Positions 1 through 64,000 of a DNA stretch of 64,000 bases are shown here, one piece after another. Below the pieces are notes generated by a model. That model worked only from the letters and a program-made list of their open reading frames with translations, had not been told where the DNA came from and made no database searches. Source of the DNA: a virus. The position numbers and the translations under genes are program-made. Every line of letters begins with the position of its first letter. Within the stretch, counting starts at the first letter, position 1. Location: IMG/VR virus record IMGVR_UViG_3300029171_000004, one strand, 5' to 3'.

Positions 1-20
1 ATATATATAAATTGGAAGGA

Positions 21-305
21 TCACAATAAATGTCTAAATTTTTCTATTTGAGATTCTTGGCCAAAGATAAGAGTTCTGTAAACAACATCAAGATCTTTTT
101 TATTCCAATAAACTCTAGCAATTAAACAGTTTTCATCAATAACATCTGGGGGATTGTTTTCTTCATCACACTTAACAGTTGTGCCAGGCAATTCTTTTTC
201 AAGATAGCTTTTTACATAGCTTCTTAATTTAGCGTTGTTGACAGGTATGTCGCCAAGCAGTTTAGTATTAAGCGTTTTATATGTATTTGTTATTTGTGAA
301 TTCAC
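21..305 (-). CDS. hypothetical phage protein
   Basis: 94 aa ORF, GTG start just downstream of a TATATTTG motif, co-oriented with neighbours. Confidence 0.6.
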   Translation of the reverse strand: MNSQITNTYKTLNTKLLGDIPVNNAKLRSYVKSYLEKELPGTTVKCDEENNPPDVIDENCLIARVYWNKKDLDVVYRTLIFGQESQIEKFRHLL

Positions 306-310
306 AACAA

Positions 311-318
311 CAAATATA
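311..318 (-). promoter_or_regulatory. Bacteroidetes-type -7 promoter element TATATTTG
   Basis: Matches TAnnTTTG consensus, 5 nt upstream of the ORF 21..305 start. Confidence 0.5.
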
Positions 319-326
319 CTATAAAT

Positions 327-581
327 TTAGATTAAATCAAAGACAATTTTAAAGTAAGAATATTTTTCATTAAACGAAATTGTCCTTCTTTTTATTGGGT
401 GCATACAGTGACCAGAAATGAGTTTGGCGCAAGTTTGATTCAACTTTTGCCAATTTGCGCCAGTGTTATATGGTATTTCAACTTCAACCGCACTGGTTGA
501 CTTATGAAGTATAAAACTTTTTATATCTGGGAATTCAGAATCAATTATAGATTCTAGTTTTTCAAGGTTTGTTTGGTCCAT
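327..581 (-). CDS. hypothetical phage protein
   Basis: 84 aa ORF in a tightly packed minus-strand run. Confidence 0.6.
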   Translation of the reverse strand: MDQTNLEKLESIIDSEFPDIKSFILHKSTSAVEVEIPYNTGANWQKLNQTCAKLISGHCMHPIKRRTISFNEKYSYFKIVFDLI

Positions 582-735
582 TTTTTTTATTTTTAGAATA
601 TGGACAATGTCTGCACGAGTTTGAGCAACAAAATCCCCTTTTTAATAAATAGTGCTCAGTAAAGACTTTGTATTTAATGCCGTCTTTTTCTTCATAATAG
701 AAGTCAACGTTTTCAATTAAGGTTCGATTGCTCAT
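562..735 (-). CDS. DUF5522-like small Cys-rich (Zn-binding) protein, absent from ORF track
   Basis: Translated by hand: MSNRTLIENVDFYYEEKDGIKYKVFTEHYLLKRGFCCSNSCRHCPYSKNKKNGPNKP (57 aa); DFY..VFTE.YLLKRGFCC..CRHCPY signature; fills the gap between flanking genes. Confidence 0.8.
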   Translation of the reverse strand: MSNRTLIENVDFYYEEKDGIKYKVFTEHYLLKRGFCCSNSCRHCPYSKNKKNGPNKP

Positions 736-1096
736 GTTCTAATACAAAATCATAAATATACATAAGTGGGTCCTTAGAAAGAACCATTTGAATTAAATGA
801 TATTCCCAAAATGGGATGGCAACATTTTCTCTGTTGGTTAAAATTCCAGACATTGGTTTTTGAAATTCTGAAAGATTAAGCGGAACTGCGTCTTCATCAA
901 AACCTTCAAAAGTAATAAGATCTTCTGAAAAAAATGCTTTTGCAAAATTGTGATCAAAAATTAGGCTAAAATAAAGATCTTGACCTTCTACAAGCCACAC
1001 TTCGGCTGGCGTTTCTGTAAAAACATCATCACTGATATTAAAACCATTTCTTTTGGCTATAGATAACGCTTTTATAAGTATTTCACCTCGTGTCAT
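713..1096 (-). CDS. hypothetical phage protein
   Basis: 127 aa ORF preceded by TATTTATA motif. Confidence 0.7.
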   Translation of the reverse strand: MTRGEILIKALSIAKRNGFNISDDVFTETPAEVWLVEGQDLYFSLIFDHNFAKAFFSEDLITFEGFDEDAVPLNLSEFQKPMSGILTNRENVAIPFWEYHLIQMVLSKDPLMYIYDFVLEHEQSNLN

Positions 1097-1179
1097 ACTT
1101 ATAAATATATGTTGATTTTTAAATTTTGGGCACTTTGTTTTATAAAACCCTACGAGCCAAGCTATGATTGATAAAAAAA

Positions 1180-1530
1180 TTATTCACTCCACTCAATCTC
1201 AGGATCAACGTAATATCCAGGGTTTTCATAACCATCAATAGCCTTGATTAGTTGGAGTTTGCCGTCTAAAGAACCATAAGTTTCTTTGCGCATTTTTTTT
1301 CTATTGTCTTGATTAAAACCATAACTCACAATTTGGCTTGGTACCATTTCATAAACAATCTCTATAAGCATCCCCTCAGATGTTTCTATTATCTTTGTGT
1401 CTCTGAGTTTTTTGCTGTATGTTGGCATATAAGAATATGTACCAGTTGTCGTTATTCCAGCAAGACCGCCGCTAGCGACACTTATGGATGTTCCAGTTAA
1501 ATTTGTTGAAGTTATGTAACTCATAAGCAT
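1180..1530 (-). CDS. hypothetical phage protein
   Basis: 116 aa ORF, TATTTATA motif at 1562-1569 upstream. Confidence 0.65.
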   Translation of the reverse strand: MLMSYITSTNLTGTSISVASGGLAGITTTGTYSYMPTYSKKLRDTKIIETSEGMLIEIVYEMVPSQIVSYGFNQDNRKKMRKETYGSLDGKLQLIKAIDGYENPGYYVDPEIEWSE

Positions 1531-1657
1531 TTTTTGTAAACATAAAAATAACTAACAAAATTATAAATAGAAATGTTTAAAAAATGTCTCCATTGCTGCA
1601 ATTTGGACCATTATTTGCTAAATTATAAAACTAATTATATATACAAAGTAGTTTAAA

Positions 1658-1921
1658 ATGACAGATATAGAAGAAAAAGTAAAATTTATTGTAGCCTGGT
1701 ACAACAAAGAAAAAACGAAGTTCACATTTACAAAACAAGTGGCTCTTGCCAATATTTGGATAGAGATTTGTACCAAAAATGAAGAATATGAAATGGCATC
1801 TGCAATAAACAAAGAAAAGATAAAAGTAATTGCTGGCTTTTTAAATGAAAAAAGGAAGAGTAGAACTTTATTGCAAAAAATAAAATATTATATCCTTAAA
1901 CTAAAAAGAAGATTTAAATAA
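1658..1921 (+). CDS. hypothetical protein (Lys-rich)
   Basis: 87 aa ORF, A-rich start context, followed by hairpin element and terminator. Confidence 0.65.
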   Translation: MTDIEEKVKFIVAWYNKEKTKFTFTKQVALANIWIEICTKNEEYEMASAINKEKIKVIAGFLNEKRKSRTLLQKIKYYILKLKRRFK

Positions 1922-1962
1922 AAAGGCCTCAAATGACCTTAATTACGCAAGTCTTAATTAAG
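1922..1962 (+). repeat. left copy of island-flanking inverted repeat / hairpin element
   Basis: aaaggcctca-aatga-ccttaattacgcaagtct-taattaag; 10/10 and 18/18 blocks match the reverse complement of 17144-17185. Confidence 0.85.
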
Positions 1963-1981
1963 CGAATTCTTGGGCTGAAAT

Positions 1982-2012
1982 AAAAAAGGGAGCTGATTCA
2001 GCTCCCTTTTTT
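1982..2012. terminator. bidirectional intrinsic terminator
   Basis: AAAAAAGGGAGCTGA-T-TCAGCTCCCTTTTTT perfect inverted repeat with A/T tails. Confidence 0.85.
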
Positions 2013-2051
2013 ATTTCATTGATTATCAGCAAATTTGGGTTAAAAATTGAA

Positions 2052-2873
2052 ATGGAAGATATTCAAACAAAATTGGTGAATTTCGATGACTTAGACCTGC
2101 CTGCTACAGTTTACAAGTACAGAAATTGGGACGACAAATGGCATAAGACCATTATCACCGATAGGCAGGTTTATATGTCCGCACCAATGGATTTTGAGGA
2201 TAAATTAGATTGCAAAAATCACATTAGATATGATCTTTTGACTGATGATGAAATCCGATGGAAATACTATATGGAATCTAAGATGGATTCGAGTCGTGCT
2301 CATCTTCCAGAAACGGAACATCAAAAATTTGCAGAAGAGTGGTTTCAAATTAGTCCACTCCACGATCAAGAAAAAATAAAAGAACTACAAGAACAGGATT
2401 TCATTGCTTTTAATGAGAGAACTGGGATTTTGTGTTTAACAGCAAATCCAATTAGACCTGAAATGTGGGCTAAATATAGTCAAGAACACACGGGCTTTTG
2501 TGTGGGCTTCAATCCGAATATCATGTTCAAGTATTTAGGTGGTGGACAAGAAGTAATATACTGTGATCCGCTCCCAACAATAAAACCAAGGCCATGGGAC
2601 AGCTTTGAGAGTCAAATGATTAAGCAAATTTATCACAAAGAAAATAAATGGGCATTTGAAGAGGAATACAGGACTCAAACATTTAATATTAACCCATTAA
2701 AGAAAGAGCAAAGGGTAGTAACTTTACCAATTGAAGCCTATAAGGAAATTATTTTTGGTGCTAGGATCTCTAACTCTGCACGAATGGAAATAATGGGCTT
2801 CGCAAAACAACTTCTTCCTCACGTGCAATATAAACAAGCAGAGATAGTCAACGATAAGATAATTCTTAAGTAA
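2052..2873 (+). CDS. DUF2971-family protein
   Basis: YKYR, MWAKYSQEHTGFCVGF and KENKWAFEEEYR motifs; ATG 2052 preferred over upstream TTG. Confidence 0.75.
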   Translation: MEDIQTKLVNFDDLDLPATVYKYRNWDDKWHKTIITDRQVYMSAPMDFEDKLDCKNHIRYDLLTDDEIRWKYYMESKMDSSRAHLPETEHQKFAEEWFQISPLHDQEKIKELQEQDFIAFNERTGILCLTANPIRPEMWAKYSQEHTGFCVGFNPNIMFKYLGGGQEVIYCDPLPTIKPRPWDSFESQMIKQIYHKENKWAFEEEYRTQTFNINPLKKEQRVVTLPIEAYKEIIFGARISNSARMEIMGFAKQLLPHVQYKQAEIVNDKIILK

Positions 2874-2965
2874 ATTGAGAATAGACTTTAACGTTTTTGT
2901 AGATCTCATTTTGAAGTTGAGAGGCATCAATAATTTGGAAATTCGATCCAATTTCGCTACATTTT

Positions 2966-4192
2966 ATGAAAAAAATAAATATGCGATCATTTAGTGAAAT
3001 ATCAAGTTTCGACTTTCCGAAACTCCATTACCAAAAAATTCAGGACGAAATAAATTCAAACAGTAAAGACTATATTCTTAAAGTTGATGAGGAAGAATTC
3101 GTGAAATACTTGGTAAACAAGTATTCGCTTGAACCTCTGAACATAATACACGAAAGCGAAAGTGTTAGTGAGCCAAAAAAGTCCAAGGTCAAAAGACAAA
3201 ATATGTGGAGAGAAGAGTACCTTGCGGATTCCTTTACATTCACAGTTAGTTATCAATTTACTGGCTCACCTGAAATATTCAAAATACGTTCAAGTAACTG
3301 GGTTATGACCTCGAATGAAATCTTCGTTAATAGTTCAAATTCAACTGTTAGTTTTCAGTTTACCATTTATGCTCAGGATGTAGAAGAATTTAATAAGGCC
3401 AAATCAGAAGGCTATTCAAGTGCATTTACTAATCTTACCAATGCAAATAACGATGTTCAACAAGTTATAAATGGTTTTGAAGGTACGGTTAGAGCAATGT
3501 TTCAAAGAACTAAGGATTCATTTAGTAAAGAAAATGCTTTCTACACTGCAGTAAATATTAAAACCAATCCGAAAACTGCATCTGTTTTCAGTGCCCCAAC
3601 AATTAAAAAAAAGGATGTGTTTCAACCAAAAGTATCGGAAAAAAAAGAGTTCGCAGCTGAACCAACAATGTCCCAATCAATGTATGAGGAGATCTTAAGA
3701 GCAGTCTACGACTGTGGTAAAAACATGGAGAAAAAACCGTCCTTGTATATAGGTAAAGATGAGGAGGGCCTACGTGATCAATTTGTTTTCGTGCTTGAAA
3801 CAAAATACGAAGGAACAACAGCTACAGGTGAGACATTTAATCGAAATGGCAAAACAGATATAATTCTTAAGTTTGCCAAGGATGGTTCAAATCTATTTGT
3901 TGCTGAATGCAAATTGTGGCATGGTCCAAGCGAAATGCTCAAAGCCATTGACCAACTTTTAAGCTATTTAACTTGGAGGGATTCAAAAGTTGCCTTAATG
4001 CTTTTTGTACATAATCAAAACTTTACAAGTGTCTTAGATACAATTAAAGCGGACATAACAAAACATGCTCAGTATAAAAAATCTGTCGGAAATAGAGGTG
4101 AAAGTTCCTTTTCATTTATTTTTGGATTGCCACAAGACACAAATAAAGATGTTCAATTAGAAATTATGGCTTTTCACTATGATAAAAGATGA
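2966..4192 (+). CDS. protein with C-terminal PD-(D/E)xK restriction-endonuclease-like domain
   Basis: EEGLRD...GKTDIIL...LFVAECKLW...IDQLLSYL pattern (E..D..ExK). Confidence 0.65.
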   Translation: MKKINMRSFSEISSFDFPKLHYQKIQDEINSNSKDYILKVDEEEFVKYLVNKYSLEPLNIIHESESVSEPKKSKVKRQNMWREEYLADSFTFTVSYQFTGSPEIFKIRSSNWVMTSNEIFVNSSNSTVSFQFTIYAQDVEEFNKAKSEGYSSAFTNLTNANNDVQQVINGFEGTVRAMFQRTKDSFSKENAFYTAVNIKTNPKTASVFSAPTIKKKDVFQPKVSEKKEFAAEPTMSQSMYEEILRAVYDCGKNMEKKPSLYIGKDEEGLRDQFVFVLETKYEGTTATGETFNRNGKTDIILKFAKDGSNLFVAECKLWHGPSEMLKAIDQLLSYLTWRDSKVALMLFVHNQNFTSVLDTIKADITKHAQYKKSVGNRGESSFSFIFGLPQDTNKDVQLEIMAFHYDKR

Positions 4193-4196
4193 TAGT

Positions 4197-4415
4197 TTAG
4201 AGAGCCATGATAAGCTTCTCAACCTCCACCTCTAATCCTTTCGCCACCTCAACAAGATAATAAAAGCTCGGATTCACCCCTCCAGCTTCAAGTCGCTGAA
4301 TTGACTGTTGATCTTTCCCAATAGAATTGGCCAGTTCGACTTGGGTAATACCTTTCTCCTTGCGGATTTCTTGGATTCGTTTGCCCAGTTTCTTTAAAAG
4401 TATTTCCTTTTTCAT
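4197..4415 (-). CDS. XRE/Cro-C1 HTH transcriptional regulator
   Basis: LGKRIQEIRKEKGITQVELA...IQRLEAGGVNPS; ATG 4415 preferred. Confidence 0.9.
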   Translation of the reverse strand: MKKEILLKKLGKRIQEIRKEKGITQVELANSIGKDQQSIQRLEAGGVNPSFYYLVEVAKGLEVEVEKLIMAL

Positions 4416-4537
4416 TGGTATCATAAAAGAACTGGAAACAACCGAAAAGTTGTACAACGGATTTGTTGTATTTTGGAATAATCATTATTTTCGTGTTTAA
4501 AATGAAAATTATGGGAACACTTATTAAAATAAACAAG

Positions 4538-4915
4538 ATGCACTACATCGTTGTCCTGGTCAGCTTTTTAATGAGTTGTACATCGGATAAAAGCTACTTA
4601 AGCGAGGGATTTTGGTCGTATGAATACGAAACTGAACCGCTAATCTCCAAGTATGGAAATTTCGAATTTGAAACAAATGGGACTTGTCATTACTATACAA
4701 CCAATCATCAAGTTGATGGTCGTTGGGAACTGGGGGAATACGATAAAGTTTCCGATATACAAATAGTCAAAATATCTATGGACTCAGATATTAATATGGG
4801 AACTGGAAAATCTTTTGAAATGAAATTAAATCGTGAAAACAAGGCCTGTCTTTATTTTTCAAGTGGCACTGGACGTTATTATCATTTCAACGACAATAGT
4901 AAACCAATAAAATAG
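4538..4915 (+). CDS. putative lipoprotein
   Basis: MHYIVVLVSFLMSC lipobox-like signal; start reassigned to ATG 4538. Confidence 0.6.
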   Translation: MHYIVVLVSFLMSCTSDKSYLSEGFWSYEYETEPLISKYGNFEFETNGTCHYYTTNHQVDGRWELGEYDKVSDIQIVKISMDSDINMGTGKSFEMKLNRENKACLYFSSGTGRYYHFNDNSKPIK

Positions 4916-4921
4916 CAGATT

Positions 4922-5677
4922 ATGAAAGCAGTGTTATTAATATTTGCAATTGCATTCAGCTCAATATGTAAAGGTCAAAACTTCAAAACAATTGAGGCAA
5001 CATATATTAAATCTGGTGAATGGGGCGAATGGTCAGGTCTTATTTTCAAAAATGATAAGGGGGAAGAAATGCGGTTCTTAAAAACGACAAATCAGGATGT
5101 GGGAATAAGACGTTTCTGGCAGGACAGAGAAGTAACAGCCGATCCAGAGGATGTATCTGGCCAAATACATACAAACAAGAATTGTGTTGGTCAAAAATAT
5201 CTTATAAGATATGTTACGAAGACCGTTCATTACAAGGGTATGGATGAAGATGGCTCACAAGATGTGCTTGAAAATGTGATTTTAACCTTTCAACCACTTG
5301 GAGGAGACAATATAAATGGGGCTTCGAGCTATATATATCAGAATGGCGAATTGAAAGCGATAACCTTTGATACAAAAGTTTATGAGATAGACGACAGAGG
5401 CAAAAAATACAATGAGAAAATTATACAGAACAAGAACGAAATTTGTCGTGGTAAAACATGTTACAGGATTGTTTTGGAGAAAGACGGTGTCTTTTATACG
5501 CTTGTATTACCAAACATTACCGATAAGAACATTAAGGGTAAAGCCGAAAAATATGAAATTCTGAAATGGGAAACTGATTATCAGGGCCAGGGGCAATATA
5601 AAAGTCGTGGCATTACATATTTTGGAGATAGATATTTATCCGTTTTAGCAACCCTTGCATTTTCTTGGTTTCAATAG
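4922..5677 (+). CDS. secreted protein of unknown function
   Basis: MKAVLLIFAIAFSSICKGQ signal peptide ending in Q, typical of Bacteroidetes. Confidence 0.65.
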   Translation: MKAVLLIFAIAFSSICKGQNFKTIEATYIKSGEWGEWSGLIFKNDKGEEMRFLKTTNQDVGIRRFWQDREVTADPEDVSGQIHTNKNCVGQKYLIRYVTKTVHYKGMDEDGSQDVLENVILTFQPLGGDNINGASSYIYQNGELKAITFDTKVYEIDDRGKKYNEKIIQNKNEICRGKTCYRIVLEKDGVFYTLVLPNITDKNIKGKAEKYEILKWETDYQGQGQYKSRGITYFGDRYLSVLATLAFSWFQ

Positions 5678-5704
5678 CTAATCAATGATTAACTGAGGAT
5701 TAAA

Positions 5705-7120
5705 TTACGAATTACTGTGTAAAATAAGGACTGGGTTTGATTTGTCAACTGGAATATTAAAAGACACAAAGATTTCATTAATTAACCAACGTCTCCCTAG
5801 CCAATTACCTCCTTTGACCTGAAATGAGTCACTTTCATCATATTTTCCTCTTCCATCAATATCATTACCGAAGCTGTTATATAGGTGATTTACGAGCTTT
5901 TCAACTTCGCTGTAGTAAACAAAGTTCGAGTAGTTTTTTGGCGTTCTCCTGAAAACATATGAATATCCTGAGTCTATAAAACGATATATAACAAGTTGAT
6001 TAAAAAAAGTAAATAGATTGCTAGATATGATCCATTCGTGTATTTCCCCCTGATTTTCTAATGAACAATATATACTTGTGCTTTCTACCTTACTTTCGTC
6101 AAAAACGATAGACTCTTCAAGTTCATTAAGTGCGGACTTAAAAGATAATCCTTCTAAATATACAAGCATCTCGGATACAGAATAAACCTTTGTGGGTATA
6201 TTCTCTATTTCATAAGCTACTTTTGCTTTCCCCGCAGTTTTTCTATCCTCTGTCACAAAAAAATCACAGTGCGCACCATAGAAAGCATGTTTTAGGTCAT
6301 TGAGATAGTTATTATATCCATTGTCCATACTATCGGACTTGTAGCCAATCATATCCAAATTGGAAAATGCCAATAAGAATTTATCCCAATTGGATTGTTC
6401 TTCAGGTTTTTTTGGTTGACTTGCAATAATTAAGTCATTAAACTCTAAAAAGGTTTTATTTAAAGCGCTATCCTGCATGACAGCGTCAAGCTTTTGGATA
6501 ACATCCTGATCAAATGAAGAAATATGGCTTCCAATATTAAGGTTCGAGATTACAAATTTTCTTAGCTCTTTATACGTGGACGGGTCTTTTTGCATTTCCG
6601 TAACAAAATTCAACATACTTATTATTGCTTCGCCGAATGTATCACCAGAGTACATTTTTGCCATTGGAGTGTTCTCAAGCCCTGGAACTTTTAGAGGATT
6701 TTGGACATTAAGTGCGTCAATCATCATCTTTCCCGCTAAGCCAAGTTCACCTGGTTCATTCTGAAGTTCTTTGAACACAGCCATAACATCTGTGGGTTCT
6801 TCCTTGATAGTGAAATTCTGAAAATAGACTCGTGGATCAGCAATGCCAGCCACAGCATTAGGATTTTTTAGTTCGGTTGTAATCAGATTGTGCTCTGAAA
6901 GTTCAGCGATGAACTCTAAGTCAGCCTCAGTCATTTCTCGTTTCTTTAAATCATCGGCATCATACCTATGAGCTAAGTCAGACATCAACGCATCTGAAAA
7001 GGGAATAATAAAATGTTCTTTATGTTGTCTCAACTTCTGCAGCATTGCAATATCCTCAGGTCTAGAGCCTTTTTTGAGAGCGGTAATTACATTTTTATCC
7101 AAGTAAATTCTAATCATCAA
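5705..7120 (-). CDS. PIN-like domain protein
   Basis: N-terminal IYLDKNVI and later NDLKHAFYGAHCDFFVTEDRK acidic motifs typical of PIN folds. Confidence 0.6.
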   Translation of the reverse strand: MMIRIYLDKNVITALKKGSRPEDIAMLQKLRQHKEHFIIPFSDALMSDLAHRYDADDLKKREMTEADLEFIAELSEHNLITTELKNPNAVAGIADPRVYFQNFTIKEEPTDVMAVFKELQNEPGELGLAGKMMIDALNVQNPLKVPGLENTPMAKMYSGDTFGEAIISMLNFVTEMQKDPSTYKELRKFVISNLNIGSHISSFDQDVIQKLDAVMQDSALNKTFLEFNDLIIASQPKKPEEQSNWDKFLLAFSNLDMIGYKSDSMDNGYNNYLNDLKHAFYGAHCDFFVTEDRKTAGKAKVAYEIENIPTKVYSVSEMLVYLEGLSFKSALNELEESIVFDESKVESTSIYCSLENQGEIHEWIISSNLFTFFNQLVIYRFIDSGYSYVFRRTPKNYSNFVYYSEVEKLVNHLYNSFGNDIDGRGKYDESDSFQVKGGNWLGRRWLINEIFVSFNIPVDKSNPVLILHSNS

Positions 7121-8550
7121 ATTTTAACAAATAACTCTTCATTAATCTCACATCTCAACTGATCCTCATAGTATTTTACATAATTAATAATACGACCATT
7201 ATAGCCAAGATGCTTTAAAAGAAGTTTGTTCACAAGCACATTTAATCGAAGAGAGATATGGTAAACCTTTAGCTCATCAATTTTATTACCTTCTTCATCA
7301 TTACCATTTCGACCATGTAGAAAATTATTTCTATTGTCAATGGCTACAAGGTCAAGGTCGTTTAGTTCAATTCCATACATTGCAAAGGGCTTTATTAGTT
7401 TATCTCTGTTTGTTGGATTGTTGATTTTGTCTATGTTTTTTTGAAGAATTACCATTGCGTCATTGTCGCCAGTAGCATTAATAGCATCTTTATAACCTTC
7501 TAGAACAGCCACCAGATCCGTCCTAAATTTTTTAGCAAGAGCCTTATCCTTGATTGGTTTTAAACCGTCATTTTCATCAGCAATAATGTTAGTCAGTCTT
7601 TCCAACGCAACAGAATATCCCGCTGGCTGAAGAATTAATGATGCTGTATTTGCTTCAAGTAGTAAAATAATTAATGAGGCGTAATTTTTGTCAGAATAAA
7701 TCCTATTGCAAAGTTTGGAAAACAGTTCTTGTGAAAGAGGCTTCATATCATCTTTCACTCTATCAGCCAAGGATTCGTCATCTGTCCGACCATAAGGTTC
7801 TCCATAAATTGGATTATTGAGTCCTTTAAGAGTATTCCTTAATTGGAGGTACTGGATGTCTCTCATAGAACTGAAGGAAGCTTCTTCTGATGATAGGTAA
7901 AATGCTTCATTTTGATAGAATGTTGCGCAGAGCAACCCGTACCCAATCATAATGGAATGACAAATATCACTAAACTCTTCATAAGGTATTTTAACTGTAG
8001 AATCTATAAAGAAATGCCTTTCGTCATCTTGGCTTACCTCATAGATATTGAAGTCTAAGCCCATTACAGTTACTGGAGCTTTACCATAAAAGTGGTGCAT
8101 TTTTTCGTCTTTGAATTCTTCGGTCTCTACGTAAAACTGAAGTCTGTTCGATTTTCCCACACATATAACAAAGCGACGGAACATGTGTTCCAAATTCTTG
8201 TGGACTTCTGAACACAGTAACCAAATATCACCACTTACAATCATCCCGCCTTTCAATGGTTCGGTTAAGTTTTTTCGGCTAGCCCTGAATTCTCTGCTGG
8301 TCATTGTGTAATTATTGCAATAGTATGTTTGATCACCGACCTCAAGCTTCATTTCAAATGGCACATAAAAACCCTGGAATAGATCCTTAACAATCAACTC
8401 AAAACCACGCTCGCATTTACGAAGCACCCCATCATGTTTTTCGATATTATATTTATCAATAGTGACAAGAACATTCTTTACCTCTCTTAGCCAACTAATT
8501 TTTTCAAAAGTCGACTGAACAATGATATTTTCTCCTTTATCCATATGCAA
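7117..8550 (-). CDS. HEPN-domain protein (ApeA-like)
   Basis: C-terminal RNNFLHG (RxxxxH) motif in helical domain after YSVALERL; long beta-rich N-terminus. Confidence 0.65.
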   Translation of the reverse strand: MHMDKGENIIVQSTFEKISWLREVKNVLVTIDKYNIEKHDGVLRKCERGFELIVKDLFQGFYVPFEMKLEVGDQTYYCNNYTMTSREFRASRKNLTEPLKGGMIVSGDIWLLCSEVHKNLEHMFRRFVICVGKSNRLQFYVETEEFKDEKMHHFYGKAPVTVMGLDFNIYEVSQDDERHFFIDSTVKIPYEEFSDICHSIMIGYGLLCATFYQNEAFYLSSEEASFSSMRDIQYLQLRNTLKGLNNPIYGEPYGRTDDESLADRVKDDMKPLSQELFSKLCNRIYSDKNYASLIILLLEANTASLILQPAGYSVALERLTNIIADENDGLKPIKDKALAKKFRTDLVAVLEGYKDAINATGDNDAMVILQKNIDKINNPTNRDKLIKPFAMYGIELNDLDLVAIDNRNNFLHGRNGNDEEGNKIDELKVYHISLRLNVLVNKLLLKHLGYNGRIINYVKYYEDQLRCEINEELFVKI

Positions 8551-8734
8551 GCAATATATATTTATTCTAGAAAAATGTAAATACTAAATTTAAAAAATAT
8601 AATTAAAAGGAATTTTCAACTAAGTTCCACTTATGCACTAACGACCAACAAATTAATGAGGGGTTGCTACAAAATATAGCTATCATTTGCTTTCAATTTT
8701 TGTATATTCGTTTTCTCTCACCCTAGATTAATTT

Positions 8735-9031
8735 ATGGAGAAAACTTACAATTTTGGTATTGACATTGTGTATTCTAAATGCAAAGCCGTTCTTGCTAAA
8801 CTTGAAATGAAAATCGAGTCAGTGAATAGAACAACAGGCACAATAAGAGCTTCCACCCCAACATCTCTTTTATCATGGGGTGAAGAAATCACTATTAAAT
8901 TAAAAAAAGTAAGTGAAACAAAAACAAAAGTTTATGTTACCTCTGAAGCAACATCGCAACTAATAAGCTGGGGGAAAAACGAAAATAATGTGTTATCTAT
9001 AATTGAAGAACTTTCAAAACGCCTTAAATGA
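8735..9031 (+). CDS. small hypothetical protein (alpha/beta, DUF1499-like fold possible)
   Basis: 98 aa ORF, TATATTCG element upstream, coupled to next gene by ATGA. Confidence 0.55.
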   Translation: MEKTYNFGIDIVYSKCKAVLAKLEMKIESVNRTTGTIRASTPTSLLSWGEEITIKLKKVSETKTKVYVTSEATSQLISWGKNENNVLSIIEELSKRLK

Positions 9032-9351
9032 AATTATATGTAAATAGTAAGGCAACTGGTAATAAAACTTACCTAAATGTGTACGCCCCAACAAGGAATA
9101 TTCTTAAGCAGAAGCTTGGGAACGAATGGCTAACGATTTATGATGGGTATGTTTATCATGTTTCTGAAGTTTTTGCCGAGGCTGAAATGGAAATACCGAA
9201 AACTGCTTCGGGGGCTGTTATTGGGGGGTTACTCGGATTGTTAGGTGGGCCACTTGGTTTATTATTGGGAGCTGGTTTAGGTGGTGTGATTGGTAATAGT
9301 TCTGACACAGATGAAGTACGAAAAACTAACCATTTTAATAATAGTAAATAA
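9028..9351 (+). CDS. glycine-zipper membrane protein
   Basis: GAVIGGLLGLLGGPLGLLLGAGLGGVIG repeat. Confidence 0.7.
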   Translation: MKLYVNSKATGNKTYLNVYAPTRNILKQKLGNEWLTIYDGYVYHVSEVFAEAEMEIPKTASGAVIGGLLGLLGGPLGLLLGAGLGGVIGNSSDTDEVRKTNHFNNSK

Positions 9352-9917
9352 TGGGAAGTCAAGTCGTTTCTTCAAAAAAATTATCTAGGAAGCGTTTTAT
9401 TCCACTTTTTTGCATGCTAGCTATTGGCGTTATAGGTGTTTGTTGGAAGGACTCAACCATATACTCAATTAAATGTGCCATACAGTTGCTTCAACATCCT
9501 TTTAGACAAGGAATTATTTATTCCATAGGGTTAGTTATTGGTATTTCACACTTTTATTATGTGGGGCTGGATAAGGGTCATCATTTGGGTTTTATGGGTT
9601 TCTCTACTGGGGTATTTAGTTCAATTGCTAACGCCGTTGGATTTTCTTTTATGATGAACAAAGGATTAAGTTTTTCAATCGGAGTGATTGGTGACTCACT
9701 AAAGATAAAACCTTACTTTGTTGATGGAACAGATATAGATTATATCACCCTTTCTCTTGTTTCATTCCTTGTTGTATTTCTATCAGGTTATATGCTATGG
9801 AAGTTAGCAGAAGAATTTCTTTATGAAATTAAGCACCCATCTAGTGATGTAGAGGGGGTTCAGAATCCAAAGGACCAGAAATCTGCTGAAATTCCTGGAG
9901 AACAAGAGTCAAAATAA
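9351..9917 (+). CDS. multi-pass membrane protein
   Basis: Four hydrophobic stretches; TAATG coupling to previous gene. Confidence 0.6.
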   Translation: MGSQVVSSKKLSRKRFIPLFCMLAIGVIGVCWKDSTIYSIKCAIQLLQHPFRQGIIYSIGLVIGISHFYYVGLDKGHHLGFMGFSTGVFSSIANAVGFSFMMNKGLSFSIGVIGDSLKIKPYFVDGTDIDYITLSLVSFLVVFLSGYMLWKLAEEFLYEIKHPSSDVEGVQNPKDQKSAEIPGEQESK

Positions 9918-9924
9918 TATAACA

Positions 9925-11139
9925 ATGTTTATGAATGATTACCCAAGACTTCTTGAAGAATTTTGTAGGGAAGGGAATCTTCATAATTACAGATTTTCTC
10001 TCGTTAAAATTTTTGCAGCTATTGATCTTAATCCTTGTAAGATATCATGTCAGTACATTTCCCCTGCTTCCAGCATCACCTTTCTCCCAGAGGGCCCAAT
10101 TATTCGTGTTGCAATTAAAGGCCGCAAAAATCCATTACATATCATTTGGGATTTGTTGCATGAGTATGGGCATTTTGTGATTGGTCCCAATGAAACCAAT
10201 GACAAAAACAAGATGGCTGTTAACGAATACCATGCTTGGAAATTCGTGTCAAAGATGATGGCTCGGCTTCCTGAATTGGACCGTTATAAAATAGAATACG
10301 AGCAATATAAACAAGAATGCTTGTCAACTTATATTGAAAAACTCCAGTTAAATTACGATGTCGAAGCCATATTAAAAAAATATATGCCAAGTATCATTGA
10401 ACTGTTAGGAGGTCAAAGCATTTCATGGACTTCTATCAATAAGGGACTTACACAGCATATTTCTGAAATCCGTAAAGAGTTTTATGCCACTGGGAAATTA
10501 ATTTTAAAGGAGACAAGTTTTTATTCGATGATTGCTGAAAGGTTTACAGGAACTGGAAAATCAAATGCGATGTTTGACTACTACGATACATTGTTTAAGA
10601 AACTTAATACCAAACTAACATCAGAAGAAAAGCAGCCAGTTAGGCGAATTATATTGCAACTTCTCACTAATCTTAATAATAATCACATGAATTTCATTGG
10701 TGAACTGTCCGTGCTCGATAAATACATTTCCACTGGGCAATATTACTTTGTCAACATAGAAGCAAGAATCTCTTCTGATAGTAATGTTACGGCAGATATT
10801 TATTTAAAGCGTAAATTAGATGGTAGTGATTTTCTGGTTGAAGTACTCAATTTGCATTTGGAAAAAACGCAAATCAATGACTATTCAAAATTTAAATATC
10901 ACTTGGACTCAAAATTTACCCAAAAAATCAAGAGTAAGGGTATTTCCGATAAACGTGAAGTGAAAATACAGCCTGTGCTTTGGTATACGGACCACAATCA
11001 ATTTAAATGGGTTCAGGACTTTTTTTTAAAAACAGATTATGTGCATCCAGATGTACTTGACCCAATGTGCTATTGTAGTTACTTTAAGCATGATGGCTCT
11101 TATCAGCATTGGTTTGATCGTATCAAATTTATTAAATAA
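9925..11139 (+). CDS. HExxH (IrrE/ImmA-like) metallopeptidase fused to possible nuclease-like domain
   Basis: DLLHEYGH plus downstream NEYHAW; C-terminal ADIYL...FLVEV. Confidence 0.5.
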   Translation: MFMNDYPRLLEEFCREGNLHNYRFSLVKIFAAIDLNPCKISCQYISPASSITFLPEGPIIRVAIKGRKNPLHIIWDLLHEYGHFVIGPNETNDKNKMAVNEYHAWKFVSKMMARLPELDRYKIEYEQYKQECLSTYIEKLQLNYDVEAILKKYMPSIIELLGGQSISWTSINKGLTQHISEIRKEFYATGKLILKETSFYSMIAERFTGTGKSNAMFDYYDTLFKKLNTKLTSEEKQPVRRIILQLLTNLNNNHMNFIGELSVLDKYISTGQYYFVNIEARISSDSNVTADIYLKRKLDGSDFLVEVLNLHLEKTQINDYSKFKYHLDSKFTQKIKSKGISDKREVKIQPVLWYTDHNQFKWVQDFFLKTDYVHPDVLDPMCYCSYFKHDGSYQHWFDRIKFIK

Positions 11140-11153
11140 CAAAAAAATAATTT

Positions 11154-11636
11154 ATGTCACTGAAACCATTTCATTATCACTGTAGGGAAACAGTAAGTTT
11201 TGAGTACTTTAATGAAAATCGACCATGCTCTCCTGAAATAGTTGCAGAAGCTTTGCGTAAAATATATGAGGACTACTCAGATTATTATGTTTATCTGGGA
11301 ATCACGGAAAATCCGTGTGGAAGGTTCTCTGGTAATTACATGGTCAATGCTTTGCCGTTTGATATTAGACTTGAAGTACCAATAAGTCTTTATGATGCCA
11401 TTATGCTCGATGAAAGGTCTCATAGCGAAGATTACGAAAAAATGTTTGTAATCTGCTATGCAGAAAATGAAAAAGATATTCGGGATATGGAAGCTAAAGC
11501 AATCAAGTCGGGAGAGGGTATTGACTCTGACAGAACACTAAATTTAACTCTTGGTAGAAATGGTAATGTAAAACCAGGTCGGAATTTTTACTTCTTGTAT
11601 GCATGTATTACTTTAACTATTCCTCTTGAAGATTAG
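11154..11636 (+). CDS. GIY-YIG-like protein
   Basis: YYVYLGITENPCGRF and later conserved E (DMEAKAI). Confidence 0.45.
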   Translation: MSLKPFHYHCRETVSFEYFNENRPCSPEIVAEALRKIYEDYSDYYVYLGITENPCGRFSGNYMVNALPFDIRLEVPISLYDAIMLDERSHSEDYEKMFVICYAENEKDIRDMEAKAIKSGEGIDSDRTLNLTLGRNGNVKPGRNFYFLYACITLTIPLED

Positions 11637-11902
11637 GCGTAAGAGCGAAAAAGCTGCCAAGAATATTTATACATTCTTAGATTAACTTTTGGATAAGACT
11701 TTTTAATGTGTTCAAAATACTCTTTTGCTTTTTTAAGCGTGCTAAAATCATAATTTATTCTCAAAAATGATCGACTCTCTTCATCTATTACTTGTCCATA
11801 GACCCTATAAACATTAGTAATCGCAGGCTTCCTATAACACTTGTCTTCACCATTGAAAGTAAAATGGGCGTTTTCCTTATGATAGAATATTTCCTCTTCC
11901 AT
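11633..11902 (-). CDS. hypothetical phage-type protein
   Basis: 89 aa ORF with TATTTATTA motif upstream (11941-11949). Confidence 0.55.
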   Translation of the reverse strand: MEEEIFYHKENAHFTFNGEDKCYRKPAITNVYRVYGQVIDEESRSFLRINYDFSTLKKAKEYFEHIKKSYPKVNLRMYKYSWQLFRSYA

Positions 11903-12198
11903 GTTGCTCTTTTTAATAATAATAACCTTAGTCTGGGGGATAATAAATAGTTATGTTGATTATCTAAAAATTTTTATATACTGATAATCACAATGTTACG
12001 AGTGAAATTTGAGTATAAATGAAACCTTTACAACGAATATGTTGTATAAGAGTCTGTAAATGGGTTAATACCCTGTTTTACATCCCCCAAACAACCAAAC
12101 TCGCCCTGGCACTTGGCGTGAGTTCAAACGATAACAATTTTATTAACAAAAAGTTCGTCTTAAATGATGAACCGTGTTTAAAACAAAAATTATATGTC

Positions 12199-13161
12199 AT
12201 GAAAACAAATGTCAAATTAAAATGTTGGAGTTGTGGGGCCGAAATCGGCAAACAACTTGTTACTCAGTTCGAAAAATCAATAAGAGCAGATCTTGAACAA
12301 GAACTAACCAAAAAACAATCAGAACTCAACAAACAAAAAGGTGAATACAAAAAATTAACCTTGCAACTGGCTAAAGAAAAAGAACAGTTCGAACAGCGAA
12401 CAAATCTTAAAGTTAAAGAGCGGGAAAAGGTCATCGAGGATCTTAAGAAGAAACTTGACGAAGCCCGTAAACGAGCAGATACAGCCTTTACAAGCCAGCA
12501 GCTTGCTGGTGAAATACAGGAACTTACTCTTGAAAATACGTTAAGAGAACTGTACCCAGAAGATGAAATCATTCCTGTTCCTAAAGGGAAAATGGGTGCC
12601 GATTGTATTCAGGTTATCAATGTAAACGGTAAACCAATAGGTAAAGTAATTTACGAAAGCAAAAGGACAGCTTCGTTTTCATCCACCTGGATATCAAAAC
12701 TGAAAGAAGATAACTTAACGGCCAAGGCAGACATCTCCGTAATCGTCACAACAGCTTTTCCAAAGGGAATAAAAGGTCCATTTGCGATTATTGACAATAC
12801 ATGGATATGTGCTCCAGAAGCCATCAAAGATCTTTCGCTGGTATTGAGGTATGGGCTGCTTAAATTGCAAGCGCTGGCCATAACCCAGAAAAGCAAAGAC
12901 ACGAATATGGAACTCCTTTACAGGTTTCTAACCAGTGAGGAATTCAAAAATATCTTTACATCAATTCTCAGCAGTCTCCAGGGATTGCAAGAGAGTCATA
13001 GTTCCGAGAAAGTACGGATTCAGCGCATGTGGGCTGAACGAGAAAAAATTCTTGAATTACTTTTATCACAAGCGGTCTCCTTTTATGGTAACATAAGAGC
13101 AATTGCAGGAGTAGCAATACCTGAGATCCAAACTTTGGAAGCCCTCCCAAAGGCTAGTTAA
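12199..13161 (+). CDS. DUF2130-family coiled-coil protein
   Basis: CxxC, coiled coil, SQQLAGEIQELTLE, GKMGADCIQ, IYESKRTASFS motifs; ATG 12199 preferred. Confidence 0.8.
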   Translation: MKTNVKLKCWSCGAEIGKQLVTQFEKSIRADLEQELTKKQSELNKQKGEYKKLTLQLAKEKEQFEQRTNLKVKEREKVIEDLKKKLDEARKRADTAFTSQQLAGEIQELTLENTLRELYPEDEIIPVPKGKMGADCIQVINVNGKPIGKVIYESKRTASFSSTWISKLKEDNLTAKADISVIVTTAFPKGIKGPFAIIDNTWICAPEAIKDLSLVLRYGLLKLQALAITQKSKDTNMELLYRFLTSEEFKNIFTSILSSLQGLQESHSSEKVRIQRMWAEREKILELLLSQAVSFYGNIRAIAGVAIPEIQTLEALPKAS

Positions 13162-13361
13162 TACATTTCATTCTGCAGTACCAAGACGAGGAATCTAATT
13201 GATTCATGGGATTCTCATGTCTTATAGGTCAAAGTAACTTCTGAAATGAGGGGTTTGTTACTCTCATGAGATGTGGTCTGTAAGATGAAGTATTCTTAGA
13301 AGCGATGAATTGCGGGGGCAATGATTCGCTTCCTTGTCGAAGTATTCTTATCTGAATTATT

Positions 13362-13598
13362 ATGAAAGAGAAAAAACTAAAACGAGAAGATTTTGATGCG
13401 TATCTGATGAAATATTATTTCCAATTACTCTTGACACCAGGACTATATGAAAAGACTGGCGAAAAAAACGGAAGAAAATTAAGAAAGGAAATAAACTTCA
13501 GCTTCACAAACACACCAAACAGAAATAATAAAATTGTTTCGAATGATGTATGGAAAACACTCGTGTACCATCACATGAAGCGATACATATACAATTAA
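13362..13598 (+). CDS. hypothetical protein
   Basis: 78 aa ORF, A/T-rich start context. Confidence 0.5.
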   Translation: MKEKKLKREDFDAYLMKYYFQLLLTPGLYEKTGEKNGRKLRKEINFSFTNTPNRNNKIVSNDVWKTLVYHHMKRYIYN

Positions 13599-13620
13599 TA
13601 ACAAACGAAAATAATAAATC

Positions 13621-14076
13621 ATGGAAACTAAAATTTATAATCAACGACTAGTAAAGTATGCCAAACATTTGGCGAAACAAAAAACTCATCCAGAAATGGG
13701 TGAGTACAGTTATGCAATTCTCTGTGACCTCTCTGGTGAAAAGGAAGTTCAATTCGGTGTGTGTTTTCACGCATGGATATTTAATGACCTTCCTTTGCTA
13801 TTTCCAGAACAATGGTATTTCAATGATCATTTGAAAGAGCCATTCTTGATGGGATTGGACGTAGAAGAAGGTTCAATAGCAGGGATTTTTGATTTTTTCG
13901 GATTGAACCCTCAGGAATTTGCTCACTTATTTGATCTTGATGGATCACAGCAACCTCATTTATTTGGGGGAAGCTTTTTAATCGAAGACTCAACTGGAGA
14001 AGATATATCGAAAAACATCTTTCAATTCATTCAGTATAAGGCAGCACTTACACATATTAACCCAAAATCGAACTAA
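13621..14076 (+). CDS. hypothetical protein
   Basis: 151 aa ORF, aaaataataaatcATG context. Confidence 0.65.
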   Translation: METKIYNQRLVKYAKHLAKQKTHPEMGEYSYAILCDLSGEKEVQFGVCFHAWIFNDLPLLFPEQWYFNDHLKEPFLMGLDVEEGSIAGIFDFFGLNPQEFAHLFDLDGSQQPHLFGGSFLIEDSTGEDISKNIFQFIQYKAALTHINPKSN

Positions 14077-14232
14077 GATTTATTGGCGTGAGGAGTGACC
14101 CCTTAGAACTTAAAGTTAGAATTTAACAAATCGGTTAAAATATTCTTTTTCTCTGAATCTCCCTATATACAAGGGGTTTCGGGTATAGTGATAAGTAAAT
14201 ATTCTTTTTTGAAAAGCATCCCACTTAAATAA

Positions 14233-15672
14233 ATGGGAAACAAAGTGAAGGCAACAAGGTCAAATACAAAGATTTCTCCGCACGGAGGAGTGGTTCCGAT
14301 TCTTAAGAAAATTAAGGAATGCGGAATACCTCAGCTTATCCGAAAGTGTCTGGGTAAGCGTGTGGAGCAATCTAAGTATGGCTATGATGACGTATTTATT
14401 GCTTGGGTATTGACCTCACTGTGTGGTGGAACCAGACTCGACCACATATCAAAATTAAAAAAGAAATTATCTATTATTCCTGAATTAAAACTGCCAAGCC
14501 ATGATACTCTAGGAAGAGTTATGAAAAAACTTGCCACTGAAACAACTTCAAAAAGGACACTAAGTAACAGATCAAGTGTGTATAATCAGATAAATGAAAA
14601 CATTCATCTCAACAGAATGTTGGTTAAATCAACCAAGAGCTCCAAAATTCTAAATGAACAAAGATCTTATACCATGCACATTGACGCAACATTCATTTCC
14701 ACTGAATGTCGGGGTGCGGTTAGAAAGAAAAACAAAGATGGTAAAGTCGAAGTTGCTCGCATTGGATTTAATCCGATGATTTGTTTAATCAATGAACTTC
14801 CAATATTCATAAGTATGAGGGATGGATATGCGAATTCCCACTTTGAATTAAACTCCTGTTTGCGAAACAGTTTGATGTTATTAACTGAATCAAAGATAAG
14901 GGTTGGCAGAGTCATTAGTGATGCGGCTGGCTATAACAAAGAAGCTTTCGAGTACCTTCATGGTAAAGACATAAAGTTTCTTGTGAGATTTCCATTTAAT
15001 TCTAGAATGGAAACATTTAAAGCATCTCTTATCAATTGTTCTAACTGGAGGTCAGCTGAAATAAGAACAGCCAATTTTAATTGGCTTTGTGAAGTTGGAG
15101 ACATTCCATATAAAATGCATGACCACTATTCTCTAAATTATACGTCACCGACTTGGCGAGTTGTTGCAATGAGAATACCTATAAATGAATTAAATGAAGA
15201 TACCAAGTTGGTGGCGATAAATAACAAAGAAAGGCTTAAAGTGTTAGCCAATAGAGGAAAATTGAAAGAAGTAGCAAAACCTTATACAGAAGGGAAGTGG
15301 ATTAGTTCAGGTAACTATATGTATAAATTTATTATCACCAATGATTATGATAAACCTGCTGAAGAACTTATCAATGAATTTAATAAACGAGGTTATGCTG
15401 AACGTGTTATTTCGTTTATGAAACAAGATTTTGCGTGGAGACTACCACCATTTATGAACATGAATGAAAACACAGTTTTTATGATTGCTGCAGCTTTAGC
15501 AAATAATATTTTCAGAGGAATGGTTAAGCTCTTTAATCAGTTCATACCACAATTAAAGCTAAGTGCAAGATTGAGAGAATTTCAATTTGTTTTCATTGAC
15601 GTGGCTTGTGCTTATGTGGATAGAACCTATATATTTTATAATACTGATATTGAATATGAACTTTTAATATGA
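14233..15672 (+). mobile_element. IS1380-family DDE transposase
   Basis: ISPHGG, HIDATF, ISDAAGY, RGYAERVISFMKQDF motifs; DDE triad appears intact; no terminal inverted repeats recognised. Confidence 0.8.
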
Positions 15673-15679
15673 AAACATC

Positions 15680-15958
15680 ATGAATGAAAAGGAACTTGTG
15701 ACTGCTTTAATAGCAGATCACTTCAGACATATGAAACTTTTGTCTGGACTCGAAAAGTTGGGGTTCGATACCCTGGACTATTATATTGATATACCTGAAA
15801 CGATTGTTAAGGTAATGGGAATAGCAGATTCTGAAACGCCGCTGTTTCATTACATAAATGCTGTTGAGTTAAAATGTGGGAAGTCGGAAAAGTATCATGA
15901 AGTCGCTGCAGAACTTTATGAAGATCTTGTTTGGATGAGGGAGGAATTAAAAAAATGA
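15680..15958 (+). CDS. hypothetical protein
   Basis: 92 aa ORF 7 nt after the transposase stop. Confidence 0.6.
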   Translation: MNEKELVTALIADHFRHMKLLSGLEKLGFDTLDYYIDIPETIVKVMGIADSETPLFHYINAVELKCGKSEKYHEVAAELYEDLVWMREELKK

Positions 15959-15968
15959 AGAATTAATT

Positions 15969-16241
15969 TTGTTATCTTTGATTATGGACTACAAACATAC
16001 CATTGTTAATGGACATCATGTTATCATTGTTGATTATGTTGGCTTCTCCACAATTGCGGTTAGTGCTGTCTTTAAAGGAGTCTTAACCGAGAAATTTCCA
16101 GACGCAAATGACGAATTTATAATCGGTTATATGGATGATAATGAGACTTATACATTTGAGTCACCTCAGCGTATTATTATTACTCAAGAAGATTTAGATG
16201 CGGTTCCAGACGAAGATTGGGAAATGCTTCGTTGGGGTTAG
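15969..16241 (+). CDS. hypothetical protein
   Basis: Acidic ORF, likely start at internal ATG (MDYKH). Confidence 0.5.
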   Translation: MLSLIMDYKHTIVNGHHVIIVDYVGFSTIAVSAVFKGVLTEKFPDANDEFIIGYMDDNETYTFESPQRIIITQEDLDAVPDEDWEMLRWG

Positions 16242-16245
16242 GGGG

Positions 16246-16554
16246 TTACCCTCTGTCAATTGCTTTTTTACTTGCTCTTATCCTCTCTGAATCCGTTTCT
16301 AAACTATGAATGGTTGAATTAAAACTCGCTTCAGCCAAAGCATAAAGACCCTGAATATAATACTCTCGATTCATGTCGCTTCTTATAATCCAAGATAAAC
16401 CAGTTTCAGGATTATTCTTGATTGTGAAGGTATGAACTCCATTCACTATCATATTGATTTCAGTTGTAGCAGTTATTTTTGATAACATCATTGGTCGTTT
16501 TATTATAAAATACAATAACCATTGCAAAAAATCAATGGTTATTAAATAAAACAA
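16246..16554 (-). CDS. hypothetical protein
   Basis: ORF track; true start probably an internal Met. Confidence 0.4.
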   Translation of the reverse strand: MFYLITIDFLQWLLYFIIKRPMMLSKITATTEINMIVNGVHTFTIKNNPETGLSWIIRSDMNREYYIQGLYALAEASFNSTIHSLETDSERIRASKKAIDRG

Positions 16555-16560
16555 AATGAA

Positions 16561-17037
16561 TTAAGCAGCAGTTTCGTAAAAAAGCTCAAAATCAAATTCT
16601 GGAATATCTGAATAATTGATTTTATTCTTGCTTTTAACCTCAGGTTGGAAATTAACCTGATTATTATCCGCCAACAAAACAAGTCCGTTATCTTTCGGGG
16701 TTTGAATGATAACATGTATCGTGCTCATTGGGTCAAATGAAATGATTGTTCTATTTTTAATGTATTTTTCGTTAAACTGCTTCATAGATAACTTATCTAT
16801 GACTTGATATCCAATCTTATTATTGTATTTATAAACGCAGATTAAGAGTGATTTATCTAATTCTTTTCTAAGAAGTATTTGGTTAAATCGCATAAAACGA
16901 CTTCCTGTATATTCAGGTAACAGATCATGCATGGTATTCATACCATTCACATCCTTTCTAAATATTAGCCGTCCTTTCATAATATTAAAGATACGCAACA
17001 GAAGTATTAAATCATACTGAATCAACAAATTTTGCAA
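16561..17037 (-). CDS. hypothetical protein
   Basis: 158 aa ORF; likely start at MKGRL. Confidence 0.55.
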   Translation of the reverse strand: MQNLLIQYDLILLLRIFNIMKGRLIFRKDVNGMNTMHDLLPEYTGSRFMRFNQILLRKELDKSLLICVYKYNNKIGYQVIDKLSMKQFNEKYIKNRTIISFDPMSTIHVIIQTPKDNGLVLLADNNQVNFQPEVKSKNKINYSDIPEFDFELFYETAA

Positions 17038-17094
17038 ATAAATTGCGCTAAGATGAAGCGATTTGTTATTTAAATAGCTAAAAACCAGTAAATT

Positions 17095-17126
17095 AAAAAG
17101 GGAATCCGTAACTGGATTCCCTTTTT
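17095..17126. terminator. bidirectional intrinsic terminator
   Basis: AAAAAGGGAATCC-gtaact-GGATTCCCTTTTT. Confidence 0.85.
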
Positions 17127-17143
17127 GTTTTCTTTTGCCCTTT

Positions 17144-17185
17144 CCTTAACTTGAGACTTGCGTAATTAAGGCAAATGAGGCCTTT
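17144..17185 (-). repeat. right copy of island-flanking inverted repeat / hairpin element
   Basis: Minus strand reads aaaggcctca-tttg-ccttaattacgcaagtct-caagttaagg. Confidence 0.85.
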
Positions 17186-17191
17186 CTAATT

Positions 17192-17404
17192 TTAAAACAC
17201 GATGATAAACACCCAGCATATGATTGCTACAATAAGCCAACCGTCAGCTCGATATGTTCGTGTTTTTCCACGTAAATTATCTAATAGCTCCTGGGTTGAC
17301 CCTGGATATGTTATGTTCAAATATGTTGCAACAGCAAAAATCAGTGTAGATATGCAACCAAATATCCAAGCCAACACATTTAAAAAAGTCATAAATTTTT
17401 CCAT
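17192..17404 (-). CDS. small two-TM membrane protein
   Basis: MEKFMTFLNVLAWIFG...WLIVAIICWVFIIVF; start reassigned to ATG 17404 directly after nadE stop. Confidence 0.65.
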   Translation of the reverse strand: MEKFMTFLNVLAWIFGCISTLIFAVATYLNITYPGSTQELLDNLRGKTRTYRADGWLIVAIICWVFIIVF

Positions 17405-17406
17405 GA

Positions 17407-18258
17407 TTAACTGTTTTTTGGCAACTGACAAATAGGCGGCATTTCCATTTTGTGAGCATTTGCAGTATGACGTTTCCAATAAATTTTTACAACTTGTGCT
17501 TGGCGTTCAGATAGCATTTCTGGAAAAGACATATTTTCAATTTCAGGTGGTGAATGTTCATCGCAAAAATTCATAGCCCATTCAAGCTCATCATATGTTG
17601 CGCCTATTTGATCTTCATCGGTTCTACCATCATCCCAAAGACCATCTGTTGGACGTGCGTCTAAAATATCTTGGATAATTCCAAGTTCTTTTCCAAGCGC
17701 ATATACTTCTGATTTAAGAAGCTCTCCAATTGGGGAAAGGTCGATTCCACCATCACCGTATTTTGTAAAGAAGCCAACCCCGTAATCCTCCACTTTGTTT
17801 CCAGTACCACAAACAAGAAGCTTGTGAGCACCAGCAATACCATAAAGAGTTACCATTCTAAGACGAGATCTTGTGTTGGCAGATGTAAGAAAAATATCAT
17901 CTGCGCTTATGTTTTCAAAAGCGCCAGCTTTTGTGAGGAGTTCAATTTCTTTATCATAAGCCTCGGTTAAATCAATATCCAAAGATTTTACATTTGGAAA
18001 GTTTGCTTTTAACCACTCAATATGTTTTGAGCCACGATCTGCTTGGTCTGCAGCTTGATGAATTGACATTTTAACAACAAACAATGGCATTCCAGACATT
18101 GCGCATAAAGTTGAACAAACTGCTGAGTCGATTCCGCCAGAAACACCGATAATATATCCTTTTGTTTTTGCTTTAAAGCAATAAGATTGTAGCCAATCTG
18201 CAATGTGATTTTTAATAACACTATAGTTGCGAGATTTGTTTTGCGTTGTTGTTTCCAT
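17407..18258 (-). CDS. nadE: NH3-dependent NAD+ synthetase
   Basis: IGVSGGIDSAV, NTRSRLRM, GTGNKVE, FFTKYGDGG, PTDGLW, DEDQIG motifs; no glutaminase domain. Confidence 0.95.
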   Translation of the reverse strand: METTTQNKSRNYSVIKNHIADWLQSYCFKAKTKGYIIGVSGGIDSAVCSTLCAMSGMPLFVVKMSIHQAADQADRGSKHIEWLKANFPNVKSLDIDLTEAYDKEIELLTKAGAFENISADDIFLTSANTRSRLRMVTLYGIAGAHKLLVCGTGNKVEDYGVGFFTKYGDGGIDLSPIGELLKSEVYALGKELGIIQDILDARPTDGLWDDGRTDEDQIGATYDELEWAMNFCDEHSPPEIENMSFPEMLSERQAQVVKIYWKRHTANAHKMEMPPICQLPKNS

Positions 18259-18259
18259 A

Positions 18260-18862
18260 TTATTTGTATAAATTGTTTGTTTTAATGTGTTCAATTACCG
18301 ACTCTGGTAAAAGATGTTTTAGTGATCCGTTGTTTTTAATTTGCTCCCTAATGAATGTGGAAGATATTTCCAACACAGGAACATTTTGTAGTAAAGTGGT
18401 TTTTTTATCAATCCCCTTTTCTGTACAAACACCCTTGTCGTTTCCACCACGTTCATAAAGAATAAAATCATGATTATCCACAACTTCTTGTGCGTTTCTC
18501 CAAAATGGAATTTTAAAATGCGTGTCTGTTCCACATACGATAGAAAACTTTTTGTTTGGTCTTATTTCTCTTAAGTGTCTAAGTGTGTTGTTTGTAAAGG
18601 ATGGTCTGGGCATTGAAAACTCGATGTTTGATACGTGGAATTTATCGTTGTATTCTGCAGCAATTTTTGTCATTTTCAACCTTTCATTTTCATCAATCAA
18701 AATACCGCTTTTTGCTTTAGCTGGATTCATTGGGGATACAATAAACCAAATACCATCTAGACCACATTTTTCTAACGCCATTTCAGCCATTATTAAGTGA
18801 CCAATATGAATTGGGTTAAATGAACCAAGCAGCAATCCGATATGTTCTTTTTTTTCTAGCAC
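18260..18862 (-). CDS. nadD: nicotinate-nucleotide adenylyltransferase
   Basis: GSFNPIHIGH (HIGH), PSFT, ISST motifs. Confidence 0.92.
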   Translation of the reverse strand: MLEKKEHIGLLLGSFNPIHIGHLIMAEMALEKCGLDGIWFIVSPMNPAKAKSGILIDENERLKMTKIAAEYNDKFHVSNIEFSMPRPSFTNNTLRHLREIRPNKKFSIVCGTDTHFKIPFWRNAQEVVDNHDFILYERGGNDKGVCTEKGIDKKTTLLQNVPVLEISSTFIREQIKNNGSLKHLLPESVIEHIKTNNLYK

Positions 18863-19428
18863 TGCAATAAGTGTGATGCAATAATTGTTTTACCGTCCTT
18901 AATGATATTGTCATGAATCTTGCTCTTAAATTCAAGATGATCCATTTCGACAATATCAATATTTTCATGTTCACCTTCTACACCGCCACCTTTAGTAACC
19001 TTGTGTTCATTACGAACAAAAGCAACAAAGATATGTATTGTTTCACTTGAATATCCTGGGGATGGAAATGTTTCTATGTGTCGATACAACATTCTGTCTG
19101 TGATTTCATACCCCACCTCTTCTCTTACCTCTCTAATTGCTGCTTGTTGTGGGGTTTCGCCAGCATCAATTTTTCCAGCTACTGCTTCCAAAATGTAATC
19201 TTTTATTTTATCCGCAACTGGATATCTGTGTTGGCGTACAAGAATAATTTTTCTTGTTTCTTCGTTAAAAAGTAAAACGGCAACAGCGTCTGGGCGTGTT
19301 AGTTTTAACCTTGTATAGTGAGATATTTCACCTTTAGCATCAGTTTCTTGCATGAATGCTTTGTCGATTTTAAAGTGATCGTCAAAGATTCTCTGTTCTT
19401 TAAGTGTTTCAAGCTTTACTTGGTTCAT
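18856..19428 (-). CDS. Nudix hydrolase, ADP-ribose pyrophosphatase-like
   Basis: Nudix box GKIDAGETPQQAAIREVREEVG, SPGYSSE, EHENI. Confidence 0.85.
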   Translation of the reverse strand: MNQVKLETLKEQRIFDDHFKIDKAFMQETDAKGEISHYTRLKLTRPDAVAVLLFNEETRKIILVRQHRYPVADKIKDYILEAVAGKIDAGETPQQAAIREVREEVGYEITDRMLYRHIETFPSPGYSSETIHIFVAFVRNEHKVTKGGGVEGEHENIDIVEMDHLEFKSKIHDNIIKDGKTIIASHLLQC

Positions 19429-19828
19429 TTTTTTCTTTTTTTAAGTACTCGTATTTATTCCTTACCTCCAGGTCGATTGCTCTTGATTTACCCTCATCTG
19501 TAATTCTTACAAATGTGATTTTTACAGAACAAACCTCGGTTTCGTTGTCATTATAAATTTCATGTCTTTTAGCAACTAATCTAAGTCCAATAGAAGAAGT
19601 TCCGATAGATACCACCTCGCCATATATAGACACAGTGTGATTTTCTTTTACTGGGGCTTTAAACTCAACACATTCCATTTTAACAGTAACCATATCTTTG
19701 GTTCTACAAACCTGTGTTGCTTTTATGGCCGCAGCTTCATCAAGCCAGGACAACATTTTGCCTCCAAACAAATTTCCATGAACTCCAATATCGGAGGTTT
19801 TACAAATATGTTGTGTGATTAATTCCAT
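19409..19828 (-). CDS. hotdog-fold acyl-CoA thioesterase (YciA-like)
   Basis: DIGVHGNLFGGKMLSWLDEAA, FKAPV, VSIGTSSI. Confidence 0.85.
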   Translation of the reverse strand: MELITQHICKTSDIGVHGNLFGGKMLSWLDEAAAIKATQVCRTKDMVTVKMECVEFKAPVKENHTVSIYGEVVSIGTSSIGLRLVAKRHEIYNDNETEVCSVKITFVRITDEGKSRAIDLEVRNKYEYLKKEKNEPSKA

Positions 19829-19830
19829 AC

Positions 19831-20037
19831 TTATGATATCTGATATTGATTACCGAAGATTACCCCTTCTCTGAAAACTCCGTTTAGAATTTTGGTGGTC
19901 TTTTCTACTTCTTGCTCCGTGGTGTTCTCAATAGTTAAAAACATTTCTCCACGATTTTTAATTAAGAACGTCGTGTTTCCTATACGCTCGTAATTATACG
20001 GAGTTATTTCTGAAATATCTGTTATATTACCACTCAT
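19831..20037 (-). CDS. hypothetical protein
   Basis: 68 aa ORF coupled between pncB and thioesterase. Confidence 0.55.
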   Translation of the reverse strand: MSGNITDISEITPYNYERIGNTTFLIKNRGEMFLTIENTTEQEVEKTTKILNGVFREGVIFGNQYQIS

Positions 20038-21278
20038 GCGACAACTGTTTGATTGTTTTCAATTCCGAGTGTTTCTAGACACTTTCTTACCTCATCAGAC
20101 TCACCAGTGTGTTTGCCAATATCATCACTCAATTTAACTGCTGGGATCCATTCATCTGAATCAGGAATTGCTTGAGCTTCCGATAATTTAATGACGATGT
20201 TCAATGGTTTTACACCAACATCATTTGAACAGAATGTTCCGATTCCATAGGTTCTGCGAACACCTTCACCATATTTATCGCACAACTTATGGATTTCCAT
20301 GGCGGTATCAAGATTTAAAGCATTTGTGAATGCAAGAGTTTTTGTACTTGGGTCAATGTTAAACATTTTGTATTTAGCAATTGATTTCTTGATGAATTCT
20401 TCAGGGCTTCCAGAGTCATGACGTTGACCATCAAAAAGCTTAGCATACTTCACATCCAACACTTTGTAGAATTCTGAAGAGGTGTAGGTATCAGTAAGTG
20501 CTATACCGAGCTCGCCCTGGTATACATCCACCCAATGTTCAAGAGCTTTAATATTGGCCATTTTATACCCATAACGTGCAGCCATGAACATAAACCATTC
20601 ATGAGCGTGTGTGCCAAGTGGTTTTAAACCAAGAAGCATTGCTATGTAAACATTTGAAGTGCCTCTCAAAACACGTTTACTATCAAACACTTCGGTAAAA
20701 TCTTTGCAAACCTCAAGTTGATTTTCAAAACTGTAACGTCTTCTCGTGCCGAATTCCATGAGCATCATAGAATTCATAATAAAGAATTTCATCTTATCTT
20801 GATTTCTTTTTTGGCGCTCTTGTCTATCAAATGTTGGGAGGGATCCAGTTTCTTTATAATAAAGTTCACAAATCATTGCCATCAAAGGTACTTCCCAAAG
20901 AACAGTACGATACCAATAGCCCTCAATAGAGACTTCCAAAGTTCCGTCGTTGTGTAAGAACACGCCAACTTCAGATGGGTCAAATCGGTATCCAGATAAA
21001 AAATCGAGATAAACTGGTGTGAGATATCTTCCACACTCTTTTTGTAGAAATTCCTTTTCCCTTTTTTCAAGAGCCAGATTAGCCATTTTAGAAATTTCCT
21101 GGCGTAATTTTATATCAAAACCTCTGGGAAAAATTGTGGTTCCACGATTAATGAATTTATAGCGGACTTTTGCTCTTGGAAACAAGCGGCAAATTGCTTG
21201 TTGCATTGTGATTTTGTATAAATCTGTATCCAGTATGCTTTTGATAATTCCGACTTCTTGTTCCATGTTATTGTTCAT
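20034..21278 (-). CDS. pncB: nicotinate phosphoribosyltransferase
   Basis: SILDTDLYKITMQQA, EFGTRRR, GTSNV, GTHAHEW, LTDT, RHDSG, KLSDDIGK. Confidence 0.93.
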   Translation of the reverse strand: MNNNMEQEVGIIKSILDTDLYKITMQQAICRLFPRAKVRYKFINRGTTIFPRGFDIKLRQEISKMANLALEKREKEFLQKECGRYLTPVYLDFLSGYRFDPSEVGVFLHNDGTLEVSIEGYWYRTVLWEVPLMAMICELYYKETGSLPTFDRQERQKRNQDKMKFFIMNSMMLMEFGTRRRYSFENQLEVCKDFTEVFDSKRVLRGTSNVYIAMLLGLKPLGTHAHEWFMFMAARYGYKMANIKALEHWVDVYQGELGIALTDTYTSSEFYKVLDVKYAKLFDGQRHDSGSPEEFIKKSIAKYKMFNIDPSTKTLAFTNALNLDTAMEIHKLCDKYGEGVRRTYGIGTFCSNDVGVKPLNIVIKLSEAQAIPDSDEWIPAVKLSDDIGKHTGESDEVRKCLETLGIENNQTVVA

Positions 21279-21313
21279 TTATTAACTTATACGCTAAAAT
21301 ACATTAAAAGGTT

Positions 21314-21514
21314 TCAAAAACTAAAATAAAAAACGCATCTCCAAATCCCTATACCTTTATGTTTCATTGTTCTTAATTGTCTCCACATAAGCCAGTGGTT
21401 GTCCATGTGAACATAAACCTTTTTTATTTTTACCCTATACCCAAGCACAAGAACCGCATAAAATGGTTTGTTGTGTGGGCAATCTTCTATTTTAGTCCAT
21501 TTTTTTACCCACAT
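21314..21514 (-). CDS. hypothetical protein
   Basis: 66 aa ORF between co-oriented genes. Confidence 0.4.
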   Translation of the reverse strand: MWVKKWTKIEDCPHNKPFYAVLVLGYRVKIKKVYVHMDNHWLMWRQLRTMKHKGIGIWRCVFYFSF

Positions 21515-21769
21515 TTAATTCCACTTAAACGGGTTTGTTAATTCTACTTCTTTCCAAAAACCCACAAAACCAAACATTAAAATCCCAACTACAAACATAA
21601 TCACCAAAGCTATATAACTCAATGGATTGTATGGGTTTAATCTATAGGCTTTTAAAAAGCCACGACCTAACTTTGGGCTCCTGTCTTTATTTGAAACTTC
21701 TTGTAAGACAAGAAGGAATTTTAGTACTTTTTTAAGCATAAGCAAATATACAAAAAAGAATGAAACCAA
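21515..21769 (-). CDS. small membrane protein
   Basis: RLNPYNPLSY followed by TM segment; likely start MLKKV after TATATTTG at 21743-21750. Confidence 0.55.
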   Translation of the reverse strand: MVSFFFVYLLMLKKVLKFLLVLQEVSNKDRSPKLGRGFLKAYRLNPYNPLSYIALVIMFVVGILMFGFVGFWKEVELTNPFKWN

Positions 21770-21816
21770 ACAGCGTTTTTTGCGTATAACATTAAAATAA
21801 GCTATATTTATTCAAT

Positions 21817-23541
21817 ATGACAAAAGTTTATAAAATATTTCTGGATGATATCAGAGTTCCAACCGATATTTACCCTAAAGACAGCAACGAAGATTGGCTT
21901 ATAGTTAGGAATTTAACTGACTTTAAAAATGCAATTAACAAACTTGGAGCTCCAAGTTTCATTTCATTTGACAACGATTTAGGCGAAAGTAAGGAAGAGG
22001 GGAAAGATGCTGCAAAATGGATTGTCTTTGAAAAGGAGTTGGATATTACAAATACTAACTATATTGTTCATTCTGCAAATTCAAGTGGGGTGAGAGAATA
22101 TGTTTTGGGTACTTTAAACAATTGGAAAAAAGAGCTAAAAAAAAGAAGCACAGAAACAATGAATGAGCAAAATTTAAGACTTAAGGTAAGACAAATTCTT
22201 AGCGAAGCAAATGATGCGCAAAAAAATAAACTTGTTAAGATATTAAATTTTCTAGAATTTAAAAAGGATGTTATTGCTGCGGGTGGAGAAATATACGCTG
22301 TTGGTGGAATTGTTAGAGATGCTGTAATGGGTAAACCAAGCGATGATTTAGATATTGTTGTGCGTGGTGTACCATATGATGCCCTTTTTAAGATTCTTTC
22401 AAAATATGGTAAAGCCACAGATACATCTGTTGTTGATGAAAACGGAAAGAAAGATTTTGGTGCAACAAAGTTTGTGTCACACAATAAAATATTTAACAAG
22501 ATACTAAGTGATGCTGGTTTAAAAAGGGATATTGATGTGATGCTTCCAAGAAAAGACAGTAAGGATCAAAACGCAAAAGGTCACCGTGCCATAAAAAGTG
22601 ATGTGAACCCAATGTACACAATCCATGATGATTTAGATAGAAGGGATATTACAATTAACGCAATTGCCCTAGATTTAAGAGGTAATTTTATTGACAACGG
22701 TTACGCATTGCAAGATATTAAAAATGGTATAATACGTGCCGTTAGCGAGGATGCCTTTATTGAAGATCCACTGAGAATTGTTCGAGCTATAAGGTTTGCG
22801 GCCAGGTTTAATTATAACTGGGATGAAGGTACTTTGAATTTAATCAGAGATAATGTACAAATGCTTGCTGATAAAAACGAACTTCCAAGAGAAAGATTCT
22901 TGATGGAGTTTGAAAAAATGATTGGTAAAAGTGATTTGGGCCGTGCTGTTAAGCTTTTAGTTGACCTTGGGGCATACCGTGCCATATTTGGGATTGACTC
23001 TAAGATTAAAGATTTTAATCATTTTGAGAAGGCTAAAAACATTCCAGAGTTTTGTTATATGCTTTTTGAGTCTGAACCAGCTGATAGAATCATTCAACTT
23101 TCTACTCAAAATATCACTACAAAAACAGAAGATATTAAATACTTGCAAGCTTTGTGTAAATACATTGCTGAAGTAAAAGGTAGAAGTATGGATCATATTT
23201 CACACGTAAACGCTATTGCTACAATTTTCAACATATCATCAGTTATGCTTTTGGAATCATCTTACGTGGATGATAAAGATAGAATTTTAGCCAGGAAGTT
23301 TGCAAACGAGGAATTGCCAAAAACTGTTAATGATATTGGTTTAAGAAAGCAAGAATTTATTGACTTTGTGGTAAATGCAGTTGAAGGTACTGGTGCCAAC
23401 TTTGACGAGAAAAGAGATTTTCCAAAAATGGGCAAAGCTAAAAAGGTTGCTTTGCAAGCTATTTACAAGGGCGAAATAAAAAACAACCCAGAAGAAATTA
23501 AAAATTTCTTGTCAAGACACACCGAAATGTGGATGCAGTAA
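21817..23541 (+). CDS. cyclic-phosphate-processing receiver (cREC)-like domain fused to CCA-adding/poly(A) polymerase-family nucleotidyltransferase
   Basis: N-term IFLDDIR..ISFDNDLG..VHSAN; then VGGIVRD, DDLDI, DLDRRDITINAIA, EDPLRIVRAIRFAARF, ERFLMEFEK. Confidence 0.85.
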   Translation: MTKVYKIFLDDIRVPTDIYPKDSNEDWLIVRNLTDFKNAINKLGAPSFISFDNDLGESKEEGKDAAKWIVFEKELDITNTNYIVHSANSSGVREYVLGTLNNWKKELKKRSTETMNEQNLRLKVRQILSEANDAQKNKLVKILNFLEFKKDVIAAGGEIYAVGGIVRDAVMGKPSDDLDIVVRGVPYDALFKILSKYGKATDTSVVDENGKKDFGATKFVSHNKIFNKILSDAGLKRDIDVMLPRKDSKDQNAKGHRAIKSDVNPMYTIHDDLDRRDITINAIALDLRGNFIDNGYALQDIKNGIIRAVSEDAFIEDPLRIVRAIRFAARFNYNWDEGTLNLIRDNVQMLADKNELPRERFLMEFEKMIGKSDLGRAVKLLVDLGAYRAIFGIDSKIKDFNHFEKAKNIPEFCYMLFESEPADRIIQLSTQNITTKTEDIKYLQALCKYIAEVKGRSMDHISHVNAIATIFNISSVMLLESSYVDDKDRILARKFANEELPKTVNDIGLRKQEFIDFVVNAVEGTGANFDEKRDFPKMGKAKKVALQAIYKGEIKNNPEEIKNFLSRHTEMWMQ

Positions 23542-23562
23542 AAAAACTAGATATTTATTTAT

Positions 23563-23958
23563 ATGAGCGATAAGATCAGAAACATAATTAAAGAAGCACT
23601 CGAAGAGAGTGCTTTACTTTGTGAAGTAAAGATCGCTATCGACGATGAAAAGAAGCGTGGTTTTGCGCAAGCCATTGGTCAGCAATATAAAGAATCGCTA
23701 AAAGATTTAAAACCTGTTAAAATAGAAGGAAGGCTTAAGTTAGATAATGATAGTTTGTTTATAATCACTTTGTCTAATGGAGATATAATCCAGGCTTCAA
23801 AAAGTGCTAACCCAGCATATGCAAACATCATTATAAACAAAGGCGAAAAAGAGTATTTTATTAATTCACAAGAGTTGTTTACCAATAAATTTCCAGAACT
23901 AGTTAAAAAGTATTATTTGGAGTATAAAATGGCAAAGGCTGGTATTCCGTCCATGTAG
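23563..23958 (+). CDS. hypothetical late-type protein
   Basis: N-terminal IIKEALEE motif; TATTTAT upstream. Confidence 0.65.
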   Translation: MSDKIRNIIKEALEESALLCEVKIAIDDEKKRGFAQAIGQQYKESLKDLKPVKIEGRLKLDNDSLFIITLSNGDIIQASKSANPAYANIIINKGEKEYFINSQELFTNKFPELVKKYYLEYKMAKAGIPSM

Positions 23959-24374
23959 CCACCAATGGTGTTGTAATGGTACCATTCTAAGGCCATACCG
24001 TCATAACTTTCATCTTCAGATAATTCTTCTCCACTATCTTCATAACTCTTAGAAAGCTTTTGTAAATATAGTTCCTTATCTTGTAGGTAGATTGTAGATC
24101 CGTTATTAAGTATCAAGTGCCCAATTATGGTGTCTTCGTCACCAGTGGTAAACATGGCTTTACGATTCTTTTTCTTTATCGCACTCATGGCTTTTTTAGG
24201 TGAATCAAATGGAATATAATTTACACCCTTATACAGAGGTATAAAATCATTACCATACATCTCAGCATATCCCACTAATTTATCTAGGTTTTCCTTATCA
24301 AACTTGAATTCTTCGAGGTCTGGAACATCTTCCCTGATTTGTTTTTCGATTTTGTGCATATGTAAATTTACCAA
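23913..24374 (-). CDS. hypothetical protein
   Basis: 153 aa ORF; C-term DGMALEWYHYNTIG recalls a common phage family. Confidence 0.6.
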   Translation of the reverse strand: MVNLHMHKIEKQIREDVPDLEEFKFDKENLDKLVGYAEMYGNDFIPLYKGVNYIPFDSPKKAMSAIKKKNRKAMFTTGDEDTIIGHLILNNGSTIYLQDKELYLQKLSKSYEDSGEELSEDESYDGMALEWYHYNTIGGYMDGIPAFAILYSK

Positions 24375-24495
24375 AAAAGCTTAGTGTTTGCAAGTTTGTC
24401 TATAATTTTTCAATAAAAAGACAATAAATATTGGTTTTTGTTAAAAGTTCGCCTATAATTATAAAATTTTACAATATTTATTATCAAACAGTTAA

Positions 24496-24906
24496 GTGTT
24501 TATGAATCATAGAGAATTTAAATCTGCTGAAGAGTTCAAGCAATATGTCATTAGTGAAGCAACGAAATATTTGTTTTCATCTGAGACTAAAGCACCTAAG
24601 GCAACAATTAACGAGAACGTTTCCGAAGAAGCGCCATCAATTACTCCTGATGATATAAATAGACTAGCCGAAGAAATAAAGAAGATCAATAAGACCATAG
24701 ACCTTAGAAATCCACTCATTTCTGAAAGTGAAGAGAGTATTGTTGAAAGCATTATGAAAAAATCTATCAGAGAAAGAAGCGTAGATGTCGATGGTATAAA
24801 CAAGAAAAAACATCTAGACTTTCAAAACGAATCTGAAAAAAATAAATGGAATAGATTGCTCAACTACAACACTTTAAAAAGTGATGATGATGAGAGAAAA
24901 AAATAA
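24496..24906 (+). CDS. hypothetical late-type protein
   Basis: Multiple IxE motifs, TATTTATTA upstream, terminator downstream. Confidence 0.65.
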   Translation: MFMNHREFKSAEEFKQYVISEATKYLFSSETKAPKATINENVSEEAPSITPDDINRLAEEIKKINKTIDLRNPLISESEESIVESIMKKSIRERSVDVDGINKKKHLDFQNESEKNKWNRLLNYNTLKSDDDERKK

Positions 24907-24930
24907 AAACGTCAAATAAAAGCAAGTGAG

Positions 24931-24954
24931 GCCAGTTGAAAAACTGGCTTTTTT
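24931..24954 (+). terminator. intrinsic terminator
   Basis: GCCAGTT-GAAA-AACTGGC-TTTTTT. Confidence 0.8.
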
Positions 24955-24974
24955 GTTCTATTTATAAGTACATT

Positions 24975-26660
24975 ATGAACTGCATACCAAACAGAATAAA
25001 AAAGCGCCTTAAGGAAATTATTTCGCCAGACTCGGTGGATGTTTCTGATGTTTCCAAACTAAAAAATGGTCTAAACGGCAAAATTTGGGACCAAGGTGGA
25101 ATTTTAAAGCCAGAGGTTAGAGAAAAGATGATCCAAATCGGAAAAGAATTTTATAACCTTTTAAAACTTGAATATCCGATTAAGGATATATATTTCACTG
25201 GAAGCTTAGCAAACTACAATTGGACAAATCATAGCGATATAGATATTCATGTAATTTTTGACAAAACAGACGAGGATCCAAGTGAGTTGATTTCTGATTA
25301 TATTGATGCTAGGAAAGAAAATTGGTGGTATAGACACGACATTTCAATATATGGCTTTCCCACAGAATTATTTGCTAAAGAATTTGAAGACATTCATCAA
25401 TCAAAAGCTGTTTATAGCCTCCTACAAAACAGGTGGGTTAAAAAACCTTCTAAGAAAAATATAGTTATTGATTCTGAAGCTATACAGTATAAAGCTGCAG
25501 ATCTAATGAATAGAATTGACGATGTGGAAAAGATGTCAAATGATGAAAAAAGACTTTCTGCTGCAGACAATTTAAAGAAAAAAATTAAACAAATGAGAAA
25601 AGCTTCTTTAGAAGCTGGCGGTGAATATTCAACCGAAAACTTGGTATTTAAAACTCTAAGGAATAATAGGTATATCGAAAAACTAGACAATATTAAAACC
25701 GACTCTTTTGACAATACTATGAGTTTAAACGAATCAAAAACAAGAAACAAAGACGGAAGTCCAAAGTTTGGGTGTCTAATGGTATATTTTGATATTCCAA
25801 ATTGGGATAAAGTAACTGGTAAAATACTTCCAGAAGATGTATATGACGAACCAGGTTTTGGTATAGAAGATGAGCCTCACACAACAGTCTTGTATGGTTT
25901 TCATGATGAGGTACAGCTTGAGGATGTGCAAAAAATTACTAAAAAGATAGCAAAGGGGCCAATTAGCGTTGAAGTTACTGGTGTTGGAGTTTTTTCTGGA
26001 GATAAAATGCCATATGATGTTGTTAAATTTAACGTGGAATCCAAAGAGCTTGAAAGGATGAATGCTGCTGCGAAGAAATTGCCACACACTTCTTCGTTTC
26101 CTAAATATGAAGCACATATGACAATTGCATATGTAAAAAAAGGAGCTGGTGAAAAATATAAAAAAGAATTTGCCCAACCAATTAAGTGCACTGGGTATAA
26201 AATGGTTTTTTCTCTTGCGGATAAAACAAAGTACAATTGGAATTTAATTAAAAAGAATGTGTTAAAAGTTGAGAGAGATATTCCAGGAATTACTTCTGAA
26301 AAAATTGTGATTCTAAAAGACTTTATAAATTTCACATGTGCCAAGCTACAAATGAAAGAGCCAGTAACCGTAGTTATAAAAAGCGGAAGAGATGAATATA
26401 TTTCAACAACAGCAGCTTATTTACCAAATGAAAATGAAAACCATATAAGGTTTGGAGGGAGAGCTCTTGTGGATGTTTGTAGATCTATTGGCCATGAGTT
26501 AGTTCACAATAGACAACGTGAACTTGGTATGTTCAAAAAAGGGGAAGAGGTACAAAATATTGGTGGACCAATAGAAGACCAAGCAAACGCTATTGCTGGA
26601 GTATTAATAAAAGACTTTACTCACAATTATGGATATGACAAATTATATGAATTGGATTAA
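24975..26660 (+). CDS. Pol-beta nucleotidyltransferase + 2H phosphoesterase + HExxH metallopeptidase fusion
   Basis: TGSLANYNW..SDIDIH; PHTTVLYG and AHMTIAY; GHELVH; ATG 24975 after TATTTATA. Confidence 0.75.
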   Translation: MNCIPNRIKKRLKEIISPDSVDVSDVSKLKNGLNGKIWDQGGILKPEVREKMIQIGKEFYNLLKLEYPIKDIYFTGSLANYNWTNHSDIDIHVIFDKTDEDPSELISDYIDARKENWWYRHDISIYGFPTELFAKEFEDIHQSKAVYSLLQNRWVKKPSKKNIVIDSEAIQYKAADLMNRIDDVEKMSNDEKRLSAADNLKKKIKQMRKASLEAGGEYSTENLVFKTLRNNRYIEKLDNIKTDSFDNTMSLNESKTRNKDGSPKFGCLMVYFDIPNWDKVTGKILPEDVYDEPGFGIEDEPHTTVLYGFHDEVQLEDVQKITKKIAKGPISVEVTGVGVFSGDKMPYDVVKFNVESKELERMNAAAKKLPHTSSFPKYEAHMTIAYVKKGAGEKYKKEFAQPIKCTGYKMVFSLADKTKYNWNLIKKNVLKVERDIPGITSEKIVILKDFINFTCAKLQMKEPVTVVIKSGRDEYISTTAAYLPNENENHIRFGGRALVDVCRSIGHELVHNRQRELGMFKKGEEVQNIGGPIEDQANAIAGVLIKDFTHNYGYDKLYELD

Positions 26661-27084
26661 AAAAATAATTACATCAATTGCCCTTGTTTGTTCTTTGAAC
26701 ACATTTGCTCAAAACCAAATTACCATAGCACCATCCATGTATAACACCTGGGTTGAATCTAATTCAACTTGTGCGGGGTGTGGATCTTTTTATGCAATGG
26801 TTGTAAACGAGAAAGTGAGAGCTAAAGATGGGTATTATTATATGTATGTATATCTGTGGAGTAACAGCTATTATGCAAATGGGTACACTGCAAGTTCTTA
26901 TATAAAAAATATTAATTTGTTTTTTACAGATGGTGTAAAAGATTATTATGCGGTTGGTTTTCAATATGTTTTAGTACCACCAAAGTCTTTAGATTTTAAT
27001 GGGTGGTACCAGGTTGCATATTTATATCATGTATATCCAAACCAATCAATAAAAATAACTTGGTCTAACGTTAAAGCTTGGTAA
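26647..27084 (+). CDS. secreted protein
   Basis: MNWIKKIITSIALVCSLNTFAQ signal peptide; aromatic beta-rich body. Confidence 0.6.
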   Translation: MNWIKKIITSIALVCSLNTFAQNQITIAPSMYNTWVESNSTCAGCGSFYAMVVNEKVRAKDGYYYMYVYLWSNSYYANGYTASSYIKNINLFFTDGVKDYYAVGFQYVLVPPKSLDFNGWYQVAYLYHVYPNQSIKITWSNVKAW

Positions 27085-27085
27085 A

Positions 27086-27493
27086 ATGGGTGATGGTAAA
27101 GAATTAAATGTTGGAGACAAAGTTATTGGCGAAGGAACAAAAATAACACTTTCTGTTAAAACCGCCTTGTGGATAATTGGTGGCGCAATCACATTGTGTA
27201 CAACAATATTTTCAATGATGTATTTTGATGTAAAATCAGATGTTTCTGATTATAAAAAACAAATTGATAGAGATAAAGAAATGTTTGTAAAACAAGTTGA
27301 AGAAAACATTTCTAATAAACTTGAAAAACAAAGAGATAAAGATGAAGAGTTTATTAAATCCATAGAAGAAATTCGTGGAAACATAAGGCTTCTCCTGGAT
27401 AGAACTCAGGGTATAAGAACTTCTAACCCATCATCTGATGGTATTCCAACTATCGAATCTAACACTCCTGGTACCAGGCCCCCAAGTCATTAA
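27086..27493 (+). CDS. single-TM coiled-coil protein (holin-like possible)
   Basis: TM segment LWIIGGAITLCTTIFSMMY then charged coiled coil. Confidence 0.5.
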   Translation: MGDGKELNVGDKVIGEGTKITLSVKTALWIIGGAITLCTTIFSMMYFDVKSDVSDYKKQIDRDKEMFVKQVEENISNKLEKQRDKDEEFIKSIEEIRGNIRLLLDRTQGIRTSNPSSDGIPTIESNTPGTRPPSH

Positions 27494-27858
27494 TTTACGC
27501 AACTAAAACTTGCTTTTGAATCTGTGTTGGTTGTTGTTGTAGGTGATATGTATGTACTTGGTTGTATAAACACTGTTGTGTTTGGTTGCACATATGTAAT
27601 ATAAGGAGGATAAGTTAACGTGTCTGGTTGCATCCATATTTTACCACACTTTGTACATCTGGTTTGACATGCTGTTATAGAATAATCAGTATACCAAGCA
27701 TGATCACATTCTGGAATCACATATACTGGTGATGGATTTATAACTGGGGCCAACTTAAGCTCAAGTGCATTATTTGAGGAAATCAACAATTCAATTAATT
27801 CCTTCTTAGAAAGCTTTTTATACATTTTTACTTTCTCTTCGTGGGTTTGATTGCTCAT
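27490..27858 (-). CDS. hypothetical protein with Zn-ribbon
   Basis: CDHAW...CTKCG. Confidence 0.55.
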   Translation of the reverse strand: MSNQTHEEKVKMYKKLSKKELIELLISSNNALELKLAPVINPSPVYVIPECDHAWYTDYSITACQTRCTKCGKIWMQPDTLTYPPYITYVQPNTTVFIQPSTYISPTTTTNTDSKASFSCVN

Positions 27859-28268
27859 ATTTCTATGTTTAAAAGGTTGCTATGTTCATAAATATTGCCA
27901 ATTATTTTATCTGCTAAACAATAATCGTACAGATCAAAAACTTCTTCTGAACCTATTTCAGTAACGATCCATTTATCGTAAATTTCACTAAAAGAAACAA
28001 CTCCAAGTGTTTCAAAATGAATAGCTTCTGGGCCATAACCGCCGTCTGTATTTTTACCAGAAACAATATCTCCATCGTAAATTTTTTCGCCACTTTTTGT
28101 TCTTATCCCAGAAGATTCAAGCCACACTAAATCGTCATGTATTTTGTGTGTATAAAAATCAATAGAAAAGCGCTGACAAAGTGCTGATAAAACATCAACA
28201 CCTTTTAAAAATTCATTTTTTGTTTTGTTCCAAATTTTATAATCTGGAAAAATTTTACTTGGAACCAT
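27855..28268 (-). CDS. YopX-family protein
   Basis: SGIRTKSGEKIYDGDIV and C-terminal IIGNIYEHSNLL. Confidence 0.8.
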   Translation of the reverse strand: MVPSKIFPDYKIWNKTKNEFLKGVDVLSALCQRFSIDFYTHKIHDDLVWLESSGIRTKSGEKIYDGDIVSGKNTDGGYGPEAIHFETLGVVSFSEIYDKWIVTEIGSEEVFDLYDYCLADKIIGNIYEHSNLLNIEI

Positions 28269-29061
28269 TAAATATATTTATTTGTTTGTATTTGTGTTTT
28301 TCTGGTTTTATTATTCCAAATTTTGAGGCTATTTTTTTAACTTGAACCTCGATTGATTTTTTTCTGTAGTTACCATTTTCAGGTAGCCTTGAATCTACAT
28401 AAAATGTGTCATCAATAATCCACTGTTCACGTGCAGATAGAATTGTGTCGATAGTTAATTGATCAGAATCTTTAAGACCAAATTGATTCACTTCGAATAA
28501 TAATGTGCCAAAATTTTTAATCTTGAGTGAGTCTTCGAAAACACCAGCTTCTGCGTTTGTTTTTTGTGTGCGTTTTTTAAATTCGTTTGAGTCTTTAAAA
28601 ATATCTAGTTCAGCAAGTCTTCTCACATCCGATAAAATTATTTTATCCTTGTCTTTACCATCTTCTTCAAAAGCTCTATTAATCCAATAAAAAGCCCCAT
28701 TTATAGTGCGCATTTTTTCAGCATACCAAATTAAGTATGGTCTGATTAGTTTTTTTGTTTCAATGTCTTCAGAGAAAAAATCCAATTTTTCTGGATCTAA
28801 ATAAATTCTGCTTTTTTCAAAGATATCTTGAGATATTTGCTTTTTTAAATAAGTGTTCATCTCTTTTTTTACATTATCTGCAAAAGCTACTCTTTGATAA
28901 CCGTAATCGTCTACAAAAATTTTTGTGATAGTATCTTTACCAGACTTGGCGTAACCCATCAACCCAATAATTGTCTTGTTTTCTAAAACGCTAAAATTAA
29001 ACTGAGCATGTTTTCCAACGTGGATTAACTCATCAGGTATTTCAATATTTATTTCCGACAT
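28255..29061 (-). CDS. deoxynucleoside monophosphate kinase-like
   Basis: IIGLMGYAKSGKDT P-loop, AFADNVK, ILSDVR. Confidence 0.75.
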   Translation of the reverse strand: MSEINIEIPDELIHVGKHAQFNFSVLENKTIIGLMGYAKSGKDTITKIFVDDYGYQRVAFADNVKKEMNTYLKKQISQDIFEKSRIYLDPEKLDFFSEDIETKKLIRPYLIWYAEKMRTINGAFYWINRAFEEDGKDKDKIILSDVRRLAELDIFKDSNEFKKRTQKTNAEAGVFEDSLKIKNFGTLLFEVNQFGLKDSDQLTIDTILSAREQWIIDDTFYVDSRLPENGNYRKKSIEVQVKKIASKFGIIKPEKHKYKQINIFNGSK

Positions 29062-29062
29062 A

Positions 29063-30175
29063 TTACTTAATTAAACCAGTAGATAATTCAGCTTTAATAG
29101 CTGGGTGAGATTTATAACCATCCAACGAAAAATCACTATAGCTTAAAGAAGAAAAGTCATAAGTTTTACCAATCGTTTCCCAATCTATATCTCTGGTTTC
29201 AATTAGTTTTGGAAGAGCCATAGGCTCTCTTGATAATTGTTCTTTTACAGCTTCTTCGTGGTTTGAATAAATATGGACATCGCCAAATGTATGAATAAAA
29301 TCTCCAGGTATCATATTACAAATCTTTGCAAAGATATGTGTTAACAATGCATAAGAAGCAATATTAAAAGGAACACCAAGAAAAGAATCTGCGCTGCGCT
29401 GATATAATTGGCAATCGAGATAATATTTTGGGACATTCCACGCATCCATCTGATAATGAATTAATGTTTCAATAAATGGACTAATATTGCCCTTTTCTGG
29501 ATTATCACAAATTTCCATTCTTTGTTGCCAAGTTAAAGGTCTGCAATTAAATTGAAACATTGCGTGGCACCAATATAAAGCCAAATCACCCTCGTGACCA
29601 GGATCAATTGCTGTAACAATATGTCTTCTAGATTCTGGATTTTTTTGCAATGATGATAAAACTCCTGCGATTTGGTCGTGCGTCATCGGTCTTTTATTGC
29701 TACCATCTTGCTCTATTAAATCAAACTCTGTGGTCCAATATCTCCACACTTTTCCATATTGATATCCGCAGTCGCCTAATTTATAAGTTTTATCTTTAGC
29801 ATGTAATACTCCCCATTCGAGATCCCCTTCTTTTATTTTTAAAACAAAGTCATCAAAAGATAGTGGTGACTCGGTGTTTAAGCCATACTCTTTTGATTTT
29901 TTGATGTAATAATTATAAGCGTCTTCATTCCAAATATTTACACCGTTATCCACAAGATATTTTATATTTGTGTCACCACGAAGAAACCAAAGAAGTTCAA
30001 CAACAACGCCTTTAAAAAACATTTTTTTTGTTGTTAGTATCGGAAATCCATCAGATAAGTTATGTCTGAATTGATAACCGAACAAACTTTGTGTGCTAGG
30101 CATACCCGCTCTTGCCGCAGGTTTTAATGTGCCATTTTTCTTAATAGAAGATAATAACTCCAGATATTGTTTCAT
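29063..30175 (-). CDS. thyA: thymidylate synthase
   Basis: ELLWFLRG, GYQYG, SRRHIV, YWCH, YQRSADSFLGVPFNIASY, GDVHIY. Confidence 0.95.
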   Translation of the reverse strand: MKQYLELLSSIKKNGTLKPAARAGMPSTQSLFGYQFRHNLSDGFPILTTKKMFFKGVVVELLWFLRGDTNIKYLVDNGVNIWNEDAYNYYIKKSKEYGLNTESPLSFDDFVLKIKEGDLEWGVLHAKDKTYKLGDCGYQYGKVWRYWTTEFDLIEQDGSNKRPMTHDQIAGVLSSLQKNPESRRHIVTAIDPGHEGDLALYWCHAMFQFNCRPLTWQQRMEICDNPEKGNISPFIETLIHYQMDAWNVPKYYLDCQLYQRSADSFLGVPFNIASYALLTHIFAKICNMIPGDFIHTFGDVHIYSNHEEAVKEQLSREPMALPKLIETRDIDWETIGKTYDFSSLSYSDFSLDGYKSHPAIKAELSTGLIK

Positions 30176-30177
30176 AA

Positions 30178-31308
30178 TTACAGGATATCTATTTGTTTAA
30201 TTTTACAGAAAGATTCTAATTCAGAAAATTGCCTGTTTGAAAGTTGCTTTGATTCACCGTTTTCAAACAATATACTAGAGAGTTTTATTTTACCATATAG
30301 TGGTAAGAAATCAAAAGAAAGTAGGAACTTTTTCTCTTCCGATTTTGCTGAAGACCCAGTAATATCAAACACGCTAACAATTACTTTCGTGTTCATTTTA
30401 CATGCCTCAAGGTGGCCGTCAAGATTTATTTTTAGATCACTTGCGGCTTTTTTGATATCATTTTCAGAGCTTAACACTTTAATTAAAAAAGAACCAGTGT
30501 AATCTTTGGTGTTTTCTAAATATGAAAATGGCTTTGTAAATTCGCTGATTGGGTGGTATAAAAAACCTGGATTTCTTGGTTGAACTTGAACCCCCTTATT
30601 ATATAAGCCCCTCATTTGTGAAATGAGTTTTGCTGTACTGAATTCATCTAATTTTTTTGTGTCAAAAATTGATGGTGGTGGTGAAAAACCATTATTGGCT
30701 TCTAATATTGAGCGTTCTGCATTTAAATCTCTATTATTTGCTCTTTCTGTTGAAAATTTTTCACCAGGATATCTCGCTCTTAGTTTGGCTATATTGGTAG
30801 CCATGGCATCGAAAAGATCTATATCTAAGTCCCTTAAAAAGATGGCCATATACCACATAACATCACCAATTTCTTCTTTGATGTTTGTGATATCAAGTGG
30901 TGCATCTTCATATTTGCTCCTTACAACCTCTTCTAAAATTTCTCCTGCTTCGGTACATAAACCAATTGCGGCATGAAGCATATTTTCACCCTGATTATCT
31001 CTTCTGAATACAAGATGACCTGGAGCACTTGAACAAATGTCTACAGGTTTGTTGTAGAATTTTTTCTTTTTGATTGTGTCGAGGGTTTTGCAAGCTTTAA
31101 CTACTTTATCTGTAAAAAAAGCTATGTCTGGCTCTGATGTATTTTTTTGGTCGTAATAAAAAATCCCAGATAAAGTTTTTGCACTATCTTCCAGGTAAGT
31201 TTTAAGTTTTGCATCTTCATTTTGTTTCTCTTTTTCATCAAGAGCTTTAAGGGCTGTTTCCAGAACGCTTCTTACATCGGTGTTTTTGTCAAAGTTTGTC
31301 ATAAACAT
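30178..31308 (-). CDS. MazG-like NTP pyrophosphohydrolase with extra domains
   Basis: HAAIGLCTEAGEILE...EEIGDVMWY...NIAKLRARYP. Confidence 0.8.
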   Translation of the reverse strand: MFMTNFDKNTDVRSVLETALKALDEKEKQNEDAKLKTYLEDSAKTLSGIFYYDQKNTSEPDIAFFTDKVVKACKTLDTIKKKKFYNKPVDICSSAPGHLVFRRDNQGENMLHAAIGLCTEAGEILEEVVRSKYEDAPLDITNIKEEIGDVMWYMAIFLRDLDIDLFDAMATNIAKLRARYPGEKFSTERANNRDLNAERSILEANNGFSPPPSIFDTKKLDEFSTAKLISQMRGLYNKGVQVQPRNPGFLYHPISEFTKPFSYLENTKDYTGSFLIKVLSSENDIKKAASDLKINLDGHLEACKMNTKVIVSVFDITGSSAKSEEKKFLLSFDFLPLYGKIKLSSILFENGESKQLSNRQFSELESFCKIKQIDIL

Positions 31309-31320
31309 TTAAATTTACAA

Positions 31321-31328
31321 CAAATATA
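31321..31328 (-). promoter_or_regulatory. Bacteroidetes-type -7 promoter element TATATTTG
   Basis: Consensus match just upstream of the MazG/thyA/kinase operon; further copies at 21743-21750 and 62111-62118. Confidence 0.55.
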
Positions 31329-31335
31329 ACGCTTT

Positions 31336-32445
31336 TTAATAATTTAGGCAAAAATTTTTCGAATAATCTTCGTGAGTGATGATTTTTTTGTCTAGGTTTT
31401 CGGCCAACTGCAGCTTTTTCTCTATAAAAACGATGTCTTTTTTAACAGTATTAGCCCTTTCAAATTCGTCAGATTGTGCATAATTTAACATTTTACCACT
31501 CAATCTCTCTTTAAGTTCGAGCATATTGTTTTTAATATCAGACATGTCGATCACCTTTTTCTTTTCAGCTAATTCTTCTCTGCGAATCTTTTTTGACATA
31601 GCAATCATGTCATCATAATATCTATTTAAGCTTACTTCAACAATAATTCTGTGATTTGGATTAACGTGTTTCTTGACTTCGATAAGATTATATATAAATT
31701 CTTTTGTTCTCATTATTGGGTTACCTTCCTCATCTATCAAATGTTTCACATACATAAAACTTCCTTTGTGTAAGAAGTTGATTTCTTTTAAAAAATCTTT
31801 ATAAGTTTTTGTACTTTGCAACACGATGGTATTTGGGTTATTTGATTCGAGTCTAATAAAATCAGAAGTTGTTATTTTCAGAAAGTTTCTTGAATTGGAA
31901 TTTTCTTTAGAATAAAGGTCACCTATTAATTCAAGCATATCTGTTTCGCTATTAAACACGCATTGCAAAAATATGTAAAAGCTTAGCTTGATTTTTTCTC
32001 CAATTTCTGGAACCCTGTTTTTAATTTTGTATTGATCTTCGATTTTGTCTATAAAAGTTGAAAAAACTATGCTGTTATTTTGTTGCGGATCTGGTATTTC
32101 AAATCCTGGGTAATTTCCCAACTCACGCCTTAGTGACTGCAGTTCTGAGATGATGTTGAACTCAAGGGGTTTGCTGTATCTTATTCCGAGCGAAGCAACT
32201 GATTTAAGTAATTTTTCTAATTCTTGTCTAGTAGAAATTGGCGTTTTTGACTCAAAGACACATGAATCAACCTCGTTTAACCCTTTATTATCCATAGACT
32301 GAACAAGAATTTCATAATCTGGATCCATACATAAAGCTTCATCTACTTTGTTGGCACCCATAATAGAAACAAATACCAAATACTTGTTTATGTCACCTTG
32401 CGGATTTGATATTACACAAAAATCGAGTTTGTTGTTAAAAGTCAT
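31336..32445 (-). CDS. hypothetical protein with C-terminal UVR-like coiled coil
   Basis: MLNYAQSDEFERANTVKKDI resembles the UvrB/C motif. Confidence 0.6.
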   Translation of the reverse strand: MTFNNKLDFCVISNPQGDINKYLVFVSIMGANKVDEALCMDPDYEILVQSMDNKGLNEVDSCVFESKTPISTRQELEKLLKSVASLGIRYSKPLEFNIISELQSLRRELGNYPGFEIPDPQQNNSIVFSTFIDKIEDQYKIKNRVPEIGEKIKLSFYIFLQCVFNSETDMLELIGDLYSKENSNSRNFLKITTSDFIRLESNNPNTIVLQSTKTYKDFLKEINFLHKGSFMYVKHLIDEEGNPIMRTKEFIYNLIEVKKHVNPNHRIIVEVSLNRYYDDMIAMSKKIRREELAEKKKVIDMSDIKNNMLELKERLSGKMLNYAQSDEFERANTVKKDIVFIEKKLQLAENLDKKIITHEDYSKNFCLNY

Positions 32446-32512
32446 TTTATTTCTTTATTTATAAATATATTTCTAAAATATACAAAACCTAACCCTTAAA
32501 ATAAATAATAAC

Positions 32513-33142
32513 ATGAATCTTTATAGCATACAACGTGGTGAGATTTCATCAAAAGGCAAAAAAAGACAGCCAATATTGTTTCAAACATTGTTTATATCCA
32601 TTGGTTTGGTTTTGACAATATTGTTATCAAGTGCTACAATGGGTTTTATAACTCTATTGATATATTTAGTTTTTGCACTTAATTGGTCAATTAGTTTAGA
32701 ATCACAATCTAAAAGAGTGTATTTTTTACCGCAGTGTTCTTATGCGTCTCCAAATAGCGATAAAATAAATGTTGTATATGGGTTTTCACGTGGATATTAT
32801 AAGTGGAATTCGGCATTCATAGGATGGAGGGGAATAGGAAATGGTCACATAGAATTATTGGCATGTTCATATTCAAATGGTAAATTAATAACCAAAGTAA
32901 TGCTTGTGTGTAAAACTCAAAATTGGGTGTTTTTAAACATTAGAAATAAGAGCGGAAAATATGTTTTTATGGTCAGAACACATAATGGCAACTATAACAT
33001 TTCCTCAATTCCAAAACCAAAATTCATGTCAATTTACACTTTATTTAAACTATTTATAATAAACATGTACCCAAGACTTGCGAATGGCACCAAAACAACA
33101 TTCGATACAAAGTTATACGTACAAACATTGGAAAATAAATGA
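32513..33142 (+). CDS. membrane-anchored hypothetical protein
   Basis: Two N-terminal hydrophobic helices. Confidence 0.55.
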   Translation: MNLYSIQRGEISSKGKKRQPILFQTLFISIGLVLTILLSSATMGFITLLIYLVFALNWSISLESQSKRVYFLPQCSYASPNSDKINVVYGFSRGYYKWNSAFIGWRGIGNGHIELLACSYSNGKLITKVMLVCKTQNWVFLNIRNKSGKYVFMVRTHNGNYNISSIPKPKFMSIYTLFKLFIINMYPRLANGTKTTFDTKLYVQTLENK

Positions 33143-33381
33143 AAAAAGAATTGAGCGAAAAGGAGTTAAGGGAGTTTATAAAAAACTCACTAAAAGAGCT
33201 GGATGTTCTATTGCCAAAAGAAAAATCTGATTGGAAAGATGAGGTTACAAACTTACGTGCAACTCTTGTTGACTTAATGAAAAACATAGAAAACGACAAT
33301 TTTGAAGACGGTGTGAAAAAAATTGATTCTGCCGTAAAATTATTAAACAGCTGGAAGTCTAAAATAGAAAAACTTTTATAA
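33139..33381 (+). CDS. hypothetical helical protein
   Basis: 80 aa ORF, ATGA-coupled. Confidence 0.6.
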   Translation: MKKELSEKELREFIKNSLKELDVLLPKEKSDWKDEVTNLRATLVDLMKNIENDNFEDGVKKIDSAVKLLNSWKSKIEKLL

Positions 33382-33382
33382 C

Positions 33383-33595
33383 ATGAACGAAGAGTACCCT
33401 GATTTTCATGGAGATCACCCAATTAACCATTATGAAATGGTTGGGTGTAGTTGCGGAAAAAACTGTAATTGTAAAGCAAATTGTGATTGCAAAACATGCA
33501 AATGCGAAATGTGTTCAAAAACTTGTGAGTGTGATGGTAATTGCTCGTGTGGCAAAAATTGTGCCTGTGAACATGGGTGTACTTGTCTAAGTTAG
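33383..33595 (+). CDS. metallothionein-like Cys-rich peptide
   Basis: 17 Cys in residues 22-68, mostly CxC; starts 1 nt after upstream stop. Confidence 0.7.
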   Translation: MNEEYPDFHGDHPINHYEMVGCSCGKNCNCKANCDCKTCKCEMCSKTCECDGNCSCGKNCACEHGCTCLS

Positions 33596-34474
33596 TTTAT
33601 ATACTTCAAGACTTGGTCTAGCTTTTAAAATTTCAATCCAATTATTTTCTTTTAATTTACTAAAGTCGCAAATATGTAAATATTTTTCTGGTTTGTGAAT
33701 TAATAATTTTTCCCATCCAAGAGCCGTAATTTCATCTTTATCTATTTCGTATAATAAATGTGAAAAATCTGGGTTTTCAAACAGTGTTATCAACTGTATT
33801 AGGTTAAATGGATCTCCATATTTGAACTTTTCAAAATCACAGTATTTAATAAAATTTGGTCTATAACAAAACAGATCTAACCAATTAAGCGTGGTCAATG
33901 ATTCAAAAGAAAATATATCTAACATCTCTTCGTTGGTGGCTTTGAATATGTATGCGATTTGATGGCTGTTTAAAAGTGAATAATTTAGTCTTGTGATTAC
34001 TTTTCTTTGGCAATCATATGCCTTTATTATATTGAAGCATTCTATGTGATTGAAGTCGTATTTTTCTAATTCTATTTCATCCAAAAATTCTTCAACGCCA
34101 ATACAAAGCAATAGATGGGCATCATCTTTCGATAAATTTTTTAAATCAAAATCAAAATACTTTGTTAATCTTGTATAGTCAGCTTGTATGAAATACCATA
34201 TATCTTTTATTCTATATTCATATTTTTTTAAATTTATTTTTTTCAACAATTCGGGTTGTCTTGTTACAATCCTTATCGCTTGCATTTTTTCAAGTTTTTC
34301 CCATTGTACATATGGGTGCAACTCTTCATTATCACACAAATATCTATCTTCTAGATTGGGGTAATCCAATAAATTTGAGATGTGTCTCAACTCTTTTTCG
34401 CTCAGTTCGGCCCACATTGTGCAAAACAAGTCATTAATCAAACATAACAATATTGAGTTTATATCTTTTACCAT
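33587..34474 (-). CDS. helical repeat protein
   Basis: Recurring W..L...(Q/R/K)P....CDF units. Confidence 0.6.
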   Translation of the reverse strand: MVKDINSILLCLINDLFCTMWAELSEKELRHISNLLDYPNLEDRYLCDNEELHPYVQWEKLEKMQAIRIVTRQPELLKKINLKKYEYRIKDIWYFIQADYTRLTKYFDFDLKNLSKDDAHLLLCIGVEEFLDEIELEKYDFNHIECFNIIKAYDCQRKVITRLNYSLLNSHQIAYIFKATNEEMLDIFSFESLTTLNWLDLFCYRPNFIKYCDFEKFKYGDPFNLIQLITLFENPDFSHLLYEIDKDEITALGWEKLLIHKPEKYLHICDFSKLKENNWIEILKARPSLEVYKLT

Positions 34475-34527
34475 TTTGGATTTATCTGGCTTTTATTTAT
34501 ATTTAGCTTAATTAAAAATATAAAAAC

Positions 34528-34839
34528 ATGGATGCAAAAAAAATAGAATTTGACATTACAAGATTAGTAATTGAGGTTCACAATGAAATTATGCAATGGT
34601 ATAACAATGATTTTGACGGTAATTTAAAGCACAAGGCAGATGCTTTAAAAATTGTAAGCAACGACATTGTTCAACGTGCTCTGCAAACAATTGTAGAAGG
34701 TTCTGGGGCAAAAACTGATGTTGGTGTTTACAGGGGCGATGTAAAAGTTGGGGATTCTTCAATCACAAAAGATGGAGAATCTTTCGTAAAAAAAGATGAA
34801 TCTGAAATAATAAACAAGTTATTTGATAAGAATAGCTAA
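34528..34839 (+). CDS. hypothetical protein
   Basis: 103 aa ORF, A-rich start. Confidence 0.6.
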   Translation: MDAKKIEFDITRLVIEVHNEIMQWYNNDFDGNLKHKADALKIVSNDIVQRALQTIVEGSGAKTDVGVYRGDVKVGDSSITKDGESFVKKDESEIINKLFDKNS

Positions 34840-34865
34840 AATTTTATGGGCTATTTATAGAATAA

Positions 34866-35747
34866 ATGCCTATGTTTTTATCAGTTTTATCTTGGGTCAA
34901 GGATCCAAAAAATAGGGGAATACAAAAATTAATTGGAGTGGTTATTTTAGTCGCTGTGATATTAATGCAGTGTAACCAGGCCAGAGGTTTAAGGGCTGAG
35001 TTAGAGGCTCAAAAAAGTGAAACCCAGAGACAACTCAATAACGTAGAGGCAAAAAACGCTATTTTGATACAGAGCAAGATTAACGACTCTACCTTGTTGG
35101 CGGAAAAATTAGCCTTAAAATTAACTGTTGATGAGTTAAAACATGGTTATTCAGATCTATTAGTTGGTTTTGAAAAATTTAGAAAGCAAAACCCTAAAGT
35201 AATTGAAAGAATAACGGTAAACAACAACGAGACTATAACTAAAGTTCCAGTAAATGTAAAAATGGATTCTTTGGGTAATGGAAAATTTTCATTTTCAGAT
35301 AGTCTTAATATGCCAGATGGAAACTTTAGAAAGATCTCTGGGGTGGTGCCATTTAATAGTTCTAGTTTTTATAAAAAAGATTCTACTATAGCTGATATGA
35401 ATAAGCTTGGAATTTTTTCAAAAGTAACACCAGGGGCTGGAACTTTTCAGCTTGAACAAAGAATAAAGTTAAAGGTTGGATTGTTTGAGGATCCGAAAAC
35501 CAAAAAAGTGACCATAGGAGCCACTACAAGTTATCCTGGCATTACTTTTAGCCAATTAGATGGTGCAGATATAATGAGCGATGAAACATCTAGAAAAGCC
35601 ACAAAACAATTCAGAAAGACATGGGGTCTTGGATTACACATAGGATATGGGGCTACAGTTGATTTAAAGAGCAGTAAAACGCTTTTTGGTCCACAAGTAG
35701 GTGTATCTATTAATTACACACCAAAATGGTTACAATGGGGAAAATAG
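34866..35747 (+). CDS. membrane-anchored coiled-coil protein, putative spanin-like
   Basis: N-terminal TM ending ILMQC, coiled coil, C-terminal amphipathic beta-hairpin. Confidence 0.5.
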   Translation: MPMFLSVLSWVKDPKNRGIQKLIGVVILVAVILMQCNQARGLRAELEAQKSETQRQLNNVEAKNAILIQSKINDSTLLAEKLALKLTVDELKHGYSDLLVGFEKFRKQNPKVIERITVNNNETITKVPVNVKMDSLGNGKFSFSDSLNMPDGNFRKISGVVPFNSSSFYKKDSTIADMNKLGIFSKVTPGAGTFQLEQRIKLKVGLFEDPKTKKVTIGATTSYPGITFSQLDGADIMSDETSRKATKQFRKTWGLGLHIGYGATVDLKSSKTLFGPQVGVSINYTPKWLQWGK

Positions 35748-35932
35748 AGCTAATATCAGAGTATGATAAAATTATCTCTAGGCTTAAAGCTGAAGGTAAA
35801 GTAAAAGAGATAGAATGGGCTGCTGAACAACAAAAAAACTGGGAAAGAATAGTGTCTGAAATTAGAAGAGAAAGCAGGTACAAACAAGCTATGAGTGCAA
35901 TTGAAGTGAGTAAAGTAATTTTAAACGCATAA
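35726..35932 (+). CDS. hypothetical protein
   Basis: 68 aa ORF, TAATG coupling to next gene. Confidence 0.55.
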   Translation: MVTMGKIELISEYDKIISRLKAEGKVKEIEWAAEQQKNWERIVSEIRRESRYKQAMSAIEVSKVILNA

Positions 35933-36774
35933 TGGAAAAATTGACTGGACCACAACAAGAAAATACCGCTTTACACGATAGAGTGTATTATCATGGTATT
36001 TCTGGTAGAAGACTTGCAGAATTTTTAAAAAATGGAATTATTCCAGTTGCTCAACAAGCTTTTGGTGGTGAATTTTCTATCACAGATGATTATACGATAG
36101 CAAAAGCACATGCAGGTGAAAATGGTGTGGTGTTAGAAATAAGGGTTAATCCAAGAACAAATTTTGAATATGCTGATCCTTTTGCAGAAGATTATGTGCC
36201 ACATGGAGATATAAGCGATATTGGTGAATCTGAATTTATAGTAAACAACCCAGATGTTTTATATTCAATAAATGTTATGAAAGAAAATGTCAATGAAGAA
36301 AAATTAAGCGGCGGCAAAGCGGATGGAATGACCACTAAAGATATTGCAAAAAAACACGGGGTTAGTTTATCATCAATTGAAAAAGAAATAAAATTAGGGC
36401 TCCCAATTGAGTCAGAACACACTGATTCAAAAGAAAAACAAATGGAAGTTGTTCTAGATCACCTTTTTGAGGATCCTGAATATTATTCAAACAAAAAGAC
36501 TGGTTTAATTACAAAAGAAAAAGAGGCAGAAAAAAGAATGGAAAAATCTGTAAATGAAGTTGCAAAAAAAATGAAGGCGCTTGCTGGTATCGCAGAGTCT
36601 GACAAAAAATTTTTAAATAACCCAGATTTCGGCGAACAAAATCAAGTTGAAAAAAACAATACAACACCTCCAAAATTAATGGAGAACGATGACAAAAGAT
36701 TTGTAATTATTGAATTTGAGCAAGAAGAAGTTGAACCTGGTGATGATGATGATAAACTTTATAAACTAAAGTGA
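35932..36774 (+). CDS. ADP-ribosyltransferase-like domain fused to DUF5661-like domain
   Basis: YYHG...FSITDD..IAKAHA..VVLEI...ESEFIV; then IESEHT...LDHLFEDPEYYS. Confidence 0.55.
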   Translation: MEKLTGPQQENTALHDRVYYHGISGRRLAEFLKNGIIPVAQQAFGGEFSITDDYTIAKAHAGENGVVLEIRVNPRTNFEYADPFAEDYVPHGDISDIGESEFIVNNPDVLYSINVMKENVNEEKLSGGKADGMTTKDIAKKHGVSLSSIEKEIKLGLPIESEHTDSKEKQMEVVLDHLFEDPEYYSNKKTGLITKEKEAEKRMEKSVNEVAKKMKALAGIAESDKKFLNNPDFGEQNQVEKNNTTPPKLMENDDKRFVIIEFEQEEVEPGDDDDKLYKLK

Positions 36775-37512
36775 TCAGATAAAATTTGTATTCAGAAACT
36801 TTAATGTTTCTGCTTTTTCTATGTCTTTAAAGTTTGTCGCAAACAGCACAAATTCCTTTATCATTTTTTTGTACTTAGATATTGGCTCCTGATTTCCCTT
36901 TCCTTGAATTTGTATTACTTGAGAATGTTTTACGTCTAGCTCCATTGTTACGTGTGGTTCGTTTTTACCATCTCTAATTGATAATATTGCGGATGTACCA
37001 CCCCTTATCCTGGCAGCATAACTTGTGTTACTACCAACACAATGACCCATTGCTTTACCTTCATATTTTAAATCGCCACCATTTAATAAATACAAAAAGT
37101 GTGTTTTATCACTGAATCTAAATATTACTCTTTCCATATCTAAATCTGGAACACGCAAGTCCTCAATATCATATTTTAGCATCATTTGTTGGTGCCATTC
37201 TGATTGCGCTTCGTTGGCTTCCTCAAAATTATATGAAAATAAATCCGCTTTTGTAGATACGGCCCAATCTATTATCAATCTCACATCAAAAGCTAAATCA
37301 AGAACACCTATATCTTTCTTTGCTTCTTTAGCTATCCAAACATCGTATTTGTGTTTCCTTTTATCTGATTTGGATTTATCTTGGCTAACATTTACTCCAA
37401 TAAAACCAATATTATCCCCAATTGCAGATATTCGTTTTGCAATTTTTTCAGCTTCGTCACTATCGTAGTTACTAAAAAATGTCTTTATATACTCTTCTCT
37501 TTTAGTTAACAT
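36775..37512 (-). CDS. PcfJ-like domain protein
   Basis: LKYEGKAMGHCVG, ILSIRD, PHVTMEL, QIQGKGN. Confidence 0.75.
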   Translation of the reverse strand: MLTKREEYIKTFFSNYDSDEAEKIAKRISAIGDNIGFIGVNVSQDKSKSDKRKHKYDVWIAKEAKKDIGVLDLAFDVRLIIDWAVSTKADLFSYNFEEANEAQSEWHQQMMLKYDIEDLRVPDLDMERVIFRFSDKTHFLYLLNGGDLKYEGKAMGHCVGSNTSYAARIRGGTSAILSIRDGKNEPHVTMELDVKHSQVIQIQGKGNQEPISKYKKMIKEFVLFATNFKDIEKAETLKFLNTNFI

Positions 37513-37768
37513 AAATTTTAACCATTATATCTTCAGTATCTGGCACTTCAAAGGTTAAATAGCCGCCAGTGTTTACGGTGTCACTATTTAAGACGACACC
37601 CATTTTTTTATATGTTTTGGAAAAACTAAACGTATTATTTGCCTCGTTTAAAATAAAGTCTTTAACTGTGTAACACTTCATTACTGTCTTTAATTTTTGC
37701 TGGAGGAATGTGAGCTTTCTACGTCTAAATGTTTTATGGTTTATCCTGAATGTTCTCGCTATTTCCAT
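37502..37768 (-). CDS. hypothetical protein
   Basis: ORF track; likely start at internal MKCYT. Confidence 0.45.
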   Translation of the reverse strand: MEIARTFRINHKTFRRRKLTFLQQKLKTVMKCYTVKDFILNEANNTFSFSKTYKKMGVVLNSDTVNTGGYLTFEVPDTEDIMVKIYVN

Positions 37769-38210
37769 CTTTACCTTTTTCTTTTTCGAGTTTTTCTGCT
37801 AATTTCTTTTTCTTTTTTGCCATGCCAGGTTTTGGTCCACGTTTCTTTTTTCTGCCACGCTTTTTACCAGATGGTTTATCTTTTTTTTCTTCAGGTTCTT
37901 TTTTGATTTCTTCTGTAATAGTTGGTATATCTGAAACCATGTTTATAAATGCAACTGGGTCTGGTGGAGACATCGGAATAACTGGCAATATTTCTTGAGC
38001 GACTTGTGTTACTTTTATATCTAAATCTTCAATTTCAGAAGTTTTAATAAGATTCTTGCGTTCATACAAAATCATAGACTTTGTGTTGGTGTCAAAATCA
38101 CACCATGTAGATTCATCTGCGTTTAACACCACCCTTATTTCTTGATTATCTTGTTTCAAAAAAAAGTCAAGCTTGATATTTGAGATATTTTCTACTTTGA
38201 GTTTTTTCAT
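37734..38210 (-). CDS. hypothetical protein with basic low-complexity tail
   Basis: KKRGRKKKRGPKPG AT-hook-like tail. Confidence 0.6.
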   Translation of the reverse strand: MKKLKVENISNIKLDFFLKQDNQEIRVVLNADESTWCDFDTNTKSMILYERKNLIKTSEIEDLDIKVTQVAQEILPVIPMSPPDPVAFINMVSDIPTITEEIKKEPEEKKDKPSGKKRGRKKKRGPKPGMAKKKKKLAEKLEKEKGKDGNSENIQDKP

Positions 38211-38261
38211 CAGTTTTGATTTTTACAAAATATATCAATAATACATATAAAAAACAAATAA

Positions 38262-38288
38262 AAAATCCACCTTGTTGGGGTGGATTTT
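38262..38288. terminator. intrinsic terminator
   Basis: AAAATCCACC-loop-GGTGGATTTT with T tracts on both sides. Confidence 0.8.
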
Positions 38289-38302
38289 ATTTTTTAGAAC
38301 CC

Positions 38303-39997
38303 TTATTTAAGTTTAAAGTTTGGGTTCAATATTAATTGACCTGAGTTCAAATCTTTAATGTATGCTTTGCTTTCGTTAAGGTAATCTTCCTCAAAAACTT
38401 TAAACATTGCGTTAGATAATGAGTTTGGTTTTGGAACCATAATAACACTCTTTCCATCCACTTGTTCGTCTGCGCTTACATCAACTCGTGTTCTAAACTT
38501 ATTTTCTTCTTCGTTAATATTTTCTTTAATTTCATTAACAGTTGGAACAAACGTTTCATCTTCAATTACGCTTTCAGCTTTTCTAATCGTTTCAGACGAT
38601 TCAAAAAGAGCAAGTTTTTTCCATCTATTCTCTTGTTGTTCTTTTGTTCTCTGTTCGGTAATAACATATCTTTTGTTAATACCTTTTTCTTCGTTCTCTT
38701 TCAAAGACGCAAATTTCTTTTTAATTAATGATTCAGTAAGCATTGTTTCATCTGTTCCTTTTGATACGCTTTCGTTGGTTTTTTTAATGTTTTCAGCATG
38801 CTGTCCCATTACGAAATTTTTGTCCATACCTTTAGGAACATAACCAGAACCAGGAATGAGCTCTACTGTTGACCAGAAGGTATCGCCTTCCTTCATTTCT
38901 TTTTTAATTTGAGGTTTTGATTGTTTGTTTTTTGCGTAGTTCGTTTCTTCAAATTTCTTTTTGTTTGCTTTTTCTTTTTCTGTACCAATATTTAAATCTC
39001 CACCTGGTTTAAAAGCGTATGGAGTAGCAAAAGCTCCACCTGCAGCGTTTCCACCAGAAGCAGTTATTTCTTGTATCGCAAGTTCTTTTTCAAGTTCTTC
39101 AAAAAAGGTTTTCTTCTCAGAAGGCTTTAGTTCATTAACTGCAACACATCCAAATTTTTTTAATTTGTTTTTCGCAGCTGTTTTAACATCGCCATCTTCT
39201 AACTCATCCAAATCATCGAAAAGGAGTTTTCCTGGGCTATTAGCAGCTATCACTTCTGGGCTATTGGCTTTTACACCATCAGAATCTTTTTCTTTACCTT
39301 CATTGATGTAATTATCCATAGCATTGATAAGTTCTTCATCAGAAGCTGTCATTAAGTTTTTTAAATTGTAGTTTTTCATAGAGTTTTCAACCATTGAGTT
39401 TGTGCTTTTTTCAGTCCCATCTTCAACACCAAGTTTCGTTTTGGTGATGTGAGCAACTTCTTTTTCAGCATAAGTTGTAAATAACTTGTTAAGTTGTGCT
39501 TTAAATTGTTCAACAGAGTCAATTACAAAGCTTTCTTTTTGATTTAACATGTGATAACCCTCTTTTGAACCATGTCCTCTAAAAGAGCCAGATTCTGAAG
39601 TTTTATATGTCATTTCAATTGTTTTGTTCTTGGCATCCCACTCTATATTTACTTCAGAAATAGTTTTCTTTCCGCCAAAATAGATGATTTTTTCAAAGTA
39701 ACTATTTGTAGTTTGATTTGAAGATAATCTAACATTGAAGTGGTTTAATTCTGTGCCAGCACCCATAGTAGTTCCATCGGCATATTCGCCAGCTACCTTA
39801 TCGGATTTCTTATACCCTAATTTTTCAAAAGCTTTTATAGTGGTTTTAATAGCAGCCTCTTGAATTGCTTCGAAAACGTCTGTTTTAAACTTTTGTTGTT
39901 CACTAAAGCTCTCTGTTTGACGTGGGTACCCTTCTGGGTATGCTTTTTCTTTGTCGGCCATACGTGGAGTTTTATAATAAATATCCAGAAAAAACAT
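38303..39997 (-). CDS. large acidic late-type protein, candidate internal head protein
   Basis: Many (I/L)xE motifs, EITASGG..GGAFATPYAF; TATTTATTA precedes internal MADKE start. Confidence 0.6.
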   Translation of the reverse strand: MFFLDIYYKTPRMADKEKAYPEGYPRQTESFSEQQKFKTDVFEAIQEAAIKTTIKAFEKLGYKKSDKVAGEYADGTTMGAGTELNHFNVRLSSNQTTNSYFEKIIYFGGKKTISEVNIEWDAKNKTIEMTYKTSESGSFRGHGSKEGYHMLNQKESFVIDSVEQFKAQLNKLFTTYAEKEVAHITKTKLGVEDGTEKSTNSMVENSMKNYNLKNLMTASDEELINAMDNYINEGKEKDSDGVKANSPEVIAANSPGKLLFDDLDELEDGDVKTAAKNKLKKFGCVAVNELKPSEKKTFFEELEKELAIQEITASGGNAAGGAFATPYAFKPGGDLNIGTEKEKANKKKFEETNYAKNKQSKPQIKKEMKEGDTFWSTVELIPGSGYVPKGMDKNFVMGQHAENIKKTNESVSKGTDETMLTESLIKKKFASLKENEEKGINKRYVITEQRTKEQQENRWKKLALFESSETIRKAESVIEDETFVPTVNEIKENINEEENKFRTRVDVSADEQVDGKSVIMVPKPNSLSNAMFKVFEEDYLNESKAYIKDLNSGQLILNPNFKLK

Positions 39998-40005
39998 ATA
40001 ATAAC

Positions 40006-40032
40006 AAAAAATCTCACCATATGGTGAGATTT
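40006..40032. terminator. intrinsic terminator
   Basis: AAATCTCACCAT/ATGGTGAGATTT palindrome with A tract. Confidence 0.75.
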
Positions 40033-40034
40033 CT

Positions 40035-40343
40035 TTAGTCTATTAAGCCTCTTTTTTTCCAAATTTGCCAAGTCTCTGGATCAATACCCTGTAACCCTGG
40101 ATTATCGTGATAAATAACGTTTTCAAACATATAGCCAGAAAATCTTTTGCTAGTAATTATTTTTTTTGTTGGTCTAAGCATTGTGGTGTGATCCATTGTA
40201 AGCTCATTCATGTTTGTCACCTCGTGGTTTTCGGTTCTATAAACTTTGGTTGCAAAAAGCCAAAATTTATAGTTCCACACAGTGTTTAACACGTAGAATC
40301 TTAGGCTTGAATGTTTCCACCATTTTTTAAACATATGAACCAA
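40035..40343 (-). CDS. hypothetical protein
   Basis: ORF in packed minus-strand run. Confidence 0.5.
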   Translation of the reverse strand: MVHMFKKWWKHSSLRFYVLNTVWNYKFWLFATKVYRTENHEVTNMNELTMDHTTMLRPTKKIITSKRFSGYMFENVIYHDNPGLQGIDPETWQIWKKRGLID

Positions 40344-40566
40344 TTGTTATCGGCATTATTATGAAATAAATAATAAACGCAGAAAAACTGACTAATGATA
40401 CGACAATAAAGTAAAACTTAAAATTAAACTTTAGTCTTTCCCAAAGGGAAAGCATGTCATATCCCTCTGTTTTTTTAACAGCGCTAAAGTCTTTAAATAC
40501 TTCTCTGGTTAAAAAACCAGCTACCAAAAGTAAGAACCCTAATATTATTTTAAGCAGTATCACCAT
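40327..40566 (-). CDS. small two-TM membrane protein
   Basis: Two hydrophobic helices. Confidence 0.6.
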   Translation of the reverse strand: MVILLKIILGFLLLVAGFLTREVFKDFSAVKKTEGYDMLSLWERLKFNFKFYFIVVSLVSFSAFIIYFIIMPITIGSYV

Positions 40567-40825
40567 CAGATTGTTTGTTTTGTTGATCCCCTTCGTTTTC
40601 TGGTAAATTTTGAACTTTCATGGCTAACATTTGCATCTTTAAACTAAGTGCTTGTTGGTAGTTTTGATTTGCTATTGCCAGGTCCGATATTTTAGATGCA
40701 AGCTTTTTAGCGGCCTCATTTTCGTAAACCACATTTGAAGACAGTATAGAGTTAACATCGTACATGATAACATCCACTTTTGCTTTAAGCACTGAAATAG
40801 CTGCGTCTAAAATATCTACATTCAT
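40550..40825 (-). CDS. hypothetical coiled-coil protein
   Basis: 91 aa ORF. Confidence 0.6.
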   Translation of the reverse strand: MNVDILDAAISVLKAKVDVIMYDVNSILSSNVVYENEAAKKLASKISDLAIANQNYQQALSLKMQMLAMKVQNLPENEGDQQNKQSDGDTA

Positions 40826-40827
40826 AT

Positions 40828-41433
40828 TTATGCGTTTTCTGCTTTAGCGTTCTTCTTAGCTTCTCGTTTTGCTTTAGCATCTTCCTTTTTTTGCCTTTTT
40901 TCTTCAGCGGCTTGTTCGGCTAATTGCTCTGCGCTTTTAGAAACTACTTGCGAAGTTCTTAAAACCTCAAGCGCACCAAAACAATCTAAACTATCCTGGT
41001 ACTCCCTAACGTCTGTTGGGCGTTTTTTAGCTTCAATTTCAGCCATATCTTTACCTGGGGCCAATTTAATTCCGCAAAGAACTTTATCTAGTTGAATTGC
41101 TTTTGTTTTAGTATCTAGGTTTCTCCAAACTGGATAGCTAATACAAACGAAATAATCAAAACTATTGTCGTTGTCAGTTTCAAGTGGATCTCTATCTTGT
41201 AGCTTTCCAATAATATATACGCCGCCCTCTTTTAAAAGTTTTGGGAGATAATAAAATTTAATTCTTTCTGGCTCTATCTCTGAGTTGTGAGGGGTATGCT
41301 TTTTAATGAATTTAGCATATGGTCTCAATTCATCATCTGCTGGTTGACGCTCCCATTTAGCGGCTGCATCAAAATTGGGCGTGGTAATTTTGGATAATTC
41401 TGAAAATACTGAATCATTAAATGTTGTACTCAT
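40828..41433 (-). CDS. phage metallopeptidase-like protein lacking HExxH
   Basis: FDYFVCISYPVWRNL..KAIQLDKVLC...DVREYQD. Confidence 0.45.
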   Translation of the reverse strand: MSTTFNDSVFSELSKITTPNFDAAAKWERQPADDELRPYAKFIKKHTPHNSEIEPERIKFYYLPKLLKEGGVYIIGKLQDRDPLETDNDNSFDYFVCISYPVWRNLDTKTKAIQLDKVLCGIKLAPGKDMAEIEAKKRPTDVREYQDSLDCFGALEVLRTSQVVSKSAEQLAEQAAEEKRQKKEDAKAKREAKKNAKAENA

Positions 41434-41493
41434 TTGTCTAGTTTTTTAAAATGTTGATGTAAAGATAAAGATCAAAAGTGTAAAAATCAAATT

Positions 41494-42018
41494 TTACCTA
41501 TGAATTCTTTGATTGTTGGTGTCTAGTACATTTTTAGCAAAAATACCCATACCCTTGTTTTTACCAGCTCCGCCAGCTTTTCTTAAATTATCTTTTGTGC
41601 TTTGGTTTTCTCTGTGGAATCTTTCAAGTTCGCTTTTAACCCATTGGTTTCCAGCTTCAGCGCCACGTAAATTCCAAGCTTGCATAATATGCTTTTCTTC
41701 GTCAGTTTTTGGACCACCTTGTTGTTTTATTCTAGTAACTGCAGCCGCATTTGTACTAAAAAAAGTGGCCAACTTTTTCATCTGATCTACGTTTTGACTT
41801 TTTTTATCAGCAAGTTCTACTGCTTTTTCTTTTCCAGAACCTTGATTAGTGTTTTCTATAGCGTAATCAGAAACATTAAGTTGGGCCAGTGCTTCTTGTG
41901 CTTTTTTGGCAACATTATCTGGGGGCGAAAAACTTTTGTTATAGTTATACTCACCAACCTCAGAGATTATAGCCCTAAGCCTCTCTAAAATTTCTTCTTT
42001 TAGAAGCTTTTTTTCCAT
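41494..42018 (-). CDS. conserved phage head-associated-type protein
   Basis: PPDNVAKKAQEAL..GKEKAVELA..AWNLRGAEAGNQW; N-terminal LKEE/ISE motifs. Confidence 0.55.
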   Translation of the reverse strand: MEKKLLKEEILERLRAIISEVGEYNYNKSFSPPDNVAKKAQEALAQLNVSDYAIENTNQGSGKEKAVELADKKSQNVDQMKKLATFFSTNAAAVTRIKQQGGPKTDEEKHIMQAWNLRGAEAGNQWVKSELERFHRENQSTKDNLRKAGGAGKNKGMGIFAKNVLDTNNQRIHR

Positions 42019-42020
42019 TG

Positions 42021-42476
42021 TTATTTAGACATCATTTTTAAAACCACTGTTTTTATATCCAAAGCTGCTTTAGCTGGAAAACCTAAAGTTTGTAGGTGCC
42101 AATTAACTTCATCATAAAAACCCATGTCTTTAACAGGGGCACCAGACTTTAAAGTTCTTGTAATGGCCAACTCTACGGCTTCATCTGGCTGTAAGGGTTG
42201 TCTAATGGTTTGGTGTGCCATTGCTGGATTACCATACATATCATTTGCAATTGTACTCACGGTTCTCACATTTCCTTGGCCCATTTCAAAAGGCATAGAG
42301 TTTTGTACATAACCTTCTTTGAAGTCTGCGTTTAATTTGCCGCCAGCCAACTCGCTTAGGCGCTTGTATTCTTTAGAAAGATCAGTTTCATTTTTTGAAT
42401 CGTCTTTCTTTTTGAAAATTTCGTCTTTCTTTTTAAAGAACTCAACAAGTTCTTTCATTCTGTTTTTTTGCTCCAT
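42021..42476 (-). CDS. hypothetical late-type protein
   Basis: 151 aa ORF with RLSELAGG motif. Confidence 0.6.
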   Translation of the reverse strand: MEQKNRMKELVEFFKKKDEIFKKKDDSKNETDLSKEYKRLSELAGGKLNADFKEGYVQNSMPFEMGQGNVRTVSTIANDMYGNPAMAHQTIRQPLQPDEAVELAITRTLKSGAPVKDMGFYDEVNWHLQTLGFPAKAALDIKTVVLKMMSK

Positions 42477-42478
42477 TT

Positions 42479-42943
42479 TTACCAGGTTATAAATCCACCG
42501 CCGTAACCGCCAGTGAAAAATTTGTTAGACTTAAGTTTTTGAGACCTTCCAAGTTTTTCTAGATCCCACGTGTTATTTGCACCAACCATTTGATTTGTTG
42601 TATTTTTTGGCATATCAGTACTCGGCATTATATTACCTTCATCATCAATAATTTCTTTAACAACTGGGGCCTCTGTTTCTTTTGAATTGAGTATAAATTC
42701 AGTCGTAAACGCCTTAAACATATCTGGGTGTTTATTGATATTATTAAGAAACCACTTTTTAAACTGTGAATAATCAGCTGTAAGAACCACTTCTTTGTTA
42801 TATGTGGTTTGGAATGTAATTTTTATCTTATCTGCAGATTTATCAATCTCAACATCGTTTACTTTGTCAATGGTATCATTATCCAAGTGTAAATGATTCT
42901 CAGATTCACTTAATATGCTTAAATACCAATCCTTTAATCTCAT
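42479..42943 (-). CDS. hypothetical late-type protein
   Basis: ILSESE motif; TATTTATTA upstream. Confidence 0.65.
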   Translation of the reverse strand: MRLKDWYLSILSESENHLHLDNDTIDKVNDVEIDKSADKIKITFQTTYNKEVVLTADYSQFKKWFLNNINKHPDMFKAFTTEFILNSKETEAPVVKEIIDDEGNIMPSTDMPKNTTNQMVGANNTWDLEKLGRSQKLKSNKFFTGGYGGGFITW

Positions 42944-42981
42944 ATGCTAATTTTATAATAAATAGCATACAAAATTATATA

Positions 42982-43362
42982 TCACAGCTTTTTAAGCCAG
43001 TTTTGGACCAGGTTTGGGTTTATAGTAAAGCCTTCAATTTTATCTTCATTTAAACTATAAATTTTAGATTGAGACTTTGGTATTGTCCCAAGAGGGGCAT
43101 TCTTTTTTTGTGCAACAACCCTAGATTCACCATCTATGAATGTGTGAAACAAGGAACATTCATCTTCAAATACTACAATCGCCCTATTTCTTTCTACAAA
43201 ATTTTTACCTTTTTCTTTATAAGAGTTGGTGTTTAGTTTTTGTAATTTCCTATCCTTAAGATCATAATAATTTATCAATTCACCTTCGTTGTTGATTTCT
43301 GAAAAGGTAATTAAATGATCTTCTTTGTCGTATAAAAAAATGCTTTTACAATTTTGATTCAT
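42982..43362 (-). CDS. hypothetical protein
   Basis: 126 aa ORF. Confidence 0.6.
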   Translation of the reverse strand: MNQNCKSIFLYDKEDHLITFSEINNEGELINYYDLKDRKLQKLNTNSYKEKGKNFVERNRAIVVFEDECSLFHTFIDGESRVVAQKKNAPLGTIPKSQSKIYSLNEDKIEGFTINPNLVQNWLKKL

Positions 43363-45394
43363 GGGTTAAATCGTCTCCTGAAAGTTTAATGTCGCCAATT
43401 GGTCTGTAAGAAATATCTTTGATAGACATCCATCTCATTAGCTCTTTTTTAAATCTGTCTTTTTTTCTAGGCATACCATCACCAAGTTCGTTTGCAAAAC
43501 CTTTTACTTGACTAAATTCAAGTCCTGTGCGCTTATCGTAATCAAAACCTATTGTGTATCTTGGTGGCTCATCATCTCCTCTTTCTGGAGATTTATCGTA
43601 TACTTGTGCCATTAAATAATAACCCTGGGCCACATGACTTGCATAAGCCGCACCGCTATGTTTCATTTCAATACCTTCGTTTATAATCATTCCTGGTGTA
43701 GAAAGAAGTTTAAATTCTAGTGGGCCATCATAATTAGAGCGATCTTCAATAAATTTAAATTTAGATACGAAATCCATGATAGAACCATTTTTTTCCTCGT
43801 CTTTTAAAACGGAAAAATACTTTACAAGATTATCGTGGTATTTAACTAACTCTTCAAAAGTCTTTATTTTGTTAAAGTCTACTTTTGGGTCGAAGTTTAA
43901 AACAACCATCATCATTAAAGTATCGTCATATGTAATGAAGTCAAATTTTTTCACATGAGAATAATCCATCCTTACAATTCCGTCCATGATTTTACAATAT
44001 TTTTTGGATTCAACTTTTGTAAAATCTAAAATTAAATCTAAGAGTCTCTTCAAATCTTTTAAGCTAGTTTTATTTCTAAAATAAATTGGATCTATTACGT
44101 TTACCAGAAATTCCAATTCATATTCTTGTAATAATTGTATTAACCCATTTTTGTCTACATGTTTAAAAAATTTAATGATTTTTTTATACTCTGAAAAACT
44201 TTTTATTTGTTTAAATATAAACTTAGATACAGTGCCGTCGCTTATTGCTTCTTGAACCTTGTATTCACCTTTGTCACGCTTAACTTTCCCCTCTTTATAA
44301 TCTGTATTAGGATTAATAACCCTGATGTTTTTTGTAATTTCTTCATCCAGGTCAGTTACTTCAACATTTTCTCCTTGATCATCGTATTTAATTCTCGTAT
44401 TTGATCTAAATTCAAAGTTGTGTACATCTTTATTGTCTTCATTAACTTCTTCATTAAGCTTCTTAATGTAATTTTGTACAAGGAAGTTAAATATCTTAAT
44501 TGGAGATGTTACGTCGTTTTCTCTTAAAACAGAAGAACTAGGTATATTACACTCTAGCATGATATCGTACAAAAAAACAGAACCCTTTGTCATTGCAACA
44601 GTTGAAAGGTTGGAATATTTAATAATACCAAAGAATATGGAGACTATTTTTTTAATTACATCTACACCAGAATCAGTAGCTTTGCCATGAAGTGTACTTA
44701 ATAGCTCCTGTATTATATTAATATTTTTTGAATCAATAACAAAGTTTGACAATCTATTAACAAATGCATGCATATCAAAAAGATTGACAACTTTACTTGT
44801 TTGAAATGTGAAAAACTTGTTTACGATTGAAATGATTTCATCAAGATCGAATTCTTGTTCTGGGTTGTCGAAACTTTTGTAATATAATTTTCTTGTTTCC
44901 TTTTCAAATCTCAACATGCTATCTACTTCATTAAACTCTACATATGTTAAAGAATCAAGGTTTGGGCTTATTACAGAATAAATAAGATACAACGAACTTT
45001 CGTTTTCTAAAAAAGAATATCCAGAAATAAAATTTTCTTTATCTAATATTAGTGTTTCCTTGTTGTTAACGGTATTAAGGTTTTTACTACAACTGGGGCA
45101 TACAACATCATCACCGAAACTAATCTTAACATCTTTAAAAATATTTTGAAGCTCTGATGCCATATCTTGATCTGTTTCGATTCCAGCGAGTGTTTTGTTT
45201 GTTTCAGCCAATTCACTTCTAGTTTCTTCGCTTTGGGCCTTTTTATTAAAAACCTCGCCGCATGAACAATAATATACATCACCTTGAGTGGTTCCAAAGT
45301 TTACAAAAGAATATTTGGAAATATATTTATCTATGTTTAAAATCATAATTTTAGTTTGTTGTGTAAAAAGTATTAAATAAAAGTGAAAAAACAA
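43346..45394 (-). CDS. large protein with N-terminal Zn-ribbon and C-terminal PcfJ-like domain
   Basis: CSCG/CPSC; IINEGIEMKHSGAAY..YTIGF..FSQVKGFAN. Confidence 0.65.
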   Translation of the reverse strand: MFFHFYLILFTQQTKIMILNIDKYISKYSFVNFGTTQGDVYYCSCGEVFNKKAQSEETRSELAETNKTLAGIETDQDMASELQNIFKDVKISFGDDVVCPSCSKNLNTVNNKETLILDKENFISGYSFLENESSLYLIYSVISPNLDSLTYVEFNEVDSMLRFEKETRKLYYKSFDNPEQEFDLDEIISIVNKFFTFQTSKVVNLFDMHAFVNRLSNFVIDSKNINIIQELLSTLHGKATDSGVDVIKKIVSIFFGIIKYSNLSTVAMTKGSVFLYDIMLECNIPSSSVLRENDVTSPIKIFNFLVQNYIKKLNEEVNEDNKDVHNFEFRSNTRIKYDDQGENVEVTDLDEEITKNIRVINPNTDYKEGKVKRDKGEYKVQEAISDGTVSKFIFKQIKSFSEYKKIIKFFKHVDKNGLIQLLQEYELEFLVNVIDPIYFRNKTSLKDLKRLLDLILDFTKVESKKYCKIMDGIVRMDYSHVKKFDFITYDDTLMMMVVLNFDPKVDFNKIKTFEELVKYHDNLVKYFSVLKDEEKNGSIMDFVSKFKFIEDRSNYDGPLEFKLLSTPGMIINEGIEMKHSGAAYASHVAQGYYLMAQVYDKSPERGDDEPPRYTIGFDYDKRTGLEFSQVKGFANELGDGMPRKKDRFKKELMRWMSIKDISYRPIGDIKLSGDDLTHESKL

Positions 45395-45429
45395 ACAGTA
45401 AGCTCGTTTAATACCTTGTATAAAACAAA

Positions 45430-45457
45430 AAAGCCAAAATATTTCTATTTTGGCTTT
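45430..45457. terminator. intrinsic terminator
   Basis: AAAGCCAAAAT-atttct-ATTTTGGCTTT. Confidence 0.75.
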
Positions 45458-45476
45458 GAAAGTTTAGTGAGTTAAT

Positions 45477-46139
45477 TTATAGCATTTTAGCAATTTTCTT
45501 TGCTTCTTCGTTGATGAATTTCAACATCTCTTGTTTGTTTTTAAAAGATTCTGGAAGTTGTATAGCTTTTGCTATTTTTTCTTTAGTTTCTTTTTCGTTT
45601 TTTGCCTCTTCTGAGAATTTAGAACTTGGTTGTCCAGTGCTGTCTTTTGCACCAGCTTCTACATAAGTTTTTGCACCCTCGTCTTTAGTTTCATCCATTG
45701 AATTCATTTCAACTTTTTCGTTCTTCTCTTCAAAAGGAGTAGAAGAATCTGTTGAAGGTTGGTCATCTTTTGAGGTAAAGTCGGCATTTTTCATACCTTC
45801 AACTGAGTCACCTTTTTTAGTAGATGAACCAGCTTCAACTTTTACAGCTGCCGCCACTTTTTCATCACTACCACCCTTAGAAGGTTGTTGGTTCATATCA
45901 ACGTCCACAGTGTCCTCTGTTTTTTCAATATTTTCAGAACCAGCGTCTGGAGCCTTTGTTTTTGACTCAAACGAGCCGTTTTCCTTAGATTTAACCTTAG
46001 CACCGTCGTTTCCAATTAGCTTGTCCATGCTATTCATGTCAACCTCCATGGGGTCTCCAGCGTTAAGCATCTTCATAGCTTCGGAAATAATATATTGTTT
46101 AAAAGCATCTAGGGACATTTTTTGAACTTTTTTTTCCAT
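45477..46139 (-). CDS. acidic low-complexity late-type protein, candidate scaffold/internal protein
   Basis: IISEA, LPES, FINEEA motifs; internal VD(V/M)NxM repeats; TATTTATA upstream. Confidence 0.6.
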   Translation of the reverse strand: MEKKVQKMSLDAFKQYIISEAMKMLNAGDPMEVDMNSMDKLIGNDGAKVKSKENGSFESKTKAPDAGSENIEKTEDTVDVDMNQQPSKGGSDEKVAAAVKVEAGSSTKKGDSVEGMKNADFTSKDDQPSTDSSTPFEEKNEKVEMNSMDETKDEGAKTYVEAGAKDSTGQPSSKFSEEAKNEKETKEKIAKAIQLPESFKNKQEMLKFINEEAKKIAKML

Positions 46140-46201
46140 AATTTCTGATTTTTATTTATAAATACTAAAAAATTTCTTAAATTTGAGCCTAGACGAATAA
46201 A

Positions 46202-46717
46202 ATTTTAAAATTGAACAATCGTATAAACGCACAAATCAAGGCGAGTCAAGTAAGGCTCGTTGGCTTACCAGAGGGGCACACTGATGGTCTTTACACCTTG
46301 CAAGATGCCCTAAACTTAGCAAAAAACCTAGGACTGGACTTAATAGAAATTTCTGACAAAAACATACCTCCAGTGTGTAAAATAATGGATTTCTCTAAAT
46401 TCAAATTTGACCAGGCTAAAAAAGAGCGAGAAAAGCAGAAAAATCAAAAAACTTCTGTCACCAAAGAAATTAGGCTTAGTCAAAACATTGGTGAACACGA
46501 CATGGAATTTAAAAAAAGACACGCAGAAGAATTTCTCAAAAGAGGAGATAAGGTTAAAGTGGTTCTATTTTTTAAAGGAAGGGGTATAACATTTAAGGAT
46601 CAAGGTCAAATTGTTTTGCTTAAATTTGCAGAACTCCTTAAAGATACTGGCGTACCAGAAAGTATGCCAAAACTAGAGGGCAAACAAATGCACTTTATCA
46701 TTAAACCAAAAAAATAA
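46202..46717 (+). CDS. infC: translation initiation factor IF-3
   Basis: RINAQI..VRLVG..DLIEIS..PPVCKIMDFSKFKF..KEIRLS..HAEEFLKRGDKVKV..FKGR; no in-frame ATG, start ATT 46202 or TTG 46211. Confidence 0.95.
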   Translation: MLKLNNRINAQIKASQVRLVGLPEGHTDGLYTLQDALNLAKNLGLDLIEISDKNIPPVCKIMDFSKFKFDQAKKEREKQKNQKTSVTKEIRLSQNIGEHDMEFKKRHAEEFLKRGDKVKVVLFFKGRGITFKDQGQIVLLKFAELLKDTGVPESMPKLEGKQMHFIIKPKK

Positions 46718-47202
46718 TGAAAGAATACGATTTAAGTCTCAAAATATCTCCATCAGATAAAGAGTTTAAAAAATTAATAGGCGATGAAGCTTACGAGAAA
46801 AAAAAGGCAGAAATTCTAGCTCGTGACAAATATATGTGTTGTGGTTGTGATCGTCAACCAATGAATGGAAAAGGCTTGTTAATGCATGTAGAAAAAATAA
46901 ACGAAGAAAACCCAATAGAATCAGAATGTTCAACTCTATGCCTTGCGTGTCATGCCACCCAACACATAGATGTAGCAATAAAAAACGGTTGGGTGGAAAT
47001 AGTGAATTCTTTATTTTCTCAAAGAAGACTTATATCTGAATGTAGAACGAATAATTTCACAAATGTGGCCTCGCATGATAATACAAGAATCTTAAAAACA
47101 AAACCAGAAGAATATCTACAAAAAATACTAGATGGAACTGTGAATCCAAATACAAAGGCCAAAGTAATTTTTACTTCGGCCTTTGAGTGGGGTGACTTAT
47201 AA
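46717..47202 (+). CDS. HNH-like Zn-binding protein (IcmJ/DotN-like architecture)
   Basis: ILARDKYMCCGC...TLCLACH. Confidence 0.6.
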   Translation: MKEYDLSLKISPSDKEFKKLIGDEAYEKKKAEILARDKYMCCGCDRQPMNGKGLLMHVEKINEENPIESECSTLCLACHATQHIDVAIKNGWVEIVNSLFSQRRLISECRTNNFTNVASHDNTRILKTKPEEYLQKILDGTVNPNTKAKVIFTSAFEWGDL

Positions 47203-47204
47203 TA

Positions 47205-47999
47205 TTATTTTTTCTTAATTGTTACTGGTGTAAGTTTGTAAAGTTTTCCATCGGCAGTTTTAATAACTCCTTGTTCTTTGTTATAATATTCAAAGAATAC
47301 TTTACTTTTTTGTTGTTCGGAATATTCATTAAGAACATTTCTAATGGTTTTTTCAGCTATACCCTTAGCAATGGTTTCCATCATTATTTGAATAGCCTGC
47401 ATGTTCATTCCGCCAAAGCCTTGGCTAGCTGGAACAAACTCTTCTTGTGTGTGTTGAGTTTCTTGAACAGCCCTTCTTTTGTTTTGAAGTGCTGCTTGTG
47501 GATTAAAAGTCGGCATGTATTTCATCCCAGACATTTCGCCAGTGTTTGGATCTATATCCATTCTAATATCCGCTGGACTTTGTAATTGACCGCTAGGACT
47601 CATTCTAGCTGGTCCAGTGTCTCCGCCAGAAAACATCCTCTCCAAAGCATCTAACTCACTAGAGTCAGCTTGGGGGGTAGAAAAACTAGCTAATTCTTGT
47701 TTAAACTCAGGTTTAACCTCTTCCTTGTGTGAATTAGGGCTTGATTTTTTGGATGGCTCAGGAAGGGCCTGAAATTGTCCTGGGGCGTTTTTACCAGTAG
47801 CCTGGATGTACTTACTAAACTCATCCCTTGCGGCACCCCTTTTTAAAGCTGCGAGTTTTTGGGCCATATTTGAATTTTGAGCGCCGACAACAGATTCTGT
47901 GATGGTTTGGCCAGCGTTCTTTACACCCATCTTTTCAAGCATCTCTTTTCTCCTTCTCAAGATGGCGTTTTTTTGATCTTCTGAAACATATTCTTCCAT
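47205..47999 (-). CDS. hypothetical late-type protein
   Basis: 264 aa ORF, ITES/LNE motifs, TATTTATTA upstream. Confidence 0.65.
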   Translation of the reverse strand: MEEYVSEDQKNAILRRRKEMLEKMGVKNAGQTITESVVGAQNSNMAQKLAALKRGAARDEFSKYIQATGKNAPGQFQALPEPSKKSSPNSHKEEVKPEFKQELASFSTPQADSSELDALERMFSGGDTGPARMSPSGQLQSPADIRMDIDPNTGEMSGMKYMPTFNPQAALQNKRRAVQETQHTQEEFVPASQGFGGMNMQAIQIMMETIAKGIAEKTIRNVLNEYSEQQKSKVFFEYYNKEQGVIKTADGKLYKLTPVTIKKK

Positions 48000-48029
48000 G
48001 TGGTTATTTTTAAGTTTTATTAATAAATA

Positions 48030-48533
48030 TTAGTCAAAATCCTCTTCGCTAAAATTTTCAGCTTCATCCAGAGAGACCTTGGTCGGTTTTTCATCAAAAA
48101 AAGCTTCGTCTTCAGTGGTTGCACTTTTTTTAACACGCAACAAATCTTCTTCAGTCATTATTTTTACTTTTGAAATAATGAAGTCATGAAGAAAATTAAA
48201 TCTCATCATAATTGGCTGACCACTAATATTTTTTTTATCTTTTGTAGCCGTTTCGTCTACAACTTTTTTGGCAATAATATCTTGTAACATTTGAAATTCT
48301 TTTTCAAGCATATCAGCCCTAAGTGTTAACACGTGCTTTTCTCTATTGAATTTTCTGAATTTGATATTGGCGCTTATCTTTTCAAAAACCATTGTTTTTA
48401 AATCAATATAACTCTCCTGTTCTATTTCAGAATATGAAACATGATCTCCATAAACCTCTTCGAACTTGTTCATGGATCCATTAAATCTAATATCAATTAG
48501 AATTGGTATTGTATTGGTTCTGCTTTTAGACAT
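48030..48533 (-). CDS. hypothetical protein
   Basis: 167 aa ORF. Confidence 0.6.
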   Translation of the reverse strand: MSKSRTNTIPILIDIRFNGSMNKFEEVYGDHVSYSEIEQESYIDLKTMVFEKISANIKFRKFNREKHVLTLRADMLEKEFQMLQDIIAKKVVDETATKDKKNISGQPIMMRFNFLHDFIISKVKIMTEEDLLRVKKSATTEDEAFFDEKPTKVSLDEAENFSEEDFD

Positions 48534-48828
48534 ATTTTAAAATTATAGCTTCTTGAGAATTAACATCCCACCAAACGTAAAATTTTTTATCTCGTTTTGG
48601 ATTAGAAAAAAAATATTTCTCTATCTCATCGTTAATCTTAATTTTTTTAAGTCTGGTAATATACTTTTCTTTTTCTTGCAAAATAAATTCATCTTGTGAA
48701 TTTATTTCTAGTACATCCTTTGCAATTTTTCGATTTTCTGATTGTAAAAATGCAATAATCTCATTTTTAAACATTTTTTGATTGTCTACTATTTGCTTAT
48801 AGGTATACATGTTTGAAATATAAAGCAA
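48526..48828 (-). CDS. hypothetical protein
   Basis: ORF track; start uncertain. Confidence 0.55.
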   Translation of the reverse strand: MLYISNMYTYKQIVDNQKMFKNEIIAFLQSENRKIAKDVLEINSQDEFILQEKEKYITRLKKIKINDEIEKYFFSNPKRDKKFYVWWDVNSQEAIILKYV

Positions 48829-48865
48829 GTAATAAACAAAGTAAATGATTTTTTAAAAAAGAGAA

Positions 48866-49618
48866 TTACATTCCCATTGTTCCTGAATCAACTGCTCCGC
48901 TTGGGCCAGCGCCACCAGCTGAGGACATTGTTCCAGCCCCTCCACCTGGAGGTGTCGATGGATTAAATGAAGGGTTTGCAGTTTGCTCATTATCTTTTCC
49001 TTCTTCTGGGGCTGTTGGTAAATTCAACATTTCTCTCCATTTTTTTTGCCAATCATTATAGTGATTTGCCATGGCTTCAAACATTAATTTGTTGTTATCA
49101 GCAAGTTTAATGTTTTGAGCATTTAATTTGAAGCCGTTTAGTAAAGAATATGACCAAACTATTTTACCATTTTCGCCAAGATTAATTGTGCCAGAGGCTT
49201 TGGCTTCTACCCCGTCTGGTCTTTTAACAGCAACAATAGAATAACCATTGTTTTGTTTATCAAATACAACAGAGGCACCTGGAATGTCTTTTAATATTTG
49301 TTGAAAGCTGTTCTCAAATTGTTTAATTTCAGAAGTGGTAATCTTTAAATTATTTGATGTGTTCTCCTGTATTCTAATTGGCGATTTTTTCTTTGTTTCT
49401 TTTGGGGCGTGACCACCATGAAAAAGAGTAACATCAATATCATCATCAGATAAACCGCTAGATTTTAAATCAGCATTTGCGCTTGATAGAGCCGTTTTTT
49501 GTTTTAACTCTTTTAAATTATCAAACGCTACTGATTGTATTGTTTTTTTAATTAATTGTTGTAAATCTGTGATATTCATTTTTAAATTTGTTTTATGTAT
49601 GTACTTGATTTTTGCCAC
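48866..49618 (-). CDS. hypothetical late-type protein
   Basis: Likely start MNITD; Gly/Pro-rich tail. Confidence 0.6.
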   Translation of the reverse strand: MAKIKYIHKTNLKMNITDLQQLIKKTIQSVAFDNLKELKQKTALSSANADLKSSGLSDDDIDVTLFHGGHAPKETKKKSPIRIQENTSNNLKITTSEIKQFENSFQQILKDIPGASVVFDKQNNGYSIVAVKRPDGVEAKASGTINLGENGKIVWSYSLLNGFKLNAQNIKLADNNKLMFEAMANHYNDWQKKWREMLNLPTAPEEGKDNEQTANPSFNPSTPPGGGAGTMSSAGGAGPSGAVDSGTMGM

Positions 49619-49800
49619 ATAAACTTATGCAGGTTTACGATCATAGAGCGGACTATTTCTCTGACTTGTGCATCATCGGTTTTCTTTTTTTGTTTTTCAA
49701 TAATACCTTCAATATCATGTCTAAGATCTTTTAGCTCCTGCTTCATTGTGTCTTTTATCAAAGACTTCAATCTTGTTTCGTTCCATTCTTCTGCTGCCAT
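49582..49800 (-). CDS. hypothetical protein
   Basis: 72 aa helical ORF between endolysin and next gene. Confidence 0.55.
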   Translation of the reverse strand: MAAEEWNETRLKSLIKDTMKQELKDLRHDIEGIIEKQKKKTDDAQVREIVRSMIVNLHKFMWQKSSTYIKQI

Positions 49801-49805
49801 TGGTA

Positions 49806-50699
49806 TTATGGATTAAATTTTTTAGCAAGTCTATTCGCAATTTCCAACAGTTCTGGTGTTGGTGGAAAATCTGTTTTATCTTTTCTCACATTAGTGTGCA
49901 TCCATAGACCAGGCATTTTTTTATCAATAAGTTCTTGATTAAACTCAAACCAATTGTTATCAAAAGAAGTTTGAATTTGGATGTTATAAGTTGTTATAAG
50001 ATACTCTAAAAGTCTTTCTAAGGATTCTAGTTGTTCCGTTGTAAGTTTATGAAAATAAGAGAAGCCTCTAAATGGTTTGTCTAAAGTGTATACCTGATCT
50101 GCAGAAATTTCTCTGTTTACATAAGTATAAAATTTATCACCTTTTTTGGTTATTGGCCCCCAGTTGCAAATTTCAATTCCAATTGATGCTTTATCTAAAG
50201 CCCCATTTGTACCTTTAACGCCAAGATGAAAACCCCAATAGTCTGGGTGAAAACATTCAAAAATCTGACCTGATTCACCATCTATAACATATGCTGTAGC
50301 CACTCTTGTTTCATCAGCACCCCAACCTTTGATAACGTTAGTTGCATTTGGACCACCTGCGGTGTAATGAATAAAGATTTTGTTTTTTGGTGTGCTTTGT
50401 TTTAAGTATTGTGTTGCATCCAACAATACATTTTTATTGATTTTTAATTCTCCGTAATCTTTTGGAACTGGATTAGATTTTTCTTCTTTCGCAGTTCTTT
50501 TTTGAGAAGCCTTTAGTGCTTCTAATGTATTTGGTCCACATACACCATCTGCTTCAAGGCCCATTTTTTTCTGAAATGCTTGTAGTGATCTAACTGATTT
50601 TGGTCCAAAGGTACCGTCGACTATTAGGTCATACCCCAATAGTGATAGAAGTTTTTGAACTTCAGTCACTTCCAATCCAGTATCTCCTAGTTTTACCAT
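49806..50699 (-). CDS. endolysin: peptidoglycan-binding domain + N-acetylmuramoyl-L-alanine amidase (Amidase_2)
   Basis: VDGTFGPKS..FQKKMGLEADGVCGPNT; IFIHYTAG, SIGIEI, MHTNVRKDKTD. Confidence 0.9.
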   Translation of the reverse strand: MVKLGDTGLEVTEVQKLLSLLGYDLIVDGTFGPKSVRSLQAFQKKMGLEADGVCGPNTLEALKASQKRTAKEEKSNPVPKDYGELKINKNVLLDATQYLKQSTPKNKIFIHYTAGGPNATNVIKGWGADETRVATAYVIDGESGQIFECFHPDYWGFHLGVKGTNGALDKASIGIEICNWGPITKKGDKFYTYVNREISADQVYTLDKPFRGFSYFHKLTTEQLESLERLLEYLITTYNIQIQTSFDNNWFEFNQELIDKKMPGLWMHTNVRKDKTDFPPTPELLEIANRLAKKFNP

Positions 50700-50791
50700 A
50701 ATGTTTTAGCTATAAATAGCTTAGAAAAGCACTTTTTTCTTATAAAATTGAAACTTTTTGAAACTATTTCCGTATAATAAGATAAATCGCT

Positions 50792-51199
50792 ATGAAAATG
50801 AAAGCATTGTTAAAAGACATCGCAGAAGCATTTGTAACCACTTTTTCAAGTGTTAAAACAAAAGAAGTGGTACACGAGTCAAAAGACGTAAATTTTACTG
50901 AATCACTGTTAAAAATGGAAGAGTCTTATGACGCAACTTCAATTAACAAGGTTTTATTTATGATATTGCATTGGTTGTTTTTGATTGTGGCTGTTTTTTA
51001 TCTCGGAAATCATTTGGTTGCGGCCTCTTCATTTGTTTTATCATCTTTATTTTTTACATTGTCTCACAACAGAAAAGTGTCACAGGCCGCAAAAGCTCAT
51101 TTTATAAAATTTGTTCTCAGCTCAATCAGAGAACTAGACAAAACAAAAATCCCTGGCTATCAAATTAGAAAACCAGGGATTTATGAAGATAATATCTAA
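50792..51199 (+). CDS. membrane protein
   Basis: Two central hydrophobic helices. Confidence 0.55.
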   Translation: MKMKALLKDIAEAFVTTFSSVKTKEVVHESKDVNFTESLLKMEESYDATSINKVLFMILHWLFLIVAVFYLGNHLVAASSFVLSSLFFTLSHNRKVSQAAKAHFIKFVLSSIRELDKTKIPGYQIRKPGIYEDNI

Positions 51200-51202
51200 A
51201 AG

Positions 51203-51673
51203 TTATTTTGACTCTTCGCTAATATTTCCTGTAGAAATAGAGCTTTTTTCAAATTTACCAGTTGCAGGATCAAGCTTAGTGTTTACCATATTTCCGCCAT
51301 TTTTAACGTATTCTGCTTTCCAAAGGTTTTTATATGCTTGAAGCAATGCTTGAAAAGCCTCTTTTCTTTGAGCAGGATCTTGTAAATTTTTTCCCTGAAT
51401 TGCGCTTTGTGCCCATTGACCAAGAATTTCTGGTTTTTGCATATAAGCAGAAACTACATTAACTAGTGCTCTTGAATAATTTGGTTGAGCGAGCATTTCA
51501 TCTGCTTTTTTAGCCCAATCAGTACTAAACCAACCCTCTTGCATTTCACCGTCTTCCATTTCTTGAAGTTGCTTTAATATGCTATCTCTTTCAGATTCAA
51601 GCATCATCTTCTTTTTTAGACGAATAGCTTCCTCTTTTATGATTTGTTGTAGTTTTGATTCTTCGATTTTCAT
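51203..51673 (-). CDS. hypothetical late-type protein
   Basis: MKIEESKLQQIIKEEA, MLESE motifs; TATTTATTA upstream. Confidence 0.65.
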   Translation of the reverse strand: MKIEESKLQQIIKEEAIRLKKKMMLESERDSILKQLQEMEDGEMQEGWFSTDWAKKADEMLAQPNYSRALVNVVSAYMQKPEILGQWAQSAIQGKNLQDPAQRKEAFQALLQAYKNLWKAEYVKNGGNMVNTKLDPATGKFEKSSISTGNISEESK

Positions 51674-51738
51674 GACGTTTAATAGTTAAATGTTACTAAT
51701 AAATATGAAAAAATTTGTTTTTTCTCTAATCTATTTGA

Positions 51739-53682
51739 TTATTTATCCATTAAACGCTTAAATAGGCTCTGCATAATATTTTGGTCGGCTTTTTTTACAT
51801 CTTTTTTAATGGATTGCCCATCCAAAACACGGCCCACAATCTTTGATTTTTCATCAAGTAGCTCCAAAATATCCTCATCAAGAGTATCTAAGCAGTATGG
51901 CGTAATAATTTGTATATTGTCATGTGTGGTAGAAGCTCTGTGAATTCTATCCTCAGCTTGTTCCATATCGCTAGGTGTCCAGGCAAATCCCATAAATATA
52001 AACCTTGATGCCGCTGTTAAAGTAATACCTACACCAGATGCAATGATCATACCAGAGAATACCTTGATGTTTTTATCTTTCTGAAACCTATCAACAGATT
52101 CTTGTTTGTCCACTTCATTCATGGAGCCAGTGTGAAGTACAGCTACGTCTTTAAAGTGTTCATATATTTGATTGGCGATGTCTTGAAAATCGGACATTAT
52201 AACAACCTTTTCGCCAGATTCTATAATATCTTGTATGTATTCGACAACTCTTTTAAGCCTACATTTAGCTGTAAACATTTTTAGTTTGTTGACCATAACC
52301 AAGTAGGAGTCTTTCACTTCCTCACCATCAATCATTTTTACACACTCTTCAAGAATTTTGTTGTATTCTTTGTATTCAGTGTCATCTAACTCAATTGGAA
52401 TATTTGTGTAGGTCTTAGGTGGAAGATCCTTTAAAATGTCTTTTTTTAGTCTTCTAAGGAAAAATCTTGACATTCTTTCATACAATTCTTCTAAGTTTGA
52501 TGCTCCGTCATATTTCCAACCAAAAGTATCTTGAAAACCTGCGCAATACCTAACACCAAATTCGTGTTGGTTATTCCATTCTTCTGGGTATAAAAAATTA
52601 AGTCCGACAAAGAATTCTTTGGGCCTACTTTTAATAGCTGTACCAGATAACAACAATTTTCTTGGGGCATATTTAAAAGCTTCTCTAATTATTTTTGTCC
52701 AACCAGTCTTCTTTTCTTTAATCCTGTGAAACTCATCAATCACAATAAGATCATAGTCTAAAGGATTTAATTGGTGTCCGAATTTATCTTCTGAAAATTG
52801 GTGTCCCACAATTTTACTTTTAAAAGAGTTTGAATTTTTACAAACTGGACACTCTTTGTGTTTTTGAATGTTGTCTATAATTTCGTGACCACAAATTCTG
52901 CTGCCCTTTCCTTCTGCTATTATACTGCCCTTGCAAACGTGCTTATATTGGATATCAACATATGTCTCTAAAGCTTCATAATTTATAATGTGAAATAAAG
53001 ATTCTTCTTTTGTGTATGCGGTGTGTGTGCTATTTTTCTTTGGTTTGTATTTGTATATAAAAGCTTTATCTTTTGTAAATTCAAGTGTTTCGTTTTTCCA
53101 ACCAAACTTAAGAGAAGAAGGGCATATCACAAGCGTCTTGTATCTGTGTTTGGCGGCATAAACTAGTGCAGAAAGTGTTTTACCAACTCCAGGTTGATCT
53201 CCGAGTATTGCTTTACCATTATTAATTTCAAAAAAAGCAACAGCTTGTCTTTGATAAGAGTGCGGTTGTCTTTTCATAAATGGTAACGGTTCATCTGAAA
53301 CTTGTATTTGATCCGCTTTTAACTTTAAAACTTGTGCAAGTCTATTTTGCCTTTGAATAAATTCTTGTCTAAGTTTATTGATGTCTTCTTCTAAAACGTT
53401 TTTAAAGTGAAATTTTATATCATTGTCTAAAAAAAATGAGATCACCTGACCCATTGCAACCTCACGAATTAATCGAACCCAAACATCTTTTGGTTTACCG
53501 CTATCCATATCAACTATACTGTCCACTCTAACACCCCTGTGTTCCCTTGGAAGTGTTTTTATAAACTCGGTAAGCATAGGATTATAGTCATATCTAAGCT
53601 CGTAGTTTGTCTTAAGCTTAGTTATTTCTACTTGAAATTCCTTCTTAGTTTTTAAACTTGCGGTTTTTTCTTTTTTAGCCAT
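51739..53682 (-). CDS. SNF2/SMARCAL1-like SF2 helicase
   Basis: GDQPGVGKT, IDEFH, LSGTA, FFLRRLKKD, SGVGITLT, QAEDRIHR. Confidence 0.9.
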   Translation of the reverse strand: MAKKEKTASLKTKKEFQVEITKLKTNYELRYDYNPMLTEFIKTLPREHRGVRVDSIVDMDSGKPKDVWVRLIREVAMGQVISFFLDNDIKFHFKNVLEEDINKLRQEFIQRQNRLAQVLKLKADQIQVSDEPLPFMKRQPHSYQRQAVAFFEINNGKAILGDQPGVGKTLSALVYAAKHRYKTLVICPSSLKFGWKNETLEFTKDKAFIYKYKPKKNSTHTAYTKEESLFHIINYEALETYVDIQYKHVCKGSIIAEGKGSRICGHEIIDNIQKHKECPVCKNSNSFKSKIVGHQFSEDKFGHQLNPLDYDLIVIDEFHRIKEKKTGWTKIIREAFKYAPRKLLLSGTAIKSRPKEFFVGLNFLYPEEWNNQHEFGVRYCAGFQDTFGWKYDGASNLEELYERMSRFFLRRLKKDILKDLPPKTYTNIPIELDDTEYKEYNKILEECVKMIDGEEVKDSYLVMVNKLKMFTAKCRLKRVVEYIQDIIESGEKVVIMSDFQDIANQIYEHFKDVAVLHTGSMNEVDKQESVDRFQKDKNIKVFSGMIIASGVGITLTAASRFIFMGFAWTPSDMEQAEDRIHRASTTHDNIQIITPYCLDTLDEDILELLDEKSKIVGRVLDGQSIKKDVKKADQNIMQSLFKRLMDK

Positions 53683-54082
53683 TGTGTCTTTCGGCTCTCT
53701 TAGCCTCAATTTTTCTTATTCGTATTTCTTCTTTTTCTAATCTTTGTTTTTCAGCTTCAATGGATTTAAAAAGTTTTGATTCTTCGAATGGTATATCTTG
53801 ATTTGTTCTTCTTTGTATTTCGTCACGAATAATGTCAGATAATAATTTTATATCATTCATTGCTTTTCTAACATCAACCCTTGCTGCTTTTACATCAAGA
53901 ATAAGATCTTCAGTTCTTTTTTTTATTTCATCAGCTTTCTTAATTAGTTTTAAGAGCATGTCCAACTCATTAAAATTTTTAAGTTCCTCTAACTCTTTTA
54001 AGTTCATATGATTACTTTTGATTATTTGAAATAAAACCCTTAAGGCCTTCCAACATTTCTGGGGTAAGCTTTGAGGCTGCAT
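53675..54082 (-). CDS. coiled-coil protein
   Basis: Likely start MNLKE; helical, R.DVRK.M..IK motif. Confidence 0.55.
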   Translation of the reverse strand: MQPQSLPQKCWKALRVLFQIIKSNHMNLKELEELKNFNELDMLLKLIKKADEIKKRTEDLILDVKAARVDVRKAMNDIKLLSDIIRDEIQRRTNQDIPFEESKLFKSIEAEKQRLEKEEIRIRKIEAKRAERHNG

Positions 54083-54407
54083 TCTTTTGTTCTTGATTTC
54101 TTCTGGTGATTATTTCTGTAACAGAAATACCTTCTTTTGCTGCATGATATGAGTCCACGGCAAATCTATCGTCTGTATAAAATTCAGGATCTAAACGGAC
54201 AAAAAGTTTTCCCTCCATTTTAATACCAACACCATTTTCTGATGATTCATTAACTTCAAGCCAAAAGAATCCCACCAAATCTTGTTCGTCGGTTAATTCT
54301 TGTAGGGCCTGTTTTGGGTCTGTAACTGGGGTGTGCTTGTTTTCTTGTATTTTAACACAAGCGGTATTGATATAGTTGACTACTTCTTCTTTTTTGTAAT
54401 ATGCCAT
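54012..54407 (-). CDS. hypothetical protein
   Basis: 131 aa ORF. Confidence 0.6.
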   Translation of the reverse strand: MAYYKKEEVVNYINTACVKIQENKHTPVTDPKQALQELTDEQDLVGFFWLEVNESSENGVGIKMEGKLFVRLDPEFYTDDRFAVDSYHAAKEGISVTEIITRRNQEQKNAASKLTPEMLEGLKGFISNNQK

Positions 54408-54466
54408 GATGCTTATAAATTTTATAAAATATAAGCATATGAGGCGAAAAAATCAAATAATATAAT

Positions 54467-55384
54467 CTATGACTTTCTGTGCTCTTTAAGAAGGATTTTA
54501 TCTTGTCTTTTGGTGGAATCACAATATGGGTGATTACCACCTTTAAGTGGGCAAAATATGCAACCACGCACACTAGAAATTTGTTTTATTTTTGGAAAAT
54601 ATTTGTCAATGTGTATAGATTTTACAGCATGAGCAAGTTTTTGAAGGGATTTTTTAATTTCTTCATTTGTGGAATTAACATCTACCCTTTGAATATTGCC
54701 TGGAAAAGATTTTGGATCCTTTTTGTTTCTCAATCTGTTTAAAACAACATATCCACACTCGATATCATCCATAGACACATTGTTTTTTCTTCCCCAGAAA
54801 AATTTGTAGAATCTCATCTGTGCTAGAAATATTTCATCTTGCATTTTTTTGCTTATATCCCAATCTGTACCAGATGTTTTCCAATCAAAAATTTTATATT
54901 TTTTGGTGATTTTGTGTCTTACAACCAAGTCAATAAAACCCTTAAAATAAAAATGGGAATATAGGTTTTCATATAATGGCTCCTCTATTGCAACAATTTC
55001 ATAATCTCTAAATATATTTTCAAGATCCAAGGTTCTTAGAATATTTTCCCCTTGATCTAAAAAATTGACAAAATCGTTTTTGTAATCCTGGGTATCTATC
55101 ATATTTTCCTTCATGGATTTTGTAAATGTATTCCTGAAGAACGAAACCCTCTCTTCAATATCAAGGTTGTTTTTTAAAACAATCTCTATTGAAGCATGTA
55201 TAGCATTACCAAAATATAAATGAATTGATGGTGGTTGTGTTAAAATAGCTAGATGTTTTTCCAGCAAATGTCTATGTCCACATTGATAAAACAAAGAAAA
55301 TTCACTATAACTGATATGAATTTTCTTGCCTTCGACAATTAGCTCTGGAACCTTTAAATCTTCTGTGTTTGGTGGTAATAACAT
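54467..55384 (-). CDS. PD-(D/E)xK exonuclease (RecB/Cas4-like)
   Basis: ISYSEF..QCGH, FGNAIH, KGFIDLV, FDWKTS, CIFCP. Confidence 0.85.
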   Translation of the reverse strand: MLLPPNTEDLKVPELIVEGKKIHISYSEFSLFYQCGHRHLLEKHLAILTQPPSIHLYFGNAIHASIEIVLKNNLDIEERVSFFRNTFTKSMKENMIDTQDYKNDFVNFLDQGENILRTLDLENIFRDYEIVAIEEPLYENLYSHFYFKGFIDLVVRHKITKKYKIFDWKTSGTDWDISKKMQDEIFLAQMRFYKFFWGRKNNVSMDDIECGYVVLNRLRNKKDPKSFPGNIQRVDVNSTNEEIKKSLQKLAHAVKSIHIDKYFPKIKQISSVRGCIFCPLKGGNHPYCDSTKRQDKILLKEHRKS

Positions 55385-55451
55385 AAATATATACGTAAAT
55401 GTAGTGCAAAAAAATGACAAAGAAAAGCTTTTTACTCAATATTTATAGTAA

Positions 55452-56234
55452 ATGATTTTATCAGAAGAATATAAGAGGCGTTTATCTGAGTTGTCTGGAA
55501 TAAACCCAGACAATATCCAGACTTTGGAAGAAGCCTCTGTTATGCAAGATCCATACGCCGCTTCAAAAAGCAGGGTAAAATTCGATATGGAGCTTATGAA
55601 GCAAGCCATTGAGGGTGGCATAGAAATTGGGTTAGTTTTTCAAAGCAATAATGAAAAGTACAAAATGCCAATTTGGAAAACTAGAATTGTTTGGCCTTTT
55701 GCTATGGGGGTAGACAAAAAGGGTAATCTGGTTATTCGAGGCGTTCATGTCGATGGACAATCAGAAAAAAAGGCGCTGGAAAAAAACCCTAGACAAGGTA
55801 GTGCACAAGCTAAAGATGAATGGAGATTGTTTAAAGTATCAAATATAAAGTCGATGTTTTTTACAGGTGGCTATTTTCAGGGACCTCCAACTGGAATACA
55901 GGGAGCCTTTAACCCAAACGATTCTGCTATGTCAAAAATAATTGCTGTGTTTGACAAGAAGAAGGCGGTTAATTATCAAAAAAACCTACAAAAAGACGTG
56001 CCAGTATCAAACACGCCAGTTGACAATCAAAAACCAACACAAAAACCAGTAAAACCTGCAACTAAACCGCAGACAACACAAAAACAGCCAAGCATTAAAC
56101 CACAAACAAATCAGGATTTGAAAGACAAGGCAAATGCGAGAAAGTTAAAAGATAAAGTTGATGCTATCGACTCGATTGTGAAGAAGTTGAAAGAATCTTT
56201 TCAGAACGCTTCTTTAAAGAGGTTAGAATCATAG
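55452..56234 (+). CDS. WYL-like domain protein with Gln/Pro/Thr tail
   Basis: RIVWPFAMG..NLVIRG..WRLFKVSNIKS; TATTTATA upstream. Confidence 0.55.
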   Translation: MILSEEYKRRLSELSGINPDNIQTLEEASVMQDPYAASKSRVKFDMELMKQAIEGGIEIGLVFQSNNEKYKMPIWKTRIVWPFAMGVDKKGNLVIRGVHVDGQSEKKALEKNPRQGSAQAKDEWRLFKVSNIKSMFFTGGYFQGPPTGIQGAFNPNDSAMSKIIAVFDKKKAVNYQKNLQKDVPVSNTPVDNQKPTQKPVKPATKPQTTQKQPSIKPQTNQDLKDKANARKLKDKVDAIDSIVKKLKESFQNASLKRLES

Positions 56235-56733
56235 AACAACCGACGTAAGATTTTTTTAAGTCGTGTTTTTCCATAATAGTTTTATCTTTGATGTATAGGT
56301 TAAAAAACAATGTTCGTTTTATCTCAAAAACTAATTTTTCTTCATGAAACCCCTGAAGTAAATATCCAGATTTAGAAGATTTCCACTTAATTTTTCCGAA
56401 ACTTCTTTCTAACTCAGAAACAGCTTTTTCTAGTTTTTCTTTTTCCAATCGTTTTTGTTCAATATCACGAAGTTTTCTTTTTATTTTTTCTTGAGCTTCG
56501 TTAATTTTTATTTGATTTAATATTTTAAGTTTCTCTTGTCTCTCAGTTTCGTGTCTAAGCCTTTCTTTTTCTTCATTATCTTTGTCTGTTTCCTCTTGTA
56601 TGGCCACAATTGTACTTATAGCATTTTGAGCGTCGGTTTTTGACGGTGGTCTTCCACGCTTTCTTTTGGGCGTGTTTGCTGGTTGTATTCCCTGCACTTG
56701 TGGTGTAGATGGTATTGATGGGATAATGCTCAT
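56164..56733 (-). CDS. hypothetical protein with AT-hook-like motif
   Basis: KRKRGRPPSK, coiled coil. Confidence 0.6.
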   Translation of the reverse strand: MSIIPSIPSTPQVQGIQPANTPKRKRGRPPSKTDAQNAISTIVAIQEETDKDNEEKERLRHETERQEKLKILNQIKINEAQEKIKRKLRDIEQKRLEKEKLEKAVSELERSFGKIKWKSSKSGYLLQGFHEEKLVFEIKRTLFFNLYIKDKTIMEKHDLKKSYVGCSMILTSLKKRSEKILSTSSQSSR

Positions 56734-59700
56734 AAAATGTTGATTGATGTGATGCCAGCCTTAGGGTTCTTATCTAACGCCTCTTGGGTAAGGCCAGTTT
56801 TCACCTTAGTTACTTCTATTATGTTGTCAGCAAAATCTTTAATCTCGCTTCTATGTGTTATCACAATCACGTTTTTGTGTTTATTCTTTAAATAGTTTAA
56901 AATGTTAATAATTTCAAATGTGAGCTCATCATCCAGGGTTCCAAAACCCTCATCAATGATGCATAAAGAAGGTTTTGTGAGGCTACTAATATAGTGTAGT
57001 GAATCTTTGATTGCGATGGTGGACACAAATTTTTGGGCCCCAGACGCAAATGAAAGTGGCAACATATCAGATTTGTCATCGTTGAAATAAAACGTTTCTA
57101 CGATGTCTCCGTTTTCTAAAATAGAAAGTTCCAATCTAAAATCTACGGCTTGTTGCAAAATAGTATTGATTCTGTGGTTAATCAAAGGTAGTTTTTTCCT
57201 AATAATCAGAGCTGGAATACCATCCCTATGCATAGCTTGTAGGTATATAGAATACTTTCTAAATTTCTTTTCGTACTCACTTATATCTATTAGTTTCTGC
57301 TTGTAATTTTCAATGTTATTTTCAATAACCTTTAATTCTCCAAACAAAATTGTTGCTTGCTTGTCCATGTTGTATACAGTAATCTTGTAAGCTTTGGATA
57401 GTTCTGCTTTTTCATCAATTCGTTCTTGAATATCGGCATTCTTTTCTTTTTTAGATTCGTTGTCTTTAATTTTAGACACCATATCTTCATATTTTTTAAG
57501 CTGCGACTTAAAATCATCCAACTTGTTTTTGGCTATTGTTAAAGCATTTGATTTATTGTCTACATCAGTATTGTGTTTAATTATATCAGCAGATTTTAAA
57601 ACAATTTCAAGTTTCTCTTTTAAAGATTTTATTTTATCCAACCTATTCTCAATGCCCTGTTTTATATTGACAAGCTTATCAATATTGTTTTGATATGTTG
57701 TGTTGTGAGTTTGGTTTTCCTTGTTTTTTTTGATTCTATCTTTTTTGTGTAATAACAATTCTTTAGATATTCGAATATCCTCCAAACACTCTTCTTCTTT
57801 GTGTGGATCAGCTTTTTGCTGTACACTTCCACAGGTGGGGCAATTCTTTCCCTTGTAGGTTATTAACTGACCTTCTAAAGTTGTAATTTTTGCCCCAAGC
57901 TCTTCAATGCTTTTTTCATATTGATAAATAACATTGTCACTTTCAACTGGAAGTATTTGTTTAGAATTAATCCAAGACTCAAGCTCTAACTTATTTGTTT
58001 CTTCTCTTTTTAAAGCTGCTTGTTCTGAAGAAATTTGAGATGTGATTTGACTCTCAGATAAAGAGCCATCAAACGGAAGTTCCTTTTTAAAGTTTTTAGA
58101 CAACCAATCGTTCAGCTCATCTATTTCTTTAACTTTTATTTCTATGTCTGATTTACACTGATTTATTTTATAAGTAACAGTGCCTATATCTTGTATCTCA
58201 ACAGGTTCAAGTTTCTCAAGTTTCTTTGTAAGGTTTAAAATTTCAACATCTACATTTTCTTTGTTTTGCGTTGCTTTGTTTTTTTCCGCAACACAATCTT
58301 CGTAATTTTTGTTTTTGGAATCTCTGTCAATTGTAAGAGCTCTTATTTTGTCTTCTATAGCTGGTTTGTCACCTAATTCTTTCTGTTTTTTCTTTACTTC
58401 GTTGAACTCTTCTTTCCTATATTCGTACCTATCTTTGTAGGCCTCTAATCCCATATACTTGCTTACAAGATTGTTTTTTGGTTGTTGAGACATGCTGAGA
58501 TAATCATCTTTTCCGCCTTGTGTTTGCAAAGATGTTTTAGTAAAATCATCAAATGTTCCGATTGCGTTTTCAATTAATTTTCCAACTTCATTTTTTTCAG
58601 CTGTAGCAGAATCAGATTTTTCGTTTTCCCATTTTTCGTTTTCTAAGTTTCCCTCTTCGTCATATTCCATCTCAAGAGACTTGTATGAAATACCATAACT
58701 ATTAGATGTGCCGCCATCTTTTTTTACAGTGGTTTTCACAGTTCTTTCGATGAGGTATTTTTTACCATCAATTGTGATCCAAAGTTTTACATAACCCTTG
58801 TTTGAATCTGTGTAAATATTTACCACATATTTTGGAGAATTCATATCTCCTCCCAAAATTTCTTTAAATAATCCCCAAACGAGAACTTTAATTAAATTGG
58901 ATTTACCGTTATAATTCTTGCCAAAGATTCCAGTAAGACCACCAAGTAAATCGAAGTCAATAGTAATTGGTTTTATGGGTAAAGAAAAAATATTGCTTAC
59001 TTCCATTTTATTTAATTCCCATCTAAAACTATCATGTCTTATTTCATTAAGTTCTAACTCGGCATTTGTGTCTCTGTGTAGTTTTAAAATATCAGCCAAT
59101 TCTTCATCTGTGCAATTGTAGTCTCCTGTAGATAAAAATTCTTTCAAATATTCTTCACTTTCTTTAATATCTTCACTTTCATCTTCGGTGATTACAATTT
59201 CTTTTGGCATAGCTTCAAACTGTACCTTTACAACTTCGCAACCATATTTATCCTTTACAAGACGACCAATTTGATTTTCTTTTTCTTGAGAAAAGTTTTC
59301 TTCATAATCCTCCCAAATAATGTATACCTTAGTTTTCTTTTTATTGCTACTGAATTTTATATGTTCAATTCTTTCTTCAAATTTTTCACCCTTGGCAATA
59401 TTTAATTTTGCAAAACCATAATCATTTGGCACAAACTTTCTTTCGTGGGTTTTATTTTCTACATCCCATAACAGATAACCCTTATCTACAGACTCACCAT
59501 AATTCTGTTGAATTAAGGAACCACAATAAGCCATAGATTCATCCTCACGAAATGTTTGATATTCGTGGATGTCACCCATCATAACAATATCAAAATTGTT
59601 AAATATGGTTGGCTTCCAGTGGGTATCAGTTTGTATGATTAACCCATTGTCTCCTCTCGCTCCGTTTATTTGACCATGAAATAAAGCTACATAATTTACA

Positions 59701-60194
59701 CCTGGTTGTTTTTCTTCTAATGTAAGAATTTTGTTATCTTTCATCGAGAATACACCATATACAAAGTTGTCCGCAATTTTATAAAAACCACTATCTGGAT
59801 AATAATAAATTGCTTTTTTATTATAATCTATTGTGTCTTTATTTTCTGAATTTATAATGTATGCGCTTTTATTCTCGTGTGTTTCTATAAGATTGGTAAG
59901 GTTAAAAATTGGGCTAATAGAGTCACCTTGTTCCAACTGCTGTAAATTCATGTCGTGGTTACCAAGAATAACATCCGTTGGAGCAACTCTTGATAGACCG
60001 ATAAGTAACTCTGAAATAAGATTAAATGATCCTGGTGAAATATTAATCTTGTGGTGACTAATATCACCAGCTACAACAATCCTGTCAGGCTTAATCTTAT
60101 GTAAGTCTTCGATCAGTTTTTTAAATACAGCTCTGTATTCATCATGTCTTGATCCAAATCTAACTTGTATATCTGCTAAGTGCGCAATTTTCAT
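56730..60194 (-). CDS. SbcD(Mre11)-SbcC(Rad50) fusion nuclease-ATPase
   Basis: AHLADIQ, VAGDI, LGNHD, GDIH; GKNYNGKS, CPTC hook, ASGAQ, IIDEGFGTLD, ITHR in one ORF. Confidence 0.9.
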   Translation of the reverse strand: MKIAHLADIQVRFGSRHDEYRAVFKKLIEDLHKIKPDRIVVAGDISHHKINISPGSFNLISELLIGLSRVAPTDVILGNHDMNLQQLEQGDSISPIFNLTNLIETHENKSAYIINSENKDTIDYNKKAIYYYPDSGFYKIADNFVYGVFSMKDNKILTLEEKQPGVNYVALFHGQINGARGDNGLIIQTDTHWKPTIFNNFDIVMMGDIHEYQTFREDESMAYCGSLIQQNYGESVDKGYLLWDVENKTHERKFVPNDYGFAKLNIAKGEKFEERIEHIKFSSNKKKTKVYIIWEDYEENFSQEKENQIGRLVKDKYGCEVVKVQFEAMPKEIVITEDESEDIKESEEYLKEFLSTGDYNCTDEELADILKLHRDTNAELELNEIRHDSFRWELNKMEVSNIFSLPIKPITIDFDLLGGLTGIFGKNYNGKSNLIKVLVWGLFKEILGGDMNSPKYVVNIYTDSNKGYVKLWITIDGKKYLIERTVKTTVKKDGGTSNSYGISYKSLEMEYDEEGNLENEKWENEKSDSATAEKNEVGKLIENAIGTFDDFTKTSLQTQGGKDDYLSMSQQPKNNLVSKYMGLEAYKDRYEYRKEEFNEVKKKQKELGDKPAIEDKIRALTIDRDSKNKNYEDCVAEKNKATQNKENVDVEILNLTKKLEKLEPVEIQDIGTVTYKINQCKSDIEIKVKEIDELNDWLSKNFKKELPFDGSLSESQITSQISSEQAALKREETNKLELESWINSKQILPVESDNVIYQYEKSIEELGAKITTLEGQLITYKGKNCPTCGSVQQKADPHKEEECLEDIRISKELLLHKKDRIKKNKENQTHNTTYQNNIDKLVNIKQGIENRLDKIKSLKEKLEIVLKSADIIKHNTDVDNKSNALTIAKNKLDDFKSQLKKYEDMVSKIKDNESKKEKNADIQERIDEKAELSKAYKITVYNMDKQATILFGELKVIENNIENYKQKLIDISEYEKKFRKYSIYLQAMHRDGIPALIIRKKLPLINHRINTILQQAVDFRLELSILENGDIVETFYFNDDKSDMLPLSFASGAQKFVSTIAIKDSLHYISSLTKPSLCIIDEGFGTLDDELTFEIINILNYLKNKHKNVIVITHRSEIKDFADNIIEVTKVKTGLTQEALDKNPKAGITSINIL

Positions 60195-60202
60195 GTGTGG
60201 TA

Positions 60203-60505
60203 TTAATCTTTAATTTGTTGATTCAATAATAATTTTAAGCGAGAGTTTTCTTCAACCAATTCTTTGATTCTTTTTGTTGGTTCTGCAGCAGCTCCAGCGC
60301 CAGCCCAAATAGAGACAATTTGATGTTCTTTTCCATCTTCTGGATGAATAAAAGCTATGTGTGTCATCATGTGTCTATCTTCGTGTGAAACTTTTAAGAT
60401 TAATTCAAATAAATCAGCCAACATTTTAAATGTATGCTGTTGAAATACTTTTGGGTTTTTATAAGCGAAATACCCTATTTTTATAGCGTTTAAAATTCTT
60501 TTCAT
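60203..60505 (-). CDS. hypothetical protein
   Basis: 100 aa ORF. Confidence 0.6.
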   Translation of the reverse strand: MKRILNAIKIGYFAYKNPKVFQQHTFKMLADLFELILKVSHEDRHMMTHIAFIHPEDGKEHQIVSIWAGAGAAAEPTKRIKELVEENSRLKLLLNQQIKD

Positions 60506-60515
60506 GTGTGTTGTA

Positions 60516-60839
60516 TTAATTGGTAAACATCATTTTGACTTCATTGTTAAATTCTGGATAATCATCAAAGAATAAATTTAACAATTTGTGGAATTCGTTT
60601 TCTATGTTTTCGTGTTTAGAAAAATGTACATAGGCACCTCCACCACAAAAACTATCGCACATATAAGGCCTCCAAATTTTTGAGTGAAACGATGCGTTAT
60701 CATATCCGTGTTGCCTACAATAATCTTGGAAATCAGTTGTGTCAATAATTACATGAGGGCTAATGCCTTTGTTTTTAAGCGATGCATAGTTTTCTGGACT
60801 CATATTTTTAGTTTTTAGATATTTTGGGACCAAATCCAT
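60516..60839 (-). CDS. hypothetical protein
   Basis: 107 aa ORF. Confidence 0.55.
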   Translation of the reverse strand: MDLVPKYLKTKNMSPENYASLKNKGISPHVIIDTTDFQDYCRQHGYDNASFHSKIWRPYMCDSFCGGGAYVHFSKHENIENEFHKLLNLFFDDYPEFNNEVKMMFTN

Positions 60840-61122
60840 TAACCCCTAAAATATATTTAATAAATTGTTCTTGTATAGCTTTATAATTTTCTTCGAACCA
60901 TTTGGATGATTTTGGGTCGTGATTCCAAAACATAAAATTTTCAGTATCTCTTTCTGTTTTTTCCATTTTTGAAACATTTACATCATCTTCAACTTCTTTA
61001 CTCATAGGAACACTAGGCCCTAATTGTACCACCCCATCTTTATTTTTGTATGTATAAAATAATAAAAAATAAGTAAAATCTGTAGCGTTTTTTGCTAATT
61101 GGTATAACTCTTTTGTTGTCAT
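60808..61122 (-). CDS. hypothetical protein
   Basis: 104 aa ORF, 1 nt after primase stop. Confidence 0.6.
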   Translation of the reverse strand: MTTKELYQLAKNATDFTYFLLFYTYKNKDGVVQLGPSVPMSKEVEDDVNVSKMEKTERDTENFMFWNHDPKSSKWFEENYKAIQEQFIKYILGVNGFGPKISKN

Positions 61123-61123
61123 T

Positions 61124-62104
61124 TTATTCGTTTAATATTTTGTTAATTTCAAAAAGAGCATCTACTCTTTTTGGATGTCTCAATATTTCGTTGATTTTTT
61201 CTTGGCCATCGTCTTCAAATGTTTTCGACAAATCATTCTTTCCTCTCATGTCAATAAAATAAACATTTAAACCAAGGGAATTGAGTTGTTTATAAAAATC
61301 AACACCATCTTTAAATGCGTCGGGATCAAGACAAATAATTACCGTTGAATTGTTTTCTAATAATTTTTGTATCAATAAAGGTGATGGGGATTTACCCAAA
61401 AGCGGAATTGAGTTTGGCACCCTATAAGAATCAAATACGCCTTCAACCAAATATACTGGAAGATCCCAGTTGATAAAATATTCGTTATAAATTATGTCAT
61501 GAACATGGGGGGTATCTGGTTTCCAATATGGTCGTTTAGCATCTTTTAAGTATGCCCTGGCTTCATAATAATTTGTTAAACCAGCAGCATTTAAAGAAGG
61601 CATGATTATTCTAAATTTTCTAGGGCCACTTTCAGTATAACCTATTTTATATTTATCAATTTGAGCTAAGCTGATTTTTCTTGTAATTGTTGTATAGTCC
61701 CAGGCTAATTTCCAAAGTTTGGTTTTCTTTTGCTGAGACAATGGCATGTACCCCTCAGGTAATTCACATGTGATAGACGTATAGTCTATCTCTGGTCGCT
61801 TGAATGATTTAAAACTTGCCTGTTCATATTTTGGCAGCAAAAGTTTCAAACGCTCAAGATCTTCTCTGGAGCCGTAATTTTCGACTAAAGAGTACACAAA
61901 ACCACTATACTTACATTTCCAACACTTAAATACTTTAGAATCAGAACGATAAGCTAGGTTAAATTTATGATCTCCTTTACATTTTGGACTAGGGCAGTTA
62001 AACTCCCACTGTAATCTTGTTTCTGCCCCGCTGGAGTGGCGGGGAGATCCAAGAAAATTTTGGATGATGTTGGTGATTAAAAAATTATCTTTTGCGCTAG
62101 CCAT
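61124..62104 (-). CDS. DNA primase (Zn finger + TOPRIM)
   Basis: CPSPKC..CWKC; YLVEGVFDS; ICLDPDA. Confidence 0.85.
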   Translation of the reverse strand: MASAKDNFLITNIIQNFLGSPRHSSGAETRLQWEFNCPSPKCKGDHKFNLAYRSDSKVFKCWKCKYSGFVYSLVENYGSREDLERLKLLLPKYEQASFKSFKRPEIDYTSITCELPEGYMPLSQQKKTKLWKLAWDYTTITRKISLAQIDKYKIGYTESGPRKFRIIMPSLNAAGLTNYYEARAYLKDAKRPYWKPDTPHVHDIIYNEYFINWDLPVYLVEGVFDSYRVPNSIPLLGKSPSPLLIQKLLENNSTVIICLDPDAFKDGVDFYKQLNSLGLNVYFIDMRGKNDLSKTFEDDGQEKINEILRHPKRVDALFEINKILNE

Positions 62105-62155
62105 ACCATGCAAATATAGCTAAAAATCACAACTTTAGCAATAAAAGCTAGACAT

Positions 62156-62356
62156 TTATTCCTGTGGATATGAAACAAAATAATCTGGGTGTTCTCTACG
62201 AAGAATTCGTTGTCCCATAAGGCGCTGCAGAACATGAATTGCGTCTACCCAATCTTGGCGATCAGAAGGGTGTGTAATTGGTAATTTTACATACTCATTA
62301 TGTGTATAAGTTATTAATTCCATCACTATTTTTTCTTCATCTGTAAACGACTTCAT
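62156..62356 (-). CDS. hypothetical protein
   Basis: 66 aa ORF, ATGA-coupled to RuvC-like gene. Confidence 0.6.
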   Translation of the reverse strand: MKSFTDEEKIVMELITYTHNEYVKLPITHPSDRQDWVDAIHVLQRLMGQRILRREHPDYFVSYPQE

Positions 62357-62922
62357 TGCTGTGCTGTTGTTGTTAAGTTTTTTTGTTTATCAATTGTAAT
62401 AAGCATACATAACCCAATTACATAGCTGTCGCATACATCGTAATTTTCATCGAGAAGTTTTCTAGATTTAGGACCGTATTTCCAATCAATCAACGGTTCC
62501 AATTCTTTTACTTTGTTCCAAACTTCATGTTTAATTGAGCCTTCTTTTTCAACCTTCATCGTTGGGAACGCTTCTTTTCTAGCATGATTTACATTGAAAT
62601 AAATTGGCTGTATTTTAAATTCCAAATAAAGGTATGAACTAATCATTCCATTAAAAAAGTTCAAAAGTGCAATTGTTGTTGCTGATGAAAATTTACCCAT
62701 AAACTTTTTAAGGGGCTCTTCAATCGCTATATAAGAAACATTATATTCTTTTAAAAAAGAAATTGCTTTTTTAAACTCTTCTAGCTTTTCAAAAATTGTT
62801 AACTTATCTCCGAATTTTACATAGCTTGCAGTCTCCAATTTACCATCTTCTCTAAATAAAGAATATCCGATGCAGCTAGTCGAAATGTCTAAACCTAAAA
62901 TATGCTTTGTCTTATTTTCCAT
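62353..62922 (-). CDS. RuvC-like Holliday junction resolvase
   Basis: ILGLDISTSCIGY, IAIEEP, DVCDSYVIG. Confidence 0.8.
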   Translation of the reverse strand: MENKTKHILGLDISTSCIGYSLFREDGKLETASYVKFGDKLTIFEKLEEFKKAISFLKEYNVSYIAIEEPLKKFMGKFSSATTIALLNFFNGMISSYLYLEFKIQPIYFNVNHARKEAFPTMKVEKEGSIKHEVWNKVKELEPLIDWKYGPKSRKLLDENYDVCDSYVIGLCMLITIDKQKNLTTTAQQ

Positions 62923-63055
62923 TTTTTTGTTTTGAATAATATATCGAAACAAAATGAAAAAATCAAATTTTCTATTTTTATATAAAATAAAAAAGCCCGT
63001 GGTAAAACCAAGGACTTATTTAAAAAATTTATTTAACTATATGATTATCAATAAT

Positions 63056-63949
63056 TTAGACTTCAATATCAATATTAAACGTGATCAAGTTCGTGAAATT
63101 CTTTTCCACTGGTTCACTCAATTTAGCAACAGCGATCAATTCACTTTTTCTATTATATAGAGCTATCTCTGTAATCCAGATTGAGTCGAAGTTGTTTGTT
63201 TGTGCGTTAAACTCCTGAGCGTTTTTCACAGCATCCCAAGTTGGGTTGTTTGTAAAATAAAACTCACCAGGTAAACCCATACAAATTACAGATGTTTTGT
63301 AGCTTATGCTAATATCTGTAAATGTTGTTTGAGATTTTGAGGTGTCTGTAAAATAAATATCAGTTGTAGCTGATGTGCTTCCTGTGTTTGGTAAGTTTGT
63401 ATAAAGAGTAATACCTTGTGTCCAAGGCATGTTGTCTACAATAGATGGGTGCGTCAAAATCATGTAACCCTTATCTAAACAAGCAATACCGCAAGGTATA
63501 TCATAATTGTATCCCTGATTTGTGTTGTTTGGATAAGAAGAGGTCACTGGAGTAGCATATGTAATAGCGCTTGTTGGCCTTCTGTCGGTATTAATGTCGT
63601 AAAAAATATCAAGATCAGAATATGGAACTGCTGGTGGTCTCAAAGAAAAAGAAGATGTGTTCCATGTAGTGTTTGCGCTTTTAGAAATTGTACCACTGTT
63701 TGTTGTACCAGTATATGGTAAATTTAATTCATCACAAAACAAAAATGCAATATTATGTCCCAAGAACACGTTGCTTTCTTTTTTTTGTAAAGTTGAGTAT
63801 GTACTGGAAACAATTGTTTTAGAACTCATTGATGAGTTGAAAACCTGTGTTTGCGGTACTTTTATTGTAATGCTTCTGCCGTCGATAATTTCATTATAAC
63901 TATCTTTTTCAATAGGCATAATAACAATTCTATCAACATTAATTTGCAA
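63056..63949 (-). CDS. tail/baseplate-type structural protein, probably 5'-truncated at window edge
   Basis: Thr/Asn-rich, C-terminal ITEIALYN..ELIAVAKLSEPVEK. Confidence 0.6.
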   Translation of the reverse strand: MQINVDRIVIMPIEKDSYNEIIDGRSITIKVPQTQVFNSSMSSKTIVSSTYSTLQKKESNVFLGHNIAFLFCDELNLPYTGTTNSGTISKSANTTWNTSSFSLRPPAVPYSDLDIFYDINTDRRPTSAITYATPVTSSYPNNTNQGYNYDIPCGIACLDKGYMILTHPSIVDNMPWTQGITLYTNLPNTGSTSATTDIYFTDTSKSQTTFTDISISYKTSVICMGLPGEFYFTNNPTWDAVKNAQEFNAQTNNFDSIWITEIALYNRKSELIAVAKLSEPVEKNFTNLITFNIDIEV

Positions 63950-64000
63950 TAATTCTGGATTCGCTAAAGCTAATGTGCTACCACTAGATAAATCAGAATA

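Follow-up and report, generated by a model that had tools for sequence, protein, structure and literature searches.

Does a phage encode its own metallothionein? The question is raised by a small Cys-rich open reading frame at 33383..33595 (+ strand) of the window, by which we mean the whole stretch of 64,000 nucleotides analysed here (IMG/VR virus record IMGVR_UViG_3300029171_000004). Metallothioneins (MTs) are well known in eukaryotes. The original prediction for this locus added that no well-characterised phage metallothionein was known, and our full-text literature searches agree: they returned no characterised example, only survey-level mentions of MT 'AMGs'. Viral contigs carrying a metallothionein annotation are mentioned in PMC12917443 and PMC13317609.

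We re-read the ORF and counted its residues. It runs from an ATG at 33383 to a stop codon at 33593-33595, and the upstream 80-aa ORF ends with a TAA at 33379-33381, followed by one nucleotide and then this ATG. The 70-aa product carries its Cys at residues 22, 24, 28, 30, 34, 36, 39, 41, 44, 48, 50, 54, 56, 60, 62, 66 and 68, which make up 8 CxC, 2 CxxC and 6 CxxxC motifs. The sequence CSCGKNC occurs twice (residues 22-28 and 54-60), and since the codons of the two copies differ, they do not come from a recent DNA duplication. There is no Phe, Trp or Tyr between the first and the last Cys, and of the four His residues three (9, 12 and 16) belong to the N-terminus and one (64) falls within residues 22-68. 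The original prediction had described 70 aa with 17 Cys in residues 22-68, mostly as CxC, a repeated CSCGKNC, an aromatic-free Cys region, His in the N-terminus and a start 1 nt past the upstream stop, and the re-reading and the counts bear out all of these features.

With a per-codon Cys probability of ~0.03, taken from the base composition of the window, 17 or more Cys among 70 codons have a probability of ~2e-11, and a chance origin of the Cys richness is excluded. Among 144 window ORFs (ATG-ORFs of at least 50 aa), this one has the highest Cys fraction, 0.243, followed by a runner-up at 0.10, with a median of 0.013. The composition is also that by which metallothioneins are recognised. The protein, with its 70 aa (48-98 aa in the family described below), falls under the low mass usual for them (<~10 kDa); its Cys content, 24% overall and 36% in the tail, and its CxC, CxxC and CxxxC motifs correspond to the ~15-35% Cys in such motifs that they typically have; and the Cys region shares their scarcity of aromatics and of His. 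An AF2 model built from a 27-sequence alignment reached a pLDDT of 48.8, too low to base fold comparisons on, and was without secondary structure. As far as this model goes, the protein would have no autonomous fold, which is compatible with an apo-thionein that folds only on metal.

A family of Cys-rich genes in large phages

Searches with single sequences found little. Neither a word-indexed homolog search with the Cys-rich sequence nor a look-up of identical 70-aa entries gave a match, among 50,697 GenBank phage records tblastn with the protein met 2 chance matches at E=7 and nothing else, and no related loci were found in IMG/VR from single sequences, either the Cys-rich protein or its 295-aa neighbour. 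An exhaustive phmmer search against 1.84 billion representatives recovered 8 homologs of 55-64 aa, with E values from 1.8e-12 to 1e-4. A profile search brought the homologs to 25 and scans of IMG/VR and JGI contigs yielded more, so that we now count ~30 distinct homologs of 48-98 aa, every one of them on a contig of related large phages in freshwater or wastewater metagenomes. Existing records label them 'hypothetical protein' or leave them unnamed. No longer or fused forms of the protein were found (weak evidence). We found no true cellular homolog among 185,579 species representatives, and by these searches the family is apparently restricted to phages. Two candidate cellular homologs were rejected: in one (L018), an 11-residue YPDFHGDSP match lies in an unrelated 137-aa ORF on an Acidobacteriota MAG contig, and in the other (L019) the match falls in a non-ORF frame.

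A homolog search in viral catalogues was one of the checks put forward with the original prediction, and the ~30 homologs answer it favourably; a second one, codon conservation among homologs, gave an equally clear result. All 13 of the 13 core Cys columns stay Cys, with TGT and TGC alternating among loci. For the Cys-rich gene pS is 0.55-0.93, mostly saturated, versus a pN of 0.25-0.48, and dN/dS, where computable, is 0.17-0.45. The retention of Cys through TGT/TGC swaps and the low dN/dS indicate that the frame is under purifying selection at the protein level, and the homologs confirm the reading frame of the ORF. We are therefore virtually certain that the Cys-rich ORF is a real gene, and it is probably expressed.

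The three-gene unit and its phage

The Cys-rich gene has the same surroundings wherever these can be read. For every homolog with a readable context the gene order is identical: a gene for a ~365-aa protein on the (-) strand, then genes for a 208/209-aa, an 80-88-aa and the Cys-rich protein, all on the (+) strand, and finally a convergent gene for a ~295-aa protein. The junction ahead of the Cys-rich gene, a stop codon followed by 1-3 nt and an ATG, is kept across the related loci, and when loci were found through the 80-aa protein alone, 10 out of 10 had the Cys-rich gene 1-3 nt downstream of its stop.

In the window, the first gene of the three-gene unit (32513..33142, + strand), characterised by synteny, AF2 and Foldseek, encodes a 209-aa protein with 2 predicted TM helices and a LamG/ConA-like jelly-roll domain (AF2 pLDDT 70.5), and Foldseek relates the model, with E values between 1e-3 and 1e-5, to the folds of laminin-G, neurexin and alginate lyase. 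Next comes the 80-aa helical protein (33139..33381, + strand), to which the Cys-rich gene is translationally coupled by the junction of stop, 1 nt and ATG. Its alignment (A3) has a mean column identity of 76%, unusually high for the clade, and its C-terminal half is invariant, with the end WKxKIEK[FL]L. On the other side of the Cys-rich gene, the convergent gene (33587..34474, - strand) encodes a 295-aa alpha-helical-repeat protein, syntenic in all relatives, whose Atlas structure matches Ank/PPR-like solenoids. Pfam, PHROG and Atlas gave no functional family for the 209-, 80- and 295-aa neighbours, and no metal-related function was found among the neighbours of the Cys-rich gene.

The divergent intergenic region upstream of the unit (32446..32512, with no strand assigned) is a putative promoter, marked by a conserved palindrome. 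This is the perfect 12-nt TATTTATAAATA at 32456-32467, which, like a AAAATATAT block located downstream of it, is kept in 8 of 8 related loci. A second copy of TATTTATAAATA lies at 46153-46164, in the divergent region ahead of an IF3-like gene, and from its position and conservation the element is a candidate phage promoter or operator. A scan of the region for sigma-70 promoters and terminators performed no better than on shuffles. Two wastewater metatranscriptome libraries, both from one study, contain contigs of 1.7-1.8 kb that are ~89% identical, with no indels, to window positions 32450-34200. They cover the three-gene unit and the 3' part of the convergent gene and end near 34150-34200, which is a weak hint that the unit is expressed; the contigs may also represent carried-over DNA.

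Judged by its genes, the window, with a GC content of 31-35%, is part of a large phage. Pfam identifies a thymidylate synthase, a MazG domain, an SNF2 helicase, an NAPRTase, a DDE transposase and a cREC-domain protein with a poly(A)-polymerase/CCA-type nucleotidyltransferase head domain, together with weak dNMP-kinase-type matches, and the Cys-rich locus is flanked by genes of nucleotide metabolism (thyA, dNMP kinase and MazG). We found no close phage relative in GenBank, where megablast of 12 kb gave no match, and no cultured relative was identified. Contigs with the same DNA, 95-99% identical, occur in metagenomes of freshwater and of other sources, and shared words link the window to several studies of aquatic, riverine and wastewater metagenomes. 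Among the related IMG/VR records, the most complete one measures 153 kb at an estimated completeness of ~52%, which puts the genome at roughly 300 kb.

One of the flanking genes shows a variation of its own. At the thyA slot (29063-30175 in the window, and L009:3451-5014, L010:4146-5027 and L003:2516-3681 among the relatives) some relatives have thyX (Thy1), in one case beside a GIY-YIG/NUMOD3 gene. The thyA of L003 and that of L004 are each split by the gene calls into ORFs of 83 and 295 aa, and a GIY-YIG/NUMOD1 gene lies ~1 kb off. These arrangements suggest non-orthologous replacement at the slot, with possible intron or homing-endonuclease activity.

An invariant motif, a modular tail and what they may do

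The protein is built from two very different parts. The first is an N-terminal motif, E-Y-P-D-F-H-G-D-x-P-I, at codons 4-14 (33392..33424, + strand), which may act as a docking 'handle'. Its residues Y5, P6, D7, F8, G10, D11 and P13 are invariant in an alignment of 27 sequences (A2), with M-x(1-3)-(E)-Y-P-D-F-H-G-D-x-P-[ILV] as the consensus start of the family, and the codons for Y, P, D and F differ synonymously among loci. In the window and the related loci the motif was not found beyond the Cys-rich gene. A polar linker of 8-12 residues joins it to the second part, the tail of CxCxxxCxC modules at codons 22-68 (33446..33586, + strand), as defined by alignments and module counts. The tail units are, in order, CxC-x3-CxC, CxC-x2-CxC-x2-C and CxC-x3-CxC.

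The tail differs among relatives in the number of its units. All of the 27 aligned members have at least 6 Cys, the number ranging from 6 to 18 across the family, and 16 of them have exactly 13. Where a member has 13 Cys or more, as 20 of them do, this residue makes up 31-38% of the tail and aromatics and His are almost absent; a tail without any aromatics is found in 22 of the 27. Residues 57-68 of the window protein form an additional 4-Cys CxC-x3-CxC unit that most relatives do not have and that brings the total to 17. As a consequence of this extra C-terminal unit, the stop in the window reaches into the 3' end of the convergent gene, with an overlap of 9 nt that is seen here only, as against -1 to 4 nt in relatives. 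Additions occur elsewhere too, with 18 Cys in P0020 and an extra unit at the tail front in P0024 and P0025, and in some members units have been lost, leaving 9, 8, 7 or 6 Cys, with P0027-P0030 lacking most of the tail. Constraint is thus strongest on the N-terminal motif, with a modular, evolvable Cys tail behind it. In P0030 (L009:8001-8297), a natural 'tail-swap' variant, the N-terminal motif is intact and is followed by a different 98-aa body whose only Cys cluster is a C-terminal Cx6CxCx3C.

The reading that we favour, with a probability of roughly 60%, is that of a phage-specific metallothionein-like metal-thiolate peptide equipped with a docking motif. The Cys-rich gene is the last of the three-gene unit behind the conserved putative promoter region, and its translation is coupled to that of the upstream 80-aa gene. 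In the reducing cytoplasm, the aromatic-free tail, ~35% Cys in CxCxxxCxC and CxCxxCxCxxC units, would wrap clusters of a soft metal through its thiolates, with Zn(II), Cu(I) or Cd(II) as the candidates. A nine-Cys beta-like segment would fit a cluster of the M3Cys9 type and further CxCxxxCxC units would add capacity, so that some 4-5 divalent ions might be bound by the usual 13-Cys form and a somewhat larger number by the 17-Cys form of the window. The 11-residue motif (E)YPDFHGDxP[ILV] could, as a short linear motif, dock on a conserved partner of phage or host origin or, rich as it is in Tyr, Phe, Pro, Gly and Asp, could instead pack on the cluster. A precedent for the activity comes from metagenome-mined MT-like sequences of similar composition, 20 of 23 of which conferred metal resistance when expressed (PMC11705764). 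What counts against a metal-thiolate peptide is the varying number of Cys, down to the loss of most of the tail in some members, and the fact that the strongest constraint is on the N-terminal motif and not on the presumed metal site. The sub-threshold, composition-driven nature of the likeness to MT families and the lack of any metal-related neighbour speak against it too.

The peptide could store or donate metal while the phage makes protein on a massive scale, protect against metal stress, or serve to withhold metal in a targeted way; any single specific physiological role is no better than possible, and on the doubtful side. The role put forward in the original prediction, a Zn/Cu buffer or a donor for the Zn-finger proteins of the phage, finds no support in the neighbourhood, where nothing relates to metals. 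The invariant motif, the strict coupling to the conserved 80-88-aa gene and the variable tail, none of which the original prediction had recognised, point together to a docked or targeted Cys-rich module and not to a free bulk buffer. A narrower proposal, which we consider unlikely, is that the motif docks the metal-thiolate tail on one specific partner, so that the protein would be a targeted metallochaperone or a metal-stripping inhibitor. That partner could come from the host or from the phage itself, the co-translated 80-aa protein being one option, and Zn might, for example, be loaded into a phage enzyme or removed from a host factor. If true, this would add a new functional class to the phage proteins. 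Whatever its partner, a protein that joins an invariant linear motif to an evolvable tail of Cys modules makes a simple, synthesisable system, and it opens the questions of how a phage supplies Zn or Cu during massive protein synthesis and whether metal is withheld against the host.

An invariant N-terminal motif suggests a fixed partner, and it could also belong to a structural or virion-associated adaptor that is anchored through the motif to a capsid, tail or membrane component. Held together by disulfides or by a fixed cluster of the Zn3Cys9 type (as in CXC/pre-SET), its tail would make macromolecular contacts instead of buffering metal. The first gene of the unit, predicted to encode a membrane-anchored lectin-like protein, would suit such an adaptor. 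But the Cys modules vary freely in number and arrangement (6-18 Cys), which is atypical of a precise structural domain, the flanking genes belong to nucleotide metabolism (thyA, dNMP kinase, MazG) and include no structural module, and no signal peptide is evident by inspection. In addition, as is generally known, CxC motifs at a density of 35% are typical of thiolate clusters and not of disulfide knots. We think an adaptor of this kind distinctly unlikely.

The same variation in Cys number, tolerated across the family, would fit a bulk chemical role, and MTs are known as scavengers of ROS and RNS (PMC7387436). The protein might accordingly be imagined as a thiol-rich decoy or redox scavenger that quenches oxidants, electrophiles or a host defence product and forms no defined metal cluster. 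Against this, the CxC/CxxC spacing is strictly kept in most members, 16 of the 27 having their 13 Cys, and such strict spacing argues for a defined coordination geometry; we rate a scavenger as quite improbable.

The conserved N-terminus and hypervariable Cys-rich tail also recall the precursors of RiPPs, in which the N-terminus would be the leader recognised by a maturase and the tail the core to be cross-linked, by thioethers as in ranthipeptides/SCIFF or in a similar way. The small conserved protein encoded directly upstream could be taken in the same sense, but the pairing of a conserved leader with a variable core, which the family does display, is not specific to RiPPs. No cognate maturase was found in the window ORFs scanned, among the neighbours or in three related records: rSAM, YcaO and LanC-type Pfam matches are absent from the 25 window ORFs scanned, the folds of the syntenic neighbours are non-enzymatic, the radical-SAM domain (PF04055) is missing from the three related viral records, which are incomplete genomes of 53-153 kb, and related contigs carry no maturase-type Pfam annotation. 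The window ORFs of at least 120 aa contain 2 CxxxCxxC motifs. A RiPP-type precursor is, in our view, very improbable. As for a chance or non-functional ORF in TGY-rich low-complexity DNA, for which one could cite the other open frames over the same stretch and the lack of any database model match, it is effectively already refuted by ~30 homologs whose synonymous divergence is saturated and whose indels are in frame, yet which all share the frame, the start, the N-terminal motif and the Cys columns, as well as by the P of ~2e-11 for the Cys excess.

Likeness to known metallothioneins and other Cys-rich peptides

We return to the metal-thiolate peptide and compare it with known proteins. No Pfam, NCBIfam or PHROG model matches the Cys-rich protein at threshold, and for the window protein Pfam gives no match even at E<=10. 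Over the 27 members Pfam returns five sub-threshold families, of which three are metallothioneins: Metallothio_PEC (PF02068) in 4 members, with a best E of 0.011, Metallothio_2 in 2, and Metallothio (PF00131) in 1 of 27, at E 0.73 and without reaching the gathering score. When the family profile was run against all PDB sequences, 6 of 7 matches were metallothioneins, at E 1.5-10 and with heavy composition bias; they comprise mammalian MT-1/MT-2 beta-domains, a snail Cd-MT and a 25-residue MT (1t2y). Language-model neighbours include three MT clusters (plant, fungal-type and vertebrate), with scores to be taken as leads only. All of this likeness to MT families is sub-threshold and composition-driven (E 0.011 to 10). 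The original prediction had placed the protein nearer to eukaryotic MTs than to SmtA, and the weak PDB and Pfam matches uphold this, being to vertebrate, snail, fungal and plant MTs; SmtA/BmtA (PF02069) is matched by 0 of the 27 members and is absent from the PDB matches at E<=10.

The closest correspondence is with the beta-domain of vertebrate MT-1/MT-2 (M(II)3Cys9; PDB 1dft, 2mhu and 2mrt; PF00131), whose nine Cys align with Cys22-Cys44 of the phage protein. Seven of the eight inter-Cys spacings are equal, the second loop being 2 residues shorter in the phage protein, and the similarity is non-significant (E 2-6 after bias correction). Both proteins are small, about one third Cys and free of aromatics, with Lys, Ser, Thr, Gly, Asn, Asp and Glu between the Cys. 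Vertebrate-type MTs combine this nine-Cys beta-domain with an eleven-Cys alpha-domain containing CC doublets, whereas the phage protein has neither CC doublets nor an alpha-domain, and it alone has an invariant 20-residue N-terminal extension with aromatics and His. Its modules also vary in number. The likeness is more probably a product of convergence than of descent. Plant Ec/PEC proteins, the fungal Cu-MT (1t2y) and a snail Cd-MT (6qk5) share with the phage protein a CxC-rich modular tail, but have other Cys patterns and lengths and do not have the YPDFHGD motif; 1t2y and 6qk5 match at E 5-10 and PF02068 at a best E of 0.011, all under curated cut-offs.

Among proteins of the prokaryotic world, SmtA/BmtA, the Pseudomonas PflQ2 MT and the mycobacterial MymT are likewise small, Cys-rich and metal-binding, but show no sequence or profile match to the phage protein. 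SmtA-type proteins have ~9 Cys plus His and a zinc-finger-like fold of the Cys9His2 type, and their Cys density is far below that of the phage protein. The function of bacterial MTs has been investigated in only two cases, SmtA, which detoxifies Zn, and MymT, which detoxifies Cu (PMC7387436). Ranthipeptide/SCIFF precursors are also short, with a conserved N-terminal and a Cys-rich C-terminal part; the Cys density of the phage protein is far above theirs, and no radical-SAM gene was found near it.

The MT 'AMGs' of virome surveys are known at the level of annotation only, and the context given for them in a New Phytologist review is that of temperate phages in metal-polluted soils. The Cys-rich gene differs from them in being a fixed syntenic gene of jumbo phages, unannotated and with a unique N-terminal motif. 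It belongs to a previously undescribed family that holds a fixed slot in every related contig examined, in a widespread clade of uncultured large phages from freshwater and wastewater. This suggests that metal handling, or an interaction based on Cys clusters, is part of the infection programme of these phages and not an occasional 'auxiliary' gain. Metallothioneins are a polyphyletic and operationally defined class, and the Cys-rich phage proteins are a new family within it.
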